Virus record (IMG/VR): IMGVR_UViG_3300000115_000005
Origin: a virus
Direction: 5' to 3' (one strand)
Length of the DNA: 64,000 nucleotides
Translations under genes and position numbers: made by a program
In this document: positions 1 to 64,000 of the stretch, piece after piece
Numbering within the stretch: position 1 is the stretch's first letter
Layout of the letters: each line of letters begins with the position of its first letter
Notes under the pieces: model-generated
What the model was told of the DNA's origin: nothing
What the model saw: only the letters and a program-made list of their open reading frames with translations
The model's database searches: none

Positions 1-749
1 GGAGTAGGTCCAGTATCAGAACCACCTCCACCACCTCCCGCTCTAGTTACAGATGCACCTGAAATAGAAGCAGCTGTTCCTGCTCCACCAGCACCGCCAC
101 CAGGAGTTGAATAATTTGCTCCTACAGCACTAGCGCCACCGCCTCCACCTCCATTTAAATATGATCCAGGTGCATGAAGTCCTTGACCACCATTATTTCC
201 TTGTGGGGGACTTGTAGGCGGAGTATTACCTGCACCTCCAGCAATAACAGCACCTCCAGTACCGCCACCTCCACCGCCGCCTGAACCTCCAACTTTACCT
301 GCAGCTCCATTACCAAAAGAACTTCCGCCACCACCACCAGTAGAAGTTAATGTAGTAAAAGGAGAAGGTGCGGATACAGAGCTATCAACACCATCTCCAC
401 CATAAGCTCCTCCTGCGGATCCACCAGCTCCTACGGTTGCTGTGTGATCTTTATCTTTAACCATAGAAAGTCCTGAACCGAATCTATATCCTCCAGCACC
501 ACCGCCTCCGCCACCACCTGGTCCTCCACCTCCAGCACCACCTGCAATTATTAAATATTCAACATCCATAGTTGCTGAAGGTGTAAAATCACCTGATGAT
601 GTAAATGTATGAACAGCGTTGGTACCATCAACTGTTTGAGTGCCACCAGTTGTGTTCGTGGCTACATTAACACTTGTTGATTGATCTATTGTATTTAAAC
701 CGTTTGGGTATTCAAAACCTTCAGGTCTGAAATTGAAAAATCCTGGCAT
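1..749 (-). CDS. Gly-rich virion/fibre-like protein (partial, runs off window start)
   Basis: Not in ORF track. Hand translation from ATG at 749 (TAATG overlap with upstream stop): MPGFFNFRPEGFEYPNGLNTIDQ...TGGTQTVDGTNAVHTFT...LIIAGGAGGG; paralog of 749..1753. Confidence 0.85.
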   Translation of the reverse strand, partial: MPGFFNFRPEGFEYPNGLNTIDQSTSVNVATNTTGGTQTVDGTNAVHTFTSSGDFTPSATMDVEYLIIAGGAGGGGPGGGGGGGAGGYRFGSGLSMVKDKDHTATVGAGGSAGGAYGGDGVDSSVSAPSPFTTLTSTGGGGGSSFGNGAAGKVGGSGGGGGGGTGGAVIAGGAGNTPPTSPPQGNNGGQGLHAPGSYLNGGGGGGASAVGANYSTPGGGAGGAGTAASISGASVTRAGGGGGGSDTGPT

Positions 750-1753
750 TAGCTAACTGGCCCTCCCGTTGCACCACCAATTGAATATTTTAAATCGGGT
801 GAAGGTGCTGTGTAAACATATCTTGCGAATCCTACTCCAGATCCACCAGCACCACCTGTTGTTGTTGTGCCTCCATCTGAACCCCCGCCACCGCCTCCAC
901 CAGTATTTACTGTTCCAGCAGTTCCAACTGGGCCGCCTCCGGCACCTGCACCTCCGCCGCCAGATCCTCCAGCCCCTCCAGGTCTACTACCTCCTGTTGT
1001 GCCACTTCCACCTCCGCCACCTGCTCTAGTTACAGATGAACCCGAAATAGATAATGCTGTCCCATTTCCTCCAGCTCCACCTGCACTACCTGGAGGTGGC
1101 GCTTCACCACCAACTGCTCCGGCACCGCCGCCTCCACCTCCTGTTGTCCATGTTGCATTATCGGAGTGACCAACACCGCCGTTGTTACCTTGTGGAGGAC
1201 TTGTAGATGGGGTATTTCCAGCTCCACCTGCATAAGCGTTATTAGGAAAACCACCGCCTCCGCCACCAGAACCTCCAGGTCCTCCAGCTGCTCTTGATCC
1301 TCCGTAACCACCGCCTGTTGAAACTATATCTGTAAAAGGTGATGGTGATGTAATAGATGAATCAGTACCTTTTGCTCCAGGATTAAATGCACTAGAACCA
1401 CCTGAACCAGCACCTCCACCTGCACCTATTGTAAATTTATATTCTTGATCTTTGACTAGAGAGAGACCTGAACTATATCTAAATCCACCTGCTCCCCCAC
1501 CAGCACCACCAGCGCCACCGCCTCCACCACCTGCAATTATTAAAAATTCTCCTGTTACAGCAAAACTTGGTTTAAAATTAGCAGTAGATGTGAAAGCGTG
1601 AACAGCGTTTGTGCCATCTATTGTTTGTGTGCCACCAGTTGTGTTTGTGGCCGCATTTGCTGTTCCTCCAGCATCAAAAGTATCTAATCCTATTGGATAT
1701 TGATAACCTTCGGGTCTACCCACTCTTTTAGTTGAAATTGAGAATACTGCCAT
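749..1753 (-). CDS. Gly-rich virion/fibre-like protein
   Basis: TGGT..VHAFT..LIIAGGGGGG..GGSGVGFARY domain typical of phage glycine-rich tail-associated proteins. Confidence 0.8.
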   Translation of the reverse strand: MAVFSISTKRVGRPEGYQYPIGLDTFDAGGTANAATNTTGGTQTIDGTNAVHAFTSTANFKPSFAVTGEFLIIAGGGGGGAGGAGGGAGGFRYSSGLSLVKDQEYKFTIGAGGGAGSGGSSAFNPGAKGTDSSITSPSPFTDIVSTGGGYGGSRAAGGPGGSGGGGGGFPNNAYAGGAGNTPSTSPPQGNNGGVGHSDNATWTTGGGGGGAGAVGGEAPPPGSAGGAGGNGTALSISGSSVTRAGGGGGSGTTGGSRPGGAGGSGGGGAGAGGGPVGTAGTVNTGGGGGGGSDGGTTTTGGAGGSGVGFARYVYTAPSPDLKYSIGGATGGPVS

Positions 1754-1765
1754 AATATCAGCCTA

Positions 1766-2095
1766 TTAAGAAATTTCAGAACCAAATGCACTAAATGTTA
1801 CACCTAAAGTTGAAGTGTTTACCCTTATTTTATCAGCTGCATTTAAAGCTATACCTAAGGTAACTCCTATTGAATCAGCTTGTGGCACGGCGCCACCTCT
1901 TATGATGAAATGTGCATCATTAGCTGTTGCACCATCTGGCGCTATTGCTATTGAATACGAGGCATTTACAGCCGTTTGATTACAAACTGCTATTGTGGAT
2001 ACCACACACTCAGTTGAACTTGGTACTGTATATAAGTCTGCAAGTACATTTGCACCCGGTCTTAATTGTCCTAATACTTTATAATTCGTTGCCAT
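1766..2095 (-). CDS. small beta-rich virion-associated protein
   Basis: LYTVP..S..V.N..S.E pattern, paralogous to 3658..3975; in structural operon. Confidence 0.6.
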   Translation of the reverse strand: MATNYKVLGQLRPGANVLADLYTVPSSTECVVSTIAVCNQTAVNASYSIAIAPDGATANDAHFIIRGGAVPQADSIGVTLGIALNAADKIRVNTSTLGVTFSAFGSEIS

Positions 2096-2111
2096 TTTTT
2101 ATGTCCTAAGT

Positions 2112-2624
2112 TTATCCTGTGAAAAATAATCCGTTGATACCTGCTTCTGGTATGTCTACTGTTACATTTGAGGCTAAAGTTATTTGACCTGAAGCATCTA
2201 CTGTAATAGCAGGTATTTTACTAGCAGAACCATAAGTTTTTGCTACTACTCCTGTATTAGCTATTTTGTTCCTAGAAACCGTATTGGCTGTAATTTTTTC
2301 ATCAGTAACAGCGCCTGTAGCTAACTTAGAAGTTGTTATCGAACCATCGGAAACTGTAACTAAAGAACTTAAAGAACCCTGAGCGATATGAACTACCTCA
2401 ATGTTTTTTGTTCCGGTTGCTGGTATAAATCCAGCATTAAATGTTAAGGTTGTACCATTTAATGTGTAAGCGGCTACGTTTTGACGAGCACCTCCAACAA
2501 ATACAAGCAAAGATGTTTTACTTGCAGGAGCTACACTTAAAGTGAAATCATCTTCTGATCCATCACCATTAAAATTATCAACAATAAAATTTGCGGTTCT
2601 TGGTTCGTTCCCTAAGTAAGCCAA
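2112..2624 (-). CDS. putative tail fibre/virion structural protein
   Basis: MAYLGNEP start, GDGS..FTL, DGSITTSKLA repeat, YGSASKIPAITVD motif; paralog of 3090..3656. Confidence 0.6.
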   Translation of the reverse strand: MAYLGNEPRTANFIVDNFNGDGSEDDFTLSVAPASKTSLLVFVGGARQNVAAYTLNGTTLTFNAGFIPATGTKNIEVVHIAQGSLSSLVTVSDGSITTSKLATGAVTDEKITANTVSRNKIANTGVVAKTYGSASKIPAITVDASGQITLASNVTVDIPEAGINGLFFTG

Positions 2625-2634
2625 TTTTTATCCT

Positions 2635-3078
2635 TTAACTATATATTTTAATCCAGCCGGTCTGATTATTTGCTTGATAAGCATTTTCATCCCACTGGTA
2701 AGACTCTGAATTTGCTACATTAGCATCAGATGGCATTTCATATGGTGGATTCCAACTAAAAGTAGTATTACTAACAACCCAACTATTCCATTGATTATTA
2801 GCTCTTGGTGATACGAAAGCATCTTTACCTGTGCCATTTACATTAGCTATATAATCATAACCTACACCAGCATAATTGCCTCTTAATGGCGTACCACCAT
2901 CTGGTAGATATTCACCATTAGCTGCTACTCCATAATGTACGTTCTGTGCTGTGTTATATGATGTTTGTATCCATCTATTAGCAGGACCAACTGACCCAGA
3001 ATTTATAAAATCTTGTTCAGCTACTATAACACGAATGACTGTGTTTGTATCTGGATTCACCTCTGCGAAATGTGACAT
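2635..3078 (-). CDS. conserved phage protein that accompanies Gly-rich fibre genes
   Basis: MSHFAEV..VIRVIVA..WIQTSYN..RGNYAGVGY..WDE motif family. Confidence 0.65.
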   Translation of the reverse strand: MSHFAEVNPDTNTVIRVIVAEQDFINSGSVGPANRWIQTSYNTAQNVHYGVAANGEYLPDGGTPLRGNYAGVGYDYIANVNGTGKDAFVSPRANNQWNSWVVSNTTFSWNPPYEMPSDANVANSESYQWDENAYQANNQTGWIKIYS

Positions 3079-3089
3079 CTTTCCTTCTC

Positions 3090-3656
3090 CTATGTTTTAA
3101 TAAAAATAATATTATTAGATTCTTTATATAATCGACCAGCAGCTACTGAACCACCTCCAGTAGGTATACCTGAAAAATCTAAATCTTTTACATTTAAATT
3201 TGCTACGTTACTTATTCTACCTTTAGTGCTTACTTCAATTGTTCCGACAACTAAATTAGCACCTGCAAAATTACCAAATTTTCCAGAGTATATAAATGGA
3301 AAAGTTGTTGATAATTTTTCGTCTGTAACAGCATCTGTTTCAAGTTTTCTTGTAGTAACTGAACGATCATCAGGATTTATCGTTGCAAATCTTTGTTTTT
3401 CTCTGTTTATAATTACTATGCCTCGACCATCTGGTGGCGCTTCGATAAAATTGATTGTACTATTAGCTGAGGTTACAACATAAGCTTGATTTGCACCAAA
3501 TTGTTGATGTACATTAGCAACCCATACATCAAGATCAAAACCATCAGAAATACTTGCTCCTATACCAAAGTCTTTTGTCGATCCATCACCTTCATATGTA
3601 GCTACAGCTTTAGTAAATAGTTCATTTTCAGGTGAACGACCAATATATGATCCCAT
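3090..3656 (-). CDS. putative tail fibre/virion structural protein
   Basis: YIGRSP start, GDGSTKDF, AVTDEKL repeat shared with 2112..2624. Confidence 0.6.
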   Translation of the reverse strand: MGSYIGRSPENELFTKAVATYEGDGSTKDFGIGASISDGFDLDVWVANVHQQFGANQAYVVTSANSTINFIEAPPDGRGIVIINREKQRFATINPDDRSVTTRKLETDAVTDEKLSTTFPFIYSGKFGNFAGANLVVGTIEVSTKGRISNVANLNVKDLDFSGIPTGGGSVAAGRLYKESNNIIFIKT

Positions 3657-3657
3657 A

Positions 3658-3975
3658 TTACGTTATCTCCAAAGCTGATAAAATTATATCACAATTTCCA
3701 GAACAAGATACTGATAATGTATCACTAGCTTCCATCACAACTTTTTGATCATTTCCTATAGGAACTAGAGAACCACCTGTTGGTATAGTTGCATCTTTAA
3801 TCATGTGAAAATTAGTACCACCAATATTCAAATGTACATTTGATGTTACAGAACTAGCAGTTTTGTTTGCAATTGTCATGCCAATAAGGGTAGCTTGAGT
3901 GGCAGCCGGCGTAGTGTAGACAACCGTATTTGATGATACGTTTGATGCTGGATAGTTTTTGAAAGTATTTGCCAT
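3658..3975 (-). CDS. small beta-rich virion-associated protein
   Basis: MANTFKN..VYTTP..KVVMEASD..LEIT pattern; paralog of 1766..2095. Confidence 0.6.
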   Translation of the reverse strand: MANTFKNYPASNVSSNTVVYTTPAATQATLIGMTIANKTASSVTSNVHLNIGGTNFHMIKDATIPTGGSLVPIGNDQKVVMEASDTLSVSCSGNCDIILSALEIT

Positions 3976-3996
3976 TTCTTATTTATTCCCTTTTTT

Positions 3997-4764
3997 TTAA
4001 CTTAAAGCAATTGCAAGTGATAAAGCATCATCTGTTATTGAGTTAGCTTTGGCCTCAATTACTCTAGTTCTATTACCTATGTATATTCTACCGACCATAG
4101 CAGCTGCGTGAGCAGTACATTGATAGTAATATGTTTTTCCATCGCCAGCCGTATTTGCCGGAACTTTCCAGTACAATATGCCTTTATTCTTTTTTTGAGC
4201 ATCACCAGATTTTGAAATTATAAGTGATCCATTCGACTCAGTTTGAACATGAGTTAAACCCACATTATAAAAAGCATTACCATTAGGTTCTAAAGCTGAA
4301 TGTCCAACTGTACGAATTACAAAAGGATGAACACCGTTTAATTTTTGTAAATCGAAAGCGTATGTATTACCAGCTTGAAAATCAAGATCAGGATTATCTC
4401 CTATTGCTTGATCAAAAATATAAGCCGAAGATCCTTTATTATGCACAGAAATTCTTGAAGCTACAGCACCTGATGTGTTAGCTGAAAATTGATAGAGGCC
4501 ATTTATATCTAAACCTAAATTAGCAGCTGAAACACCACCTTGTATAACAACATTACCATTTGTTGTAATATTGTCAAACTCTCCTACCGATAAATTCAGA
4601 TTACCTGTTACATCTAAACTACCATCAACTTTTATATCGCTATTTAAAGTAAAAGTACCATCTGTGCCTTCTGTTAAGGCATTGATCTTGGTTACGGTTT
4701 CATCAGTTGTAGAAACGTGTTGTTGAAATGTATTAGATGTTGTTACTCTATTAATTATAGCCAT
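3997..4764 (-). CDS. virion/fibre protein with cupredoxin-like C-terminal domain
   Basis: N-terminal TSNTFQQ...KINAL fibre-type start; HPF plus YYQCTAHAAAMVG motif. Confidence 0.6.
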   Translation of the reverse strand: MAIINRVTTSNTFQQHVSTTDETVTKINALTEGTDGTFTLNSDIKVDGSLDVTGNLNLSVGEFDNITTNGNVVIQGGVSAANLGLDINGLYQFSANTSGAVASRISVHNKGSSAYIFDQAIGDNPDLDFQAGNTYAFDLQKLNGVHPFVIRTVGHSALEPNGNAFYNVGLTHVQTESNGSLIISKSGDAQKKNKGILYWKVPANTAGDGKTYYYQCTAHAAAMVGRIYIGNRTRVIEAKANSITDDALSLAIALS

Positions 4765-4767
4765 TTT

Positions 4768-4977
4768 TTATCTCTTTGCCACTATTTGTTGTAAAAGTAT
4801 TTTTACTTCTTCTAAATTATTTTTAATAATATCCACTTCTTGAGTTAAAGTTTTTATTGTAATATCTTTATCTCTTTCTTTCTTTACTTTGTTTAATTTT
4901 AATAAATCAGTATTCAAAACAGCCTTCGATCTTGAATCTCTTAAAAGAGTTGGATGTTCTTTTACTTTGTACATCAT
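4768..4977 (-). CDS. small conserved coiled-coil protein downstream of giant virion protein
   Basis: KVKEHPTLLRD..SKAVLN motif and position. Confidence 0.6.
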   Translation of the reverse strand: MMYKVKEHPTLLRDSRSKAVLNTDLLKLNKVKKERDKDITIKTLTQEVDIIKNNLEEVKILLQQIVAKR

Positions 4978-7900
4978 GTTAATGCAATAGCTCTAAGGTT
5001 TTTAACCGTAGGCGGTTTAGCTGTATTATCAGTAAAGAAAACAATCTTAATTGAGAAAAATCTAAATGTATCAAAAGTCGCTCCTGCTGAAGAGTATGTA
5101 ACATCTTCTGCCATATATTCACAATCATAATATTGTGTTATACTTTGACTTGTAGTAGTAGGTGTCATTTGATTCATTTCAGTATAAGGTAAATCATCAA
5201 AAATTGTAGACTCATCTGATTCAGATTGTATTCTATAAAATACTTTGATCGAAGATCCTTCAGGTAAATTTTTAGATAATATTACTCTCAATGATGTTGC
5301 ATCAAAACCTTCTGTTAGAGTAACTTTTCTAGTGATATATTTAGATGTTGCACCACCGCCACTACTGGTTTCAGGTCTTGCTACCACTGCTGTATTAGAA
5401 CTAGAATTGACTAGATTTTCTACAAATACAAATCTAGCTCTATCTAATTCAAAAGTTGGTGTAACATCAGCATTTGTAGATGACATTATAATTTGTAAGT
5501 TTGCATCATTACCGTTTTTATATTCTTTTCTATTTTCTAAGTAAGTATCTGAATTGGGTAGTGTTGATACATAAGCGTCCAGACCACTAGCACCAGCTGT
5601 TTTAAGGCCTAAATTAAATGATACACTTGTCTTATCAGAAAAGGTTTCAAATGGTGCATTAATTCTCACTAAGTCTACATTTTGATCTGGTAATATATTT
5701 TTCTGTGGTTCAACGATTGCCGTAAAGTTACCTGATGTATCAAACTGAGCTTGATGAATTATAAAACACAAATCAGATTCTTGAGCTGCGGTCCATGTTG
5801 AGGCATTTTGTGATTTAAACAAAGATCCCATATATGGTTGTGAAACAATTGATTGTCCAGTATCTAATCTATTTTGACCAACTGTTGCAATATAAACATT
5901 GTACTCAAATGAACTTGTTAAAAGAACCATTGAATATTGATCTGGTTCTAAGAATACTGGTTTATCGAAAGTAAATCTCGTTGGTTCTGGAATATTAGGA
6001 TCACTTGGTATAACTACATCACTAGGATTCTTTGATACTTTTGACTTAGCAATTATAGTTTCAGATGGGTAACCATTTAAAACTTTTCTTATTTCAAAGT
6101 GTACAGGTAAAGTAGCATCTTTTGATGCAAAGAATATATCAACTGAAGTTATGAATATACCTTTTGGATTTGTAAACTCATTTACAAAGAATGTTTGTGC
6201 AAGTGGGTCTACACCTAGTGGACATTCATTTTTTCCTTTAAATTCAGGTGAGGCCTCGAAGATTGTAGTTAAACTAGCTGAAAGGGTTCCTGGTGTGAAA
6301 GCATCTATCTCACCATTTTCTATTCTTTCCATATAGTATTGCATACCAGCTTTATCTGGTTTACGACCTAAAACAGCTGAATAAGTATCTCTAATTATTT
6401 GCTCAGATATACCAAAGGTTGCATCAGTAACATCACTATCACCAGCACCACCATTTGCAGGTAGTTCTGCTCTAGCTTCAGCAACTGTTTGACAATTTGG
6501 TGTCTTTTTATCATCATCCTCCTGAAAAGCACATTCTGTTGATACAGGCGTAACTAGTGCAGGTGGGTCATTTCGTACCTCTACTACTGGTGGTATTATT
6601 CTTGATTTTGGTGTGCCAGAATAATATCTAGTTTCTGCAAAGGTTGAGAAAACATTAGGTGATGCGATAGAATCGGAGAAAAATATCTGATGTTCACCAG
6701 CTGCAAATTGTCGATTAACTGCCTCATTATTTGGTATAACTAATCTACCTTTTGCAAAACCTTGATCGTCAGAAATAATTAAACATTTTTTAGGAGCCGT
6801 TTCAAAAGCATTTGTTGTTGTATTAAATGCTCTTAATCTATCTGATACATTTTTACCATCTAAGAAAGCATGAACTTCTGTATTTGGCCTGTAACCAAAT
6901 ATTTCAAAATCAATATTCTCAGCTGACATATAGTAAAAAATTCTATCTGTTTCTGTTTTTGTTGATTGACTTGATGCTTCTTCAGCTGAAGTTGTCGTAG
7001 AAACTTTTGCACCATTTTTATCATAGTATGTATATTTTCTTGTAGTATCATTATTAAATGATAAAAGATCCCATTCACTCCATACTGAGCCTTGAAAATT
7101 TACTCCAAATTCGTAGTTATCTGAATTACCATCACGATTACTTACTACAATAGGTCTAGAATCAAAGTCTGCATAATTAGTTACATCTGCTGCAAGTTTA
7201 ACATAACCTACAAATGAAACAACATTAAATGGGTTTATATTAACTGAAGTTGAAGCAACATTTTGAGCACTATATACTTGCTCGGTAAATGGTAATGTAA
7301 TAGTATTACCCGTAACTTTTGCTGTTGTACCAGCTGCTATTACAGTTGCATTTGTACCATTTGCTTTGAATCTTGGATGTAATATTTGATTACCATAATC
7401 AATAGAACATTTGTAATCATCATTTAAAACATCACCTACACTATGGCCTTTAAAGTCATCAACTAAGAATCCATTGTTTATAAGTTGAACATTATTATTA
7501 CTGAAAAATGTTGAAGTAGCTATTTCAGATTCTAATAAATTAAGAGCTGTATAATATTCTACTCTCGATAAACGATCATCAATACCACCAATGTCTTTCA
7601 TTGTATATCTTTTATTTTTTACAATATCAACTGTTACGTTACTTGTTTGAAATGTAAAAGGTGGAAATGTCAATTTATATAAAGACATAGAATCAGGATC
7701 ATCTAATGGTGTAGGTGGGTTATTTAAGGCACTATCACCTTCTATAACTCTAAATTTACCATCAAATCCTAAAACAACTTTATCAACTCTACTTAGATAA
7801 TAATTTAAATCAACATCTGCTGATCCAACTCTACTATCAACAATTTGATTTCTTGTAAATGTCATTGCTGTATTACTATAAACATTTGAAGCTTCAACAT

Positions 7901-10517
7901 CTACTCGAAGTGGTCTGAAATCTATTGAATCTCTCAACTCTATTTTATTACCTTTATTGGTAATATATTGAGGTATATCAGTATAACTTGGGTACGAATT
8001 CGCATCAAAATGACCTAAACCAGTATGTGTAAATCTTGTATATGTTACATTAACTTTACCTGTGTTTACAACGCCTATGGAACTTGGTTTTTTCTTTATA
8101 CTAGCATGATCGTAAAAACCATCTCTCTGGCCAGTATCAATCACAAATGAAGATAATACATTTACATTTGAAGTACCAGGTAAATCTGTTCCACTAGCAA
8201 TGAATATACCAGTAACATTTGTAACATCAGTAACACCTAATGAATGTAATGTTGTTGAATTATTTGTAAGTGCATCAAATAATTTGAAATGACTATTAGC
8301 AGTTTTTGTTCTTCTAGCTGCATCTGTTATATCAAGTGTTGCAAGTATATCTGCTGTACCATCAAAAGCATCATCACCTAAATCAATCGTTGCAGTAGCA
8401 GGCGATCCCGAGGTAGGAGTTGGTAGTGTAATTGTTACCTCACTATTTGCCATATTTACTACTGAATTTGTTGTATAAGAAGGTGTTCCACCTGTTCGTA
8501 TTGTAATTGCGTAAAAAGTATTTTTCGTTGATGCACTACCAGCAGTTTTAAATCTCTCTGTGCCATCAGATGTTGAAATTGAAGCGACACCATCAGTAAA
8601 TGAAACAGTTTTGAATACTCTTCTTGCATTATAATCAATTTGATTTATTTTAGCTACAGTAGCATAAGCACCTGGAAAAACTGAAGCTGTTTCATTACTT
8701 TCTTGAAGTGTGGATCTTTTAAACGTATAAGTGTTTGTTGATTCTTTACTGAAAGGTTTTTGTAAAGAACCATTTACTGGAGCTGATAGTGTAAGATTAG
8801 ATCCAGCAATTGCTGTGACATGAATAGATCGTTCTGTTTCTCCTGTTATTCCAGTAAAAGAAGATACATTGTGACCAAAAACTTCATCGCCAATTTGAAT
8901 TCCATCTGCATCTGAAACAATCAAGTGATCACTATTATTTACAATCGTTCCTGGAGTTTGTATAGTTGTTATTGATGATGATTCGACATTTGAATTTGCA
9001 GCCAATCCACCAGATAGTTCAGTACCAATAACTGATTTTGCCATTGAAAGTGGTAAAAATTGACCACCTGAGTTAGCAAGTCTTTTAAGACCAAATAAAT
9101 GTAATTTATGAATAGCATCAAGGCCATTACCACTTACATATACTTGATTCTTTACATACGCCTCAGCGATTTGTGTTCTTGCATTTACAACTGTATTTGA
9201 AGAATGTAATACAACTCTTTCGGATGTATTTGAATTATATATTGAATTATTTGATAGGTGTATGTGTAAAAAATTACCATATTCAGTAGGTAAATCATAT
9301 CCTACAACCGAATCTTGATCTTGCGACCTTTTAACAGCCAACCTTGTAACATCATTTGTTTTATCTATTTCATAACCTTTTACATATGCTTTTCCTTTTG
9401 ATATGTTTAAGATAAAACTTCCTGAATTACCAAGTGGTGTTAGTCTAGGCTCTAGACCATCTACAATATAATCGCCTGACTCATCAAAGGTTCTTCTTGC
9501 AAGTGTTCGACCTAAATCAGAATATTTTGTACCTGAAAGGTCTTTAACTAATTGACCATTTCTAAATCTTACCAATTCGATATATTTGTTTGTTTGTAAA
9601 CTAGGTAATGAATTTGTATTAGAGTCTAAATCTTTTTTAGTTAGGGTAAGTGATATTTTAAGCCTATCACCACCTGGTGCTAGATAATTTGAAGAATCTA
9701 AAGAAGGATCTAATAATGAAGTATCAGTAGTTGATGTTACTGTATTTTCTACAACATCAAAACCTACACTTACATTTGCATTTGAACCATATTTGTCAGC
9801 AGCTATAATTTGTCTTTGATTTTTTGCAAAAATACCACTTGTAAAGAAAACACCCTCATCAACACCTAATAATTTAGCAGGGCTTTCAGGATAAATGCCA
9901 CTTCCATTTGCTCCAATTTGAGTTGTAACTGTTGTAATTAAATTTGCTGGTGCTACATCAGATGTTGAAAACACTTGCAAATTAGCTGAATTTTGAATTG
10001 TAGTATTTGCATTTTGTAATTCCATAGTGGAATTTGAAGTTGATCCACCTATGTTTACATTAGTTGTTCTTAGATAAGAAACATATAAGGTATCTGGATC
10101 TGTGCCTATAGCTGGATCTGCATGATGAACAAAATAAATATTTTTAACATTTGCGAGTTGAACATTAGCCGTATTTGCTGTAATATACTTATTTACAAGA
10201 CTAGAAACATTAATTGATGAACTTTCAAAAGTAGATTCTAACTTAACAGAACGTGCTGTAGGTTTTTGACTATTTTCAATATTTTGTAATTTTCTACCGA
10301 ACTCAGGAACAGAAAATATTTCCGCACCAGTAACTCTAGAACCATCTTTGAATATATGATCACCAAATTTTTTGACTTGATCTTGAAGTATGGTTTGTGA
10401 TTGTGTTAATTCACGAGCTTGAACTGCTCTACCAGGTTGAAAAAGAATTCTATAAAATCTTTTATCTTCATCAAAATCGTCATAGTAGGGTGTTACATTA
10501 AAATTTGTTGTAGTCAT
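4974..10517 (-). CDS. large virion structural protein (DUF4815/VrlC-like)
   Basis: FNVTPYYDDFD..ILFQPGRAVQARELTQ N-terminus, ARRTFDESGDY, DPLAQTF, SLFKSQNASTW motifs. Confidence 0.85.
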   Translation of the reverse strand: MTTTNFNVTPYYDDFDEDKRFYRILFQPGRAVQARELTQSQTILQDQVKKFGDHIFKDGSRVTGAEIFSVPEFGRKLQNIENSQKPTARSVKLESTFESSSINVSSLVNKYITANTANVQLANVKNIYFVHHADPAIGTDPDTLYVSYLRTTNVNIGGSTSNSTMELQNANTTIQNSANLQVFSTSDVAPANLITTVTTQIGANGSGIYPESPAKLLGVDEGVFFTSGIFAKNQRQIIAADKYGSNANVSVGFDVVENTVTSTTDTSLLDPSLDSSNYLAPGGDRLKISLTLTKKDLDSNTNSLPSLQTNKYIELVRFRNGQLVKDLSGTKYSDLGRTLARRTFDESGDYIVDGLEPRLTPLGNSGSFILNISKGKAYVKGYEIDKTNDVTRLAVKRSQDQDSVVGYDLPTEYGNFLHIHLSNNSIYNSNTSERVVLHSSNTVVNARTQIAEAYVKNQVYVSGNGLDAIHKLHLFGLKRLANSGGQFLPLSMAKSVIGTELSGGLAANSNVESSSITTIQTPGTIVNNSDHLIVSDADGIQIGDEVFGHNVSSFTGITGETERSIHVTAIAGSNLTLSAPVNGSLQKPFSKESTNTYTFKRSTLQESNETASVFPGAYATVAKINQIDYNARRVFKTVSFTDGVASISTSDGTERFKTAGSASTKNTFYAITIRTGGTPSYTTNSVVNMANSEVTITLPTPTSGSPATATIDLGDDAFDGTADILATLDITDAARRTKTANSHFKLFDALTNNSTTLHSLGVTDVTNVTGIFIASGTDLPGTSNVNVLSSFVIDTGQRDGFYDHASIKKKPSSIGVVNTGKVNVTYTRFTHTGLGHFDANSYPSYTDIPQYITNKGNKIELRDSIDFRPLRVDVEASNVYSNTAMTFTRNQIVDSRVGSADVDLNYYLSRVDKVVLGFDGKFRVIEGDSALNNPPTPLDDPDSMSLYKLTFPPFTFQTSNVTVDIVKNKRYTMKDIGGIDDRLSRVEYYTALNLLESEIATSTFFSNNNVQLINNGFLVDDFKGHSVGDVLNDDYKCSIDYGNQILHPRFKANGTNATVIAAGTTAKVTGNTITLPFTEQVYSAQNVASTSVNINPFNVVSFVGYVKLAADVTNYADFDSRPIVVSNRDGNSDNYEFGVNFQGSVWSEWDLLSFNNDTTRKYTYYDKNGAKVSTTTSAEEASSQSTKTETDRIFYYMSAENIDFEIFGYRPNTEVHAFLDGKNVSDRLRAFNTTTNAFETAPKKCLIISDDQGFAKGRLVIPNNEAVNRQFAAGEHQIFFSDSIASPNVFSTFAETRYYSGTPKSRIIPPVVEVRNDPPALVTPVSTECAFQEDDDKKTPNCQTVAEARAELPANGGAGDSDVTDATFGISEQIIRDTYSAVLGRKPDKAGMQYYMERIENGEIDAFTPGTLSASLTTIFEASPEFKGKNECPLGVDPLAQTFFVNEFTNPKGIFITSVDIFFASKDATLPVHFEIRKVLNGYPSETIIAKSKVSKNPSDVVIPSDPNIPEPTRFTFDKPVFLEPDQYSMVLLTSSFEYNVYIATVGQNRLDTGQSIVSQPYMGSLFKSQNASTWTAAQESDLCFIIHQAQFDTSGNFTAIVEPQKNILPDQNVDLVRINAPFETFSDKTSVSFNLGLKTAGASGLDAYVSTLPNSDTYLENRKEYKNGNDANLQIIMSSTNADVTPTFELDRARFVFVENLVNSSSNTAVVARPETSSGGGATSKYITRKVTLTEGFDATSLRVILSKNLPEGSSIKVFYRIQSESDESTIFDDLPYTEMNQMTPTTTSQSITQYYDCEYMAEDVTYSSAGATFDTFRFFSIKIVFFTDNTAKPPTVKNLRAIALT

Positions 10518-10526
10518 TATCTACCT

Positions 10527-12191
10527 TTAAAATTGTAATACAAGTCTAACATCTTCTGCCTGACTTTCTGTTCTTGTTGTTGGTGTTGAGTTCTCAACAA
10601 ATAATAATTCCATACTTTTTGGTTGAAACTCCGGATCTGTTCTTGAGGTTATTGTTCTAGATGCACCTGAAGAATCACCGATTAGAGCTTCATTTACTAC
10701 AAAGTCTCCAACCACTTTAGTAACTTCTATTGTATTCAAACTTACGGTTCTTAAAACCTGAGCTGAAGCTTTAAATACTGTATTGCTTGTTCCTTGATAA
10801 ACAAATTCATTATCTGTAAAACTTATTCCAGTACCAAGCGTTAATGTAGTGGCCTGTTTTGCAGCTCCATTTGCCGTGGCATTATTTGCTGAAGAACTTG
10901 TATTATTTGAACCGTATTTATAAGGTTTCCTAATAAGTCCTGTTTGTCTAAATGTAATTCCTGTGGGTATTGTATTACCTTCTGTTGCATCTAATTCGCC
11001 AATTTTTGCATGAACCATAATACTATTTGCACCTAAATCTTGACCTATGTTAAATCCGTGGCCAAAATAAGGCGATAATATTGTTCTTGTTGATTCGCCA
11101 CTACCCGTACCAAATACTCTTGCATTTGCTCTAGTGTATCCTGATCCAACTGTATCAATAATAATTTTATCTATTTTACCAGTTGTATTTACTGTTGCAT
11201 TTGCTAAAGCGCCTGTGCCATCACCATCAATAAAAATTCTAGTTTTACTTGTAAAGAGAGTTGAATTAGCTGCAAAGCTACTTGTTACAGTGGCTTTACT
11301 TATTCTAACATTATTATTACCATTATAAACATCTGTAATAATTGTATCGGCTGCGATACCATTACCAGTTATAGACATATTAGCGGAAAGTACATTAGAA
11401 GCAACTGCCAAAGCCCCACTTCCAGGATCCGTTAGATACCAAGTTTGTAAAGTAAGGGTGGTTTCACCAACTGCAAAAGGGGTGAAAGGTACATTTGAAA
11501 GATCACGATATAAAGAACCGCCATTATTCAAAACTATTGTTGTTAATTCACCTTCTTTTACGCCAATATTGTTTAAATTAAAATTACCATAAACAGTATT
11601 AGCTGACATATCATCAACATTTCTTGTAGCGACTGGCATAAAACTAGAGTCGATAAATTTATTATTATCTCTAATCGTATACATATATTTCCACATATAA
11701 CCATCAGCTGTTGATATTACACCATTACTTGTGTTAAAATCTCCTGATGGTTCTACTGTTGACGTTGTGTCTGATGTGCTAAGTCCATTACTATTATTTG
11801 ATAAACATTTATAAACACCACGATCTGATGTAATTACATACATTGGTTTTCTAGTTAGATCACCAACTGAATTATTTGATACTAAAGTTTCTGTTGGAAC
11901 AGTTGAATCAAATTGTTGATAAATTTTACCAGATTCCCAATCAACTCTAGGTATAACCAGACTTAGATCACCACCTTGCACTCTTTTCATACCAATCATT
12001 CTCGATAAAGCATCATCTGAATCGAATTTGGTGTTTTCAATAGTAGTAACGGCCTGATTGTTAGCGGTGCCGATAGCATCACCAACAAAAACGTATTGTA
12101 TTTCAACGTCATTTGTATTTGCTGTGAATGTATCAATATAGTTTTGAGCACTTTTAAGTGAGAGTGATCTAGTAGAAAGTTTTGTAGCCAT
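10527..12191 (-). CDS. baseplate wedge subunit gp8-like
   Basis: VIPRVDW, VYKCLSN, TADGYMWKYMY motifs; synteny. Confidence 0.85.
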   Translation of the reverse strand: MATKLSTRSLSLKSAQNYIDTFTANTNDVEIQYVFVGDAIGTANNQAVTTIENTKFDSDDALSRMIGMKRVQGGDLSLVIPRVDWESGKIYQQFDSTVPTETLVSNNSVGDLTRKPMYVITSDRGVYKCLSNNSNGLSTSDTTSTVEPSGDFNTSNGVISTADGYMWKYMYTIRDNNKFIDSSFMPVATRNVDDMSANTVYGNFNLNNIGVKEGELTTIVLNNGGSLYRDLSNVPFTPFAVGETTLTLQTWYLTDPGSGALAVASNVLSANMSITGNGIAADTIITDVYNGNNNVRISKATVTSSFAANSTLFTSKTRIFIDGDGTGALANATVNTTGKIDKIIIDTVGSGYTRANARVFGTGSGESTRTILSPYFGHGFNIGQDLGANSIMVHAKIGELDATEGNTIPTGITFRQTGLIRKPYKYGSNNTSSSANNATANGAAKQATTLTLGTGISFTDNEFVYQGTSNTVFKASAQVLRTVSLNTIEVTKVVGDFVVNEALIGDSSGASRTITSRTDPEFQPKSMELLFVENSTPTTRTESQAEDVRLVLQF

Positions 12192-12200
12192 AGATTGTAT

Positions 12201-15200
12201 TTATGTATAAATTATGATAGGTTGGTTGTTCAAGTGAGTATAATTGTTAGCTAAAGTTGAAAAAACTTGAGCGGAATTAACTTCTATTGTATTATTTGAA
12301 TTAACTTTTATAATAAGCGGGTTAAAGTTCTCTTCATTTGTACCTACAGCATTTACATCATCATTTGAAATACCTAATCTAGATTGACCCTCTACAATTA
12401 TACTGGCTGCCTTAGCAGATACAAAGTTTGCATTTGGTGTGGTACTCGATATTGTGATAATTGTTTGTGTAGATACATTAAATAAGTTGGATATATGCAA
12501 TGGATTTGCAATATTAATTAATCCTGGAATACTGTTTGATAGACTTCTAGATGATATGGTAACATTTGTTTCAACTTTTGGTTCAATTTTAAATTCTGCA
12601 AAATTCTTATAACCAGCTGGATGTATAAGACCTTTTACTATTGTTTTATATTTGTCAAATTCTAATGGTATATTCGTAATATATGCAAAATCGTTATAAA
12701 TGTTTGCACCTTGTATCCTTCTTTCATCAGCTGAAATTAAACCTTTAGATGAAGTAAATCTACCTGGAAGTTTTTTAATTGGGGCTAAAAGTTCAGCAAC
12801 AGCTAAAGCATTTCCATCACCTTTTGTTGTTAAATCAACACTTGGTGTTACTTGATAACCCGAACCGAAATCATCTAATTTAATTGATGTTATAATACCT
12901 TTTTGTTGAGTGTTAGCTTCTGTATGTATTTTAGTGCCACGACCCATTATGCCAACCACTTGCACATTAGCTGTAGTTAAAGTATCACCTCCACCTGGAC
13001 CAAATCGACCATTGGATGCTATTGATCTGAAAACACTTATAGTCGGTAATCTATCTTGACGATATCCTGTACCACCTTTCGGCCCAGCTTGATTAATCTT
13101 GAGTGGTGCACCTCTTAAATGAAAAGTGTTTGCCGTATTAGCTAAAAACGTATTTGAAGTATCACCGTATTGGCTTGTATTACCCCCAATTTGTTTTATT
13201 CTAAAATCAATATCTGCTGGAAAAGGAATATCAACTTTAATAAAACCTGAACCTCTTGTTTGTGTTGAACCAATGGCTGTATTAACTTCAACAACTTGTC
13301 TTTCATATCCTAAAAATGTTATTCTATCCCCAGCTTTTACTGGGTGTGGAGCTGAAGTGAAATCCATACCATTCAAGAATGAACTTCTTGTCATGTAAAG
13401 AGCATTATTACCATCTGGACTATTAGCTGTGTTTGCACCAAAAGTATAACAATTTGGTATTGCAAATTGACCATTAAATCCTACATTAGCACTTCCACCA
13501 GTTCTTACAGGTCCTTCATTCACATAATATGGATCTTCTAAACATATGTTACTAATAGAACCACCACCGGCCGTTTCACAAACCCTAGCAGTTGCACCGC
13601 CACCAAAAGGCACATCACTAAATTCTACCATATCTCTTGGATTATGAAAAGTGCCACCGTTTATTATATTTAAAGAACCTATACCTCTTAATGATGTTAC
13701 ATCAGCCGGAAGCATTTTTGCAGGACCTTCAGATACATTTGCTGAAGTAGATACAAGGGCTCCAATTTGATCTAAATTACTAACATTACTTTCTTGTGTG
13801 GTAGATGTAACTACAAGAACAGTTTTAGCTGGGCCTATTTCTGATATAGTTGTATATGAATTTACAACATGACAAATTGAAGTGTTTACATTTATACCAG
13901 CACTATCAGCTGCATCTGCACCTATTTGGCTGTTACCAAAAACTTGACTGTATCTTAATGATATTTGTGCGTTATTTAATCCTGTGCCACCAATAGCTGC
14001 ATTAGAAATACATAAGTCAGCAAATGATTGTGCGGTGTTTGAAGATGTATTGGTGTCTATTGACGTACCCATCATTGTAAATGTATTAGGTGTATTATTA
14101 CCTGTTTTATCAACTGTTTCAACTTTAAAGTTAATAAAACCAATTTCAGTATTACCACCTGTTAAAAAACTACCTAGTTCAAATCCTGAACCACCTTCGT
14201 GTCTATTGAAAATTTCGGGATCTCTTGCAAAATCGGTAAATATTTTTTCAACTTCAGCTCTAGCTTGTGTCTGAAAAGCACCAGCATTGATTGGTATAAT
14301 ATCTCCTACATTATAAGAAGTACCTCCATCATTCACTTTAATTGTTTCTATTGATGAAATGGTATTCAAAGATATATTTACTAAAGAACCATTTACTACA
14401 ATGTTTGTTCTTAATTCTTCACTCTGATCAAAATTTCCAGATATGTCTGAACTATCTAAAAATAATTCTACTTTATGTAAAGATTCAATAATTCTTGAAA
14501 CTGCTGTTGATACAATCGCTGAAGCATTAGATGTTTGGCCTATTATTTTTCTATCAACTAAAAGAGTTTCGTCAAATCCTCCAGCTTCTTGATTTGTATA
14601 TGTAACTTTAATATCTGCACCACTAACCGGTATAGTATGAAAAATTAATTTTTGATTTTCTCTCTCTACATGAATAAAATCACTATTGGCAGCCGCATTT
14701 AAAGAGTTTGAGCTTTTAACTACACCATTAATTCTAACTACTATTTCATCTCTTGAGACTGGTTGTGCTAAATGAAAAACATTATTACTACCATCACCTG
14801 TATAAAATGAACTTATTTCTTCTCTAACACTTAATATATTTTCTAATTTATAATCACTATCTGAAGCTCTAAGTGTTTTGTCTTTTCCAAATTTTAATTC
14901 AACCTCTTGAGCAAAAAACATACGAAATAAAAATTGAAATGATCTAGGGCTTCCTTTTGCAAGGTATAATGGTAATACATTTTTAATCAAAAATGCTTTA
15001 TCAACCGTAATATCTTTTGGTATAAGATTTGCATAATTATTTAAAAAATTAGTTTCAAAAGACTCTAATGATGTATCAATATCAGAAAGATACCTTAAAT
15101 CTTTTGATACTTTTGTTAAGTCATTATTTTGTGTGCCCTGTTCAGTTTCTAAAAACTCATAATAAGCTTCTAAGAAACTAATAAAAAGCGGATGATCTTC

Positions 15201-15272
15201 CCGAATAAACTCAGGAACTTGACGATTAATTAAAAGTGAAGTTTTTAAATCTTGTGGGTTTACTCTAGACAT
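12201..15272 (-). CDS. baseplate wedge initiator gp7-like
   Basis: QVPEFIREDHPLFISFLEAYY, KGS..SF.FLFR, LIHPAG motifs; between gp6 and gp8. Confidence 0.8.
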   Translation of the reverse strand: MSRVNPQDLKTSLLINRQVPEFIREDHPLFISFLEAYYEFLETEQGTQNNDLTKVSKDLRYLSDIDTSLESFETNFLNNYANLIPKDITVDKAFLIKNVLPLYLAKGSPRSFQFLFRMFFAQEVELKFGKDKTLRASDSDYKLENILSVREEISSFYTGDGSNNVFHLAQPVSRDEIVVRINGVVKSSNSLNAAANSDFIHVERENQKLIFHTIPVSGADIKVTYTNQEAGGFDETLLVDRKIIGQTSNASAIVSTAVSRIIESLHKVELFLDSSDISGNFDQSEELRTNIVVNGSLVNISLNTISSIETIKVNDGGTSYNVGDIIPINAGAFQTQARAEVEKIFTDFARDPEIFNRHEGGSGFELGSFLTGGNTEIGFINFKVETVDKTGNNTPNTFTMMGTSIDTNTSSNTAQSFADLCISNAAIGGTGLNNAQISLRYSQVFGNSQIGADAADSAGINVNTSICHVVNSYTTISEIGPAKTVLVVTSTTQESNVSNLDQIGALVSTSANVSEGPAKMLPADVTSLRGIGSLNIINGGTFHNPRDMVEFSDVPFGGGATARVCETAGGGSISNICLEDPYYVNEGPVRTGGSANVGFNGQFAIPNCYTFGANTANSPDGNNALYMTRSSFLNGMDFTSAPHPVKAGDRITFLGYERQVVEVNTAIGSTQTRGSGFIKVDIPFPADIDFRIKQIGGNTSQYGDTSNTFLANTANTFHLRGAPLKINQAGPKGGTGYRQDRLPTISVFRSIASNGRFGPGGGDTLTTANVQVVGIMGRGTKIHTEANTQQKGIITSIKLDDFGSGYQVTPSVDLTTKGDGNALAVAELLAPIKKLPGRFTSSKGLISADERRIQGANIYNDFAYITNIPLEFDKYKTIVKGLIHPAGYKNFAEFKIEPKVETNVTISSRSLSNSIPGLINIANPLHISNLFNVSTQTIITISSTTPNANFVSAKAASIIVEGQSRLGISNDDVNAVGTNEENFNPLIIKVNSNNTIEVNSAQVFSTLANNYTHLNNQPIIIYT

Positions 15273-17332
15273 TATGTGCTAAGAACCTCTAAATTAACTG
15301 TTATTGAATCTGCATCTTCTGGATCAATTGTTACAATATTATTCCTAACTGACTCTACGACACCACTTTCAGATCCAATTGTAAATCTAATTAAACCATC
15401 CGGAGTCGATACGCTAGTTATATTAATATCATTAATTGTTATAATACCAGTATCATAATTGACTTCACCTGCGGCCGCATTTATAACTTGTCTATTATCA
15501 TCATTATCAAAGAATACTGACCTGATTGTTCCTGTTCTTGAATCTACCACAGCTGTAGCTTCACCACCTTGACCATTACCACCTGTTATTTCAACTGTAG
15601 CCTTTGTGTAATCTATACCTCTATTTGTAAGAGTAATTCTTATAATTGAACCATTCGATATTTCTGCAACAGCTGTAGCACCAGCACCATCACCTACAAT
15701 TGTTACAATTGGTGCCACCGTATATGAAAATCCTGGATTGTTCACTTCAATTCTCGAAACACCTGAAAATGATTGTGGTACTTCTTCAAACTGAACTGAT
15801 CTAGAATTACCAGCCGAATCAAAACTATTAAAAACACTTGTAATTAATTTATCTTCAGCTGTGCCTCTTTTTAATCTTTCGCCATAATCAATTACATAAG
15901 CCGTTGTGCCAAATATTGGTGTAACTCTTTTTTGTAATCGTATTGAAGTTTCCGATCCAGTAATTGCATTTTGATCAGTATCATCAATTGCCTTTGATAA
16001 TTTAGATAAAGAGAATGTACTATCAAATTTATCTAAATTTTGTAACTTGTATGTAACGATAGAGTTTTTAACTGCCAATTTAAAGCCATCATTAGTTAAA
16101 GATGTTTTTCTTGTGTCATATAATACAGTTGAATTAACTAAAACAAATGTAAAGTTTGGATCAATTAATTCAGCTTCTAATCCTATGAGTGCCTTAGGCT
16201 TAATTATCTTATCTTTAATTCTTTGTTTTTCAGCATTAGATATAAAAAAGTTATCTTTAGCTTTTAATGATAGAAATACTTTACCATAAACAACGGGTAC
16301 ATTATCTTCCCCTCCCCAAACTGATATAGATTCCACACTTGGTGCTTCTCGTAAGACTGTTGTTTCAAAATCTTTTTTAGTAATCAATCTATTTTGTGAA
16401 GTAAATTGATTTGGTGCTGAAAACTTTATTGAATCTACTGATTCTTTTTCAGAACCCCCTGATGCAGCCGATATTGGCGTAATAATAACTGTTGTACTAT
16501 CACCGTTTGTATCTGATAATGATGATTTAGCTACAAAATTATTTGCCTTATTGGCATCTATACCATTTGTCACCAAATATGTAACAGTTATAATTGAACC
16601 ATCTTGTAATTTTTTACCAACACTATTATTACCAAAAAATATTTCATAATTACTATCTCTATTTTCTTGTAAGAAAAATACTTCTGATGTACCATCAACA
16701 TCTAAAATATCTGTTGATTGACTATAAATTGACGAGAATGTATTTGATACATTTGGTTGAACACCAACTTTAATTGTTGATGTGTCCATAGTTTTATCAG
16801 GTAAAACAAATAATTGTTTAGGGTTTGAGCCTTCATCATAAGTAAATTGTGTTGATTGTAACTGACCTTGACTAATTGCAAGATTAGAAAATATGTATTG
16901 TGAATTATTTGATTTTGTTACAGATGTATCATTTAAAACAGTAAAATTATAAGATTTACCATCTATTTGATCTGATAAAAATGAAAATCCTTCAGATAAT
17001 GTTAAACTACCAGAAGTTGTTGTAGCAGAGTTTGCTGTAAGTGTAATTGTAGCTACGGGCGCTTTTCTAGAATGTGGTGTGTAACCTAAAGTTTTTGCGT
17101 GTGATACTGCTGAGTCACGAAGCAAAGCGGTATCTAAAAATGATTCATTTGCAACCATATTCAAATAGTATGCGTTGTAGTGTGTATTATAGGCCAATAA
17201 ATCTATGAGAACAGAAAGACCTGAACCATCAAAATCATAATCAGTAAATGTACTTTGTTGTTTTAGAAAAGATTTTAAATTATTCTTGATTGTATCAAAA
17301 TCAAGTTCTGTGACTCTTAGCCTATCAACCAT
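15272..17332 (-). CDS. baseplate wedge subunit gp6
   Basis: LDFDTIKNNL..DYDFDGSGLSVLIDLLAYNTHY..NESFLDTA; WGGED. Confidence 0.92.
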   Translation of the reverse strand: MVDRLRVTELDFDTIKNNLKSFLKQQSTFTDYDFDGSGLSVLIDLLAYNTHYNAYYLNMVANESFLDTALLRDSAVSHAKTLGYTPHSRKAPVATITLTANSATTTSGSLTLSEGFSFLSDQIDGKSYNFTVLNDTSVTKSNNSQYIFSNLAISQGQLQSTQFTYDEGSNPKQLFVLPDKTMDTSTIKVGVQPNVSNTFSSIYSQSTDILDVDGTSEVFFLQENRDSNYEIFFGNNSVGKKLQDGSIITVTYLVTNGIDANKANNFVAKSSLSDTNGDSTTVIITPISAASGGSEKESVDSIKFSAPNQFTSQNRLITKKDFETTVLREAPSVESISVWGGEDNVPVVYGKVFLSLKAKDNFFISNAEKQRIKDKIIKPKALIGLEAELIDPNFTFVLVNSTVLYDTRKTSLTNDGFKLAVKNSIVTYKLQNLDKFDSTFSLSKLSKAIDDTDQNAITGSETSIRLQKRVTPIFGTTAYVIDYGERLKRGTAEDKLITSVFNSFDSAGNSRSVQFEEVPQSFSGVSRIEVNNPGFSYTVAPIVTIVGDGAGATAVAEISNGSIIRITLTNRGIDYTKATVEITGGNGQGGEATAVVDSRTGTIRSVFFDNDDNRQVINAAAGEVNYDTGIITINDINITSVSTPDGLIRFTIGSESGVVESVRNNIVTIDPEDADSITVNLEVLST

Positions 17333-17333
17333 T

Positions 17334-17738
17334 TTATCTTACTCTCTCTAAAAAGAAATCTATTGAAATTGGGGCAGCACTATTAACCATATAGAATTCT
17401 AAAGTAATAGAATAACCATTCTCATCAGGCGCTGGTACAGCAGTAACATCTTTTATAGATGCTCTCGGTTCAAAATTACCTATAACTTCAGATATTTCTC
17501 TTTCCAATTGAGCTCCTACTAAGTTATCAACCTGTTCAAAAAGCATCCTTCTTATATTTGAACCGAGTTCAGGTTGAAAAGGTCTTTCGTAGTGATTTGT
17601 TAAAATTAAATTCTTAATAGAATTTACTATAGCTCTCTCATTTTTAAATTGAGTAATATCTTTTGTAGTCGGATGAACATTGAAGTTCAAATCCAAATCA
17701 TTAAATACTCTTTCTGTTTTTATTGTTATCTCTGCCAT
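17334..17738 (-). CDS. baseplate wedge subunit gp25
   Basis: SIKNLILT..ERPFQPELGS..FEPR motif. Confidence 0.92.
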   Translation of the reverse strand: MAEITIKTERVFNDLDLNFNVHPTTKDITQFKNERAIVNSIKNLILTNHYERPFQPELGSNIRRMLFEQVDNLVGAQLEREISEVIGNFEPRASIKDVTAVPAPDENGYSITLEFYMVNSAAPISIDFFLERVR

Positions 17739-17751
17739 CTTCTATTTATTA

Positions 17752-18696
17752 CTAACCTCCAATTTTAACCGTACCGGAACCAGAAGAAATTACACCATCT
17801 CCTACTGGATCAACGTCTGCAACGGTATCTCCTATCCTTGCAGCTCCTTCAGAACCGTTATTTAAATTAATTGTTTGTCCGTTTATCTTTACATCACCTG
17901 TTACATTTAAATTATAGTCACCATCTACTTGAATATTTACATCACCTTTAATCAATACAGACTCGTCCTTGACAACTATTGTAAACTTATCTCTTTGTAT
18001 TCTTTCGACTCTATCACCATTTGGAGTAAACTCCATGTAAGAACCTGCACGGTGATATAGATTAATTCTTTCATTATCTCTTGTATCATCAAACTCCATA
18101 ACATGGCCTGATTCAGACTCATAAACTTTATTATATGGGTATGTTGCATTGTATGAAGGAACTGGTTCAACTGATGATGTATCATTCGCCGTGATTCTAG
18201 CATTTTTAAAAGATACAGCTGATTCTGTATTAGCTGTTTGATTTCTTGCAAGCCTAGAAGTTGTTGGTTCATCTAAATTTCTAGGGTAATTATTTGCAAC
18301 TGGATTTACTGGTACAGAATCCACTCCAGTTGGTTTAATTGGTGCAATATCTAACTCTTCTTGCGTCCTGGGGTCATTGAATGCTTCCTGGGAGTTTGGC
18401 TCAGTTAAAGGTATGTCCGGAAAAATACCCATCATAACTGGATCTTGACCGCCCGTATCATCTAGAAAAAACCCAAAGACCATATCACCTTCTTTTGGTG
18501 GGTATGGATGTGGATTATTTATTGGTAACATAGGTTTTGCCCAAGGCAAGTCCTCTGTTGGTACTCGCATTTTATCATTAGGATGCCAACCAATACATCT
18601 TACTTTACAACGACCTAATTTAAGTGGATCTTGTCGATTTTCAACGATACCTACCCACCATACAAATCCATTTTTACCTAAAAAAGTATCTTCCAT
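17752..18696 (-). CDS. baseplate hub/spike gp5 (no lysozyme domain)
   Basis: WWVGIVENRQDPLKLGRCKVR OB-fold; YPYNKVYESESGHVMEFDDT; C-terminal AARIGD..SGS.TV. Confidence 0.9.
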   Translation of the reverse strand: MEDTFLGKNGFVWWVGIVENRQDPLKLGRCKVRCIGWHPNDKMRVPTEDLPWAKPMLPINNPHPYPPKEGDMVFGFFLDDTGGQDPVMMGIFPDIPLTEPNSQEAFNDPRTQEELDIAPIKPTGVDSVPVNPVANNYPRNLDEPTTSRLARNQTANTESAVSFKNARITANDTSSVEPVPSYNATYPYNKVYESESGHVMEFDDTRDNERINLYHRAGSYMEFTPNGDRVERIQRDKFTIVVKDESVLIKGDVNIQVDGDYNLNVTGDVKINGQTINLNNGSEGAARIGDTVADVDPVGDGVISSGSGTVKIGG

Positions 18697-20034
18697 TTAG
18701 TAAGCCTTTAATGATTCATTTTGTTCATTTGTATCCTGTTGAACAAAGTCTAAATCTGATGATGTTGATGAGCATTCAATTATACTATCATGTTTATCAG
18801 GAGTTATGATATGTCTTGATGCTGTAATTAAATATTTACCTGATAATAGTGGATTTTTATTTTCACTACCTTGTCCTTTTTCTCCAAAAGTGGGTGCATT
18901 TACATTTACATTGAAACCTGAACTTAAAGTAAAATTTCCAGGCATTACAAGTTTTATTTTTTTAGAGTTTAAATTTTCAAATATTGCTTTTCTTTGAAAG
19001 GCGTAATCTTCTGTTCTTGAATTATATGCAATTGATTCAGGATCATGTTCTCTTACATAGTTACTTAAAACTCTTGTTGTTGAAAAGGTATCTAAAACTA
19101 TTCTAGAATCATATGCAGCTGAATTCAAAAGACCATCTTGATTTTTAGAGGCTGTAAAATTAGGTGTCTTATTTGCGTGATCTAAGTTATCATAATGATC
19201 TGAAAATGATAGTGCTCTTCTTGATATATTTCTTGTAACCAAATCAAAACCAATAAAAGTCCCTGCATTAACACCGGACCTTGTTTTCTTTATGTTGTCA
19301 TATTCTGAAATAACTTCAAATGATCTTGCTGTTGATAATTCATCAAAAGCTGCTCCTTTTTCATTTTTATTTTTTGTTTCAAATTTTATATCTAAAACTA
19401 TTCCCTTATTTAAAAAAGAACTAAGTGAAGCAAAATTATACCCAATTAAGTTTTGAAAAAACACATAACTTGGTGAATTTTTATTATTTACAGATTTTCT
19501 CATCACCCATTCTATTGCCTCTATTGGTCTTAAATTTGGTATAATTGATTGTCTAACGCCTGATGATGGTTCGTAAATACCACCTAAATTATTTTGTGGT
19601 ATCAATAGATAATCCAACATAATTCTCTCAGCCATTTCGGTGTAAGTTTTTCTATATGATTGATTGACTCTTTGTTGGTCTGAAAATAGTAACTCTTGTG
19701 ATACAAAATTTAAAATATAAGTTTCAGAGCTTTCACCATCTGCACTTCTATCTGTTTGTTTATAAACTCTAAAAGCTTTTTTTAAATTACCTATTATGCC
19801 CTGTTCGTCTTTTTGTATGTCTATCAAAATAACTTCTGAACCATCAAACAATAATTTAGAGGACATTCCAACAGAATCCTTAATCAATATATTACCACTC
19901 ATAACAGGTAAAAACATTGAATCAAATATACTTAATTCTATAAAAAACTTAGATATATCTATTTTGCCATTTTTTGCTACGATAGCTAATTCATTAATTT
20001 TATATTCGGTAGAATTTGATACGGTAAGACTCAT
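18697..20034 (-). CDS. baseplate hub protein (gp27-like)
   Basis: Position between gp53 and gp5; LSGKYLIT..RHII C-terminal motif. Confidence 0.7.
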   Translation of the reverse strand: MSLTVSNSTEYKINELAIVAKNGKIDISKFFIELSIFDSMFLPVMSGNILIKDSVGMSSKLLFDGSEVILIDIQKDEQGIIGNLKKAFRVYKQTDRSADGESSETYILNFVSQELLFSDQQRVNQSYRKTYTEMAERIMLDYLLIPQNNLGGIYEPSSGVRQSIIPNLRPIEAIEWVMRKSVNNKNSPSYVFFQNLIGYNFASLSSFLNKGIVLDIKFETKNKNEKGAAFDELSTARSFEVISEYDNIKKTRSGVNAGTFIGFDLVTRNISRRALSFSDHYDNLDHANKTPNFTASKNQDGLLNSAAYDSRIVLDTFSTTRVLSNYVREHDPESIAYNSRTEDYAFQRKAIFENLNSKKIKLVMPGNFTLSSGFNVNVNAPTFGEKGQGSENKNPLLSGKYLITASRHIITPDKHDSIIECSSTSSDLDFVQQDTNEQNESLKAY

Positions 20035-20720
20035 CTTGTAAATACCCTCTTAAACTCTTTTTCCAGTTCATTAACAAATTCTGGTTTTAAAATTCTAATT
20101 GATCTTTTTTCTTCATTTGCATCAAATTCGTATTCATAGTGAGATTTTGTAAATTTTTCTGTTTTTTCTCTTACTTTTGAACCATCAACAAGGGTGAATA
20201 AAGATGTGCCTGTTGATACTGTATTTGCATATGTATTTTTGTCGACCTCTGTTTGAATCACTAATGTAGTATTACTAACTGACTCTGATATTGAAGATAC
20301 TGTATTTTGAAGATTTATTGTTCTTGACGTTTTTAAAAAATATGCTTTTATATTATTTTCACTTAAAGCCCATGTAACACCAGTTTGTGTTGGTGTATTA
20401 GCTGATCCATTAGCTGCATATTTTTTATTTACATAAGAAATAAAATTATCTTGTGAGAGAGGAAAGTCCCACTGTGGGTCTACTACTTGATTAAATGCCA
20501 AAACAATCCAATGTCTTTCAGGATTACCATACAATTTACCTGCAATAATTTCTGCTGTATCAGTATCTTGAATATCATATGTATATGATACACCTGTATT
20601 ATCTCTTAGATTGTTTGCAATCGTAAATCTAGAAACAATACTTGTAACAGTATCTACACCTTTTGAATTATTATCAGATGTATAAAAAGTTGTTGGAAAA
20701 AATCTAAAATAATTGGCCAT
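20031..20720 (-). CDS. baseplate wedge subunit gp53
   Basis: YFRFFP, IAGKLYGNPERHWIVL, YEYE..NEEKR.IRILKP. Confidence 0.9.
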   Translation of the reverse strand: MANYFRFFPTTFYTSDNNSKGVDTVTSIVSRFTIANNLRDNTGVSYTYDIQDTDTAEIIAGKLYGNPERHWIVLAFNQVVDPQWDFPLSQDNFISYVNKKYAANGSANTPTQTGVTWALSENNIKAYFLKTSRTINLQNTVSSISESVSNTTLVIQTEVDKNTYANTVSTGTSLFTLVDGSKVREKTEKFTKSHYEYEFDANEEKRSIRILKPEFVNELEKEFKRVFTR

Positions 20721-20733
20721 TTTTTTATCCTAG

Positions 20734-22167
20734 TTAAGTTCTGAATCCGCCAGTTGTATTTTTCAATGCCTTACTTACACCTGTGCTTGTAGTTTTAGAT
20801 GTTTCAGAACCTGAAAGACTATTACCAATCGTATCATCATAATCAGATTTTGTGAGATAAGTGGTCTCTTGAAATTGTAATACTAAATTTACAGCAAATG
20901 GCATACCAGTCCCACCTAATGATGGACTTGTTTCACCTGGAACTTCATAGAAACTTGCACCACTTGGTGCGTAATTTATATCTATCGTTGTAAGAATACA
21001 ACCTGGTGCAATACCTGGAATATTTGGATTTATTCTACCACCATAATAAAACTCAATATCAAATTCTGAAGGTGGTACTAAGAATCCTGGAACACCTGCT
21101 AATTTTTCAGGTGCTTGATGAAATGTAAATGCTTTTAATATTTTTTGTACTTCTAATGCTTCTTTCTCATCTCTTGGAAAAAAGTTGAAATCAAATTGAA
21201 AAGACCTAAAATTTGGTGAACGATAAATCATTTCTAACATTGGGTTTACTACGGCACCAGTAGCAGCTGTAAATGCTAACTCACCGGCTCCAGACCCACC
21301 GCCAAAAGTTTTAGCCACCTGAGCGCCAGCAAACATACCACCTTGTCTTGCGAGTGCAGCTTTATCAACACTTTCTATTGCAGCTAGACCTGCTGACATA
21401 TCACCCTCTTTTCCAGCAGCTAAACCGGCTTTTATTGCATCAGCATTTGCTTCACCAGCTGCTAAGAGCTGACCAGGTAAACCGCCACCAATATTCAGTT
21501 GATCGTAACTTTGTGTCTGATTAAACATTAGGGTATCTGGCATATACAAGCTTATTGCTTCAGATGTTCTCTTTGTTGTTTTGAGAAACTGTAAGCTACC
21601 GCCTTTTACTGCTGCCACGTTATTTTGTATAACGGACCTAGATTGTGCTGAATCACCTCCTTTTGGTAATGTTGTGGATCCAAAAACATTCTTGAGTCCA
21701 CCTTGTATATTACCAGACACTTTCCCCAATGAGCTTTGAATACCGCTTAATGCACCTCCCATTGCACCATCTAATTGACTTATGCCACTTTGAATTTTCC
21801 CTACTAAATCACCACCTATACTTGTATCTATATTACCTATACCTGGAATTTTACTTGTGGCTGAAGAAAAATTTGTTGTTATACCACCTGAAGTCAATGA
21901 TTTCGCTTTTGCTGAAAGACCATCTATTGCACCCACGGATGGTACTAAAGCTTCTGGACTTACAGGATTTTGACCACCTCCAGCTTCTGTTTTATCTTGT
22001 TTACGAACATAAAAAACCATGTAATGACCTTTATCGGCATTACCAATATCTATTGGATATCTTAGATTATTAGTTTCGTATTCACTCTTTGTAAGAGCTG
22101 AGAGAGGACCTTTGCGTGTTAGGTCACCCTTGTTAAATTTTATATCTCCGAAGCTAAAAAGTGACAT
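20734..22167 (-). CDS. baseplate tail tube cap gp48
   Basis: LRYP, ISLYMP, NPMLEMIY..PNFRSFQFDF.F.PR, L.FQE motifs. Confidence 0.85.
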   Translation of the reverse strand: MSLFSFGDIKFNKGDLTRKGPLSALTKSEYETNNLRYPIDIGNADKGHYMVFYVRKQDKTEAGGGQNPVSPEALVPSVGAIDGLSAKAKSLTSGGITTNFSSATSKIPGIGNIDTSIGGDLVGKIQSGISQLDGAMGGALSGIQSSLGKVSGNIQGGLKNVFGSTTLPKGGDSAQSRSVIQNNVAAVKGGSLQFLKTTKRTSEAISLYMPDTLMFNQTQSYDQLNIGGGLPGQLLAAGEANADAIKAGLAAGKEGDMSAGLAAIESVDKAALARQGGMFAGAQVAKTFGGGSGAGELAFTAATGAVVNPMLEMIYRSPNFRSFQFDFNFFPRDEKEALEVQKILKAFTFHQAPEKLAGVPGFLVPPSEFDIEFYYGGRINPNIPGIAPGCILTTIDINYAPSGASFYEVPGETSPSLGGTGMPFAVNLVLQFQETTYLTKSDYDDTIGNSLSGSETSKTTSTGVSKALKNTTGGFRT

Positions 22168-22193
22168 ATTGTTTCCTTTACATTGACTAGATA

Positions 22194-22201
22194 TTATTTA
22201 T
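22194..22201 (-). promoter_or_regulatory. T4-type late promoter (CATAAATA) for baseplate operon
   Basis: One mismatch to TATAAATA, ~26 nt upstream of gp48 start; the same octamer recurs at 12198-12205 (-), 22617-22624 (+) and 40782-40789 (+). Confidence 0.65.
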
Positions 22202-22616
22202 GTCATATAAAGGACGATTTAGACCCCAAAACCCAAAGAAATACAAAGGTGACCCAAATAATGTCATTTATAGATCATCATGGGAACTCCGTGTAATGAA
22301 ATATTTAGATAATCAACCAAAAGTGGTCTGGTGGTCATCTGAAGAGTTGTTTGTGCGTTATAGATCACCTATTGATGAAAGAGTACACCGATATTTTCCA
22401 GACTTTATTGTAAAAACAAAAGAACAAACTTTTATGATAGAAGTGAAACCATTTCATCAAACTCAAAAACCGAAACAGAAAAGAAGAACAAAAAAATTTC
22501 TACAAGAAGCCGCTACATATGCTATAAATCAAGAGAAATGGCGAGCTGCCGATATATTTTGTCGTGAACATGGGTGGTTATTTAAGATTGTAACTGAAAA
22601 AGAATTAGGCATTTAG
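22200..22616 (+). CDS. head completion protein gp4 (TnsA-like nuclease fold)
   Basis: YKGRFRPQNPKKYKGD..YRSSWE..WSSEE..HRYFPDF..EVKP. Confidence 0.92.
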   Translation: MSYKGRFRPQNPKKYKGDPNNVIYRSSWELRVMKYLDNQPKVVWWSSEELFVRYRSPIDERVHRYFPDFIVKTKEQTFMIEVKPFHQTQKPKQKRRTKKFLQEAATYAINQEKWRAADIFCREHGWLFKIVTEKELGI

Positions 22617-22624
22617 CATAAATA
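22617..22624 (+). promoter_or_regulatory. T4-type late promoter (CATAAATA)
   Basis: Intergenic, 29 nt upstream of gp54-like gene. Confidence 0.65.
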
Positions 22625-22652
22625 CTTTAAATCTAATCATTAAGGAAAAGTA

Positions 22653-23453
22653 ATGTCATTTTCACCCAATCTGTTTTTAGCAAATATGTCAGCAAAAGAT
22701 GGTCCAGCAAAACCATCTAGATTTGAGGTTATATTACCTATACCACCATATGTAAATCAGGCTGTAGGTAATAGTATCATAGAAAAGATATTAAACTTTC
22801 CAAACTCTATAATTGGTGATGTATCAGACGCTTTTAATGAAGCTTTAGGTCGTGGTGGTAATGAAGGTAATGATTACTCTAAAACATCTAATAGTGCTTT
22901 ATCAAGATACTTAGCTTTACAATGTGAAGCTGCTGAGTTACCAGGAAAAACATTTCAAACGGCTGATGTTAAGATATATGGTCCAATTTTTAAAGTACCA
23001 TATCAAAAAATGTATTCAGATATTAATTTAACTTTTATAGTTTCAAATCAATTCTATGAGAGAAAGTTATTTGAAAGATACATGGAATGTATTATGCCAT
23101 CTGATACAAATAATATGAGATTTCCAAAAGGTGATCGTAGTAGATATTATACAAATATAAAAATTATACAATATGATGATTTAGTCAAACAAATTTATAT
23201 TGTAGAATTACAAGATGCTTTTCCTGTTGGCATAGCTCCAATGGCATTGTCTTGGAGTGATGATGGTTTTCATAGATTAGGTGTTTCATTTGCATATCAA
23301 AAATATGAGGTGAAATATGATGGTGGATTTGATGCAGGTAAGGCTGCAGCTAGTATATTAGGAAATAAAGCTGCATCTCTTATTGGAGGCGGTTTAAGAA
23401 CTTTCGCCTCTTCAAATAAAGTAGGAAGTAATTTTAGTAGAATATTTACATAA
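22653..23453 (+). CDS. tail tube initiator gp54 / gp19-family protein
   Basis: AKPSRFEV, CEAAELPGK, L.DAFP..I..M.LSW. Confidence 0.8.
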   Translation: MSFSPNLFLANMSAKDGPAKPSRFEVILPIPPYVNQAVGNSIIEKILNFPNSIIGDVSDAFNEALGRGGNEGNDYSKTSNSALSRYLALQCEAAELPGKTFQTADVKIYGPIFKVPYQKMYSDINLTFIVSNQFYERKLFERYMECIMPSDTNNMRFPKGDRSRYYTNIKIIQYDDLVKQIYIVELQDAFPVGIAPMALSWSDDGFHRLGVSFAYQKYEVKYDGGFDAGKAAASILGNKAASLIGGGLRTFASSNKVGSNFSRIFT

Positions 23454-23465
23454 AGGTGAAAAATT

Positions 23466-24182
23466 ATGTTACCAAAGTTAGATACACCGGTATTTGAGGT
23501 AAAACTCTTATCAACTGGCAAAGCAGTAAAATTTAGACCATTTTTGGTCAAAGAGCAAAAATTATTTTTAATGGCTTCTGAGTCTGAAGATTCCAAAGAA
23601 ATGGTATCAACAATTAGACAAGTTTTAAATAACTGTATTGTTGATGAAATAGATGTAAACAGTTTACCATCTTTTGATTTGGAATATCTCTTTATGAATT
23701 TAAGAGCTAGATCAGTCGAAGAAGTGGTGAATCTGAAGTATAAATGTAATCAAATGGTTGAAGAAAAAAAATGTAATCATGTTGTAGAGTTTGATGTGAA
23801 CATTTTAGAAATTGAACCCACAATACATGAGGGTCATGAAAATAAAATACCTCTTACTGATAAACTAGGTGTTTGTTTGAAATATCCAACTTTTGAGATA
23901 TTTGAAAAAGTTGATCAATTAAATGATAATGATGCCATGATGAAAATATTAATTGATTGTATTGATTATGTTTATGATGAAGATCAGGTGTATTATGCAA
24001 AAGATACTACACCAAAAGAATTAGAAGAATTTGTTGATAGTATGCAACAAAAAGATTTAGAAAAATTTAAAAACTTTTTTGATACAATGCCAGAAATTAA
24101 AAAAGAATTAGATTTTAAATGTGAGAAGTGCGGTCATGAAGAAAATATTACTGTTAAAGGTATACAGAGTTTTTTCGTCTGA
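23466..24182 (+). CDS. baseplate hub assembly protein gp26
   Basis: LPKLDTP, FRPFLVKEQK, FDLEYLF..LRARSV.E, CxxC, ends G.QSFF. Confidence 0.92.
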   Translation: MLPKLDTPVFEVKLLSTGKAVKFRPFLVKEQKLFLMASESEDSKEMVSTIRQVLNNCIVDEIDVNSLPSFDLEYLFMNLRARSVEEVVNLKYKCNQMVEEKKCNHVVEFDVNILEIEPTIHEGHENKIPLTDKLGVCLKYPTFEIFEKVDQLNDNDAMMKILIDCIDYVYDEDQVYYAKDTTPKELEEFVDSMQQKDLEKFKNFFDTMPEIKKELDFKCEKCGHEENITVKGIQSFFV

Positions 24183-24232
24183 TCTTTCGTTATGATACAT
24201 TAAAGAATTATTTTGAAACAAACTTCGCTTTA

Positions 24233-24379
24233 ATGCAGTACCACAAATACAGTTTAACTGAGTTAGAAAATATGATGCCATGGGAGAGAAACATTTATAT
24301 TCATTTACTTACAGATCATATTAAAAAAGAAAATGAAAGAATAGAAATGCAAAAACAAATGAATAAGGCTAGAAGATAA
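24233..24379 (+). CDS. baseplate hub assembly catalyst gp51 (frame open from 24170; possibly reached by -1 frameshift from gp26)
   Basis: Not in ORF track. (NYFETNFAL)MQYHKYSLTELENMMPWERNIYI matches the gp51 signature. Confidence 0.85.
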   Translation: MQYHKYSLTELENMMPWERNIYIHLLTDHIKKENERIEMQKQMNKARR

Positions 24380-26026
24380 ATGGTAGATTTTGCCAAAAAA
24401 TATATGTCATCCATAGAAGGTGGTGGCGGTCTTGTAAGTAGTCTAGGCACGGCAGCCAAAGGAGTTGGTAAAGATATTGCTGGTAAATTTAGTAGAAAAA
24501 GTATAGTATCAGCTGCTTTACCTGGAGATGATATAATTTCAGTATTAGGCCGTAGAGCTCTTGGTGGTGGGAAAGACAAAGATGATAATGTTAAGAAAAA
24601 AGAACTCGCAGGATCCGTAACTCAAGTAACTAAAGCCGTTCAAGAGGGTTCAGCTAAAGAAATGTCTATATTGAAAAGTATAGCACAAAATTCAATGTCT
24701 TTACCAGGAATTGCTCGTGATGTAAATGTGTTAAGACAAAATATGCAAAAGCTCGTAAAGATTGAAGGCGGTGAAAAGAAAACTGGTGCTGATGAATTTT
24801 TTAAGACACAAGATCAAAGAGAAGCTGATTTAGAGGCACAAACTGGTGGACCAGAAAAAGTGGTTGAAAAAGAAGCTGGTGATGCTAAGAGCGGTGGTGG
24901 TATTTTTGGCATGATTAGAGCAATCGGTAATGGGATTAAGGCAGCTCTTAAAAAAATATTTTCTAAAGCAATGTTAAAAAAAGTTCTTAAAGGAGCTTTG
25001 AATGTGGGCAAAAGAGCTTTTCTTCCAGTTACAATAGTTCTTGGTTTATTTAAATTTTTTACAGATGCTATTGAAGATTATAAAGAAACTGGGAGTCTAA
25101 AGAGCGCTATTATGGCAGGCCTTGGCGGTATATTAAAATTTCTCACATTTGGATTTTTTGGTAGGGAAACGCTTGAAAACATATATGGTAAGATAGAAAC
25201 ATTTTTTAATCCTATTTTTAATAAAATTTCAGAGATATTTAATAGTTTTAAAAACTTCATAATAGAAACTCTCAATAAAGTATTACCTGATGATATGCAA
25301 ATTAAAAGTGGACCAGATCAAACGATAGATACAGATAGTGTGCCAACACCACCTGCTATTGATGCTGACATAAGTGAAGAGGAAATAAAAGAGAATATAC
25401 AATCAGCTGAAACACCAACCAAAGAGGAAATAAAAGAGAATATACAATCAGCTGAAACACCAACCACAGAGGAAACTGGTGCTGTTAATGTATCTTATTC
25501 CCCATCAAATTTAGAAAGATCATCACCAGTATCATCTGAAAATAATATAGATCAAGATGCAGTTGTAAATGAACTTAAAGTTGGTGTGCAACAATTAAGA
25601 GATTCTCCCAATAAACAGCAAGGTATTATGGACATGATGGGAAATTTGTCACAAAAATTTAGTGGATTTAAAGGTCAAGAATCAACACTAGAATCAAGAG
25701 CTGAAAATGTGCAACAAACAAATGACTCTCTCACTAATATGTTTAAGAATTTTGGGTCGAGTATGAACACGCCTACCACAAGCGATACTTATAATATGAA
25801 GCCAGTAGAAGTCCCACCTCCAGAACCATCAAGCGGAAGTCAAATGAATCAAAAATCATCTCAATTATCTGAAAGTCAAAGAATGGAATCTGTTCCTGAT
25901 ATAGGTGATATGATGAACCGTATTATTAATAATAATAGTCAAGGTAGTACAGGTGGTGGTGGCAAAGGCAAACCTGCTGATGTTTACGATTCAACATTAA
26001 ATAAGGCGTTAGGGGTAGCAATCTAA
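24380..26026 (+). CDS. tape-measure/baseplate hub (gp29-like) protein
   Basis: Follows gp26/gp51; helical with central hydrophobic segments. Confidence 0.55.
   Translation: MVDFAKKYMSSIEGGGGLVSSLGTAAKGVGKDIAGKFSRKSIVSAALPGDDIISVLGRRALGGGKDKDDNVKKKELAGSVTQVTKAVQEGSAKEMSILKSIAQNSMSLPGIARDVNVLRQNMQKLVKIEGGEKKTGADEFFKTQDQREADLEAQTGGPEKVVEKEAGDAKSGGGIFGMIRAIGNGIKAALKKIFSKAMLKKVLKGALNVGKRAFLPVTIVLGLFKFFTDAIEDYKETGSLKSAIMAGLGGILKFLTFGFFGRETLENIYGKIETFFNPIFNKISEIFNSFKNFIIETLNKVLPDDMQIKSGPDQTIDTDSVPTPPAIDADISEEEIKENIQSAETPTKEEIKENIQSAETPTTEETGAVNVSYSPSNLERSSPVSSENNIDQDAVVNELKVGVQQLRDSPNKQQGIMDMMGNLSQKFSGFKGQESTLESRAENVQQTNDSLTNMFKNFGSSMNTPTTSDTYNMKPVEVPPPEPSSGSQMNQKSSQLSESQRMESVPDIGDMMNRIINNNSQGSTGGGGKGKPADVYDSTLNKALGVAI
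25377..25475 (+). repeat. 45-bp tandem duplication (EEIKENIQSAETPT x2)
   Basis: aagaggaaataaaagagaatatacaatcagctgaaacaccaacca occurs twice with period 45. Confidence 0.95.
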
Positions 26027-27666
26027 TGGCACTTAAAGACCTTTTAGATAACGTAGAAAAAAATACCTCCGAAAAAGAAAAAGTATTAAAAAGTATTGGT
26101 GAAAACTTTATGGCTCTCTCTGGTATAGCCAGAGATTTGAATGTCGCAGGTCAAAATCTAGCAATAGTTTTAGAAGGTAGAGATGTTGACCCATCTAAAA
26201 AACAAGATGCTTTCTTTTTAAAAGAAGAAGAGAGAGAGAAGAAATTAGAAGTTGAATTAGGTAAAGATGAAGGTGTAACTCAAGTAACAAGTGGTAAAAA
26301 GAAAAAAAGTTTCTTTGAATCATTAAAAGATATGTTAAAACCTGGTAAAATATTTAAAATATTAGTTGGTGTTTTAGCCATCGGTGGTCTTATGGCAGTT
26401 GTCTTTAAAAATTTTAAAGATGAAATAATGGAAACAATGAAAGATATTCCTAAAATACTTAAAGAAAAATTTACAGAATATACTCAAAAAATAAAAGACG
26501 TTTTTATAAATGCAGTTGAAAGTTTAAAAGAAAAAGTTAAGCCGTTATATGAAGATTTTGCTGAGAATGTAGGTGAGTTTTTTAGTAAAATAGGAGAAAG
26601 AGTAACAGCAATGTTTTCTAAGGTTGTTAATTTTTTTAGCCCTGTTGTAAATTTACTTAAAAAAGGGTATGAATTAGTAATGTCTGCAATAAAAAAAATT
26701 CCTTTTGCCGATTTAATTATACCAAAAACTGAACAAGAAAAAAAGAAAGAGGTATCAGAAAGACGAAGAAAAAAACTTAGAAAACAAGTCATACGAGAAT
26801 TAAAAAGAGAGGATAAATTAATAGATGTATCTTTTTTTGAAAAAATTGGAGCTAGAGGTGAAGATGCAAAGATAAGAGCCAGATTACAAGAAGAAGCAAA
26901 CCAAAGACTTATTGAATTAAAACTTGAAAGAAAACTTAAAGCAATTGAAGAGATACAAGAAGAATCTGGTGTAAAAGAACCAAAAACAAAACCAACACCT
27001 ATAACTGAAGATCCTGCAAAGAAAAAAACGGTTACAAAAATAATTGGTGATGAAGATATTAAAGCAATGATTAAACAACACGAAGGTTACCGTGATAAAC
27101 CATATAAAGATTCAGAGGGTTTATGGACCATTGGTTATGGACATTTAATTGGTGATGGTAAATCTTTACCCGATAGTATGAATAGAAAATTTAGTAAACA
27201 AGAAATTGATGAAATGTTTGAAGAAGATTATGCTCATCATAAAAAAATAGCTGAGAGAACACCTGGTTATAATAAAGCTAATTATACTGGTCAAGCAGCT
27301 ATGATAGATTTAGGTTTCAACATGGGTAAATGGTGGCCAGAATGGCCAGTTACATCTAAGGCTTTGAGAGAGGGTAATTTTACAGCAGCTGCAAGAGGTC
27401 TTGAAGATAGTCAATGGTATGGACAAGTTGGTATAAGAGCACCAAAAATAGTTGCAATGATTGAACAAGGTGATATAAAAGGACCAACTGGTGATGATAT
27501 TGCTTCAGGTTCATCATCAATTAGTGCGGCTCATAGTCAACAAAGAAAACCAAAAACACCTATGATTGTAAACAATATATCAAACAATAATAGAAGCCTT
27601 AATGTGCAAAATGATGTTATTGCAAAAGATAATTCTAGTATAAACCCATCAGAAAATTACGCCTAA
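26026..27666 (+). CDS. tape-measure-like protein with C-terminal T4-type (GH24) lysozyme domain
   Basis: HEGYRDKPYKDSEGLWTIGYGH, MIDLGFNMG, DSQWYGQVGIRA. Confidence 0.85.
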   Translation: MALKDLLDNVEKNTSEKEKVLKSIGENFMALSGIARDLNVAGQNLAIVLEGRDVDPSKKQDAFFLKEEEREKKLEVELGKDEGVTQVTSGKKKKSFFESLKDMLKPGKIFKILVGVLAIGGLMAVVFKNFKDEIMETMKDIPKILKEKFTEYTQKIKDVFINAVESLKEKVKPLYEDFAENVGEFFSKIGERVTAMFSKVVNFFSPVVNLLKKGYELVMSAIKKIPFADLIIPKTEQEKKKEVSERRRKKLRKQVIRELKREDKLIDVSFFEKIGARGEDAKIRARLQEEANQRLIELKLERKLKAIEEIQEESGVKEPKTKPTPITEDPAKKKTVTKIIGDEDIKAMIKQHEGYRDKPYKDSEGLWTIGYGHLIGDGKSLPDSMNRKFSKQEIDEMFEEDYAHHKKIAERTPGYNKANYTGQAAMIDLGFNMGKWWPEWPVTSKALREGNFTAAARGLEDSQWYGQVGIRAPKIVAMIEQGDIKGPTGDDIASGSSSISAAHSQQRKPKTPMIVNNISNNNRSLNVQNDVIAKDNSSINPSENYA

Positions 27667-27690
27667 AAAAAACCCCGCCGAAGCGGGGTT
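27665..27690. terminator. intrinsic terminator between convergent genes
   Basis: A8-ccccgc-cgaa-gcgggg hairpin; U-tract on minus strand downstream of gp32. Confidence 0.9.
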
Positions 27691-27714
27691 CAAAATGTTC
27701 ATAATGTGAACAAT

Positions 27715-28596
27715 TTAGTTATTCACTAAATCTTTAAAATGATTCAAATCATCTTCTTCAGTTACTTCTGAAGTATCAAACGTAGATGCTTCATCATCTG
27801 TAATTACATTTGTTTCAGCCTTAGTTTTTGGTAAATCAGTACCATCAATACCTAAAACTTTATCTAATCTAGCTTTGAGTAAATCATAAGATTTGAAGTT
27901 ACCAGGAGAAACAAACTCTTTTAAAGAATACTCTTGGTCGAAAAGCTTTTTCAACTTATCTTCATCACCATCAAATAAAGCATTAGGACTTGCAAATTCA
28001 GACTTATCATAATTACGATAACCTTCTACTTTGCGAATCTTAAGCTTGAAGTTAGCACCTTCCCAAAAGTCAAATGGGTTGATTGCTGTTTCATCTTGAA
28101 ACTCAGGATTCATTGCTTCTGAAAGTTTATCAAATATTTTCTTACCAAATTTATAAAGAAAAACTTTACCTTCATTCTCTGGATTAGATGGGTCAGAAAC
28201 GACCATAATATTTGATATGTGAGAAAGCTTACGCTTCTGTTTTCTAGCAATATCTTTGTTTGCTTCAATACCAGAATTCCAGAGAACTGAATTGTATTCA
28301 CTTACTGGATCTTTTTGGTTTAAAGTAGTAAGGGAGTTTTCAATGTACCAACCACCTGGACCTTGAAAACCATGTGAGAATAATCTTACCCATGGCAATG
28401 AATCATCACCATCTAATGGTGGTGCAGGTAAAAAACGAATAACTGCCATACCATTACCAGATTTATCTACTGTTGGTTGCCAGAATCTTGTATCATCTCT
28501 GGAACCAGCTTCAGCTGGTGCAGCTGAAGATTGTATCGCTTTATTTAGCTTAGCTAAAGAGTTGCGATCCCTCTTGAGGTTTGCAAAACTGCTCAT
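27715..28596 (-). CDS. single-stranded DNA-binding protein gp32
   Basis: DTRFWQP..DKSGNG.AVIRFLP, HGFQGPGGWYIEN, NPFDFWEGANFKLKI, acidic tail. Confidence 0.97.
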   Translation of the reverse strand: MSSFANLKRDRNSLAKLNKAIQSSAAPAEAGSRDDTRFWQPTVDKSGNGMAVIRFLPAPPLDGDDSLPWVRLFSHGFQGPGGWYIENSLTTLNQKDPVSEYNSVLWNSGIEANKDIARKQKRKLSHISNIMVVSDPSNPENEGKVFLYKFGKKIFDKLSEAMNPEFQDETAINPFDFWEGANFKLKIRKVEGYRNYDKSEFASPNALFDGDEDKLKKLFDQEYSLKEFVSPGNFKSYDLLKARLDKVLGIDGTDLPKTKAETNVITDDEASTFDTSEVTEEDDLNHFKDLVNN

Positions 28597-28652
28597 AATA
28601 TTCCTTTCGTATTAACGTAGTATTAACGGAGTATAAACGACTTATCCACATA

Positions 28653-28681
28653 ATCATAACATAAATTATTTTAGGTGTCAA
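28653..28681 (-). promoter_or_regulatory. sigma70-type promoter for gp32
   Basis: TTGACA-17-TATGAT. Confidence 0.75.
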
Positions 28682-29230
28682 CTAAAATTCGGTTTCTTGC
28701 CTTGAAGAAAATGAAATTGGTGTTATAAAGTTCACTTGTTCAAATGCAAATGTTCTGTGCCCTCTCATAGCAGTATGAAATTCTCCTGCACGATTTGGGT
28801 GGAAGTTTCCAACACTTTCTTTTTTACCTTTACCTGGATACCCACCTTCTTTTGTACCATGTAAATGAGCTTCATCAGAATCATGTGATTTGTGTAATAC
28901 AGAATCTTGTCCATATTTTTCACCATGTTTCTTGAGAAAACCTTTTAATTCACCACCATCTTTACCTTTCTTACCAACAACTAGATAAGAATGTTCATCA
29001 ACTGGTCTTGCTTGTGGTGTGCCATGATTTTCGATATAACGGCCCTTTACTCGTATGAAGCCGTGACCAGCTTTACGAATATCTTTCTCTAAAGATTTAT
29101 TTCTAGATTTATTTTCACCAGATGTATTCTCACCACGGTGAGCAGTAATCATACCAATGTTTCTGCCTTGAGTGTGTGAATGTACTCTGCTTAAGCTAGA
29201 TTCGTTGTATAGTGTTTTAAACTTTTTCAT
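28682..29230 (-). CDS. conserved basic protein, candidate internal head protein
   Basis: MKKFKTLYNE N-terminus; ITAHRG..N..RN..L..YGQDSVL core; TATAAATA at 29237-29244. Confidence 0.55.
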   Translation of the reverse strand: MKKFKTLYNESSLSRVHSHTQGRNIGMITAHRGENTSGENKSRNKSLEKDIRKAGHGFIRVKGRYIENHGTPQARPVDEHSYLVVGKKGKDGGELKGFLKKHGEKYGQDSVLHKSHDSDEAHLHGTKEGGYPGKGKKESVGNFHPNRAGEFHTAMRGHRTFAFEQVNFITPISFSSRQETEF

Positions 29231-29825
29231 GTTCTTTATTTATAACCTCTTTTAAAACAAGTTTATATTGTACCTCATTATACTTTACAAATGGGGCATA
29301 CTTGATTATTTTTCGGCAATATTCAGGCCATCTAATAGTATCAGTTATCTTTCTATTCCAAGTTCCAAAAAACTTTAGGATCGAATTTAAAATACATATG
29401 GTTTCAATCTCAACTTCCTTTTGTAATGCCTTTTTTAGTAATATTGGGTAGTCACCAGATGTTTTTAGTACATCATTCGGATTTTCTAAACCCTCAAATA
29501 AATTTAAACAATCATTTTTAAAAGTGTAAGATAGAGATTGTATAACCTTTTGTCTTTTTAAATATACTGTGTTTGACTTTTCCTCCAGTAAATCACCGAT
29601 CCATAAGTTTTCGTTTTCTAAAAGATTCGCTATGACAAATGAAATTAGTTCTTCTCTTTTTATATATCTCCTTGAGATTTTGTAGAAAAACCATTTATCT
29701 TTCCTATTTTCAAAAGCATTAACTGATACTCTAGATTTACCACCATACTTAAAATAATCAAAACTATCTTTTGTAAAGTGTAGCTTCAACGAGTTGAAAA
29801 GAGCAAATGTTTCATAACCGGTCAT
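29217..29825 (-). CDS. helicase loader gp59
   Basis: LKLHFT..FDYFKYGGK..F..RKDK.FF; adjacent to gp32/gp33. Confidence 0.9.
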   Translation of the reverse strand: MTGYETFALFNSLKLHFTKDSFDYFKYGGKSRVSVNAFENRKDKWFFYKISRRYIKREELISFVIANLLENENLWIGDLLEEKSNTVYLKRQKVIQSLSYTFKNDCLNLFEGLENPNDVLKTSGDYPILLKKALQKEVEIETICILNSILKFFGTWNRKITDTIRWPEYCRKIIKYAPFVKYNEVQYKLVLKEVINKEHEKV

Positions 29826-30046
29826 ATAGGTAACTTTGAATCTTTAGTTTTTAATAAATTTAATTCACTTGCTTGTAACTCAATTTTAGATTTCAAATTA
29901 GCATTTACAAGTGAGGCGGCTACTTCTATTTCCAATTCAGTTTCTTTACAGTATTCTACAATTGCTTCTATATAAGTATAATCTGTGGTTGAAACTTTTT
30001 CTTCTATGGATACAGCAAACTTTTTCATTTCATCTTTTGTAGCCAT
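29822..30046 (-). CDS. late transcription coactivator gp33
   Basis: YIEAIVEYC..E.E.E..LV..LK.KI..A..LNLL..LP. Confidence 0.9.
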   Translation of the reverse strand: MATKDEMKKFAVSIEEKVSTTDYTYIEAIVEYCKETELEIEVAASLVNANLKSKIELQASELNLLKTKDSKLPI

Positions 30047-30049
30047 ATA

Positions 30050-30550
30050 TTATGCACCACCATAATAAAGATTGCGGTAGTCCGTTGCATTTGGAGATGA
30101 TGGTATACTCTCATCACTAGGACTATCTACTCTTAGAGTAGCTTCAGCAGGTCTATCTGATGGAAAAGGCCAAGTTGATTGTAATGCAGCCTTTTCATTC
30201 TCTTCATTTTGTCTATAAACAAGTTCTTGGTCTATAACTTTTTCCCAAGTTGTCTTTGTATCAGTAGCTGACCCATGTTGACCATTTAATTGGCCTTGAC
30301 CATTACTATAATATATACTATCGCTATCAGTTGTCATAAGTGTTTGACCATCAAATTGAAATTTCATTTGATTGTTGTTGTTTTCATCTTCATCTTCATT
30401 ATCAACATCTAAAGCTTCAGATGGAAAATCTGATTCAATTAAGTTTTGAAAATCATGTTGAAGATTAATAATGTCTATTAGATCATCAACTTCTTTATTG
30501 ATAATAACAGAATTATTATCACTTGTGTATTCAATTTTTAAATTTGCCAC
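30050..30550 (-). CDS. acidic hypothetical protein
   Basis: GTG start with GGAG RBS; in operon. Confidence 0.6.
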   Translation of the reverse strand: MANLKIEYTSDNNSVIINKEVDDLIDIINLQHDFQNLIESDFPSEALDVDNEDEDENNNNQMKFQFDGQTLMTTDSDSIYYSNGQGQLNGQHGSATDTKTTWEKVIDQELVYRQNEENEKAALQSTWPFPSDRPAEATLRVDSPSDESIPSSPNATDYRNLYYGGA

Positions 30551-30560
30551 CGCACTTCTC

Positions 30561-30773
30561 CTAAGTTAGAAATAAAGTATATAATCCAAGTGCAACAATT
30601 ATTGCACCTACGCTTTTTAAAATGATAGCCGTGAACCTTGAAAAAGCCCACAATACCACTACAATCAATATAACAAACACAACATCAGATTTATCACCTG
30701 TGTTTACAAGATCATCTGTTTGTGTTTTTAAATCACTAATTGTTTCTTCAACTGTTTCAGTAATAAACGGCAT
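30561..30773 (-). CDS. small membrane protein
   Basis: Two hydrophobic segments; GAGG RBS. Confidence 0.6.
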   Translation of the reverse strand: MPFITETVEETISDLKTQTDDLVNTGDKSDVVFVILIVVVLWAFSRFTAIILKSVGAIIVALGLYTLFLT

Positions 30774-30805
30774 TTCTTACCTCACTTTTTTCATAATATA
30801 ACACC

Positions 30806-30834
30806 ATTATATCTACTGATTTATGAATTGTCAA
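30806..30834 (-). promoter_or_regulatory. consensus sigma70 promoter
   Basis: TTGACA-17-TATAAT, perfect match. Confidence 0.85.
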
Positions 30835-31520
30835 CCATTTAATTTGGCCCAATAACTATCAACATATTGCCTAAGTGGTTGTATGTAATCATCTTTTTCT
30901 TTTATAAAGCATTGGGGTTCTTCATTATATACAGCTATCAAAACAACAAGTTTCAATGGCTTATCAGTTGGTACTAATTCTTCAAACATTTCAGCATAAG
31001 CCGTACATTGCATAAAATAGTTTGTGATCCATTCTTCTTTTTTTGGCTTACTAGAGGTCTTAAAATCTATTATAGCCATTTGATCATCCCAATCAGCTAT
31101 ACAATCTACTCGACCAGCCAATCTCCAAGAGTCTGAATATAAAGCTTGTTCTGTTGCATATACATTACCGATACGTTCTTTCATAATTGGTTTTATACTA
31201 TAAAACATTTGTTGAACATCAGGCATTAAAGAACGTACTTTATTTTCAGGTAAATTGTTTAAAAGGTAATTTTCACATAATGAATGTACTCTAGTTCCAC
31301 GACCAGCGGCGATTCTAGATATTTTATTTGCTTCTTGTTCTCCAACTCTTGCTCGCCAAGCTAGAATTGATTTTTTATTGTATTCAGATAAAACTGTGGT
31401 AACAGATGGGTAGGCATCACCACTTGGTGTTAGGTAACGCCTACCTTCCTCTGTGGTTCGTGTTTTTAAGTCAAAGTCTAATTCTTTGAACTTACTTTGT
31501 TTAAATTCATCATCTAACAT
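30831..31520 (-). CDS. PD-(D/E)XK exonuclease
   Basis: YPSVTTVL, RGTRVH, AGRVDCIA, IIDFKTS, YFMQCTAYA. Confidence 0.9.
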   Translation of the reverse strand: MLDDEFKQSKFKELDFDLKTRTTEEGRRYLTPSGDAYPSVTTVLSEYNKKSILAWRARVGEQEANKISRIAAGRGTRVHSLCENYLLNNLPENKVRSLMPDVQQMFYSIKPIMKERIGNVYATEQALYSDSWRLAGRVDCIADWDDQMAIIDFKTSSKPKKEEWITNYFMQCTAYAEMFEELVPTDKPLKLVVLIAVYNEEPQCFIKEKDDYIQPLRQYVDSYWAKLNG

Positions 31521-31524
31521 TTAT

Positions 31525-31767
31525 TTAAGCCGCCTCTTCGGTTCTACCACCCCATTTTTCTTTATATTTTTTAAAACCTGCTTCAAGCCATTCTCCTTTT
31601 GTTAATCCTTGAGATTCCCATGGACAATGTTTTCGTTTATAAGCCTCTCTGTTCTTTGCAATACTTCGATCACTCCATCTTTCATCTATCACACCATTAT
31701 TGTCGGGTTTAATAGCTTTATTAGATGTTGATTTTTTAGGTTTTCTTTGCATTGAACTTTTTGACAT
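31525..31767 (-). CDS. basic hypothetical protein
   Basis: ORF with AGGAG RBS. Confidence 0.55.
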   Translation of the reverse strand: MSKSSMQRKPKKSTSNKAIKPDNNGVIDERWSDRSIAKNREAYKRKHCPWESQGLTKGEWLEAGFKKYKEKWGGRTEEAA

Positions 31768-31820
31768 ATACTCTCCTTTTAGTTTTTGCTAAAATTAACA
31801 TAATCTAAATGGAACTCAAA

Positions 31821-32129
31821 TTAGTTATTACGCCACTTACCTAAATGACGTTCTATAATTTGTCCTGTTCTAGCCTCCTTAACAGATTTTCTGCCATATC
31901 TTTGGCCTACTGTACTTTCTGGGTGAGCTTCTGCTACTTTAGATAAAACTTCCTTAAATCCATCAGGAACTTTAGAGTGCATATTACCAGTCATTGACGT
32001 AATTGCAAATGGTGTGGGTACTTGATGAATGTGGGGATTTTTTTCGAGTAGGGTTTCTCGGCGAGAATTAGATATAAAATCTTCAAAAAATTCGCCGGTA
32101 TCTTCATTGTGAAATAGGTATGTTGGCAT
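31821..32129 (-). CDS. FmdB-like conserved T4-type protein (zinc ligands absent)
   Basis: MPTY.F.N..TGE..E...NPHI..GFKEVLSKV..HP. Confidence 0.65.
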   Translation of the reverse strand: MPTYLFHNEDTGEFFEDFISNSRRETLLEKNPHIHQVPTPFAITSMTGNMHSKVPDGFKEVLSKVAEAHPESTVGQRYGRKSVKEARTGQIIERHLGKWRNN

Positions 32130-32679
32130 TATATTTATTTAGTCCTTCAGTATACCAAGATGGTATTTCTCTTTTAGTCCACTTGGCGAAATAATTTTTC
32201 TTCTCTATGTAATACTTATGATACGATCCTAGAGAATCACCGGTAATTTTACACTCTTCTGGCATCGCTGGTGTAGGCGGTGTAAATTTACCCTTTGGTA
32301 TATTCTTTGGTGCCTCTACTAAATCCATCAACAATCTCATGCAAGAATGTATCTTACCATATCTATATGTATATTCTCTATTTAAGTGATACCACATTTT
32401 CCAGAGCCACATATAATTTTCTCTTGATTTTCTTAACCAAATATTTGATGGGTGATTTTCATGAACAGCCAACATAAGTTTCTGGTCTCTTTCATCAAGT
32501 AATTTAAACCTTCTTAATTTACGACCATTTTTAGACTTATCAAAAAACAACTCACCATCTAATACTCGGTGAGTTGTTGATAAGAGTTGAGCATATTCTA
32601 TAATCATCTTTACAACGTGCTTATCACAATGTAATCTAGCACACTCTTGAGGATCTTTGTGTAAATAAAATATGTTCAT
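32104..32679 (-). CDS. pyrimidine-dimer DNA glycosylase (DenV)-like protein
   Basis: MNIFYL..HCDKHVVKMI.E.AQLLST.H; HENHPS..W; likely start at MNIF. Confidence 0.75.
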   Translation of the reverse strand: MNIFYLHKDPQECARLHCDKHVVKMIIEYAQLLSTTHRVLDGELFFDKSKNGRKLRRFKLLDERDQKLMLAVHENHPSNIWLRKSRENYMWLWKMWYHLNREYTYRYGKIHSCMRLLMDLVEAPKNIPKGKFTPPTPAMPEECKITGDSLGSYHKYYIEKKNYFAKWTKREIPSWYTEGLNKYNANIPISQ

Positions 32680-32680
32680 T

Positions 32681-33274
32681 TTATGTAACATCTCCATTAT
32701 TGATCTTTTCAATAGAATTTTCTAACTCTTTAAACTTTTCGGTACTTTCAAGCTTAGCCTTGAGTTTCTTATTGCGGTTGATTTGCTGAAGTATGAGTTT
32801 ATTCGATAAAGAAGAATTATACTTGAGCTTTACAAAAGCACGATAACCAGCTTTCTCATGTACCACTTTAAAGCCAGTTCTTTGTACACCAACAAGATTA
32901 ACTCTTGATATAACCAACTTAGTAGTTCTGTTTATATCATTGGCGGTTGAAATGTCAACATCACCTAACTCTGATGTAAAATCTTTCATCATTGCTTCTA
33001 CATGGGAAGAAAAGTTTGATGCCAGTTCTCGTTTAGCTGATAACATCGCTTTATCTACTGAAAACTGAAAATCATTTGAAAACTCAGTAGCTACTGCATG
33101 GAGATTATCTTCATCTGCTTCGAGTTTGTCGTACCAATCTGGATAGTTTACTTGATCGCCTTGATCACCACCGCCAAACTCTGGCGCTTTGAATTCTAGA
33201 CCTGTATCATACTTTATACTACTACAAGCAGATAGAGCTAGTATTAGGGGTAAAATTATTAATGCTTTATTCAT
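32681..33274 (-). CDS. lipoprotein (LPP20-like)
   Basis: LSAC lipobox; PDWY..A..A...AKRELA. Confidence 0.7.
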   Translation of the reverse strand: MNKALIILPLILALSACSSIKYDTGLEFKAPEFGGGDQGDQVNYPDWYDKLEADEDNLHAVATEFSNDFQFSVDKAMLSAKRELASNFSSHVEAMMKDFTSELGDVDISTANDINRTTKLVISRVNLVGVQRTGFKVVHEKAGYRAFVKLKYNSSLSNKLILQQINRNKKLKAKLESTEKFKELENSIEKINNGDVT

Positions 33275-33432
33275 CTTATATCCTTTCCAAAAAGGGTTAC
33301 ATCTTCCTTACCAATTTCTTTTATATATTTACCAGCTGCATTTAAATCATCGCCAGCACCATCTACTGCACCACCTATTGTGCCACAACCAATTAAGGAT
33401 AGTGAACACAAGATCATCATAATATACTTCAT
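33271..33432 (-). CDS. entericidin (EcnA/B)-like small lipoprotein
   Basis: Not in ORF track. MKYIMMILCSLSLIGCGTIGGAVDGAGDDLNAAGKYIKEIGKEDVTLFGKDIR; GAGG RBS, ATGA overlap with next gene. Confidence 0.7.
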   Translation of the reverse strand: MKYIMMILCSLSLIGCGTIGGAVDGAGDDLNAAGKYIKEIGKEDVTLFGKDIR

Positions 33433-33434
33433 AA

Positions 33435-34196
33435 TTACCTCACAATTTCAGTTGAATGATAAACAACACGCCTTTGTAATACAGGTATATTTTCTACAAA
33501 TTTCTGTATCTCATTATGAGTATATGCCTGTTTTACTGGAATGTCAACCTCTAAAAACAAAAACATCAATCTTTCTTTAGACAAATCTTTACCTTCAGGT
33601 AATTTTGCGATTATTTTTTTACCATTGTTAGGTATTTTGAATTGACTACCTACTTTGTTTACAGTAGTTTCATAAAACTTTGTATAAACGGTGTCAGATT
33701 GATGAAAAACAATAACCTTACCTTTTTTATTTGCAACACCTACAAATTGTATATCTTCATTATTTTTAAATTGAAAAGAATCATTTTGTATATAAAAGAC
33801 TGTTTGATTTCTTACCTCATCAACTTCAGCTTGAATCGTTACAATACAAGATGATTTACCTTGCTCAATAATTCTTTCAATTTTTCTAGAAATAATCTTT
33901 CGTATAGCACCAGTTAGAGTGTTAGCAAAATCTCTGGTCGTATCACAATTTTCATTGTTACAACTTTGTACTTCCATCAGTTCAACAATCTCACCAACTT
34001 TCCCTAAAATGGCAGCTTCTTTAGCTCTTTCTTCGGCTAATGAACAAGCCAAATTTTCTGAAGTTTCAGGACCAAAATAATAAATGCCTTGAGCTTCAAT
34101 AGAATTTTTTGATTTAGCCATTGGCCATTCTGAATATTCAGAGGCAAGAGCACCTGTAGCTATTGTCATAGCCAGAGCAATAGAAGCTAGTTTCAT
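33435..34196 (-). CDS. secreted/periplasmic protein
   Basis: Signal peptide MKLASIALAMTIATGALA; several Cys. Confidence 0.65.
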   Translation of the reverse strand: MKLASIALAMTIATGALASEYSEWPMAKSKNSIEAQGIYYFGPETSENLACSLAEERAKEAAILGKVGEIVELMEVQSCNNENCDTTRDFANTLTGAIRKIISRKIERIIEQGKSSCIVTIQAEVDEVRNQTVFYIQNDSFQFKNNEDIQFVGVANKKGKVIVFHQSDTVYTKFYETTVNKVGSQFKIPNNGKKIIAKLPEGKDLSKERLMFLFLEVDIPVKQAYTHNEIQKFVENIPVLQRRVVYHSTEIVR

Positions 34197-34648
34197 TATA
34201 TAACCCTCTCTTCTACTGTTTCTACTGTTTCATCAGTTTTCAAAGCATCAGTTAATTGAGCATTCAAATCAGTTAATTTTTCAATCTTTGGACTTTTAGT
34301 CTTAGGTCGAAACTTTTTGTTTGTGGTTACTGGTACGTCAATGAAAGTTTGACTAGCATCCATAATACCCATTACTTTGAGTCTGTCCGCAACCTCATTC
34401 ACATTACATAATTCATAAGCAATAACTTTTCGCTTTGTTTCTGGTGTGTCACCACGAATACTTCTTACAACACCATTCACATTCACTTTAATATGCCAAA
34501 TGTATGTTGATAATCTGTACATATGAATTTGATCAGACATAGTAGCTACTATTTCGTCTACTGTAACTCTGGATCTACCTTTTTCGTTTTTGTTATTAAA
34601 AAACAAAATAAGTAGTTTTTGATACGGTTTGTATTTAACTTTCGCCAT
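34196..34648 (-). CDS. hypothetical basic protein, possibly DNA-binding
   Basis: First gene after promoter; GAGG RBS. Confidence 0.6.
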   Translation of the reverse strand: MAKVKYKPYQKLLILFFNNKNEKGRSRVTVDEIVATMSDQIHMYRLSTYIWHIKVNVNGVVRSIRGDTPETKRKVIAYELCNVNEVADRLKVMGIMDASQTFIDVPVTTNKKFRPKTKSPKIEKLTDLNAQLTDALKTDETVETVEERVI

Positions 34649-34681
34649 TTAAATCACCTCATAGTTATAATGTATTCTTCT

Positions 34682-34710
34682 ATAATGCAGGTATACTGCC
34701 CAATTGTCAA
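34682..34710 (-). promoter_or_regulatory. early-type promoter of the GGCA-spacer family
   Basis: GCTTGACAATTGGGCAG..., weak -10. Confidence 0.6.
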
Positions 34711-34713
34711 GCA

Positions 34714-35010
34714 TTATCTTCTCATATTTGCCTGATCTTTTGCTTCTTCATCCGTAAAAATAGGCACAGCGTTGCTTTTATGCAACGTACCAATGCCTTT
34801 CATATTACTACCAGTATAAACTTGATTGTCTTTTTTAACAGCCACACCTGCACCAGAATTGAGAGATGGATGTCTGTAAGTCTGCCTAGGAGGGCAGATT
34901 GATGTATCAATAGGAGATTTACGAGCTATTAATTTGACTTTTTTAGTCTTGTTTTTTAATAACATCTTTCTAGTCTTTTTAGACCATCTTTGACCTGTGT
35001 GAAACATCAT
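34714..35010 (-). CDS. conserved phage protein (YTG..KGIGTLHKSNAVP family)
   Basis: Motif recognised; start placed at ATG with GAGGA RBS rather than 35061. Confidence 0.7.
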   Translation of the reverse strand: MMFHTGQRWSKKTRKMLLKNKTKKVKLIARKSPIDTSICPPRQTYRHPSLNSGAGVAVKKDNQVYTGSNMKGIGTLHKSNAVPIFTDEEAKDQANMRR

Positions 35011-35034
35011 AATATATTTAATCCTCAATAAAAA

Positions 35035-35290
35035 ATAAAATGTTTGTTGGAGGCTCACCAAGACTAAGAATCGTCATTCAACTTGTATTACTACTCCAAC
35101 AAACAAAAAAAAGTTTCGTAGTTAGGTATTGTCTTGGCCTCTTAAGAAGGAGATTTTTCGTCCTCCGCCGACAACTTTTTATCTCAAACAGTTGTTACTA
35201 CTATGTTTCTACCTAACTACCATTTCGATTTATCTGACTTGATATGCTTGATTTAAGACTTACAATCTTTTAGAACTATCTCAACTGTTA
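35035..35290 (-). ncRNA. candidate structured non-coding RNA / leader
   Basis: Downstream of strong promoter; 11-bp (35118-28/35210-20) and 12-bp (35041-52/35094-105) perfect inverted repeats, each followed by a U-tract. Confidence 0.55.
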
Positions 35291-35295
35291 AAACC

Positions 35296-35324
35296 ATTTT
35301 ATAGGCATATTGATGAAATGTCAA
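35296..35324 (-). promoter_or_regulatory. sigma70-type promoter
   Basis: TTGACA-17-TAAAAT. Confidence 0.8.
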
Positions 35325-35353
35325 CAGCTAATTTATGTTGTATTTTTGCAACA

Positions 35354-35533
35354 TTACCCTTGCAATAAACCTCTATGGTCAGTCTGTTCAAAAATTTGTC
35401 TACCTTTATCATCAAATTTTAATTTTAATAAATCCGATATTTCATTTTGTAACTCACTTACACCAGCTCTTGATGTAGAGATTTGACTATAAAGTTCATT
35501 TATTCTTTGATCGACCTCGGCTTTAGTTTTCAT
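35354..35533 (-). CDS. hypothetical 59-aa coiled-coil protein
   Basis: Hand translation MKTKAEVDQRINELYSQ...LLQG; AGGAGG upstream. Confidence 0.6.
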   Translation of the reverse strand: MKTKAEVDQRINELYSQISTSRAGVSELQNEISDLLKLKFDDKGRQIFEQTDHRGLLQG

Positions 35534-35663
35534 ACCTTACTTCCTCCTTAAAATTTTTGTATGTTGATTTATCATGATGTTTCATTTTCTCATGTTTTAC
35601 AACTTCAGATTTTTGTGTAAGTTTTGTTCTTTTGGTTTTTAATATTTTTTGTTGACTAATCAT
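35523..35663 (-). CDS. hypothetical 46-aa basic protein
   Basis: ATGA overlap with clpP stop; fills gap. Confidence 0.45.
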   Translation of the reverse strand: MISQQKILKTKRTKLTQKSEVVKHEKMKHHDKSTYKNFKEEVRYEN

Positions 35664-36220
35664 TTGTGCCTTCCTAAAATGTGATCTATAACTTTATTCT
35701 CAAATGCTTGTTGAGGTGACATATAAAAGTCACTAGGTAATAAAAATTTTTTATTAATTAATGTTTTATCCACACCAGCATTTTCTAGTATATTATATGT
35801 TCGATCTTTAATACTTTCGTTTTCTTTCACCCAAGATTTTATGTCATGATATTTTGCATTGATTTCATTTGAAAATTCATGACACATTAAAGTTGTTAAA
35901 GGACAAGAGTATCTATGGCCTTTGGTACCTGATATAAGAATATAAAAAGCAGCTGAACAAGCTGAACTAACTGCTATGGTCTTTACGTTATGTGGTGATG
36001 TATACATCATATCAATAATACCAAAAGCGTCAATCAAACTACCACCATCTGAGCTAATGTATATCGACAATTCTTTTTTTATTTTTTTATCTGTATTGTG
36101 GTAAATTAACCAGCGTATTAATTCATTTGCTGAATCTGAAGTTATTTCTCCGTTTAGAAAATATATATTTCTTTCTAATAACGTCTTTTCAATGTCATCA
36201 TTATCTTTATCTTTTGACAT
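35660..36220 (-). CDS. clpP: ClpP-like protease subunit
   Basis: RNIYFLNGEI, IYISSDGG, ACSAA (Ser), LMCH (His), DFYMSPQQA..VIDHI. Confidence 0.85.
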   Translation of the reverse strand: MSKDKDNDDIEKTLLERNIYFLNGEITSDSANELIRWLIYHNTDKKIKKELSIYISSDGGSLIDAFGIIDMMYTSPHNVKTIAVSSACSAAFYILISGTKGHRYSCPLTTLMCHEFSNEINAKYHDIKSWVKENESIKDRTYNILENAGVDKTLINKKFLLPSDFYMSPQQAFENKVIDHILGRHK

Positions 36221-37145
36221 TCTTTTTGTGCCAATCGTATGCTGTTCGTATTATCTCAACAATATCATAATTTGGTCGAAAATTTAAAATATCACTAGCC
36301 TTTGAAATATCTGCGACTAAGTTAGATGGGTCACCTTTTCTTTTTTTACCTATTTCGTATCTTATATCTAACCTGCAATAATCTCTAATTAGTGCTATAA
36401 TTTCTTTTATAGAATACCCAGCACCAAACCCTAAATTAAAAGTGTCAGACTTACCACCTTTATTAAGGTAATCTCTAGCACTTAGATGTGCTTTTGCTAT
36501 ATCAGTTACATGAACATAGTCACGAACACAGGTGCCATCAGATGTATTATAGGTATCTCCGTTTATCACAAAGTTATTTATTTTATTAAAAATTACTGGT
36601 ATTAGATGAGTTTCTGGTTCATGACATTCACCCATTTCACCATCTGGATCTGCACCAGCAAGATTGAAAAAACGAAATATTACATGATTCAGCCCAGAAT
36701 CACGAATAAGACTTTCAGCAGCTATTTTGGTATTTGCATATGGATTATTAAACGCTATATCGTCAGTTTCTTTTAGAGGTCTATCTTTTGCCTTATAGAC
36801 ACCAGCACTTGATGAATAAACTATATTTTTTACACCAAATACCTTCATAAACTTAATTAACTGTATAGTACCATTAACATTATCTTCCCAAAATTGTATA
36901 AGTTGGTCATACGATTCACTAATTTCTATTCGACCAGCTAAATGAAAAACCGTATCAACACCAGATCGTAGAATCGGTACTAATTCTCTTGGTTCTTTAC
37001 TAAGGTCTTGAATAACTTTTCTGTGATAGTATTTACAGTCAGTATTTTCCTTATCTAAACATATAACAAAATGACCAGCTTGATTTAATTCTTTTGCTAT
37101 GTGTTTACCAAGATAACCTGCACCACCTGTAACTAAAACTCTCAT
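36207..37145 (-). CDS. galE: UDP-glucose 4-epimerase
   Basis: TGGAGYLG, YxxxK (YANTK), GECHEPETHLIP, DGTCVRDYVHV. Confidence 0.9.
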   Translation of the reverse strand: MRVLVTGGAGYLGKHIAKELNQAGHFVICLDKENTDCKYYHRKVIQDLSKEPRELVPILRSGVDTVFHLAGRIEISESYDQLIQFWEDNVNGTIQLIKFMKVFGVKNIVYSSSAGVYKAKDRPLKETDDIAFNNPYANTKIAAESLIRDSGLNHVIFRFFNLAGADPDGEMGECHEPETHLIPVIFNKINNFVINGDTYNTSDGTCVRDYVHVTDIAKAHLSARDYLNKGGKSDTFNLGFGAGYSIKEIIALIRDYCRLDIRYEIGKKRKGDPSNLVADISKASDILNFRPNYDIVEIIRTAYDWHKKNVKR

Positions 37146-37645
37146 GAGTCCCTAAGTGAAGTAATTGGTTTTTTAACTGGCCACCAAATGTTGTGAGCTT
37201 CTTCATCATTCCAACGAATTGTAAATTGATTATTATAATTATGATAAGAGTCTAATTTATAACTAAACACAGCATGGTCAGACATAACAACATGACCATT
37301 ACCAAATTTAGGTGGTATTAGAACCTGTTTTTTATTTGCATCTGATAATGTGAAAGATGCCCATTGTTTATACTGAGGTGACTCTGGATCATTATTTAAA
37401 ACAACAAGGTAAATAGAACCATATAAACATGAAACAAGTTTAGTTGTACAATCATCACCGTGTATACCACGCAAAACGTGTTTTCTTGATGAACTTATAC
37501 TATCAACAACCCAATCTCTTACTACTATGGTTTCTTCATACACCTTTTTATTAAAAGACTCTATATTGTGTCCTCTAAAATCTTCAAATATAGCTGGTGG
37601 TGTAAGTACAAAAACATTATTTAATTCTGTGAAATCAACTTGCAT
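37142..37645 (-). CDS. rmlC: dTDP-4-dehydrorhamnose 3,5-epimerase
   Basis: FEDFRG, VLRGIHG, KLVSC..G, IPPKFGNGH, IRWND. Confidence 0.88.
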   Translation of the reverse strand: MQVDFTELNNVFVLTPPAIFEDFRGHNIESFNKKVYEETIVVRDWVVDSISSSRKHVLRGIHGDDCTTKLVSCLYGSIYLVVLNNDPESPQYKQWASFTLSDANKKQVLIPPKFGNGHVVMSDHAVFSYKLDSYHNYNNQFTIRWNDEEAHNIWWPVKKPITSLRDS

Positions 37646-37654
37646 AATATATTA

Positions 37655-38449
37655 TCACTTTATAATTGATATTTGTGGTCCAATGTGAGCTATTGTATCA
37701 ACTTCTTTTGTCCAAGGATATTTACCATTATATCTTTTTTTGTTTTGAGAGTTACCTTTATCAAAGAAATCTTTACCAACCGAATTGGGATTAGACTCAC
37801 CTTTACCTGTATTATTATCTAAGCGATAGCATAAGGTATGTTTATTCGTACAGGTATAATTTGGATATTGTAACTTCAAGTTGTGGAAAAATTGTCTATC
37901 AGCACCCCATTGCCCGTACCAAGAGTGTCCAATGCTAGTAGCAATATCACGCTTAACAATAAAAGATGAGGTGTCAATGTGATATACTTGATCATCAAAA
38001 TATACAGGCCATTTACCAAGGGATTCGCAATTATCTTCACATACAAACTTTTCATTCTGATCATAAATTTTTCGTAATGAGTACGCCCAATCTGCTCCAT
38101 CTTTTATTTTCTCCACTAATCGTTTTACATGATCTGGTTCAAACCAGTTATCTTCATCAAGATAACATATTAAATCAGCATTTACAAGAAAAGAACAGGC
38201 AGAATACGCTCTATGCCCATACCAACCTTTTCCAACATTATCTTGTAGTGATATTGTTTTAACTGGTATTTTAATTTCTTTTTTTAATCTTTCTCTATTT
38301 CCTATAGCCCATTCACAGGCGGATTTATGTTCTTCACCATCTATAAAAACATAATGAACTATGTCAAGATACTCTTGATTTTGTATTGATTCTAAACACG
38401 TTGTCAAACAATCTTGACCTATCGTTGGTGTAACTACGGCTACTTTCAT
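37655..38449 (-). CDS. glycosyltransferase family 2
   Basis: VAVVTPT, YLDEDNW (DxD). Confidence 0.85.
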   Translation of the reverse strand: MKVAVVTPTIGQDCLTTCLESIQNQEYLDIVHYVFIDGEEHKSACEWAIGNRERLKKEIKIPVKTISLQDNVGKGWYGHRAYSACSFLVNADLICYLDEDNWFEPDHVKRLVEKIKDGADWAYSLRKIYDQNEKFVCEDNCESLGKWPVYFDDQVYHIDTSSFIVKRDIATSIGHSWYGQWGADRQFFHNLKLQYPNYTCTNKHTLCYRLDNNTGKGESNPNSVGKDFFDKGNSQNKKRYNGKYPWTKEVDTIAHIGPQISIIK

Positions 38450-38763
38450 AAATATTTTTTTCCTTTATCATCAATATAAATGATTTCATCACTTGGATAC
38501 CAACCTCTAACTTTGATTAGCAAATCCGTGACTGAATCATCATCATCATTAAAAAAATTAACCCCATTTACACTATCTATTTCTCTTACCACCTGAGCTC
38601 TATCATCCCACGGTATATGTGAGTGCTTTGAGTTTCTTTTCAACCAATTATCAGAATATATACCAACTATCAAATATTTACCATGTTTAGCAGATTCATC
38701 AAAAAAAGTAATATCAGCTGATGTGAGTGGATTAAATGCACCTGCAACAACAACTATCTTCAT
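38446..38763 (-). CDS. cytidylyltransferase-like protein (degenerate HxGH)
   Basis: VAGAFNPL..LIVGIYSDNWLKR..R..V fold pattern. Confidence 0.7.
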   Translation of the reverse strand: MKIVVVAGAFNPLTSADITFFDESAKHGKYLIVGIYSDNWLKRNSKHSHIPWDDRAQVVREIDSVNGVNFFNDDDDSVTDLLIKVRGWYPSDEIIYIDDKGKKYL

Positions 38764-39194
38764 ATAAGAATTTCCGGAAAGGCCTCTTGTACAAGTTTTT
38801 TGGTGAGATGTTTTACTTTTAAATCTTTATCAAATAAATGCACAAGGATTCTAGCTTCATCAGCGTGTAAAGATTCAAGAACAACTACTAAAAGTCTCCT
38901 TTGTTTCTCTTCAGTAAGTCCTGGAGCTCTTGATGGGTGGTTCTTTATAAATCTATAAAGTTTTGGTACCTCTAGATTTAAATAACTAAAATTTAAACCA
39001 GCTGGTTCTACTGCCGGTCTATAAGTTGATGGAAAGGACTCTTTATCGAATTCAATGTTAGGATTAAAAGCATATTCTAAAAAGTTAATAAATATTCTAT
39101 CACCAAATTTTCTAAGTAATCCTATTCTTTCTTTTTTAGTTTCACATTTATCAAAATCTTCAAATATCTCGGAATATAATTTTTCAGAACTCAT
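38760..39194 (-). CDS. conserved T4-like hypothetical protein
   Basis: LESLHADEA..L..DK.L...V.EAFP motif, usual neighbour of rnh. Confidence 0.7.
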   Translation of the reverse strand: MSSEKLYSEIFEDFDKCETKKERIGLLRKFGDRIFINFLEYAFNPNIEFDKESFPSTYRPAVEPAGLNFSYLNLEVPKLYRFIKNHPSRAPGLTEEKQRRLLVVVLESLHADEARILVHLFDKDLKVKHLTKKLVQEAFPEILI

Positions 39195-39215
39195 TTAAAC
39201 CTCTCATATTATACT

Positions 39216-40064
39216 TTAAAATTCATCAATAACTTCCAATAAATTTTTAAGTCTTTTCTTTATCATATAATTCATAAAGTGTTGTTTTGTTTTAACTTGA
39301 AATGTATCATAACTATGTAGTATCTTTTCCTTAAGCTCTTCAGGAACTTTTGATAAATCTATTAAAGTTTCATTTCTTGTATAATTACGATACATATCTT
39401 CATTGCAAAAATCTTTAGGATTTTCATTCAACCAATTAATAATCTTTTTATTTGTAATTGGCTTTTGGCGACCACCTGTAACAAATACATCATCAGCTGA
39501 AAGTATATTTGGTATACCATCAGTTTTATCACCACGAATAATCAACTGTTTTAATTGTAACTTAGGTAACTCTTCTTTAATATGTTTTTTTAATATTGGT
39601 GAAAACTGATCGACATTTTTAAATTTCTGTAATTGAGCAAAGTCTTTATCACTTGATAAAATCATGACCTTTTCATTAGATGAATATTTTGTAGCAAGTG
39701 TAGCTATAATATCATCTGCTTCACAGGTATCAATCTCAATTACTTTATATGGTGCATTTTCTTTCAGTTCATCACGAATTTTATTTAAACATTCAAATAT
39801 CATATTCCAATCATGGCCTGATGCTTCTCGAACTTTTTTTCTTGATGCCTTATAATTAGGAAATATTTGTTTACGCCAATAATTTCTATTATCGCAGGCA
39901 ATTATTATTTCAGGTCCATATGTTTTTTTAAATTTTTTCACATAAGTTCTAATTGTATTAAGTATCATGTGTCGGACAAGACCCTCTTCAACTTCTGTTT
40001 TAGAGTATCCTATTTGTTCCATCAAATTAGAGATGGCAACTTGGTTATAGTCGAATATTATCAT
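39216..40064 (-). CDS. rnh: T4-type RNase H (5'-3' exonuclease)
   Basis: YWRK..FPNYKASR, EADDIIA, SSDKDFAQL, GDKTDGIPN. Confidence 0.95.
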   Translation of the reverse strand: MIIFDYNQVAISNLMEQIGYSKTEVEEGLVRHMILNTIRTYVKKFKKTYGPEIIIACDNRNYWRKQIFPNYKASRKKVREASGHDWNMIFECLNKIRDELKENAPYKVIEIDTCEADDIIATLATKYSSNEKVMILSSDKDFAQLQKFKNVDQFSPILKKHIKEELPKLQLKQLIIRGDKTDGIPNILSADDVFVTGGRQKPITNKKIINWLNENPKDFCNEDMYRNYTRNETLIDLSKVPEELKEKILHSYDTFQVKTKQHFMNYMIKKRLKNLLEVIDEF

Positions 40065-40066
40065 TC

Positions 40067-40756
40067 TTATACCTTAACATTGGTTTTCTTAATTGTCAAG
40101 CTTTTTATCTTTGAACAATCTTCTATTACCGAATTATAATAGTCGACCATTTTTTTTAACTTTGATTTAGGCAAACCATATGCCTCTGTTAGTATTTCAT
40201 CTTTACCTAATAAAGCTTCTTCCCATTCTTCTTTTTCATTTTCAGCCCATTTCTTAATAAATCTAGTGTGCATGGATTTCATACCAAATTTTTTAAGAAT
40301 CTCTAAAGCAGATGGTTTTACTTGAAAATCAGAGTCCATTACTTCATCTACTTGGCCTTCTAACTCACCAATGCAATCATCAGCTTTCATTCTTAGTCGA
40401 TCTTGAATTGTTATTTTAGGCTTCTCTGGTTCTAGAATGGGATTGTCTTTTATTTTCTGTAAAAGTTCGTTTACATTACTATCATAATACTTCTGCCAAG
40501 AATCTGGTAGTTCTTTTTTATCTTCAAGCATACAACAAATATAGCCAAATCTTGGTGGCATAGTTTTTGCCTGTTCCGAGGCATTAACCTTATATTTTTT
40601 TTTCATATGTCCTTTGATACGATTAAAGGCAAATTTAGACGATTTTTCGGTGCTGTACCAACTCAAAAGTTGGTCCGCTTTTTTATCATCTAATTTACTT
40701 TGGCTTCTAGGTTTAACGATAGATCGTTTAATTTTTTTCATTTTTAGTGTACTCAT
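40067..40756 (-). CDS. conserved hypothetical protein
   Basis: Long ORF, TIQDRL and L.EAY motifs. Confidence 0.65.
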   Translation of the reverse strand: MSTLKMKKIKRSIVKPRSQSKLDDKKADQLLSWYSTEKSSKFAFNRIKGHMKKKYKVNASEQAKTMPPRFGYICCMLEDKKELPDSWQKYYDSNVNELLQKIKDNPILEPEKPKITIQDRLRMKADDCIGELEGQVDEVMDSDFQVKPSALEILKKFGMKSMHTRFIKKWAENEKEEWEEALLGKDEILTEAYGLPKSKLKKMVDYYNSVIEDCSKIKSLTIKKTNVKV

Positions 40757-40781
40757 ATCAGGTATATAGAAAAAATATTAA

Positions 40782-40789
40782 CATAAATA
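40782..40789 (+). promoter_or_regulatory. T4-type late promoter (CATAAATA) for + strand accessory operon
   Basis: At strand switch upstream of 40863. Confidence 0.6.
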
Positions 40790-40862
40790 ACAGCGTTGGT
40801 TGGGCAGAAGTGTTTGTCATGGGTTCATAATATATGACCTAAATTATTTTTGAGAGGCAAAC

Positions 40863-41417
40863 ATGATAGATCCGGTATCAGCGTTAGCGCTGGCAGGAGC
40901 TGCTTTTAATGGAGTAAAGAAGGCTGTACAGTTAGGACAAGATGTTCAAAATGTCTACAACCAGTTAAGTAAATGGGCTGGTCATGTGGCAGATGTACAT
41001 GAACATATGAGTCAAAATGAAACGGAGAATAAACCTGGTTTATTCGAGAAAATAGGTTTTGCTAAATCAGCAACTTCTGAAGCATTTGATCATATAATTG
41101 CAAAACAGAAGTTGCAGGAAATGGAGAAAGAAATTAAGCATATGTTTTATTGGGGAGCTTTACAACATTTAGGGGCTGATGGGTATAAGGAATTTATTTT
41201 TAAAAGGCGCCAGATAAAAGCCAGTAGAGAAAAACAAGTTTATGAACAGTTAAGAAGGCGAAAAAAGTTTCTTAGTATGGTTAAACACTCAGTAATTGGA
41301 GGCACAGCTATAATATTAACAGCATGGGCGATGTGGTGGTCAATAGGATTTATATTAAGTGCTCCAGCTTTTCAAGACCAAGAAAACAAAATTGTAGCAA
41401 GTTCGGAGAATAAGTAA
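40863..41417 (+). CDS. membrane-anchored coiled-coil protein
   Basis: MIDPVSALALA N-terminus; C-terminal TM segment. Confidence 0.7.
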   Translation: MIDPVSALALAGAAFNGVKKAVQLGQDVQNVYNQLSKWAGHVADVHEHMSQNETENKPGLFEKIGFAKSATSEAFDHIIAKQKLQEMEKEIKHMFYWGALQHLGADGYKEFIFKRRQIKASREKQVYEQLRRRKKFLSMVKHSVIGGTAIILTAWAMWWSIGFILSAPAFQDQENKIVASSENK

Positions 41418-41762
41418 ATGGTAAAAGCCAAAACAACACAAGGAAAAAGATTACAACCAGGATCAGTATTAGAGAAATATGATATTGATGAAGATGGTGA
41501 AATAACAGACGCTGAAATAAAAGATATAAAAGAGATTGAAGATATTGAAAGAGCTAATAGAAGGCAAAAACATCAAAGAATGATGGCGTGGTATGCTTTA
41601 ATTGGAATGATAAGTTATCCAGCTTGTATTATGTTTTGTGAACTTATAGGTCTAACTAAATCAGCTGACTTACTTGCAACTATGGCTCCAACTTATTTTA
41701 TTGCGGCTGCTGGTGTTGCTGGTGCATTTATGGGTGTTACTGCTTGGATGAATAAAAAATGA
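41418..41762 (+). CDS. two-TM membrane protein with EF-hand-like loop (holin-like candidate)
   Basis: DIDEDGEITDAE loop; two hydrophobic helices. Confidence 0.6.
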   Translation: MVKAKTTQGKRLQPGSVLEKYDIDEDGEITDAEIKDIKEIEDIERANRRQKHQRMMAWYALIGMISYPACIMFCELIGLTKSADLLATMAPTYFIAAAGVAGAFMGVTAWMNKK

Positions 41763-41908
41763 AGAAGTTAAAAGATTTTAAAAAAGAAATTACACAAAGA
41801 AATTTAGTACATTTAAATGCTCCTAAATCGGGTGCAGGTAAACACTCAGATCGTAAAAGACAAACGAAACAAGGTTATATGAAACATAAAGGAAAAATGT
41901 ATGGCTGA
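41759..41908 (+). CDS. small basic protein (49 aa)
   Basis: Not in ORF track. MKKLKDFKKEITQRNLVHLNAPKSGAGKHSDRKRQTKQGYMKHKGKMYG; ATGA overlap. Confidence 0.65.
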   Translation: MKKLKDFKKEITQRNLVHLNAPKSGAGKHSDRKRQTKQGYMKHKGKMYG

Positions 41909-44606
41909 TCAATATGGAAATTTTAGTTTATTCTCAAAAAAAAATATAGCTCGGCCAACAGGTTATCAATATCCTGTAGGATTAACTACTTTTTCAGAAG
42001 GCGGCGTTCCAACTGCAAACGCAGCCACAAATTCAACTGGCGGAACTCAAACAGTTAATGGTTCTATTGCTGTTCACACTTTTGATAGTTCAGCCACTTT
42101 TGTTCCTAAATTTGATGGGTTTGTTAATTTTCTTGTAGTTGGCGGAGGTGCTGGAGGTGCAGGTAACTTAGGTGGTGGTGGAGGTGCAGGTGGTGTTAGA
42201 CAAGGTATACTTTATGTAACAGAAGATACAACATACAATGTTTCTGTTGGTGGTGGAGGAGCTGGCGGAGGAACTGGAAGTGATGGAACAAATGGTGCAA
42301 ACGGAACTAATTCTATGTTCGCAACTGTTAGTTCATCAGGTGGAGGGTATGGTGCTCAAGGAGGCGGTGGTTCTCCAAACTCTGAAAACGGAGCTTTAGG
42401 TGGTTCAGGCGGAGGTGCAGGAGGATATGCAGCTGATAGAGATGGTGGTTTCGGTAATAAAGGTCTTATTTTTCCAGTAGAGGGTCATGATGGTGGTAGA
42501 GGTGATTCAGCTGGAGCAGCTCTTGGAGCTGGTGGCGGAGGCGGAGGTGCTGGAGCACCAGGCGGTGATAGTATTGGAGGTAGTCCTGGAGGTTCAGTTC
42601 CAAAAATGGGTTTTTCTCATGGTGGTGCAGGAGTAAATTCAAGTATAGATTTCACATCTACTGCTTATGGAGGTGGAGGTGGCGGAGGAATATATGGTCC
42701 AGCTAGCAGCTCACCGGCTGGACTTCCAGGATTTCCACAAGGCGGAGCCGGTGGTGGCGGTAATGGAGGATATGCTAGTGTAGCAGGTGTTGCAGGCACT
42801 ACGAATCGTGGTGGAGGCGGAGGCGGTGGAGGATATCCTGGTTCTGCTGGAGGTGCAGGCGGTTCAGGACGAATTATTATAAGTTACAATTCAACACAGG
42901 GTACTGGAACTGCAAACGGTTTTCCAGGATCTACTGGCGGTACAAAAACAACATCAAATGCTTATGCTGTTCATAAATTTACATCATCTGGAACTTTTGT
43001 TCCAGATTTTGATGGTTCGCTTGAAGCTTTAATTATTGCAGGAGGTGGAGGTAGTGGAAATGGTAATGGCGGTGGCGGTGGTGCAGGTGGTGTTTTATTA
43101 AAACAAGGAATAGCAGTTACAGATGGAACATCATATACTATAACAGTTGGTGATGGAGGAGCAGGTTCTTCTCCTGCTACAGCTACCTCTGCTGGAGCTA
43201 ACGGTGCTAATTCAGGTTTCGGTGATACTTACTATGCTCAAGGTGGTGGAGGTGGTGGGGGTGGTTATAATCCAGGTACTCACGGACGTGGTATGAGTGG
43301 AGGTTCCGGCGGCGGTGCTGGATATACCGGACCTAATGTTGGTGGTCTTGGTACTGATCATCAAGGAACAGCAGGCGCTAGTGCTCCAGCTTCCAATCGA
43401 CCTGCTGGTGGAGGTGGTGCAACTCAAGCAGGTCATGAGGGATCTGCTGGTACAGGTGGAAAAGGTGGCGATGGATTTTATTCTAATTTTGAAAATGAAG
43501 CTGTTACTGTTGCTTATGCAGGTGGTGGCGGAGGTGGAGCTGCTACACCTGGTGCAGGAGGTATAGGAGGTGGCGGTGCTGGGGGAGCTGCTGGCACAGC
43601 AAATCGTGGTGGCGGAGGCGGAGGCGGTGCGCCCAGTGCTGTTGGCCAAGCTGGCGGTTCAGGTGTTGTAATTGTAAGATACGCTAGAACTAACCAACCA
43701 GGAATTGTGTCACAAGGTGGTTCATCAACTGGCGGAACTATAAGCCTTCCGGGTGATGGTTATAGAGTGCATACTTTTAATAGTCCTGCAACATTTACAC
43801 CTTCAGAAGATATGGAAGTAGATTATCTAATCGTAGGTGGTGGCGGTGGTGGAGGTGGTAATTATAATGGTGGAGGTGGCGGCGCCGGTGGGTTAGTTTA
43901 TAGAGAACAACAATCAGTAACAGGCGGTACAGGATACCCAGTTGTTATTGGTGCTGGTGGAGCTGCAGGAAACGGACCACCAAATACTGCTGGAGCTAAC
44001 GGATCAAACTCTGTTGCATTTTCAGTAACAGCACTCGGAGGTGGAGGCGGTGGTCACTATGATGGACCAGGAGGTAGAGGTGGTGGTTCTGGAGGTGGCG
44101 GTGTTGGAGGACCAGGAGCCTCTAGACCTGGAGCACTTGCAGGATTAAGTTTTCAAGCTGCTACCGGAATTGGAGGAGCAGGTAGTTCAGGAGGTGGTGG
44201 TGTAATCGTAGATTGGGGTGCTTCAGGTGGCGGAGGCGGTGCTGGTGGAAAAGGTAGTACAGGTCATGCCGCTGCCCGTAACGGACCTGGAGGTGGAGGT
44301 TTAGCTTTCAACATATCAGGAGATATGGTAGGTTATGCCGGTGGCGGAGGTGCTGGTTCAACACCGAATGGTGTTACCGGAGGAATAGGTGGTTTCGGAG
44401 GTGGAGCTAATGGCGCCTCTCAAGCTGCAACCGTAGATGCAATTGCGAATCGAGGTGGTGGAGGTGGAGGTGGTTACACACCAGCTTCACCAGCTGGGGG
44501 ATCAGCCGGAGGTTCAGGTGTTGTAATTGTAAGATATAAACAAAGTAAAGTTCAAACAGCAGAAGAAAAATATTCTATTGGCGGTGCAACGGGAGGTCCG
44601 GTATAA
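41901..44606 (+). CDS. Gly-rich virion/fibre-like protein with three tandem Gly-rich domains
   Basis: Three TGGT..VH.F..GGSG.(V/I)I..Y units; termini shared with 749..1753. Confidence 0.85.
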   Translation: MADQYGNFSLFSKKNIARPTGYQYPVGLTTFSEGGVPTANAATNSTGGTQTVNGSIAVHTFDSSATFVPKFDGFVNFLVVGGGAGGAGNLGGGGGAGGVRQGILYVTEDTTYNVSVGGGGAGGGTGSDGTNGANGTNSMFATVSSSGGGYGAQGGGGSPNSENGALGGSGGGAGGYAADRDGGFGNKGLIFPVEGHDGGRGDSAGAALGAGGGGGGAGAPGGDSIGGSPGGSVPKMGFSHGGAGVNSSIDFTSTAYGGGGGGGIYGPASSSPAGLPGFPQGGAGGGGNGGYASVAGVAGTTNRGGGGGGGGYPGSAGGAGGSGRIIISYNSTQGTGTANGFPGSTGGTKTTSNAYAVHKFTSSGTFVPDFDGSLEALIIAGGGGSGNGNGGGGGAGGVLLKQGIAVTDGTSYTITVGDGGAGSSPATATSAGANGANSGFGDTYYAQGGGGGGGGYNPGTHGRGMSGGSGGGAGYTGPNVGGLGTDHQGTAGASAPASNRPAGGGGATQAGHEGSAGTGGKGGDGFYSNFENEAVTVAYAGGGGGGAATPGAGGIGGGGAGGAAGTANRGGGGGGGAPSAVGQAGGSGVVIVRYARTNQPGIVSQGGSSTGGTISLPGDGYRVHTFNSPATFTPSEDMEVDYLIVGGGGGGGGNYNGGGGGAGGLVYREQQSVTGGTGYPVVIGAGGAAGNGPPNTAGANGSNSVAFSVTALGGGGGGHYDGPGGRGGGSGGGGVGGPGASRPGALAGLSFQAATGIGGAGSSGGGGVIVDWGASGGGGGAGGKGSTGHAAARNGPGGGGLAFNISGDMVGYAGGGGAGSTPNGVTGGIGGFGGGANGASQAATVDAIANRGGGGGGGYTPASPAGGSAGGSGVVIVRYKQSKVQTAEEKYSIGGATGGPV

Positions 44607-44923
44607 TTAAGAAACTTTTTCTTCTTCTCATAGTCTTAAGCTTTAGTGTAGGTGCGGTACCACCACCAAGAGGTGTTGATCCTGTTGAAGCAAAAAAACG
44701 TGAAAGAATTAATAAGATACAAAGAGAGAAAGATCGTAGAGATGATATGTGGTGTTATATCAAACAGAAAAAGAAATTATCTGATGGTGGGTTTCAATGT
44801 ATATACACTTGTCCAGCTAGATGGAAAAATGGTAAAAGGCCTGAACCACATATAGAAAGTAATAATGTGGGACCAGGTTTTGGTTGCCCTAGTTCAATGA
44901 ATGTTTTAAGGAGAGGTAGATGA
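44606..44923 (+). CDS. secreted Cys-containing protein, non-ATG start
   Basis: Frame IKKLFLLLIVLSFSVGA..WC..CIYTC..GC..RRGR fills the gap exactly; GGAGG at 44592-44596; ATGA overlap with cytochrome c. Confidence 0.6.
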   Translation: MKKLFLLLIVLSFSVGAVPPPRGVDPVEAKKRERINKIQREKDRRDDMWCYIKQKKKLSDGGFQCIYTCPARWKNGKRPEPHIESNNVGPGFGCPSSMNVLRRGR

Positions 44924-45291
44924 TTAGGATAATAAATGCAATTGTAATACCAATTTGGTTTATACTTTTTATTTGGATCTTTACATCAACACAAGTATTA
45001 GCAAGTAATAGCGTTCAAGATACTAGCATTGGAGACAAAGTAGCTGGTGAAAAAAGATACAATGTAAATTGTAAGAATTGTCATGGACCTGCCGGTAAAG
45101 GTGCAGCCAGTTATCCTAAAATATCAGGTAAAGAAATGTCTTATATAAAAGATAGATTAGAAACATATAGAAGTGGTAAAGAAATAGGACCTAATTCAGC
45201 TTTAATGATAATGATGGCAAAATCATTGACTGATGAAGAAATAAATAATTTAGCTGCGTATCTTAAAGATGCAAAATATATGGTGAAATAA
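44920..45291 (+). CDS. class I c-type cytochrome (c553/c554-like)
   Basis: Signal peptide, CKNCH heme motif, YPKI.G, distal Met region, L.DEEI..LAAYL. Confidence 0.92.
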   Translation: MIRIINAIVIPIWFILFIWIFTSTQVLASNSVQDTSIGDKVAGEKRYNVNCKNCHGPAGKGAASYPKISGKEMSYIKDRLETYRSGKEIGPNSALMIMMAKSLTDEEINNLAAYLKDAKYMVK

Positions 45292-45635
45292 TGAAACAAT
45301 TATTAGTAATGTTTACAATGTGGTTTGTATTATGTAGTGGTTTAATTTTTATTGCTAATGAAGCAACAGCGGCTTCATGTGGAAGTCCTTTTAGTGGTAA
45401 TCCACAAGCACCAAGATGGGATTTAATTAAAGCAGAAATTGACAAAGCAAATAAACATGAATATTATAGACCAGTACAAGTAAGAGAAAATATATTAGTT
45501 CATGTTTTATATGATGAAGAAAGAGAATATATTGTAATAAGTAAAACTGCTTCAATGTTAGTTCCTGAAGCTAGAGAACAATTCAAAATAGCTGTAAGAG
45601 AATGGATAAAAAAAGGAATCGAATATGGAAGTTAA
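45291..45635 (+). CDS. hypothetical exported protein
   Basis: N-terminal hydrophobic signal. Confidence 0.6.
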
Positions 45636-46029
45636 TCAAGAAACATTACAATTGATGGATCCTTTAGCAAAAATGCCAGAACAAGAAATGCCGGTTCCAT
45701 TTGTACTTGCTGAGAGTGCAGCTAAAAAAGTAAAAGAATTAATTAGGGAAAGTGGTGAAGAAGCTTCTCGAATGATGTTAAGAGTATTTGTACAAGGAGG
45801 AGGATGTTCTGGATTTCAATATGGCTTTTCTTTTGCTGAAGAGATAGAAGAAGATGATACTAAAGTAGAAAAGTTTGGTGTCACTATGTTAGTAGATAGT
45901 ATGAGTTATGGTTACTTGGTTGGTTCAGAAATCTATTATAAAGATGATCTTAATGGGTCACAATTTGTAATAAGAAATCCAAACGCCAAAGCAACTTGTG
46001 GGTGTGGTTCTAGTTTCGCTGCCGGTTAA
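45625..46029 (+). CDS. erpA: A-type Fe-S cluster insertion protein
   Basis: [39 protein letters not shown]. Confidence 0.93.
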
Positions 46030-46249
46030 CAACTTTTAGAACATCTCTGTATTGGGTGAAGTGTAATTCATTCTCAACAAAATCTAAGAACTCACCAACA
46101 GTCCAATGGCTTATTGACTCACATTGTTTTTTATAATGCACAAATACAGTTAAGTTTTCTATATCTGAGATTGTTCTACTTATAGTAATCTTATCGTCAC
46201 CGTTTAAATTATTTTTAAGTATTGTAATATTTCTATCTCTAATGTTCAT
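46010..46249 (-). CDS. hypothetical protein
   Basis: TAATG-coupled to permease gene. Confidence 0.5.
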
Positions 46250-47208
46250 TAAAATCCATTCGGTACTATTATGTAATGTATTGAAAGAACTATGCCTACT
46301 GAAGCACCTAATCCAATCATCATCTTAAAAAAATCTTTAGTGATAATAGGAAAGACTACTTTAAATTTACCATTACCTGTAACTGTAGCCATTGCAAGTT
46401 CACGACCACAAAGTAACCCAACAAATACCCATGTTGTTGACATTGGTATATCGTTTAGCTCTTTGAAAAACCATAATATAATAAAGTAAACACCATCAAT
46501 GATTGTTGCACTTCTTACATATCTAGTATTATGTTTTGATAATACTATTTGTTGAATTTTACCCCCACCTTCACGAAACATAAAACCTAAACCCATTACA
46601 AATAATAATGATATAGCAACCATTAAGTCCCATGGAATCACTCTAGGAAGGAATACAGCTATGTTTGCCATATCATGACCAAGCCATGTAAACCATAAAC
46701 AACCTGTGGTAAACCATTGGCCTATTCGCCAGTACCTTTTATGTTCTTCCTTGACATGATCAAACTCATTAAGTATTTTTGAAACTATAATCCAAATAAG
46801 ATAGGCTGCTACAGCTGCAACTGCATATCCCATCATAGACTTCATCAACATTTTTTCTAATACAAATGACGAGGCAAAAGCTGACAATACGAGAAAACTT
46901 GTACTAACTGGAATACCTACTCTGGTTAGTATTAATAGGATACCTGGTGCCATTGCATGATACCATTGAATCTCTTGAAAAGGTATTTTGTTTAATCGGC
47001 CATAACTTATATCACCACCATTAGTATACCAACCAAACCATAATGTATAAAGTAATACTGCACTTGCAAATCCCCAAAGAATTTTCCAATTAAATCTTTC
47101 TTTATTAGAAGCAATCCATGTTCCAAGTGTTTGAACAGAATCATTTGCAATTACAGCGTAACCAGCAAAAATAAAACCTACTGCCATCCAGAGAGTCATA
47201 ACGTCCAT
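46249..47208 (-). CDS. multi-pass permease, PiT (phosphate/sulfate) family-like
   Basis: ANDSVQTLGT, PVSTS, HDMANI, PMSTT resemble duplicated PiT signatures; many TM helices. Confidence 0.7.
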   Translation of the reverse strand: MDVMTLWMAVGFIFAGYAVIANDSVQTLGTWIASNKERFNWKILWGFASAVLLYTLWFGWYTNGGDISYGRLNKIPFQEIQWYHAMAPGILLILTRVGIPVSTSFLVLSAFASSFVLEKMLMKSMMGYAVAAVAAYLIWIIVSKILNEFDHVKEEHKRYWRIGQWFTTGCLWFTWLGHDMANIAVFLPRVIPWDLMVAISLLFVMGLGFMFREGGGKIQQIVLSKHNTRYVRSATIIDGVYFIILWFFKELNDIPMSTTWVFVGLLCGRELAMATVTGNGKFKVVFPIITKDFFKMMIGLGASVGIVLSIHYIIVPNGF

Positions 47209-47222
47209 ATTGTTTCTATCCC

Positions 47223-47246
47223 AAAAAAAACCCCGCCTAAGCGGGG
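47223..47246 (-). terminator. intrinsic terminator downstream of pqqA
   Basis: ccccgc-ttag-gcgggg followed by U8; nearly identical to terminator at 27665-27690. Confidence 0.9.
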
Positions 47247-47264
47247 TATCGTTAGCTAATAATA

Positions 47265-47342
47265 CTACTTAGATGCAACGTACATTGTGATTTCAAATCC
47301 AAATCTTAAATCAGTCGCTGCTGGCTTAGTCCATTTATTCAT
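47265..47342 (-). CDS. pqqA: pyrroloquinoline quinone precursor peptide PqqA
   Basis: Not in ORF track. [25 protein letters not shown]: W-x-x-P..DLR.GFE-x-T-x-Y with E-x-x-x-Y; AGGAGG RBS; own terminator. Confidence 0.93.
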
Positions 47343-47442
47343 AATGCCTCCTATATTAAATGGGTTATATAATAATTTAGTAAATGTTAGTGATATATGA
47401 TATAAAGAAAATCATGAGTTTCATATGATCTTAGTATAAACA

Positions 47443-47757
47443 CTAATCCTCTTTATTTTCTAATTTAGTGTCGTATGAATCTTCCCTACTATAATTTGTC
47501 TTTTTATTTAACTCATACATAGTATCTATACCTGTTTTTTCATCAACTTTTGTATAAACATCATTCCAAAATTGTTTTTTTGACAAATAACGAATTTGAT
47601 TCTCATCCATTTCTGAGCAGTTCACTAAAACCGTTGGTAATTGTTCATGCCAGTTGTCCATACCAACTTTTGATGCTTCAATTGCTTGCTTTTCACTATC
47701 AGCTTCAATTACATAGTAGTTTCTTGTGATCTCAAGCGTTTCGATCACATATTTCAT
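47443..47757 (-). CDS. hypothetical protein
   Basis: Y..E....Y.IEA.S...A pattern common in phage ORFs. Confidence 0.6.
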   Translation of the reverse strand: MKYVIETLEITRNYYVIEADSEKQAIEASKVGMDNWHEQLPTVLVNCSEMDENQIRYLSKKQFWNDVYTKVDEKTGIDTMYELNKKTNYSREDSYDTKLENKED

Positions 47758-48038
47758 GCTGTTTCCTTTTCTGTAAGTGTAGCTGTAGTGTAATTTCTAA
47801 CAGAATCCCAACGAAATGAGCGCCATTCTTGCTTTTCTAGATCAAGAACGGGTTGAGCTTTCGTATTTGCATCAAATTTTGGCTCAGTTTTCATTTTTGT
47901 GCCAAATTTTGCTACAAGAGCACCCGGATTTAGCGTACATATCATTTTTCTACGCTCTTTATTTAATTTTTCAAAAATAATTTCGACTTTGCCTTCTTCA
48001 AGGTCGTTAAATAGTTTCTTTTTGTTATTTGGACTCAT
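47754..48038 (-). CDS. WYL/SH3-like small protein
   Basis: F.K....R.M.CTL..DLEKQEWRSFRWD. Confidence 0.75.
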   Translation of the reverse strand: MSPNNKKKLFNDLEEGKVEIIFEKLNKERRKMICTLNPGALVAKFGTKMKTEPKFDANTKAQPVLDLEKQEWRSFRWDSVRNYTTATLTEKETA

Positions 48039-48486
48039 TTATTTTATCTCCAAGAATTGATTTCAACATATTTGTTACTTTTTTATTATACATTCTTAGT
48101 TTAATGTTTGTCAAGTAGGTTTCAAACCATTTGCCTGAAGTTTTTGTCTTACGAATGATTGCTCCGTAGACTCCGTGACCTGTAAGATTCATTATATAGC
48201 CCACAGGGTCGCCTAAAATTGCTTCAAATGAGCAATCAAACTCTGGATTATTCATTTTACTCGTTTTTAGCAAACAAATGTGATACTTATCGCCTAGTTT
48301 TGTGTTTTCGATTGGTTCGTGCGAGGCGTTTTTTTCAGTTACACTAAAATATTTGAAATCAAAGCCTTCTTCTTCATCATCTATTATTGGTAAAAAATAG
48401 AATCCATCATATTTCTCTGGAGCATCACTTTTATTCATCATATAATTTTTCTTATAAAGCTTTTTTGTAAAAAATGTGTGTGTCAA
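48025..48486 (-). CDS. hypothetical protein
   Basis: ORF in operon; true start probably ~48441. Confidence 0.55.
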   Translation of the reverse strand: MTHTFFTKKLYKKNYMMNKSDAPEKYDGFYFLPIIDDEEEGFDFKYFSVTEKNASHEPIENTKLGDKYHICLLKTSKMNNPEFDCSFEAILGDPVGYIMNLTGHGVYGAIIRKTKTSGKWFETYLTNIKLRMYNKKVTNMLKSILGDKINESK

Positions 48487-49078
48487 TTTTATCTATTCTA
48501 TATTTTGGCGCCGCCCAATTTGGACTTACATAATCAGCGTGATAATATAGTGCGTGTTGAAAGTTTTTCAACTCAAGACCACGGCTTAAAATTTTATATG
48601 CCATTTGTTTCGATTTTTTCCAAAGAGGACCTTTAGGATGTTTCCAACGAATTGAACGATTATTTGCCCATGAGAATTGATGGTGAGCCATAACAACTTT
48701 ACAGATTGAATCGCCCCAACGTCCACTTCTAAGTCTATTAAGAGTAACTTGTGCTACAGCTATTTTACCAAAGTCACTTTCTACGCCTGCTTCATGGTAA
48801 ATATTTTTTGCTAAACAGAATAAATCAATTGATTTGTATGTTACTGGATCTGGAACTGTGATCAACTCGTACTTGTCTTTTAAATCATCTATTTTATCTT
48901 GTTGTTCAATATTCAGCTCTTTGATTTTAACAATACTCTCTCTAATCTGATTTATTTCAACAAAGACTTGTTTGTCTCTTTGATATTTTATATCAAAATA
49001 AAGATAAAAAATTAAAATAGTAAGTAGGCTTAGAGATATAACTGCACCTAAGATTGTATGATACTGTTTCTTTTCCAT
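48452..49078 (-). CDS. cell wall hydrolase (SleB/Hydrolase_2) with N-terminal TM anchor
   Basis: CLAKNIYHEA, AVAQVTLNR, ICKVV..QFSW, YYHADYVSPNW, HIFY. Confidence 0.92.
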   Translation of the reverse strand: MEKKQYHTILGAVISLSLLTILIFYLYFDIKYQRDKQVFVEINQIRESIVKIKELNIEQQDKIDDLKDKYELITVPDPVTYKSIDLFCLAKNIYHEAGVESDFGKIAVAQVTLNRLRSGRWGDSICKVVMAHHQFSWANNRSIRWKHPKGPLWKKSKQMAYKILSRGLELKNFQHALYYHADYVSPNWAAPKYRIDKIDTHIFYKKAL

Positions 49079-49079
49079 A

Positions 49080-49295
49080 TTAGACCCTTATGAAAACTCC
49101 TACACCATAAACTAAAAACAAAAACATATTCATAATAAACAATGCCCAATCTTTTACGATATAAGCATATATCAAATATAAGAATGTTCCTAAACTAAGA
49201 AAAATAACACTAAAAGGTTGTATGTTGAAGGTAACAAATGTTGCACCTAACATAATGCAAAAGACACCACCCCAACGTAGTATTATATTTATCAC
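49080..49295 (-). CDS. small three-TM membrane protein
   Basis: Hydrophobic throughout. Confidence 0.6.
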   Translation of the reverse strand: MINIILRWGGVFCIMLGATFVTFNIQPFSVIFLSLGTFLYLIYAYIVKDWALFIMNMFLFLVYGVGVFIRV

Positions 49296-50518
49296 GCAAT
49301 CTTTTTCTGTATTTCAATCACATTATCTAAAGGATGAACTTTATTGAAAGAGTGGCCTTTCTGGTACTTTTTATATTGTCTGTCAACCTCAGAAGCAGAG
49401 ATAAACTTAGATACATCATCAAACTCTGTATCTTGCACAAAAAAATTGATACTGATAATCATATCCCAAAGACCATTAGTTGTATTCCATTTACATCTAT
49501 TTTTATTACCTAATTTATTCCTGTTTAATGACATCCTGTCTAGTGCTTTATGAATTGATTCCAAAAGATTGTATCTTTTTTTCACTAAATCATCATTATT
49601 TTTAGGCCTCTCACCTAAATGAACATACAATCTACTTCTACAACCAAATTGAAATTCATTTCTGGCAACAGCTGCAATTACATCTCTATCAATCATATTA
49701 CCTCTCATGACAATATTGACTATTCTTTCACCATTTGGATAATCTCTCGTTTTAACAACATCTGTCGAATTCTCGGGTTTACCATTAACCCACTCAGGTG
49801 CATTTGTATATCTTTTACCTGCTTTGTTAGGACCCTCACCATATAAGTGTTGTTTGATTAATTTTGCATCTAAGAGTTCAAACTTTACTTTTTTATTTAA
49901 CGCACCAAAAACTCTTTTTAAAATTTTGGTTCTACCAGCTTCTTTAGAAGAGGGACTCATATCTTTGATAATTTTAAGTACGTCATTTTCATCATTGGGT
50001 AATTTACCTTGAATATGTAAATCAATCAAACAAGATTCGATATCCTTTTCTTCTTGTTTAACATGAGGTTTTTCATCATTAGTTCGACCTCCAACAACAG
50101 CTTTTGCTACTGCATTATCGAACTCAAAAACCTCAAACCAAAACTCAAAATCTGGATTGTCCTCTATGTACATTGTGTATAGAGCATCTATTCTGTGGTG
50201 CCCTGCTACTAAACACCACCTCTTACTTGATTCACACCAATGTATGATTGGTAATTTCTCAGCTGTGTCCCAACCATGCTGTTCAAGATAGTCTTTCAAC
50301 TTTTGTCTATCTGAAGGTGAAATGACTTTTTCTCTATTGTGATTACCATCTTTATCAGATGATGGATTGTAAACATCACTAAGTTTTAATTTTTTACGCC
50401 CTACAAAATGAATTGCAGCTGCGTGTTCTGTATTTACGAAATCTAAATTAGAAGATGGTGTTAATTCATTTATCTTCTTCAACTTATATTGCGAATATTC
50501 TATTGGTGGTAAAAACAT
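49292..50518 (-). CDS. ParB/Srx-like N-terminal domain protein
   Basis: L...GW...PI...LVAGHHRIDA motif. Confidence 0.65.
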   Translation of the reverse strand: MFLPPIEYSQYKLKKINELTPSSNLDFVNTEHAAAIHFVGRKKLKLSDVYNPSSDKDGNHNREKVISPSDRQKLKDYLEQHGWDTAEKLPIIHWCESSKRWCLVAGHHRIDALYTMYIEDNPDFEFWFEVFEFDNAVAKAVVGGRTNDEKPHVKQEEKDIESCLIDLHIQGKLPNDENDVLKIIKDMSPSSKEAGRTKILKRVFGALNKKVKFELLDAKLIKQHLYGEGPNKAGKRYTNAPEWVNGKPENSTDVVKTRDYPNGERIVNIVMRGNMIDRDVIAAVARNEFQFGCRSRLYVHLGERPKNNDDLVKKRYNLLESIHKALDRMSLNRNKLGNKNRCKWNTTNGLWDMIISINFFVQDTEFDDVSKFISASEVDRQYKKYQKGHSFNKVHPLDNVIEIQKKIA

Positions 50519-50549
50519 AAAAACCTCATAATTTAATTAATATAATATC

Positions 50550-50578
50550 ATTTTAACAAGTAAACACTCAAATGTCAA
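50550..50578 (-). promoter_or_regulatory. sigma70-type promoter
   Basis: TTGACA-17-TAAAAT. Confidence 0.8.
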
Positions 50579-50599
50579 GCCTGTTGTTTTTATACAACA

Positions 50600-51085
50600 T
50601 TAATAATAATTGAAATTCATCACGATTCGAGGCAAATCTGTGCTTTCAATAGCTGCGTGTTTTAAATGTGATGGGAAAGTTACCAATCTATTTTCAACTG
50701 ACTCGATCTTTTGCCCACTCTCTTCAAATATTGTATAACCATTATTTGTATTCATATAAAGTATAGATGTTGTATGACCTGGATATAAAGCCATATCATT
50801 ATGAAATCCAGATTGAGCACCACGATTAATATCTGGTTGTAGATTGACTTTTATACGAACATATATTGGATTTTTATTTGCTAGAACTTTAGCTACATTA
50901 GGAAACCAATTAGACGTTGGCACATTTATTTCATATAAAACATGAACAAACTGGTAAAGACCATCATCTGGTTGAGTAGTTTTATTTTCATGATAGTACC
51001 ATGGGAAATAGTTGTCTGCAAATATTTTTTTTAAATCTTTTAAAACTTCTTCACTACAATAATTATCTTCAATTTTTATATTCAT
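50600..51085 (-). CDS. 2OG-Fe(II) oxygenase
   Basis: FPWYY, FHND (HxD), ILYMNTNNGYT.F, NRLV.F...H, R.V.N.NY. Confidence 0.88.
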   Translation of the reverse strand: MNIKIEDNYCSEEVLKDLKKIFADNYFPWYYHENKTTQPDDGLYQFVHVLYEINVPTSNWFPNVAKVLANKNPIYVRIKVNLQPDINRGAQSGFHNDMALYPGHTTSILYMNTNNGYTIFEESGQKIESVENRLVTFPSHLKHAAIESTDLPRIVMNFNYY

Positions 51086-51366
51086 TATGCGTATTGATCA
51101 AATCTGCCTTTTGGTTGACGTTTTGTTTTCTTTTCAATTGGTGTTACTTTTTTCATCTTCTGTGAATACTTTGTTGAGTATTTTGGATCAGTTGTAGAAA
51201 CTGGTGATGGAAAGAATTTGAAAGGTATCATTTTAAGACCACACATTTATAAGAATGATACCGATTAAACCAATAGTAATTGAATTAAAAATAATTGTGC
51301 CCCATACTAATCTATCAATTTGTTTAATACATTCTTTGTATGAATCAATTGGTGGTATTACTGTTT

Positions 51367-51798
51367 TCATATTGAGTTCCTTTTCTTCTCTGGATTTTTT
51401 TCATAATAATCATTTAATCTTTTTAAGTAAATTGGATCTTCAAATGGGTCACGATTTTCATCAAATGCTTTTATTATTTCTTCATCAGTAGGGTATGGCA
51501 ATTCCATTTGATCATCCATCCATTTCGCTATCATTCTACGTTCACCAGCTTTATCAAACTTTTTCAAATGTATTGAAGCTTCTGGAAACTCTTCCTTTTC
51601 TTCCAGTTTCCATTTGTCTTCCATAGATTCTAGGTGTAAAAGTAAAAGTATACTATCAGCGACTTCTTGATCACTTTTTGGCAAGTTTGATATGAACATT
51701 GCCATCTCTTCAGCATTCACGCAACTAATTAGAATGTTTAATATCGAAGCCTGTTTTATCGAGAGCCCTTGCATCAATTTCCTTTTTTGCTTCTTCAT
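51367..51798 (-). CDS. hypothetical protein
   Basis: ORF track. Confidence 0.55.
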   Translation of the reverse strand: MKKQKRKLMQGLSIKQASILNILISCVNAEEMAMFISNLPKSDQEVADSILLLLHLESMEDKWKLEEKEEFPEASIHLKKFDKAGERRMIAKWMDDQMELPYPTDEEIIKAFDENRDPFEDPIYLKRLNDYYEKNPEKKRNSI

Positions 51799-51931
51799 AA
51801 CTTTTAAATTCCCTTACTAAACTGTGATTAGGTATTTCGTTCAAATCAGTTGTAATTGCTAAACCGTTATACCGACTTGTGTAAACCATAAAAATTCCAG
51901 AATCTTTTGAAATTTTCCTTTTGTTTTCCAT
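51725..51931 (-). CDS. hypothetical protein
   Basis: ORF track; overlaps next ORF. Confidence 0.4.
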   Translation of the reverse strand: MENKRKISKDSGIFMVYTSRYNGLAITTDLNEIPNHSLVREFKSYEEAKKEIDARALDKTGFDIKHSN

Positions 51932-51957
51932 ATAGAGTATCTATAAGAATAGTGTAT

Positions 51958-52034
51958 TGGTCGGAGTGAAATGATTTGAACATTTGATCTCCTGCTCCCA
52001 AAGCAGGCGCCTTACCAGACTAGGCCACACTCCG
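51958..52034 (-). tRNA. tRNA-Pro(TGG)
   Basis: cggagtg/cactccg acceptor, cctgc-tt-TGG-ga-gcagg anticodon arm, GTTCAAAT T-loop, encoded CCA. Confidence 0.95.
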
Positions 52035-52204
52035 TATTATACTAAGTAAAAAGATTAAATAAAACTATACAAAAGCAAAACCAATAAAAAGCAATCCATA
52101 TAAAAACTTTTTCAGTTCTCCATGGGTGTACCAACAATAATAAAAAGTTTGTTCTTTTGTAAAAATTAAATAAACGAATTTTGTTTCTCAAATCAATCTC
52201 CTAA

Positions 52205-52675
52205 TTAACATCTTTCAGCATTTGCATAGTATTGAATAATAGACTTTTTCATCCAATGGCTTATATTTTTAGAGTCATCTGATGGTATCAAAGAACCTCG
52301 TATTGTTATTCCTTTAAAATGCCTCATTGCAATTAAATAGTCCCAACCAAAACGTGTTGCAGCTACCAGTTTTTCATCTTCAACCCATTGCCTAATAAAT
52401 TCTTCAAATATTATATATTCTTTTGAATCGAAAGACTTGGGTAATTTAAAATATGGTTGTAACACCAAGAAATCATAATCTTTAAAAGTCGGTAGTTCTT
52501 CATACTCACTCATAGGTAAACGAATTACATCATCAGTTTCCTCTTGAAGCCTATAATAAGGGTAGTGAACAAGTTCATCATAGTCAGTTCGATCCGCTCT
52601 TTTTCTTTTCAACTTCTTTGAAAAATCACTAGGCGTAAGTATTAAAGCTTTCATCTGGCCATTATCTATTTTCAT
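52205..52675 (-). CDS. hypothetical protein
   Basis: ORF track. Confidence 0.55.
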   Translation of the reverse strand: MKIDNGQMKALILTPSDFSKKLKRKRADRTDYDELVHYPYYRLQEETDDVIRLPMSEYEELPTFKDYDFLVLQPYFKLPKSFDSKEYIIFEEFIRQWVEDEKLVAATRFGWDYLIAMRHFKGITIRGSLIPSDDSKNISHWMKKSIIQYYANAERC

Positions 52676-52920
52676 CTATCTATCTCCGTAAAATCTTTTT
52701 CGCCCAGCAAGTAAACGATAGAGTTTGTTTCGAGCCATACATGAGCTCCACATGATAAAGGTTTTTTCGGATTATACACCAATTCACTTGGCCCATCTAT
52801 AATGACCTTTTTCGCATAACGATTACTCTTACCTTGCTTGACTGTAAAAACTGGTTCTTCCAAACCTTTCTTTTTATTTGATCGAATGATATGTTGATTA
52901 ACGTGTATTTTAGTTTTCAT
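52672..52920 (-). CDS. conserved phage protein (IHVNQH..GPS..Y..PLSCGA family)
   Basis: Motif recognised; start placed at MKTKIH. Confidence 0.7.
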   Translation of the reverse strand: MKTKIHVNQHIIRSNKKKGLEEPVFTVKQGKSNRYAKKVIIDGPSELVYNPKKPLSCGAHVWLETNSIVYLLGEKDFTEIDR

Positions 52921-53245
52921 ATTCCGCATCCCAATCATAATCTTCAACTATACTACACCCACACCATGGATCGCCCCATTTACAATCGGGAGTCTCTTCA
53001 TGATCCGGATACCAATTTTCCCAACCTTCTTCAGCTGGAGGTATTTCTGATCTTTTAGGATTCATAAACCATTCTTCATACCAATCATGATGTCTATCGA
53101 GCCTGCTATCATATAAAAGATATTCTATTTCAGAAGCCTTGGCTTTACCTTCATTCACCATTTCACAGAATAGAATATCATCATCAGTTAAGTTAGCTAT
53201 ATCTCTACTTCTCATTTTCCATTCTTTCATTAATCCATTTTTCAC
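52910..53245 (-). CDS. acidic Trp-rich hypothetical protein
   Basis: ORF track. Confidence 0.5.
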   Translation of the reverse strand: MKNGLMKEWKMRSRDIANLTDDDILFCEMVNEGKAKASEIEYLLYDSRLDRHHDWYEEWFMNPKRSEIPPAEEGWENWYPDHEETPDCKWGDPWCGCSIVEDYDWDAEYEN

Positions 53246-53390
53246 AATTCTTTATCTCATCACTTTCGTATAAAGAACCAGCTTCTGTATTTTCATATTC
53301 CCATACATGAAAAGTATTATCATATTTTGCAATGAAGTATTTAACTCCATTAAAATCACCTACGGTTGCTGGGATCTCTTCTCGACTCAT
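53205..53390 (-). CDS. hypothetical protein
   Basis: ORF track; GAGG RBS. Confidence 0.55.
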   Translation of the reverse strand: MSREEIPATVGDFNGVKYFIAKYDNTFHVWEYENTEAGSLYESDEIKNCEKWINERMENEK

Positions 53391-53610
53391 GTACTATCTC
53401 ACCTCTTATAAATTTAATTGTAAACTCTATACCAATCGCCGCAAAAATGGCTATGACAGTTGCCAGAATAAATGTAAACCAATACATAAAAGTATCTAAC
53501 CAATCACTTGGTGATGATCCAACACCCACTATATCTATCTTTAAAGATTGATTCGCTATATCATAAGAATGATCCACTATGATCGGTAAAAAATTCAGTA
53601 TCAATTCCAT
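53356..53610 (-). CDS. membrane protein
   Basis: One TM segment. Confidence 0.55.
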   Translation of the reverse strand: MELILNFLPIIVDHSYDIANQSLKIDIVGVGSSPSDWLDTFMYWFTFILATVIAIFAAIGIEFTIKFIRGEIVHESRRDPSNRR

Positions 53611-53613
53611 AAT

Positions 53614-53724
53614 TTAAAAAATCCCATAAGTTTTCAACATAATTAAAGTAGTGCTTGTTGCAATTGTACTAATCGCAATTGTATGAACTATTTGACAGAT
53701 TTTATCTCTCGTATCCTTCTTCAT
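53614..53724 (-). CDS. 36-aa hydrophobic peptide (paralog B)
   Basis: MKKDTRDKICQIVHTIAISTIATSTTLIMLKTYGIF; GGAG RBS. Confidence 0.65.
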   Translation of the reverse strand: MKKDTRDKICQIVHTIAISTIATSTTLIMLKTYGIF

Positions 53725-53819
53725 AAAACTCCATAAGTCCTTAACATAATGAGTGATGTATTGATAGCCACACAGGTGACTGAAAATGCACTAATTGTTA
53801 AACATATTTTCTGATACAT
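53721..53819 (-). CDS. 32-aa hydrophobic peptide (paralog A)
   Basis: MYQKICLTISAFSVTCVAINTSLIMLRTYGVL; GGAG RBS, ATGA overlap with paralog B. Confidence 0.65.
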   Translation of the reverse strand: MYQKICLTISAFSVTCVAINTSLIMLRTYGVL

Positions 53820-53834
53820 AATTTCTCCAAAATA

Positions 53835-54362
53835 AGTGAGAGTTTTATTTAAAAAGTCCACTACTCTCAAAGGACTCGCACATTTGGTTTTTTAAAGAAA
53901 CCGACCACGCACCGTGGGAAAACTTCTTGTTATTAGAGTTTATTCTTTCTGAAGAAAAACCCTGCCATGATAGGCTAAAAACGACAATAGGCTTGAGTTG
54001 TTACTACTGTTCTGCATTTGCGTTTTACAGAAGCTCTTTGTATCAAGGTATCTCGGATATCGCACATTACCTCTGACCCTTAAAATTAGATTCGTCTATA
54101 AGGGGATTTGAACCCCCATCTTCAAAGCGATCAACTTTGACGTTTTAATAGCTAAAGAACCACTATTCTAGGAAGTATTACTACTTCATCATTAAACTAT
54201 ATACAACGTTTTTTTACACCGAGTTTTCCCTATCATGTTTCGGATAGATGCTTGATGCTGAATCTAATACAATCATAACAACTCAAATTCTTAAAATCTT
54301 TATAAATTAAGACTGATGCACCAGTTCTATTCTCTTACGAGGTAGACGTTTTCTTAATCTAT
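53835..54362 (-). ncRNA. large structured non-coding RNA with embedded tRNA-like domain
   Basis: No ORF of 60 aa or more; upstream promoter; nested and crossing 8-11 bp perfect inverted repeats; tRNA-like arms at 54093-54208; 3' H-type pseudoknot. Confidence 0.7.
54093..54208 (-). other. tRNA-like element (GAT in anticodon-type loop) with ~40-nt D-loop expansion
   Basis: TA-GTTT-AAT...AAAC D stem, TCAAAG-TTGATCG-CTTTGA arm, GGGGG-TTCAAAT-CCCCT T arm, bulged acceptor, no CCA. Confidence 0.65.
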
Positions 54363-54368
54363 GAGTCC

Positions 54369-54397
54369 ATTCTATATGAGTATGTATAAAATGTCAA
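54369..54397 (-). promoter_or_regulatory. sigma70-type promoter for large ncRNA
   Basis: TTGACA-17-TAGAAT. Confidence 0.8.
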
Positions 54398-54734
54398 CAG
54401 CTAATTTCAATTACTTCTAGTACCTGTTGTTGTTGTAAAAGTACTACAAGTACCACGAAAACCATGAAGTACCATCATAACATAGAGTGGCCTAAGTGTG
54501 AGGTAAAGTCCCAAAGATACTACGAAAAAAGGTACCGAGTGATTTTTCCACCGGAAAAAAATTAAGTGGTGCTTTAGTGGAGGGAATCAATTTTCGACCA
54601 GAGTAAAACAAAATCTAAGGATCACTAGGGGGTCTGTCGTGCTGGGGTGGGTAACTCTGCCAACTGTATATGGGGGGCTGCAGCGACCATGTAGCTTGCC
54701 TACCGACCGAAAAAAGACTCTTCGGCCGAAGTAT

Positions 54735-55007
54735 TCAGGATCTATTTTGAACACCGTAGTCCATGAATCCGTTTGTACCACACCACCAGTCCCAAGCTTG
54801 GGTCTGTGTCTTGAATGGGCCATGTGGACCTGGATCGGCATCTTGACCGGCATCTATGATCCAATAATCGCCGACCGCATGGTCTTGGACAATGATTGGA
54901 TTCCATGGACCGGAATCTTTAGATGGTTGGTAGACCACATCATGGTCACCTAGTTGATCTTGAATGAAACCACTGGTAGGTAATGTTGGATGGTTAATCT
55001 GTATCAT
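54735..55007 (-). CDS. hypothetical protein
   Basis: Same strand as early operon; HGPFKT...AW motif. Confidence 0.6.
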   Translation of the reverse strand: MIQINHPTLPTSGFIQDQLGDHDVVYQPSKDSGPWNPIIVQDHAVGDYWIIDAGQDADPGPHGPFKTQTQAWDWWCGTNGFMDYGVQNRS

Positions 55008-55082
55008 TATATCTGTCCTAGTAAAATTAAGAGAGCCTGTAAGGCATCGGTGTTTTGTATAATTAAATCCATGTTTATCTCC

Positions 55083-55415
55083 TCAAGCGCTAACTATGGC
55101 TTCCCTATAAGTACATCTTTCAAGTATTTCACAAAATCTATCATAGCGGATTAGATTTTCATCATCCGTATCAGCACGGAAATCTTCCGCATTTAAAGCT
55201 CTAGGGTCAATTAAATCAAATAAAAAGTCCTCAAGGCCTCTGAGGGTCAAGCAAGTGATTTCATCTTCGGTATAAATTGCCTCTCCGGATCCTTCTGCAA
55301 ATACATTTACAACATCAAGTGATTCAGCAATAATATCACCCAACATTGTGGCATCATTTAATGGAAGATTTCTAATTAAGTAATCTACGGAGGTGAGGTT
55401 TGTAACTGTAAGCAT
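55083..55415 (-). CDS. acidic early hypothetical protein
   Basis: Directly after promoter; AAGGA RBS. Confidence 0.65.
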   Translation of the reverse strand: MLTVTNLTSVDYLIRNLPLNDATMLGDIIAESLDVVNVFAEGSGEAIYTEDEITCLTLRGLEDFLFDLIDPRALNAEDFRADTDDENLIRYDRFCEILERCTYREAIVSA

Positions 55416-55448
55416 TTAGTGTTTCCTTTTATGTTTGACTATGATTCC

Positions 55449-55477
55449 ATCCTAATGGACATTGCCCCAATTGTCAA
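55449..55477 (-). promoter_or_regulatory. repeated early promoter
   Basis: TTGACA-attggggcaatgtccat-TAGGAT followed by GG..CATAGTCAAA. Confidence 0.8.
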
Positions 55478-55482
55478 GCGTT

Positions 55483-55587
55483 TTATACTATAATAAGAGC
55501 ATATAAAAAGCTTAATACTGTAACATATACAGGCCAATAAAAATAAAGGGAAGCACAGAATGTAGCAAATACAATTAACTTAAACAT
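55483..55587 (-). CDS. 34-aa hydrophobic peptide with its own promoter
   Basis: MFKLIVFATFCASLYFYWPVYVTVLSFLYALIIV; GGAG RBS. Confidence 0.65.
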   Translation of the reverse strand: MFKLIVFATFCASLYFYWPVYVTVLSFLYALIIV

Positions 55588-55619
55588 TTAAAACTCCATA
55601 TTTGTTTGACTATGGGTCC

Positions 55620-55648
55620 ATCCTAGAGGACATTGCCTGAAATGTCAA
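55620..55648 (-). promoter_or_regulatory. repeated early promoter
   Basis: TTGACA-tttcaggcaatgtcctc-TAGGAT followed by GG..CATAGTCAAA. Confidence 0.8.
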
Positions 55649-55651
55649 GCA

Positions 55652-56110
55652 TTAACCTCCTTTTTGGTCGAACTTATAATCAACAATATCATGGAATGCT
55701 TCTCGCATCACATCAAGTTGTTGGCCAAAAAATTCACGCTGTTTGGTTAAACGGGTGAGCCTCTTTTGGTCTTTTACAGAATAACGAGAGCGGCCGCTAT
55801 AACAATCATCAATTCGTTTAGTGAGGCGGTTATAGTTAGCCTCTAAATGGTCGACCACATCATCCCATGTAGCTTTATAAAAACTAGCTTTAGGCTCTGG
55901 AAAACCATTGTCTACTCCATGAACCACTTGGCTGGCGATTTGTGCTACAGCTGTTGATCTTTCACGGATTTGAGTCAAATGACCATTATATGGCAAAGCA
56001 ACTATAGCATTAGCTGTGTCAGTATGCTCACGAATGAAGTTGCTAATTGTTGATGTACCAACCTCTACCGAGAGATTGTCCAAGATTTGATCGTTAACAG
56101 AATGACTCAT
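55652..56110 (-). CDS. early hypothetical protein
   Basis: AAGGAG RBS. Confidence 0.65.
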   Translation of the reverse strand: MSHSVNDQILDNLSVEVGTSTISNFIREHTDTANAIVALPYNGHLTQIRERSTAVAQIASQVVHGVDNGFPEPKASFYKATWDDVVDHLEANYNRLTKRIDDCYSGRSRYSVKDQKRLTRLTKQREFFGQQLDVMREAFHDIVDYKFDQKGG

Positions 56111-56124
56111 TTATTGCTCCTTAA

Positions 56125-56258
56125 AATAAAAAAATGAGAGAAAGTGCCAGTTTAAATTCCAGTTGATGTTTCCAGATATCCTAAGATAAGCAGTTAATCT
56201 AAACATCATTCAGTTAAATTCTAATCTAATTCAGTTAATCTAACTTTCTCTCTACTGT
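56125..56258 (-). ncRNA. candidate small RNA/leader with five AACUG motifs
   Basis: 10-bp closing stem 56136-45/56243-52 followed by U-tract; directly after promoter. Confidence 0.55.
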
Positions 56259-56264
56259 GGAACC

Positions 56265-56293
56265 ATTGTATCTGAGTATTGCCCAATTGTCAA
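56265..56293 (-). promoter_or_regulatory. repeated early promoter
   Basis: TTGACA-attgggcaatactcaga-TACAAT. Confidence 0.8.
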
Positions 56294-56406
56294 CCACTAT
56301 TTTAATCTTTTTTGCCTCTGTTGTAAAATAACAACGCAGTCAGTAAACACTAACACCAACACTCAATGACACCCGCCACATTAGTGCGATTCCCCACGAA
56401 TAAACA

Positions 56407-56601
56407 CTATACCCCACAAGCATCTAATCTATCACGATTTAAGAACTTAATTTGTTTTTTTAGCTTCTTCTTAATTTGATTATGACTATTTCTCACAATA
56501 GAATATCTAATGACCCTTACTTCTTCTTCATAGTATATTTTTTTAAATTTTTTAATAAAATTTTGATCTCTGATTCTACTAAACATGAATTGCCCTTTCA
56601 A
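56407..56601 (-). CDS. basic hypothetical protein
   Basis: ORF track. Confidence 0.5.
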   Translation of the reverse strand: MKGQFMFSRIRDQNFIKKFKKIYYEEEVRVIRYSIVRNSHNQIKKKLKKQIKFLNRDRLDACGV

Positions 56602-56606
56602 GGTAA

Positions 56607-56978
56607 TTAATATGGGTAAATAGTGAAATTCGTAGCATTATGAATTGTGCAATGTTGAGGTGCTCTCGAAACGGATTTTGTTTTTCCACGATAACGAATA
56701 CGAGCACGGCCTCTTGTAAAACTTATCACTCTTTTAGAGAATCGAGCAAAGATGGAAATATGTTCTAATTCAAATTGACTTTTTAATTTAGGTTTTGTCT
56801 CAAAATGCTCTTGATACTCTTTTGAAAATCCAAAGATTTCTACATTTGCTCTAACAGCTTGAGCAATATTTTTGAATAACTCAAACTCTGACTTATTTAA
56901 ATAATCTAGATCAACATCAAAGCGATCATCACATTTAATGCCTGCTTTGTGTACACTTGAATATAAAATTTTGTTCAT
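56607..56978 (-). CDS. early hypothetical protein
   Basis: After promoter; RIRYRG motif. Confidence 0.65.
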   Translation of the reverse strand: MNKILYSSVHKAGIKCDDRFDVDLDYLNKSEFELFKNIAQAVRANVEIFGFSKEYQEHFETKPKLKSQFELEHISIFARFSKRVISFTRGRARIRYRGKTKSVSRAPQHCTIHNATNFTIYPY

Positions 56979-57008
56979 TTCTGTCCTTGTTTATTTGACT
57001 ATGAAACC

Positions 57009-57037
57009 ATTATATGGGCACATTGCCCAAATGTCAA
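57009..57037 (-). promoter_or_regulatory. repeated early promoter
   Basis: TTGACA-tttgggcaatgtgccca-TATAAT. Confidence 0.85.
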
Positions 57038-57040
57038 GCT

Positions 57041-57271
57041 CTATCGAGCCTTCTTATAAAAGAGTTTACGAACGGTGCCAATTTTAACATGGCCCACTTT
57101 TTTTACAGCCTTTACCTGTGCCTTAGATGTAACAGATCCACCAAAAGCAATAGCTTTAATAATGTCATTACTACCAGCATTTTCCAACTTACGAACCATC
57201 TGAATTAAGAGTTTCTCTCTTAATGTTACCTCAAATTTCAAGGTGTTGTTTAAATTTCCTGTTCTTTTCAT
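57041..57271 (-). CDS. basic early hypothetical protein
   Basis: After promoter. Confidence 0.6.
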   Translation of the reverse strand: MKRTGNLNNTLKFEVTLREKLLIQMVRKLENAGSNDIIKAIAFGGSVTSKAQVKAVKKVGHVKIGTVRKLFYKKAR

Positions 57272-57302
57272 AATTTCTTTCTATTTGATTAACTATGAAA
57301 CC

Positions 57303-57331
57303 ATTGTATAAGTTGGTTGCCTAAAAGTCAA
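57303..57331 (-). promoter_or_regulatory. repeated early promoter
   Basis: TTGACT-tttaggcaaccaactta-TACAAT. Confidence 0.8.
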
Positions 57332-57353
57332 GCGTGTTGTGAAAATGTTACAC

Positions 57354-57389
57354 AAAAAAAATGCTTGACAATTCAGTAACTGTCAAGCA
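57354..57389 (-). terminator. terminator whose stem is built from two GCTTGACA elements
   Basis: tgcttgaca...tgtcaagca inverted repeat followed by U8. Confidence 0.7.
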
Positions 57390-57411
57390 AGATGGTAGTG
57401 TATTAGCAGTA

Positions 57412-57621
57412 TTATACTTTTGTATTATATCTTTGAGTAGTTTGAGTATTTGGTATTTCTCTTTCAGTTGTCATAAAAGGAATATCTAAAGGTGCATCCC
57501 TATCACGTTTTCTACGCCATAAAAAATATGTAATGATTGCTGATAGAATACTAAGGCATACTAATACAATTACGATTGTATAATCCAGAGTAAAATCATA
57601 ATCAGTAAGTAATGAATTCAT
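57412..57621 (-). CDS. single-TM membrane protein
   Basis: Hydrophobic helix followed by WRRKR. Confidence 0.6.
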   Translation of the reverse strand: MNSLLTDYDFTLDYTIVIVLVCLSILSAIITYFLWRRKRDRDAPLDIPFMTTEREIPNTQTTQRYNTKV

Positions 57622-57866
57622 GACATTTCCATTTCTTGTTGATCGGCATCATTTGCCATTTGTTGTAGGGTTAATTCAAATTCTTCATTTCGGATAAATT
57701 CTATTTCAGCAATCATTGTGGCGAAATCAGCCTCAATTTGATCCGTACGATTTTCTTCCGCAATTACATTCAGTTCCTGATTAATCTTGGATATGTCAAG
57801 GGATTTCTTTTGAGGAGTTTCAACATTTTCGCTGGTTCTCGCTTTTTGTATTTTCATGGTTCTCAC
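57618..57866 (-). CDS. hypothetical protein
   Basis: Coupled ORF. Confidence 0.55.
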   Translation of the reverse strand: MRTMKIQKARTSENVETPQKKSLDISKINQELNVIAEENRTDQIEADFATMIAEIEFIRNEEFELTLQQMANDADQQEMEMS

Positions 57867-58051
57867 TTTTTACTGGTTCTCACTTTCTTCCACCACTCTG
57901 CATTTTCCTGACCTATTTCGCTGAGCTTATAATTTCTAGTTATCATTTTACCATTAAAATCCACATAAGAAATGGTTTCATATTCTTGCTCTGGCTCGGT
58001 TCTCGCTTTTTGTGAGTTCTCACTTTTTGTATTACCTGTATTCTCGCTCAT
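57863..58051 (-). CDS. hypothetical protein
   Basis: Coupled ORF. Confidence 0.55.
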   Translation of the reverse strand: MSENTGNTKSENSQKARTEPEQEYETISYVDFNGKMITRNYKLSEIGQENAEWWKKVRTSKK

Positions 58052-58248
58052 TGTACAAATTTCTTATCAATGGCTGAAATATCTACCCAAGCGTGGAACA
58101 ATTCAATTGCTTCTCTTAATGGCATATTAAAAGCATTTGATACTGTAGCTGGTGTCTTAGCTAAATGAATCTCACCGAGATCATCTACCTTGTTTAAAAA
58201 CTGAAATACATCATTTACGGTGTAATGATTGTTAGATTTACTGATCAT
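58048..58248 (-). CDS. hypothetical protein
   Basis: Start placed at MISK with AGGAG RBS. Confidence 0.55.
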   Translation of the reverse strand: MISKSNNHYTVNDVFQFLNKVDDLGEIHLAKTPATVSNAFNMPLREAIELFHAWVDISAIDKKFVQ

Positions 58249-58346
58249 TTTTTCTCCTGAGTAATGAAAAATGTTAAACATAATGATATGAAAACAATTG
58301 CAAATCCTACGATCAATCCTGATAATGCGGAAAATAAAAATTCCAT
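58245..58346 (-). CDS. 33-aa hydrophobic peptide
   Basis: MEFLFSALSGLIVGFAIVFISLCLTFFITQEKK; AAGGAG RBS. Confidence 0.6.
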   Translation of the reverse strand: MEFLFSALSGLIVGFAIVFISLCLTFFITQEKK

Positions 58347-58355
58347 TTTAACTCC

Positions 58356-58739
58356 TTATCTTAAATAAGCTGGGCCAGTCCAGCGAACACCATTAAAATT
58401 ACCATCAAGAACATTTCCTCGTGGTGCGTTTCTAGCTGGTTTTGACCAACCTGCGGCTTTGAGAATGTCACCTTTTTTGAATAGTTTATCATCACCTGTA
58501 GCAACAATAAAACCCCAGCAAGAATGGCCTGCGATAATTTTCCAATACTTCTTGCCTTTTGCAACTGATAGTCTGCTTTTAAATTCTGCTCTTTTATCTT
58601 CGATTTGATCATCATGAATGTCATATCTATTTGTCCAACCAACATAATCATCAGCAATTACGTCTTTAAGATTTTCAACAGCACCATCTAAAAGACCTTT
58701 TGCTACTTCATTTAATTCAGCTTCATTTATTATCTTCAA
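58356..58739 (-). CDS. conserved phage early protein (GKKY.KI..GDILKAA.W..PA family)
   Basis: Motif recognised; TTG start with GGGAG RBS. Confidence 0.75.
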   Translation of the reverse strand: MKIINEAELNEVAKGLLDGAVENLKDVIADDYVGWTNRYDIHDDQIEDKRAEFKSRLSVAKGKKYWKIIAGHSCWGFIVATGDDKLFKKGDILKAAGWSKPARNAPRGNVLDGNFNGVRWTGPAYLR

Positions 58740-58772
58740 TTTAAAACTCCCGTTTGTTTAGTCTATGAAACC

Positions 58773-58801
58773 ATTGTATAAGCTGGTTGCCCAAATGTCA
58801 A
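58773..58801 (-). promoter_or_regulatory. repeated early promoter
   Basis: TTGACA-tttgggcaaccagctta-TACAAT. Confidence 0.85.
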
Positions 58802-58820
58802 GCACAAAAAAAAGACTGTA

Positions 58821-58946
58821 TCATTTATGCAACACAGCCTTTCTTAATCTCTTATTTGATTGCCTTTTCAGACATTTTTTCCATTTTCTCGATAATGTAT
58901 CGGTAACCACTTTTGTCCATCTGCGACTCGAAAAATTCTTTTTCAT
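58821..58946 (-). CDS. 41-aa very basic peptide with own promoter
   Basis: MKKNFSSRRWTKVVTDTLSRKWKKCLKRQSNKRLRKAVLHK; GGGAG RBS. Confidence 0.6.
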   Translation of the reverse strand: MKKNFSSRRWTKVVTDTLSRKWKKCLKRQSNKRLRKAVLHK

Positions 58947-58972
58947 AAAAACTCCCGATTGACTATGATACC

Positions 58973-59001
58973 ATCTTATAGATTGATTACCGAATTGTCA
59001 A
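58973..59001 (-). promoter_or_regulatory. repeated early promoter
   Basis: TTGACA-attcggtaatcaatcta-TAAGAT followed by GG..CATAGTCAA. Confidence 0.8.
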
Positions 59002-59006
59002 GCATT

Positions 59007-59330
59007 TTATGGTAGTTTATTTGCTTGAATAAAAAAACCATAAATTTGTTCTGCCTTCTCTACTACTTTTGGATCTTTTAATGGTAAAGCACAACCAGTA
59101 TCTCCGGTCCAATCTGCGAACTCCTTATCATAAAAACCTATTTCACAATGTCCTACATTTTCTTTTTGTAAAACAGCTAATTCATCAGCCCAGCGTTGCC
59201 ATTTAAAATCATCAATGATAGGTTCATCTTTTTCGTAATACAAGTATGAATGAACCAACATTTGACTTCGCCTTTGTCTAATCTTCTCCTTAATTGTTTG
59301 AATTGGATTTATAAATTTCTCTAAACTCAT
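59007..59330 (-). CDS. stand-alone NAD-dependent DNA ligase domain Ia-like protein
   Basis: HSYLYYEKDEPIIDD..W.....EL..L resembles LigA H..YY..D.P.ISD.EYD...EL..LE. Confidence 0.65.
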   Translation of the reverse strand: MSLEKFINPIQTIKEKIRQRRSQMLVHSYLYYEKDEPIIDDFKWQRWADELAVLQKENVGHCEIGFYDKEFADWTGDTGCALPLKDPKVVEKAEQIYGFFIQANKLP

Positions 59331-59602
59331 TTAGCTTTCACTTTCTTTTTAGGTAGTTGAGGGTATGTTCCCCATGGTTCTTTTAAAAAACAGGGAACTT
59401 CATCAGGTAGCCCGTTCTCAATCCATTTTGCAACCATCATATGCTCACATACTCCCATATAATAGTGGATTCTCATTCCACCAAGATTTCCACCAGTAAA
59501 TTCAACATCATCAAATACACCATGTGTTAAATCACCATTCTCATTATATCTCGGTTTTCCTCGCCATCTTTTTATTCTAGGAAACCAGTTCTCAATATTC
59601 AT
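59327..59602 (-). CDS. hypothetical protein
   Basis: Coupled ORF. Confidence 0.55.
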   Translation of the reverse strand: MNIENWFPRIKRWRGKPRYNENGDLTHGVFDDVEFTGGNLGGMRIHYYMGVCEHMMVAKWIENGLPDEVPCFLKEPWGTYPQLPKKKVKAK

Positions 59603-59841
59603 AGAATGATGCCAATTAGAAAACCAATGTTAAACGGTATGAAAAATAATATTAAAAGTATCCAAACAGGTAATAAATCAACCCATATTTTTGTTTCCAT
59701 AAAATGTTTAATTAAAAAACATTTCATTTTAATGTAAAGAGAATATTTATTATTCATAATAAATACACCGCCATTTGCTACATTTTTTTTATTTGACATA
59801 ACCATTATCCCATTTATCTGGACCTGTGTATTGGTCCTCAT
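59599..59841 (-). CDS. hypothetical membrane protein (start uncertain)
   Basis: C-terminal hydrophobic segment. Confidence 0.4.
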   Translation of the reverse strand: MRTNTQVQINGIMVMSNKKNVANGGVFIMNNKYSLYIKMKCFLIKHFMETKIWVDLLPVWILLILFFIPFNIGFLIGIIL

Positions 59842-60178
59842 TACTCATTTTAAAAAACTTACCAAAGAGGCGGTCGCTTATTCTTTTACGTTCAATATTT
59901 AACCTTCTATAAAAGGCATGATATCCATCCCAGTTCTCCCAATCATCTGTATCACCTTTTAATGATTTTAAATTAAAAAGGCGTAAAAGTAAATCATCTA
60001 TGGTTTTAAGCCACTCACGGTGAGCTAATTCATTAAACTTACCATCAATATATAACAATCGTTTTAACTTAATCCATTCATATTCCAATTTAAAAGCTTG
60101 CCATGTATCAACTCCATAACCATTTTGCATATAAGCCTCTTTTCTTATTTCCCACTCACTTGTAAATTCTTTAATCAC
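59789..60178 (-). CDS. hypothetical protein
   Basis: ORF track. Confidence 0.55.
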   Translation of the reverse strand: MIKEFTSEWEIRKEAYMQNGYGVDTWQAFKLEYEWIKLKRLLYIDGKFNELAHREWLKTIDDLLLRLFNLKSLKGDTDDWENWDGYHAFYRRLNIERKRISDRLFGKFFKMSNEDQYTGPDKWDNGYVK

Positions 60179-60392
60179 CGCTATGAATTTCCTCTAATAG
60201 ACTCCATACTCTCCACCACTTCTTAAAATCTGGATTTTCATCAAACATTTTTTTTATGTCATTTTCACTCATATTAGGTATTTCTTTGCTTATGTTCACA
60301 TATGCTTTAGGTTTAATGTGACCTCCACACCAAGTTGTTACAGTTTTATTTCTAAGCTGTTCAGAAAAGTCTAAAGCATCTTTATCATCCAT
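60171..60392 (-). CDS. hypothetical protein
   Basis: ORF track. Confidence 0.55.
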   Translation of the reverse strand: MDDKDALDFSEQLRNKTVTTWCGGHIKPKAYVNISKEIPNMSENDIKKMFDENPDFKKWWRVWSLLEEIHSGD

Positions 60393-60627
60393 TTTTTCTA
60401 GTCAAACTTCCGTTCTTATCTGTTTTGTAATATTCTTGATATCCATCATCAGCTAAAAGATCCAGAGCTTCGACTTGTTTAAGTAAATGCACATAGTTTA
60501 CAATTAGTTTTTGAGCTGACTTGGCTATCATTTGACCGGTCAATCCTAATGTTTGGTGCCTTATATCGGAATCAACGTGTACTAAAAACTTTTCAGCTTT
60601 TTCAAGTTCAGTTTCTTTTTCTACCAT
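60385..60627 (-). CDS. hypothetical protein
   Basis: ORF track. Confidence 0.55.
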   Translation of the reverse strand: MVEKETELEKAEKFLVHVDSDIRHQTLGLTGQMIAKSAQKLIVNYVHLLKQVEALDLLADDGYQEYYKTDKNGSLTRKNG

Positions 60628-60935
60628 TTTTCAATCCTTTCAAAATTGTCAAACATTTCATAATCTTCAATATCACCCATTACTGTTGGTATCTCTACTG
60701 CGTAATCTTCTTGACCAACTTCATTGTATTCTAAACCTTTATTGTATGCTGTTCTACTGCGTGATGCTTTCTCTCTCGTAGCGGCCGATTCGGGTGTCTT
60801 ATGATAATCTAAAAGCTTCTCTCTGCGAATATCTTTGTCTGCTTGTGTATGAGTTCTCACATTTGCACAGGATCGGGAACAATAAGTACCTTTCTTTCGG
60901 TGATCTTTTTGACACCTAGGGCACTTTTTAATCAT
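60621..60935 (-). CDS. small zinc-finger protein
   Basis: CPRC..YCSRSCAN.R.H. Confidence 0.7.
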   Translation of the reverse strand: MIKKCPRCQKDHRKKGTYCSRSCANVRTHTQADKDIRREKLLDYHKTPESAATREKASRSRTAYNKGLEYNEVGQEDYAVEIPTVMGDIEDYEMFDNFERIEKW

Positions 60936-61174
60936 TGTAGGGTGGACTTTTTCTCAAAATCACCTGAGATAACATCATTTAAAAATTCTTTGAATTCTTT
61001 TTCTTGATTGTTAGCTTTGGAGTGCATCATTAATCTTCCCATCATTATGGCATTTACCATTGTCATGGGTATTGATTCATATAGATCCATTAGAAAATTG
61101 TCTGTCTGACTCACTAATTGTTCTATCTCTTCTAATTGTTTAGACGATATTTCTTCATCATTCTTTTTTTTCAT
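60932..61174 (-). CDS. hypothetical protein
   Basis: ORF track. Confidence 0.55.
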   Translation of the reverse strand: MKKKNDEEISSKQLEEIEQLVSQTDNFLMDLYESIPMTMVNAIMMGRLMMHSKANNQEKEFKEFLNDVISGDFEKKSTLQ

Positions 61175-61583
61175 TTTTCACCCTAATATTATTTAATTCT
61201 GAATAAACATTTATAGCAAAATCTTCTGCCTCTATTTCCCAAGGTTCATCTTTTACATAAATGCCACGCCAAGTATTTAGAGAGGCGGTTATTTCATGAT
61301 TTACATATTGTTTTATATGGCACATTTCATGAGCTATAGTTTCTAATAGTGATTGATTGTCTTGACCTGTTTTTAATTGAACACAATAAATTGGCACTCT
61401 GGAAAATATACTTTCATCACTTTCCCAACAATGACCTAGCATAGGTATCTTTCTCGAATATGAGAATTCAAGTATAATATCTTTTGGTAATTTTAACTTA
61501 TCACCGAAATAATCTATAGCTTTAAAATACTTTTGGCTAATACCATGAATTATCATTTTCAAGATCCACCATAATTTTTTCAT
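61158..61583 (-). CDS. HExxH metallopeptidase-like protein
   Basis: TIAHEMCHIKQY..PWEIEA. Confidence 0.8.
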   Translation of the reverse strand: MKKLWWILKMIIHGISQKYFKAIDYFGDKLKLPKDIILEFSYSRKIPMLGHCWESDESIFSRVPIYCVQLKTGQDNQSLLETIAHEMCHIKQYVNHEITASLNTWRGIYVKDEPWEIEAEDFAINVYSELNNIRVKNEKKE

Positions 61584-62298
61584 ATTTGTTGGTGATAACC
61601 CGTAGACTCATAATAGTAGAATTATATCCTTCTTCTCGGTATAAATCTTTATCCATACTCTCTTCAGTATCTTTTACCCAGAGTCTACAGCCATCAGGAG
61701 TTATTTCATCAGCGATTAATATTCGGCCTTCTGAATCGAATCCAAATTCTAATTTAAAATCAATTAAGTTAAGGCCGATATTACTAAAAACTTTTTCTAT
61801 AACTTTATTTACATTTAATGCTTGAACTTTTAAAAAACTGGTTGCATACCTCTCCTCAAAACCCATCAATGATAATCTTTCTTGAGTTAAAAGAGGATCA
61901 TTTTTACTATCATCTTTCAAATAAAATTCTACTATTGGTCTAGAAAACTTATAACCTTTCTCTATGTTAGTTTCTCTAACAATTGAGCCAGCGGCTACAT
62001 TTCTTACAACAACTTCGAGAGGTATAATATCTACTTTTTTACACCTCATAATATTCCAAGGATTACTTTCATCTAATTCTATAAAATGTGTGCTTAAGCC
62101 AGCTTCCTCTAAATGCTTAAACATAATAGAGGAAATCTTGGCATTAATATTACCTTTACCCAACATACAGTCTTTATAAAGACCGTTGCCTGCTGTTACC
62201 TTGTCTTGGTGATTAATCAAAACTTCATTTGTTTTCTCACTTTGATAAACTTTTTTTACTTTGCCTTCAATAATAAGATTTTTAGCTGGTAAATTCAT
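61537..62298 (-). CDS. purC: SAICAR synthetase
   Basis: EGKVKKVY, IPLEVVVRN.AAGS, DFKLEFG, LIADEITPD.CRLW, MDKD.YR. Confidence 0.95.
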   Translation of the reverse strand: MNLPAKNLIIEGKVKKVYQSEKTNEVLINHQDKVTAGNGLYKDCMLGKGNINAKISSIMFKHLEEAGLSTHFIELDESNPWNIMRCKKVDIIPLEVVVRNVAAGSIVRETNIEKGYKFSRPIVEFYLKDDSKNDPLLTQERLSLMGFEERYATSFLKVQALNVNKVIEKVFSNIGLNLIDFKLEFGFDSEGRILIADEITPDGCRLWVKDTEESMDKDLYREEGYNSTIMSLRVITNKYEKIMVDLENDNSWY

Positions 62299-62328
62299 TT
62301 AATTTTTTTCCCATTTAATATTACTATT

Positions 62329-63375
62329 CTACTTTATAATGTCTAAAAAGTCAAGCATTGAGCTCTCCCATGTCCACTTTATTGCCGATTTACGGGTAGC
62401 TTCTCTTGAAACTTCTAGTACCTTTTTAATTTTAGTATCTAATGTATTATCAAAACCATAGGTTTTATCATTATGTACAATACATCCATTGATATTTTCT
62501 ATTATCACCTCTTTTGGTCCAGGTTGATCATATGCCAATACAGGTGTACCACATGAAATACTTTCAAGTAATGTGATACCAAAAGTATCACTTTTTGATG
62601 GAAATATAAAAGCATCAGCACTTGCAAAATATCTGGCTAATTCGAGACCTTCTAAACTACCAGTAAATTTTATAAATGGATATTTTTGCTTCAGTTCTTC
62701 CAAATATGGCCCATCACCAACAAAAACTTTATTTGGAAATTGTAAATTACAAAATTCATCTACGTTTTTTTCTTTTGAAGCTCTAGATACACAAAGAATA
62801 AAACCTTGACCCCATGGCTTTCTATATTTGGGACTGAATAATGCTTGATTTACACCTTTTTTCCAAACTTTTACATTTTTAAAACCTTTATCAACCAAAA
62901 GGTTTTTAGTGCCTTCAGTTGATACCATCACACTCTTTGATTTACGGTGAAACCACTTAAAATACTTATACAATAATTTTGATGAAAATCCTGTATATGA
63001 TTCAAATAATTCTGGAAACTTAGTGTGATATGATGTTGTATAAGAGAATTTGCGTTTGTCTAAAATATATTTCGCATATAATCCTAGAGGGCCTTCTGTT
63101 GTAATATGTATTTTATAATTCAGAAAAGCAAAAGAGTCGATTAAGTCTTTATAGAGCCATGGATTTACAATTACTTTTATATCTCTGTAAAATGGTAGTT
63201 TAATCATACACCATTTTGGTAATGGCGACCTATCATTATAATGTAGATAGGTCGGGTGTAATATTGTTACATCATAGTCTTTTTTTTCTAGTTCCTTTTT
63301 AAGATTTTGGTATGTTCTTACTATGCCGTTGGCCTGTGGCTCCCAGGAATCTGTTATGATTACTATTTTTTGCAT
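62329..63375 (-). CDS. glycosyltransferase family 4
   Basis: ITDSWEPQANG, HITTEGPLG, SYHTKFPE, VGDGP, FPSKSDTFGITLLE. Confidence 0.92.
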   Translation of the reverse strand: MQKIVIITDSWEPQANGIVRTYQNLKKELEKKDYDVTILHPTYLHYNDRSPLPKWCMIKLPFYRDIKVIVNPWLYKDLIDSFAFLNYKIHITTEGPLGLYAKYILDKRKFSYTTSYHTKFPELFESYTGFSSKLLYKYFKWFHRKSKSVMVSTEGTKNLLVDKGFKNVKVWKKGVNQALFSPKYRKPWGQGFILCVSRASKEKNVDEFCNLQFPNKVFVGDGPYLEELKQKYPFIKFTGSLEGLELARYFASADAFIFPSKSDTFGITLLESISCGTPVLAYDQPGPKEVIIENINGCIVHNDKTYGFDNTLDTKIKKVLEVSREATRKSAIKWTWESSMLDFLDIIK

Positions 63376-63384
63376 TTGTCTTTT

Positions 63385-63771
63385 TCATGGGGTGCAATCA
63401 CATTTAAATATTTTAGATTCGACCTTATCGGTGTGTACACGATATTTTTTTTCGGGAATCTTTTCTAGGTGAGTACCCCATATCTCCGTTTGGTAGATTG
63501 TTCGATTATACTTACAACCCTTTACCTCTTCTATCTCGGCTATGTACTCGATTGAATTACTGCATTTATAAACGCAATAATTTTTTAATGGTTTTTTGCG
63601 ATCTGATTTTATGAAATCTAACCAATTTTCTTGAATTCCTATCAAGTGACATTCAAGGGTTGGATCTTTTAATACTTTTTGATTAGCGTGTAGAGGAGAC
63701 CACCATAGTAACCCTGCTATGAGGGTCACTAGAGTAATTTTAATTATAAAAATATATCTCATTTCATCCAT
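63385..63771 (-). CDS. secreted Cys-containing protein
   Basis: Signal/TM segment; C..CVYKC..C pattern. Confidence 0.6.
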   Translation of the reverse strand: MDEMRYIFIIKITLVTLIAGLLWWSPLHANQKVLKDPTLECHLIGIQENWLDFIKSDRKKPLKNYCVYKCSNSIEYIAEIEEVKGCKYNRTIYQTEIWGTHLEKIPEKKYRVHTDKVESKIFKCDCTP

Positions 63772-63836
63772 TTAGATGCAACGCAAAAGGCTATTACTGG
63801 TGGTAAACTTAATAATAAGTATAAAGCTAAACCCAT
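63759..63836 (-). CDS. 25-aa hydrophobic peptide
   Basis: MGLALYLLLSLPPVIAFCVASKWMK; AGGAG RBS. Confidence 0.45.
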   Translation of the reverse strand: MGLALYLLLSLPPVIAFCVASKWMK

Positions 63837-64000
63837 TTTTTTCTCCTAAAAGTATTATACTTTGATAATCTATTTAGGAGTTCTGTGTTTAGACCTTCTC
63901 TTGAAAAGTATTTGAATCTAATTCTATTATAAGATTTAAAAAAGAGCAAGCTAAATCTTCATTCTTAAAAAATCTTATGAGAGTCTGGCCTGTGTCTTTT

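Follow-up and report, generated by a model that had tools for sequence, protein, structure and literature searches.

A 343-nt non-coding gap (35011-35353) in the window, which is the whole 64-kb stretch of viral DNA that was analysed, appears to hold on its minus strand the gene for a discrete, structured and uncatalogued RNA of ~175-185 nt, located behind an early promoter. We put the probability of this reading at roughly 0.55, a figure that covers the whole of our best explanation, namely the RNA gene, its fold, and its proposed release and action in trans; the 5′ and 3′ ends, the stability and the processing of the RNA are predicted. An earlier note, made from the letters of the DNA alone, had described a promoter-driven, non-coding structured RNA locus here, and all of the features that it listed were found where it had placed them, on the minus strand. 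About 279 nt of the gap are predicted to be transcribed.

Promoter, conserved unit and genomic contexts

The window comes from a T4-like myophage in which the minus strand carries nearly all genes. For its baseplate tail-tube-cap-like protein, only distant relatives (~31% identity) were found, in cyanomyophages and in the Pelagibacter phages HTVC008M and Mosig. The gap is bordered upstream by a conserved 59-aa ORF (35354-35533) and downstream by a 98-aa gene of unknown function (phrog_27048; 34714-35010, minus strand), the ribosome binding site of which, GAGGA, is at 35026-35022. Farther upstream of the 59-aa ORF are genes for a ClpP-like protease and sugar-nucleotide enzymes. The ClpP-family gene (35660-36220, minus strand; Pfam PF00574, E 2e-29) is found in the early region, adjoining sugar-nucleotide epimerase genes; as it lies away from the structural module, it may not encode the prohead protease. 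No conserved ORF was found in the RNA unit itself, and a small ORF reading AUG GUA GUU AGG UAG was rejected, as its sole AUG reads ACG in the long types of the RNA.

Reading along the minus strand, the stop codon of the 59-aa ORF is followed directly by an inverted repeat that can form a stem-loop (AUGUUG/CAACAU with an 8-nt loop; 35335-35354), and this is followed directly by an early sigma-70-type promoter (35296-35334). The promoter comprises an upstream flank (35334-35325) shared with a second locus near 54 kb, a −35 hexamer TTGACA (35324-35319), a 17-nt spacer and a −10 hexamer TAAAAT (35301-35296); it agrees with the consensus at 11/12 positions and is the top-scoring site across 2.5 kb. 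The stem-loop is kept in the related loci L002, L005, L009, L010 and L047. Transcription is predicted to start at the A at 35289, 7 nt past the −10 hexamer, which is also the first base of AACAGUUG (35289-35282), the 5′ strand of the helix that we call P0.

Promoter-early stem-loop (PeSL) cassettes have been described in T4-type phages (PMC2839356, PMC4122927), and the arrangement seen here is alike in that a small stem-loop stands directly before an early promoter and recurs in the window and in relatives at the edges of swapped modules. The likeness concerns the promoter part only: a PeSL accounts for the upstream 60 nt and the shared 19-mer described next, but not for the conserved RNA downstream. 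The claim that this promoter subtype is common to the 35-kb and 54-kb loci was borne out, with a 19-mer flank present exactly at 35316-35334 and 54389-54407 and a stem-loop preceding each copy. The 19-mer occurs nowhere else in the window at ≤3 mismatches, and only two copies of the subtype were found in the 64 kb. At the second copy, a 12-nt inverted repeat (92% complementary, 17-nt loop; 54412-54452) ends 5 nt upstream of the 19-mer. In another contig (L042, 7080-7250) the same 19-mer promoter drives a protein gene that follows two apparent tRNA genes, as read by eye, which indicates that the 19-mer is a promoter module rather than a signature of the RNA.

Relatives were sought with the downstream protein in viral contigs, with an invariant 26-mer of domain 1 of the RNA in viral and metagenome contigs, and with a covariance model on whole records. 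These searches found 34 loci that contain the core, in marine viral and metagenome contigs, corresponding to ~20 distinct versions and five structural types: a short type, a long type with an extra hairpin of ~50 nt, and the types of L010, L047 and L068. The usual order of elements is the stem-loop and promoter, the leader and domain 1, a U-rich spacer, a variable domain 2, tRNA-Met(CAU) and the 98-aa gene. At least four genomic contexts can be distinguished. The RNA unit is found behind the 59-aa ORF in the window type, and behind unrelated sequence, accompanied by a divergent homing-endonuclease-like gene, in L061, L067 and L052; a leader-less 116-nt form occurs in L010 and L047; and L068, on the 144-kb contig G001, is a stand-alone RNA that has its own promoter and directly adjoins, downstream, the end of a convergent gene. 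The gene that usually lies downstream is present in G001 with no RNA ahead of it, and among the relatives' contexts we found no conserved neighbouring gene for the RNA. A blastn search with the locus against 50,697 phage records gave no match, nor did the domain 1 covariance model (R1) match HTVC008M, Mosig or any of seven other large or partial IMG/VR records besides G001. Across 185,579 genomes of bacteria and archaea the core pattern had 0 matches, which gives no hint that the RNA derives from a host. A looser core pattern applied to viral contigs added only L075-L080, which were discarded as G+C-rich chance matches in coding sequence.

Comparison of these loci with the window, segment by segment, outlines the conserved unit. 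Both promoter hexamers are retained in every context, while the spacers between them drop to 43-63% and the flanks to 38-60% identity in the L005 type, L052, L061, L067 and L010. Conservation sets in at the predicted start (AACAG), the position expected for sigma-70, and it does so in every context. From there on, the leader is 94-100% and domain 1 89-100% identical to the window in the L005 type, L052, L061 and L067, with lower values for domain 1 of L010 (74-83%). Identity falls again past a U-run, with domain 2 at 44% in L061 and L067. The jump at the predicted start and the drop past the U-run together delimit a conserved unit of ~175-185 nt, from 35289 to ~35105-35113 on the minus strand. 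Promoters, neighbours and even the tRNA have thus been exchanged around an RNA that keeps its sequence, which speaks for the RNA itself being functional.

Near-identity across contexts could partly result from recent horizontal exchange rather than from selection alone, a caveat raised by the homing endonuclease gene that adjoins the RNA in L061. This divergent 182-aa gene (L061:5428-5976, plus strand) lies just upstream of the RNA promoter, has weak matches to homing endonucleases (phrog_314, E 2e-6), and may explain both the movement of the cassette and the uniformity of its sequence. The tRNA cluster of T4 likewise contains a homing endonuclease, segB.

Fold of the RNA and its variable 3′ region

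The fold model that we propose consists of four helices, P0, P1, P3 and P4, and is supported by sequence comparison of the five structural types. In all types the first eight bases (35289-35282) can pair with CAACUGUU (35194-35187) to form P0, which is 100% paired in the alignment and stays fully paired through five substitutions, i.e. one double change and four wobble changes: L068 has G-C in place of one A-U pair as well as two wobble changes, and L010 has two U-A pairs changed to U.G. Since P0 crosses P1, the RNA is predicted to be a pseudoknot that locks its 5′ end in place. P0 has a competitor in a local hairpin, ACAACU/AGUUGU, with which the sequence data are compatible too. Between P0 and P1 lies the leader (35281-35222), a variable insertion that L010 and L047 lack and in place of which L068 has a different hairpin.

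P1 is the 11-bp stem of the earlier note, formed by GUAGUUAGGUA (35220-35210) and UACCUAACUAC (35128-35118), with 99% of cells paired and three compensatory pairs, changed on both sides, in relatives. Its 5′ strand is followed by a linker, GAAACAUAGUAGUAA (35209-35195), which contains the first AGUAGUAA and at which the long variants add their hairpin of ~50 nt; two pairs of this inserted hairpin are changed on both sides. After the 3′ strand of P0 comes an A-rich single strand, UGAGAUAAAAAG (35186-35175), that is near-invariant in relatives. P3 (35174-35129), 99% paired, joins UUGUC-GGC (35174-35167) to GCC-AA-GACAA (35138-35129) and encloses P4, the hairpin GAGGA-C-GA[AAAA]UC-UCCUU (35165-35147), in which one pair reads C-G in the three sequences L010, L047 and L068 and A-U in the other nine. 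The 3′ limit of the conserved unit is a tail (35117-35105) of GAAAC and U8 (35112-35105), and this is likely the region of 3′ end formation. L068 is without the U-run after P1. Alternative hairpins P2 (AGUAGU/ACUGUU) and P5 (CUUC/GAGG) were set aside, being in our own reading weaker than, or incompatible with, L068 and the covariation of P4. A likeness of GUAACAA and CUCCUU to the 3′ end of 16S rRNA was judged coincidental.

In the 12-sequence alignment, 98.5% of cells are paired, compared with 31-51% when the partners are slid by 1-3 columns, a control that is biased in favour of the structure because the sequences counted are also those used to derive it. The covariation that the earlier note had called for in homologous loci was found: seven pairs (ten cells) are changed on both sides, a value reached in 0/500 shuffles, in an alignment of low diversity to which three sequences, L010, L047 and L068, contribute the majority of the compensatory changes. 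The G.U pairs are compatible with the minus strand only, and variable hairpins are inserted at two sites, between P0 and P1 and after the 5′ strand of P1, without touching the core. Fold z-scores are −3.2 for domain 1, −4.2 for domain 2 and only −1.5 for the whole 278 nt.

These data bear on the idea that conservation acts at the level of DNA, with the locus serving as a cassette for recombination, as the target or co-converted tract of a homing endonuclease, or as a replication origin primed by the promoter transcript, and that there is no RNA gene here at all. The module does move between contexts behind a PeSL-like stem-loop and promoter (PMC2839356, PMC4122927), and the homing endonuclease gene of L061 stands next to it. 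However, compensatory and strand-specific G.U changes maintain the four helices, conservation begins at the transcription start and not at the promoter, and the hairpin-sized insertions leave the core intact. We therefore regard DNA-level conservation as highly improbable.

Past the conserved unit lies domain 2 (35105-35041), a variable accessory hairpin closed by a 12-bp stem (35105-35094 with 35052-35041). Like P1, this stem of the earlier note is real; in the L005 type one of its pairs has switched from G-C to A-U. Within domain 2 is a mini-hairpin, GUA-GUAA-UAC, which is an 11-mer at 35095-35085. The length and presence of the domain differ widely: L001, L002 and L005 have a long form, the window copy is 28 nt shorter, and in L056 the base of the domain is doubled; L061 and L067 have in its place unrelated sequence closed by a similar kind of stem, and L007, L009, L010, L047 and L068 have no domain 2 at all. 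The long domain 2 of L002 (2790-2880) can be drawn as a rough cloverleaf, with a 7-bp acceptor-like end of the closing stem followed by UA and a 4-bp GUAA/UUAC stem, and with an arm UUGRGC/GCUCAR that carries two wobble-compatible changes in the L005 type; it matches no tRNA model and no T-arm was found in it. The word ACAGUUGAG from the 5′ end of the main RNA recurs in this long domain 2.

A U-tract, UUUUAUUUUUU (35040-35030), follows domain 2. Of the U-tracts that had been described after both stems, both are present; that of the 12-bp stem is directly adjacent to it, and that of the 11-bp stem is separated from P1 by the 5 nt GAAAC. A scan of the locus for intrinsic terminators found none on the minus strand, with a loop limit of 3-8 nt that would exclude both domains. 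The UUUUAUUUUUU tract is probably terminator-like and leaky, as in relatives it is followed by tRNA-Met and transcription must pass it. tRNA-Met(CAU) lies between the position of domain 2 and the 98-aa gene in L002, L005, L009, L010, L047, L061 and L067. The window, L063 and L065 have lost both this tRNA and the original start of the gene but retain the RNA. The deletion (window 35011-35040 compared with L002:2880-3000) swapped the ribosome binding site and first codons of the 98-aa gene, which read ATGATGTTT instead of ATGGGTTAC. In L061 (4922-5041, minus strand), and in the same stretch of L067, tRNA-Met is followed by ~90 nt of non-coding sequence, closed by UCGGAG/CUCCGA and containing GUAGUUGAGG, with a fold z-score of only −1.1.

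We envisage that the RNA would be transcribed early, at the head of a polycistronic transcript that usually continues into domain 2, tRNA-Met and the small gene. It could then be freed as a stable species by an RNase P cut at the tRNA, by an endonuclease cut in the U-rich spacer, or by both. The main rival to an RNA acting in trans is a cis-acting 5′ module, in which P0 buries the 5′ triphosphate and protects or marks the downstream RNA against 5′-end-dependent decay, or in which the U-runs attenuate read-through. The RNA is always at the extreme 5′ end of its transcript, with that end paired, the downstream cargo differs between phages, and in the window type there are U-runs after both P1 and domain 2, all of which would suit such a module. 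Yet near-invariant unpaired segments would be superfluous in a simple stabiliser, and in L068 no gene or tRNA follows on the same strand. The U-run is 5 nt off P1 and missing in L068, and no conserved alternative pairing of the terminator/antiterminator kind was seen. We consider a cis-acting module possible, although on balance unlikely.

Relation to the 54-kb locus

The earlier note had proposed that this RNA and one encoded at 53.8-54.4 kb are co-regulated through a common protein-binding or RNA-RNA interaction motif, and that the loops of the two domains of the 35-kb RNA are complementary (CCAAGAC/GTCTTGG). The 7-nt complementarity exists, and ~2 such 7-mers would be expected by chance per 260 nt by our own estimate. 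The pairing itself does not hold up: CCAAGAC (35137-35131) is part of the 3′ strand of P3 and not a loop, it is kept in L007, L009, L010, L047 and L068, all of which have no domain 2, and in L001 and L002 an A.C mismatch results from the partner sequence, GCCUUGG.

Three shared words, a 13-mer, an 11-mer and a 9-mer, are present in both loci at the positions noted before. Measured against 2000 dinucleotide shuffles of the 54-kb locus, the 13-mer stands out (p ~0.006) and the 11-mer is marginal (p ~0.09), while the 9-mer, ATCAAGCAT, is at chance level (p ~0.7) and was dropped as a shared motif. The 13-mer drifts within the RNA family, reading GUUAGUAACAACU in the long types, AGCAGUAACGGCU in L010 and L047 and GAGUAGCAACU in L068. 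The motif AGTAGTAA has 8 copies in the window against 3.2 expected, half of them (4/8) inside the two RNA loci. In the predicted folds of both RNAs the 13-mer is the 3′ strand of a long-range helix, and the 11-mer can fold into a hairpin with a GUAA tetraloop. From the enrichment of AGUAGUAA and the same roles of the 13-mer and 11-mer in the two RNAs, a shared building habit, or a common ancestry of pieces, is possible.

The cassette at 54 kb (53835-54362) is similar to the 35-kb locus in having the same promoter flank and stem-loop, in being non-coding, on the same strand and AGUAGUAA-enriched, and in being uncatalogued and exchangeable between phages. It differs in being built round a tRNA look-alike with a weak Rfam tRNA match, whereas the 35-kb RNA contains no domain of that kind. 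A search of viral contigs for an exact 24-mer from the T-arm of this tRNA look-alike gave 0 matches. When R1 was run on the whole window with filters off, it found only the 35-kb locus and nothing in the 54-kb locus, so the latter is not a paralogue. The contig G001 (~80% complete) has an RNA of the 35-kb type and no match to the 54-kb cassette.

Of the common motif proposed for the two RNAs, then, the enrichment of AGUAGUAA in both stands, whereas the shared words vary within the family, no model match links the loci and their co-occurrence is not constant. A working partnership of the two RNAs through a AGUAGUAA-type motif, serving as a protein site or as an RNA-RNA contact, could draw on the promoter cassette common to both loci, on the AGTAGTAA enrichment together with the 13-mer, and on the helix strand and tetraloop hairpin that recur in both RNAs. 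It is set against the variation of these words inside the RNA family, the failure of the domain 1 model at 54 kb, the state of G001, the kissing pair that is not conserved, and the use of the promoter word for a protein gene. Several of these points argue against an obligate partnership, and we think a co-regulated set improbable.

Comparison with known RNAs and possible roles

With Rfam 15 at the gathering threshold, the window gave only tRNA matches, located elsewhere than the RNA locus. Thus the comparison with Rfam by Infernal, one of the checks suggested for this locus, assigned it to no family. At E ≤10, the region 34900-35450 gave only far-sub-threshold noise from snoRNA and sRNA models and no ribozyme or riboswitch family, and at E ≤0.5 four relatives gave nothing but their tRNA-Met. 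No tRNA or Y-RNA model of the YrlA kind matched the locus, and there is no T-loop of the GUUCRAAUC type in the conserved unit.

The closest known parallels in kind are the small stable RNAs of T4, RNAC (species 1, 139 nt) and RNAD (species 2, 119 nt), the roles of which are still unknown (PMC3014915, PMC9697503); the small stable RNAs of T4-type tRNA regions have gone fifty years without an assigned role (PMC3014915). Like these, the marine RNA is a non-coding structured RNA of 100-200 nt inside a tRNA transcription unit of a T4-type phage, a location that it has in the relatives that retain tRNA-Met. We see no sign of homology, as R1 scored ≤11.9 bits on T4 69000-76000, which is noise, with no match on rnaC or rnaD. 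RNAC also ends in a tRNA-like T-arm, which the marine RNA lacks, and RNAC and RNAD come after a tRNA and are reported to be late, in contrast to the promoter-proximal position and early-type promoter of the marine RNA. An 11-mer, AUGGUUGAGAU, is found both in the 5′ end of the L068 RNA (L068:1698-1708, minus strand) and in T4 rnaC (L071:1909-2047, minus strand), in different structural contexts; its sharing may be a coincidence, with a chance of ~0.01-0.05 by our own rough estimate. The RNA is a new, uncatalogued family of a known general kind, the small structured RNAs in phage tRNA transcription units.

HDV-like ribozymes have a nested double pseudoknot, a G.U pair at the cleavage site, a P1.1 helix and a catalytic C in J4/2. 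The compact pseudoknotted fold and invariant joining strands of the phage RNA could suggest a catalytic or ligand-binding RNA with a nested-pseudoknot core, either a self-cleaving ribozyme or an aptamer, and its strand order (P0a, P1a, P0b, stem-loop, P1b) is that of HDV. An HDV-like ribozyme was nevertheless rejected, with only the strand order being similar. The first pair is A-U or G-C and not the G.U of HDV-like ribozymes, no J4/2 and thus no joining strand with a candidate catalytic C is left if P3 forms, and Rfam gave no match. The conserved RNA begins at the promoter's own start, so 5′ cleavage is not needed. A ribozyme or aptamer thus seems very unlikely.

We favour instead an RNA that is probably stable, trans-acting and protein-binding. 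The invariant single strands and the fold would bind a protein or other macromolecule of host or phage, and pairing to domain 2 or to the 54-kb RNA would not be how the RNA works. No complementary (antisense) target for the invariant strands was found elsewhere in the 64-kb window. A bolder reading, distinctly unlikely in our view, is that the RNA is the first of a new class of compact pseudoknotted phage RNAs with the 5′ triphosphate locked in the fold, that it has an active role of its own, and that it spreads as a mobile cassette among abundant marine T4-like phages. If this were true, such a 5′-locked RNA might act on a host defence protein or RNA-end-sensing nuclease, as its decoy or inhibitor, or might be an exonuclease-resistant, cap-like structure or a ribozyme.

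The phages that carry the RNA are uncultured marine T4-like viruses, and their nearest isolates infect SAR11. To the small stable RNAs of T4-type phages it would add an unrelated and better-delimited example, with a clear promoter, a sharp 5′ boundary and a pseudoknot that can be tested. Its natural minimal (116-nt) and expanded (~230-nt) versions define the core of the RNA, and the minimal version offers a compact construct for probing, pull-downs and structural work. The RNA would also merit a new RNA family entry for use in annotating marine viromes.

Follow-up and report, generated by a model that had tools for sequence, protein, structure and literature searches.

The stretch of viral DNA analysed here, called the window below, comprises 64,000 nucleotides of IMG/VR record IMGVR_UViG_3300000115_000005. 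On its minus strand it carries a stand-alone gene for PqqA, the precursor peptide of the cofactor PQQ, with a ribosome-binding site and a terminator of its own. The gene and the features discussed together with it are the following:

47265..47342, minus strand: pqqA coding sequence, 25 codons plus stop, with matches to PF08042 and TIGR02107
47347..47352, minus strand: Shine-Dalgarno sequence AGGAGG, read from the sequence, 4 nt upstream of the ATG
47353..47442, minus strand: A+T-rich intergenic leader of 90 nt with weak sigma-70-like candidates, conserved in the relative L347
47223..47247, minus strand: intrinsic terminator with a 7-bp G+C stem, the 4-nt loop UUAG and U8
46249-47208, minus strand: multi-pass membrane protein of 319 aa, directly downstream of the pqqA terminator
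45625..46029, plus strand: Fe-S cluster insertion protein ErpA of betaproteobacterial type (NF010147, 167 bits, cut-off 117)
44920..45291, plus strand: secreted mono-haem cytochrome c, c553-like (PF00034, 47.6 bits; CKNCH at residue 51)
27715-28596: gp32 (PF08804, 155 bits)
27665..27690, minus strand: twin terminator behind gp32, with the motif CCCCGC-N4-GCGGGG

Both curated PqqA models recognised the short ORF at about twice their cut-off, with 41.9 bits for Pfam PF08042 (cut-off 21.1, E 9e-11) and 39.6 bits for NCBIfam TIGR02107 (cut-off 20), the latter being an equivalog model for the PQQ precursor peptide. This is the same minus-strand ORF that a preliminary description of the DNA had read, from the letters alone, as an unannotated PqqA of 25 amino acids, and the model scores bear that reading out. 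The peptide falls within the size range of the family (about 20-40 aa), its leader contains Trp4 and Pro7 (W-x-x-P), and the E-x-x-x-Y pair, whose two residues end up in PQQ, is represented by Glu17 and Tyr21 (E-I-T-M-Y). The W-x-x-P motif of the PqqA leader is recognised by PqqD, and all positions needed for processing (W, P and R-x-G-x-E-x-T-x-Y) are present in the window peptide. Linkage to pqqB-E was not found, and such linkage is a property of the operon and not of the PqqA peptide family. No RNA family was detected at the locus in Rfam (best match RsmY with 18 bits, gathering score 57).

The expression signals named in the preliminary description, an AGGAGG ribosome-binding site and a terminator nearly identical to that of gp32, were likewise recovered. 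The former lies at 47352-47347, and most viral pqqA copies have a similar AGGAG or AAGGAG site before the gene. The terminator hairpin begins 17 bases past the pqqA stop and differs from its gp32 counterpart by a single loop base. The motif CCCCGC-N4-GCGGGG occurs twice in the 64-kb window, with no occurrence expected from shuffled sequence. Since the twin stands behind gp32, the pqqA cassette uses the phage's own type of signal. In L021, L285, L083, L116, L011 and other viral contigs, pqqA is also followed by terminators consisting of a hairpin and T-run, although these are different ones. The promoter was left unassigned because sigma-70-like matches near pqqA were at background level (42 found versus 37.4 expected from shuffles).

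T4 core genes are located on both sides of pqqA. The T4-type genes of the window are gp32, gp59, RNase H, baseplate genes gp5, gp6, gp8, gp25 and gp53, and a gp26-type gene; further genes encode ClpP, sugar-nucleotide enzymes and purC, and Pfam scans of the larger ORFs returned T4 baseplate, replication and accessory genes only. The window has a G+C content of 33.8%, and third-position G+C is 0.32 in its pqqA, compared with a median of 0.8 in bacterial copies with the same core. The position among T4 core genes and the phage-like codon composition therefore argue against contamination; together with the gp32-type terminator they confirm the earlier claim that the gene is integrated in the phage. 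An artefact, in the form of contaminating host DNA, a chimera of the assembly or an ORF arisen by chance, might be suspected for so short a gene in an uncultured assembly, but we consider its probability negligible in view of the E-value of the PqqA match (9e-11), the phage genes on both sides, the terminator common to gp32 and the recurrence of the cassette at this position in L347 and L285, two independent contigs.

Similarity of this phage to GenBank phages was limited. Its gp32 was at best 59.6% identical, to cyanophage homologues, a megablast search with the pqqA region gave no match at the DNA level, and tblastn with a glycine-rich window protein of 901 aa gave none either. The replication module includes, at 35660-38763 on the minus strand, genes for the ClpP protease, an NAD-dependent sugar epimerase/dehydratase, a dTDP-4-dehydrorhamnose 3,5-epimerase, a family-2 glycosyltransferase and a cytidylyltransferase. 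A tRNA-Pro was found at 51958-52034 and, close to it, a weak match to the tRNA model at 54093-54206 (minus strand; 30.5 bits, gathering score 29), which at 114 nt is longer than a normal tRNA.

Searches by tblastn with PqqB, C, D and E yielded no match in the window and none in 127 viral loci, while the same queries matched 101 of 120 bacterial pqqA loci; the earlier statement that pqqB-E are missing from the window is thus correct. The window and five related fragments lack genes for a PQQ-dependent dehydrogenase. Many of the surrounding ORFs belong to no known family, which would be compatible with a different use of the peptide, as precursor of another modified peptide or as a signal handled by phage enzymes. 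We judge such a use to be very improbable, since both curated models identify the peptide as a canonical PqqA and no gene of a radical-SAM, PqqD-like or peptidase kind was detected in the vicinity of pqqA in the window.

The gene downstream of the pqqA terminator allowed a comparison of the site between related phages. The 319-aa membrane protein had no match in Pfam, PHROG or NCBIfam and none by tblastn among GenBank phages, and it has 428 relatives in IMG/VR with 82-93% identity; the protein collection contains over 7,800 homologues, none of which bears a name. It is thus a very abundant marine phage gene whose sequence is kept while its flanks are completely different. Among the best 80 of the 428 contigs with this gene, pqqA was present within 4 kb in seven, and at the site of the window in just two of them, L285 and L347. 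In the other 78 the DNA homology with the window begins 9 nt before the membrane gene, exactly past the pqqA terminator. Judged from these alignments, the pqqA cassette is accessory and dispensable. The gene might accordingly be viewed as a neutral passenger, a tiny host fragment that was caught at a hypervariable junction and has been retained although the phage gains nothing from it, which would fit the break in homology with 78 of the 80 related contigs and the absence of pqqA from most contigs with the neighbouring gene. Several observations speak against this explanation. Comparison of the window with L347, L285 and L021 gave 4.5-9 synonymous differences on about 14 sites and 2-3 non-synonymous differences on about 52 sites, and this contrast among four relatives, which were found independently, argues for selection. 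The gene furthermore has its own ribosome-binding site, a phage-type terminator and a codon composition adapted to the phage, and pqqA occurs independently in myo-, sipho- and podovirus lineages. We therefore consider a neutral passenger unlikely. Over 124 distinct viral pqqA sequences pN/pS was 0.2, a value with a downward bias, as the search pattern itself holds nine codons constant; W and P, which the codon pattern does not demand, are invariant in all 124. Taken at the level of sequence, the phage pqqA is an intact gene under purifying selection in a bona fide phage genome.

Copies of pqqA in other phages proved to be numerous. A tblastn search of GenBank phages with the window peptide returned 12 records, ten of which are phages. 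Nine of these are Methylophilales phages (four Melnitz records, Venkman, P19250A, MEP301, MEP401 and MEP402) and the tenth is a spring-water podovirus. All Methylophilales phages returned by the search carry pqqA. In all ten copies the ORF is intact, usually with a ribosome-binding site, and is either unannotated or hidden under a call on the wrong strand. The remaining two records, labelled Acinetobacter phage MD-2021a (CAKLQF020000010.1, our L007, and CAKLQH020000055.1), were rejected as bacterial chromosome contigs with pqqABCDE, fur, ppk and entB; mislabelled contigs of this kind in the phage collection can yield false phage matches. IMG/VR was searched by a degenerate codon pattern, in which nine codons including those for Glu and Tyr were fixed, and gave at least 120 contigs with pqqA; the W-x-x-P leader was in frame in 120 of the 120 listed. 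The gene is nearly always overlooked by gene callers, even in cultured phage-host pairs, and is not mentioned in the papers describing the cultured Methylophilales phages.

Viral PqqA has been reported before. Coutinho et al. 2020 (Microbiome, PMC7678222) described T4-like phage contigs from Lake Baikal, with about 35% G+C, that encode both PqqA and methanol dehydrogenase, predicted a Methylophilaceae host and proposed that the viral pqqA acts as an auxiliary metabolic gene in the PQQ-dependent oxidation of methanol. The novelty implied in the preliminary description therefore does not hold. Its remark that no characterised phage example was known is valid for experimentally characterised phages and invalid for published metagenomic ones, and its reading of a stand-alone phage PqqA stands with regard to identity, phage residence and gene architecture and fails, in view of the 2020 report and the many phage copies, only as a claim to novelty. 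The same publication states that P19250A has none of these methylotrophy-related genes. In the P19250A genome (KX815270.1, L004) we observed an unannotated pqqA at 2998-3069 that encodes a peptide identical to that of the host group.

The peptide type of the window differs from the one that prevails in Methylophilaceae. Four Methylophilaceae genomes contained three to six pqqA copies each, all of a single type from which the window peptide deviates at 5 of 22 core positions. The best agreement among the bacterial PqqA sequences retrieved, 18 of 22 core residues, was with types of other Burkholderiales, and the D-L and E-I positions of the window peptide are common to other Betaproteobacteria. 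A genome scan for that core gave at least 120 matches, and almost all of those with a genus or family name belong to Burkholderiales or Rhodocyclales lineages; the listed matches also included two MAGs labelled Bifidobacterium and a few labelled at higher rank only. The exact window peptide was absent from a collection of 15 billion proteins, and an exact look-up of ten viral peptides of non-Methylophilaceae type gave no named bacterial match. Assignment of the host to a family was attempted with two markers and rejected for both, as the peptide shares 17 of 22 core positions with Methylophilaceae and 18 of 22 with other Burkholderiales, and ErpA is 57-65% identical to its counterparts in all betaproteobacterial genomes tested. 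A streamlined marine betaproteobacterial host, and not SAR11, is suggested because pqqA and ErpA are of betaproteobacterial type and the window has a low G+C content. A marine betaproteobacterium of low G+C content with a C1 metabolism is the probable host, although the phage peptide is not of the Methylophilaceae type. OM43 bacteria possess the PQQ pathway and XoxF, and the phage peptide may ultimately serve a methanol dehydrogenase of the XoxF type or a quinoprotein of the GSDH type.

The peptide's divergence from every bacterial PqqA retrieved and its absence from the protein collection could also indicate a decoy or inhibitor, which would occupy the host's PqqD and PqqE without yielding PQQ and so lower host cofactor synthesis or redirect radical-SAM capacity. 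PqqE is a radical-SAM enzyme. The window encodes a SAM-lyase-family protein (28682-29230, minus strand; PF23780, 44.6 bits) that adjoins gp59 and gp32 and that, if active at the same time, would deplete the SAM needed by PqqE; its presence could point to interference with SAM chemistry. A decoy nevertheless seems quite improbable, more so than a neutral passenger, as W, P and R-x-G-x-E-x-T-x-Y have all been kept in the window peptide and the cytochrome c, formate dehydrogenase and ErpA of its relatives point to a support of oxidation and not to its blocking. Moreover, several phage peptides are letter-identical to the PqqA of Ca. Methylopumilus, Methylotenera or Methylophilus, which fits a putative role as substrate rather than inhibitor.

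We favour instead, with a probability of roughly 0.7, the interpretation that the phage pqqA is a functional auxiliary metabolic gene that feeds the PQQ enzymes of the host and keeps periplasmic oxidation going during infection. In PQQ biosynthesis PqqE, acting with PqqD, cross-links the Glu and Tyr of PqqA, and every molecule of PQQ uses up one peptide (cited in PMC7678222). As one peptide is destroyed for each cofactor, an extra, phage-driven supply would keep PQQ-dependent dehydrogenases running. In the proposed sequence of events pqqA would be made as a small monocistronic message with its own ribosome-binding site and phage-type terminator, and the host chaperone PqqD would bind the 25-residue product at its W-x-x-P leader. 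Assuming a complete host PqqBCDE pathway, PqqE would then form the cross-link between Glu17 and Tyr21, and PQQ would be completed by peptidases of the host together with PqqB and PqqC. PQQ-dependent periplasmic dehydrogenases and the electron flow through c-type cytochromes could in this way persist after host transcription declines, and the continued oxidation would pay for phage replication. To our knowledge no cofactor other than PQQ is made at the expense of a ribosomal peptide, so that a gene of 75 bases is enough for a phage to increase the supply.

Supply of the component that is consumed stoichiometrically is the best reading of the gene's role. It fits the selection pattern as well as the three to six pqqA copies per Methylophilaceae genome, which suggest that precursor supply matters in these bacteria. 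Points that count against it are the absence of the exact peptide from the 15-billion-protein collection, the 78 of 80 contigs that do without the cassette, the lack of a PQQ dehydrogenase in the window and the five related fragments, and the SAM-lyase-family gene in the window. Phages of methanol-oxidising bacteria commonly carry the gene, and their hosts form a link between algal production and the release of CO2.

Some genes in the vicinity of pqqA give an indication of a wider function. The cytochrome c553 and ErpA genes are located 1.2-2.4 kb from pqqA in the window. The mature part of the cytochrome is 82% identical to bacterial cytochromes whose genes stand, in two contigs, directly upstream of a GSDH-family gene (PF07995), the family comprising soluble dehydrogenases that depend on PQQ. 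The source of these cytochromes bears the Atlas label Pseudomonadota. Identity to Methylophilaceae cytochromes was only 31-34%, and no homologue was found by tblastn in 50,697 GenBank phage records. The predicted c553 of the window is similar to the cytochrome that partners a GSDH-type quinoprotein in bacteria and is a possible electron acceptor for a PQQ enzyme; its donor differs from the betaproteobacterial-type source of pqqA and ErpA. Named homologues of ErpA were restricted to Betaproteobacteria (64-71% identity) and include a marine MAG and a marine fosmid. ErpA is present in L285, L347 and L021 and absent from the 78 contigs without pqqA at the site. Among the best 80 of the 428 contigs, L285 and L347 are the only ones to share ErpA, the small ORF at 44652 and the signal-peptide protein at 45291 with the window, and the cytochrome c is shared by L347 only. 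L021 (IMGVR_UViG_3300030202_003475), which has the most similar pqqA among the first IMG/VR matches listed, carries on one strand at 5474-7488, in this order, a di-haem cytochrome c gene, pqqA, a terminator and the full-length gene of an NAD-dependent formate dehydrogenase (NF005750, 636 bits); ErpA is encoded at a distance of 2 kb. This set looks like a compact set of genes for C1 oxidation.

Such linkage raises the possibility that pqqA belongs to a portable kit that serves a respiratory branch dependent on PQQ, and this kit would mark the switch of an abundant group of uncultured marine T4-like phages to a PQQ-making betaproteobacterial host other than typical Methylophilaceae. The kit may combine the PqqA precursor with a cognate cytochrome of the c type, with ErpA as a possible maturation factor for PqqE, an enzyme with three clusters, and, in relatives, with the NAD-dependent formate dehydrogenase. 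We advance this extended interpretation tentatively and regard it as doubtful. If it were true, pqqA could serve as a host-range marker among marine myophages. The linked gene set suggests that phages reinforce a whole periplasmic oxidation branch and not one step. What is new in the window is the divergent peptide type and the linked cytochrome c and ErpA, with the formate dehydrogenase in a relative, an association that is suggestive rather than demonstrated.

Compared with known systems, the window pqqA agrees with its bacterial counterparts in length, in the W-x-x-P leader, in the R-x-G-x-E-x-T-x-Y core and in the terminator after the gene. Bacterial copies with a window-like core, however, mostly stand beside pqqB-E (101 of 120) and have G+C-rich third positions. 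Orphan pqqA genes are also known from Methylophilaceae, where they are multi-copy and dispersed. The cultured Methylophilales phages share with the window an intact orphan pqqA with a ribosome-binding site and no pqqB-E, in their case of 23-24 codons, and Melnitz is, like the window phage, a Kyanoviridae-type myovirus; their peptides, unlike that of the window, are of the Methylophilaceae type and in some cases identical to the host PqqA. The Lake Baikal phage population VP_266 comes from fresh water, has a predicted Methylophilaceae host and encodes methanol dehydrogenase, whereas the window has no quinoprotein dehydrogenase, a peptide of non-Methylophilaceae type, and cytochrome c553 and ErpA nearby. 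Common to both is a stand-alone PqqA gene in a T4-like uncultured phage, and the window pqqA is accordingly a further example of the kind published in 2020 and not a new discovery.
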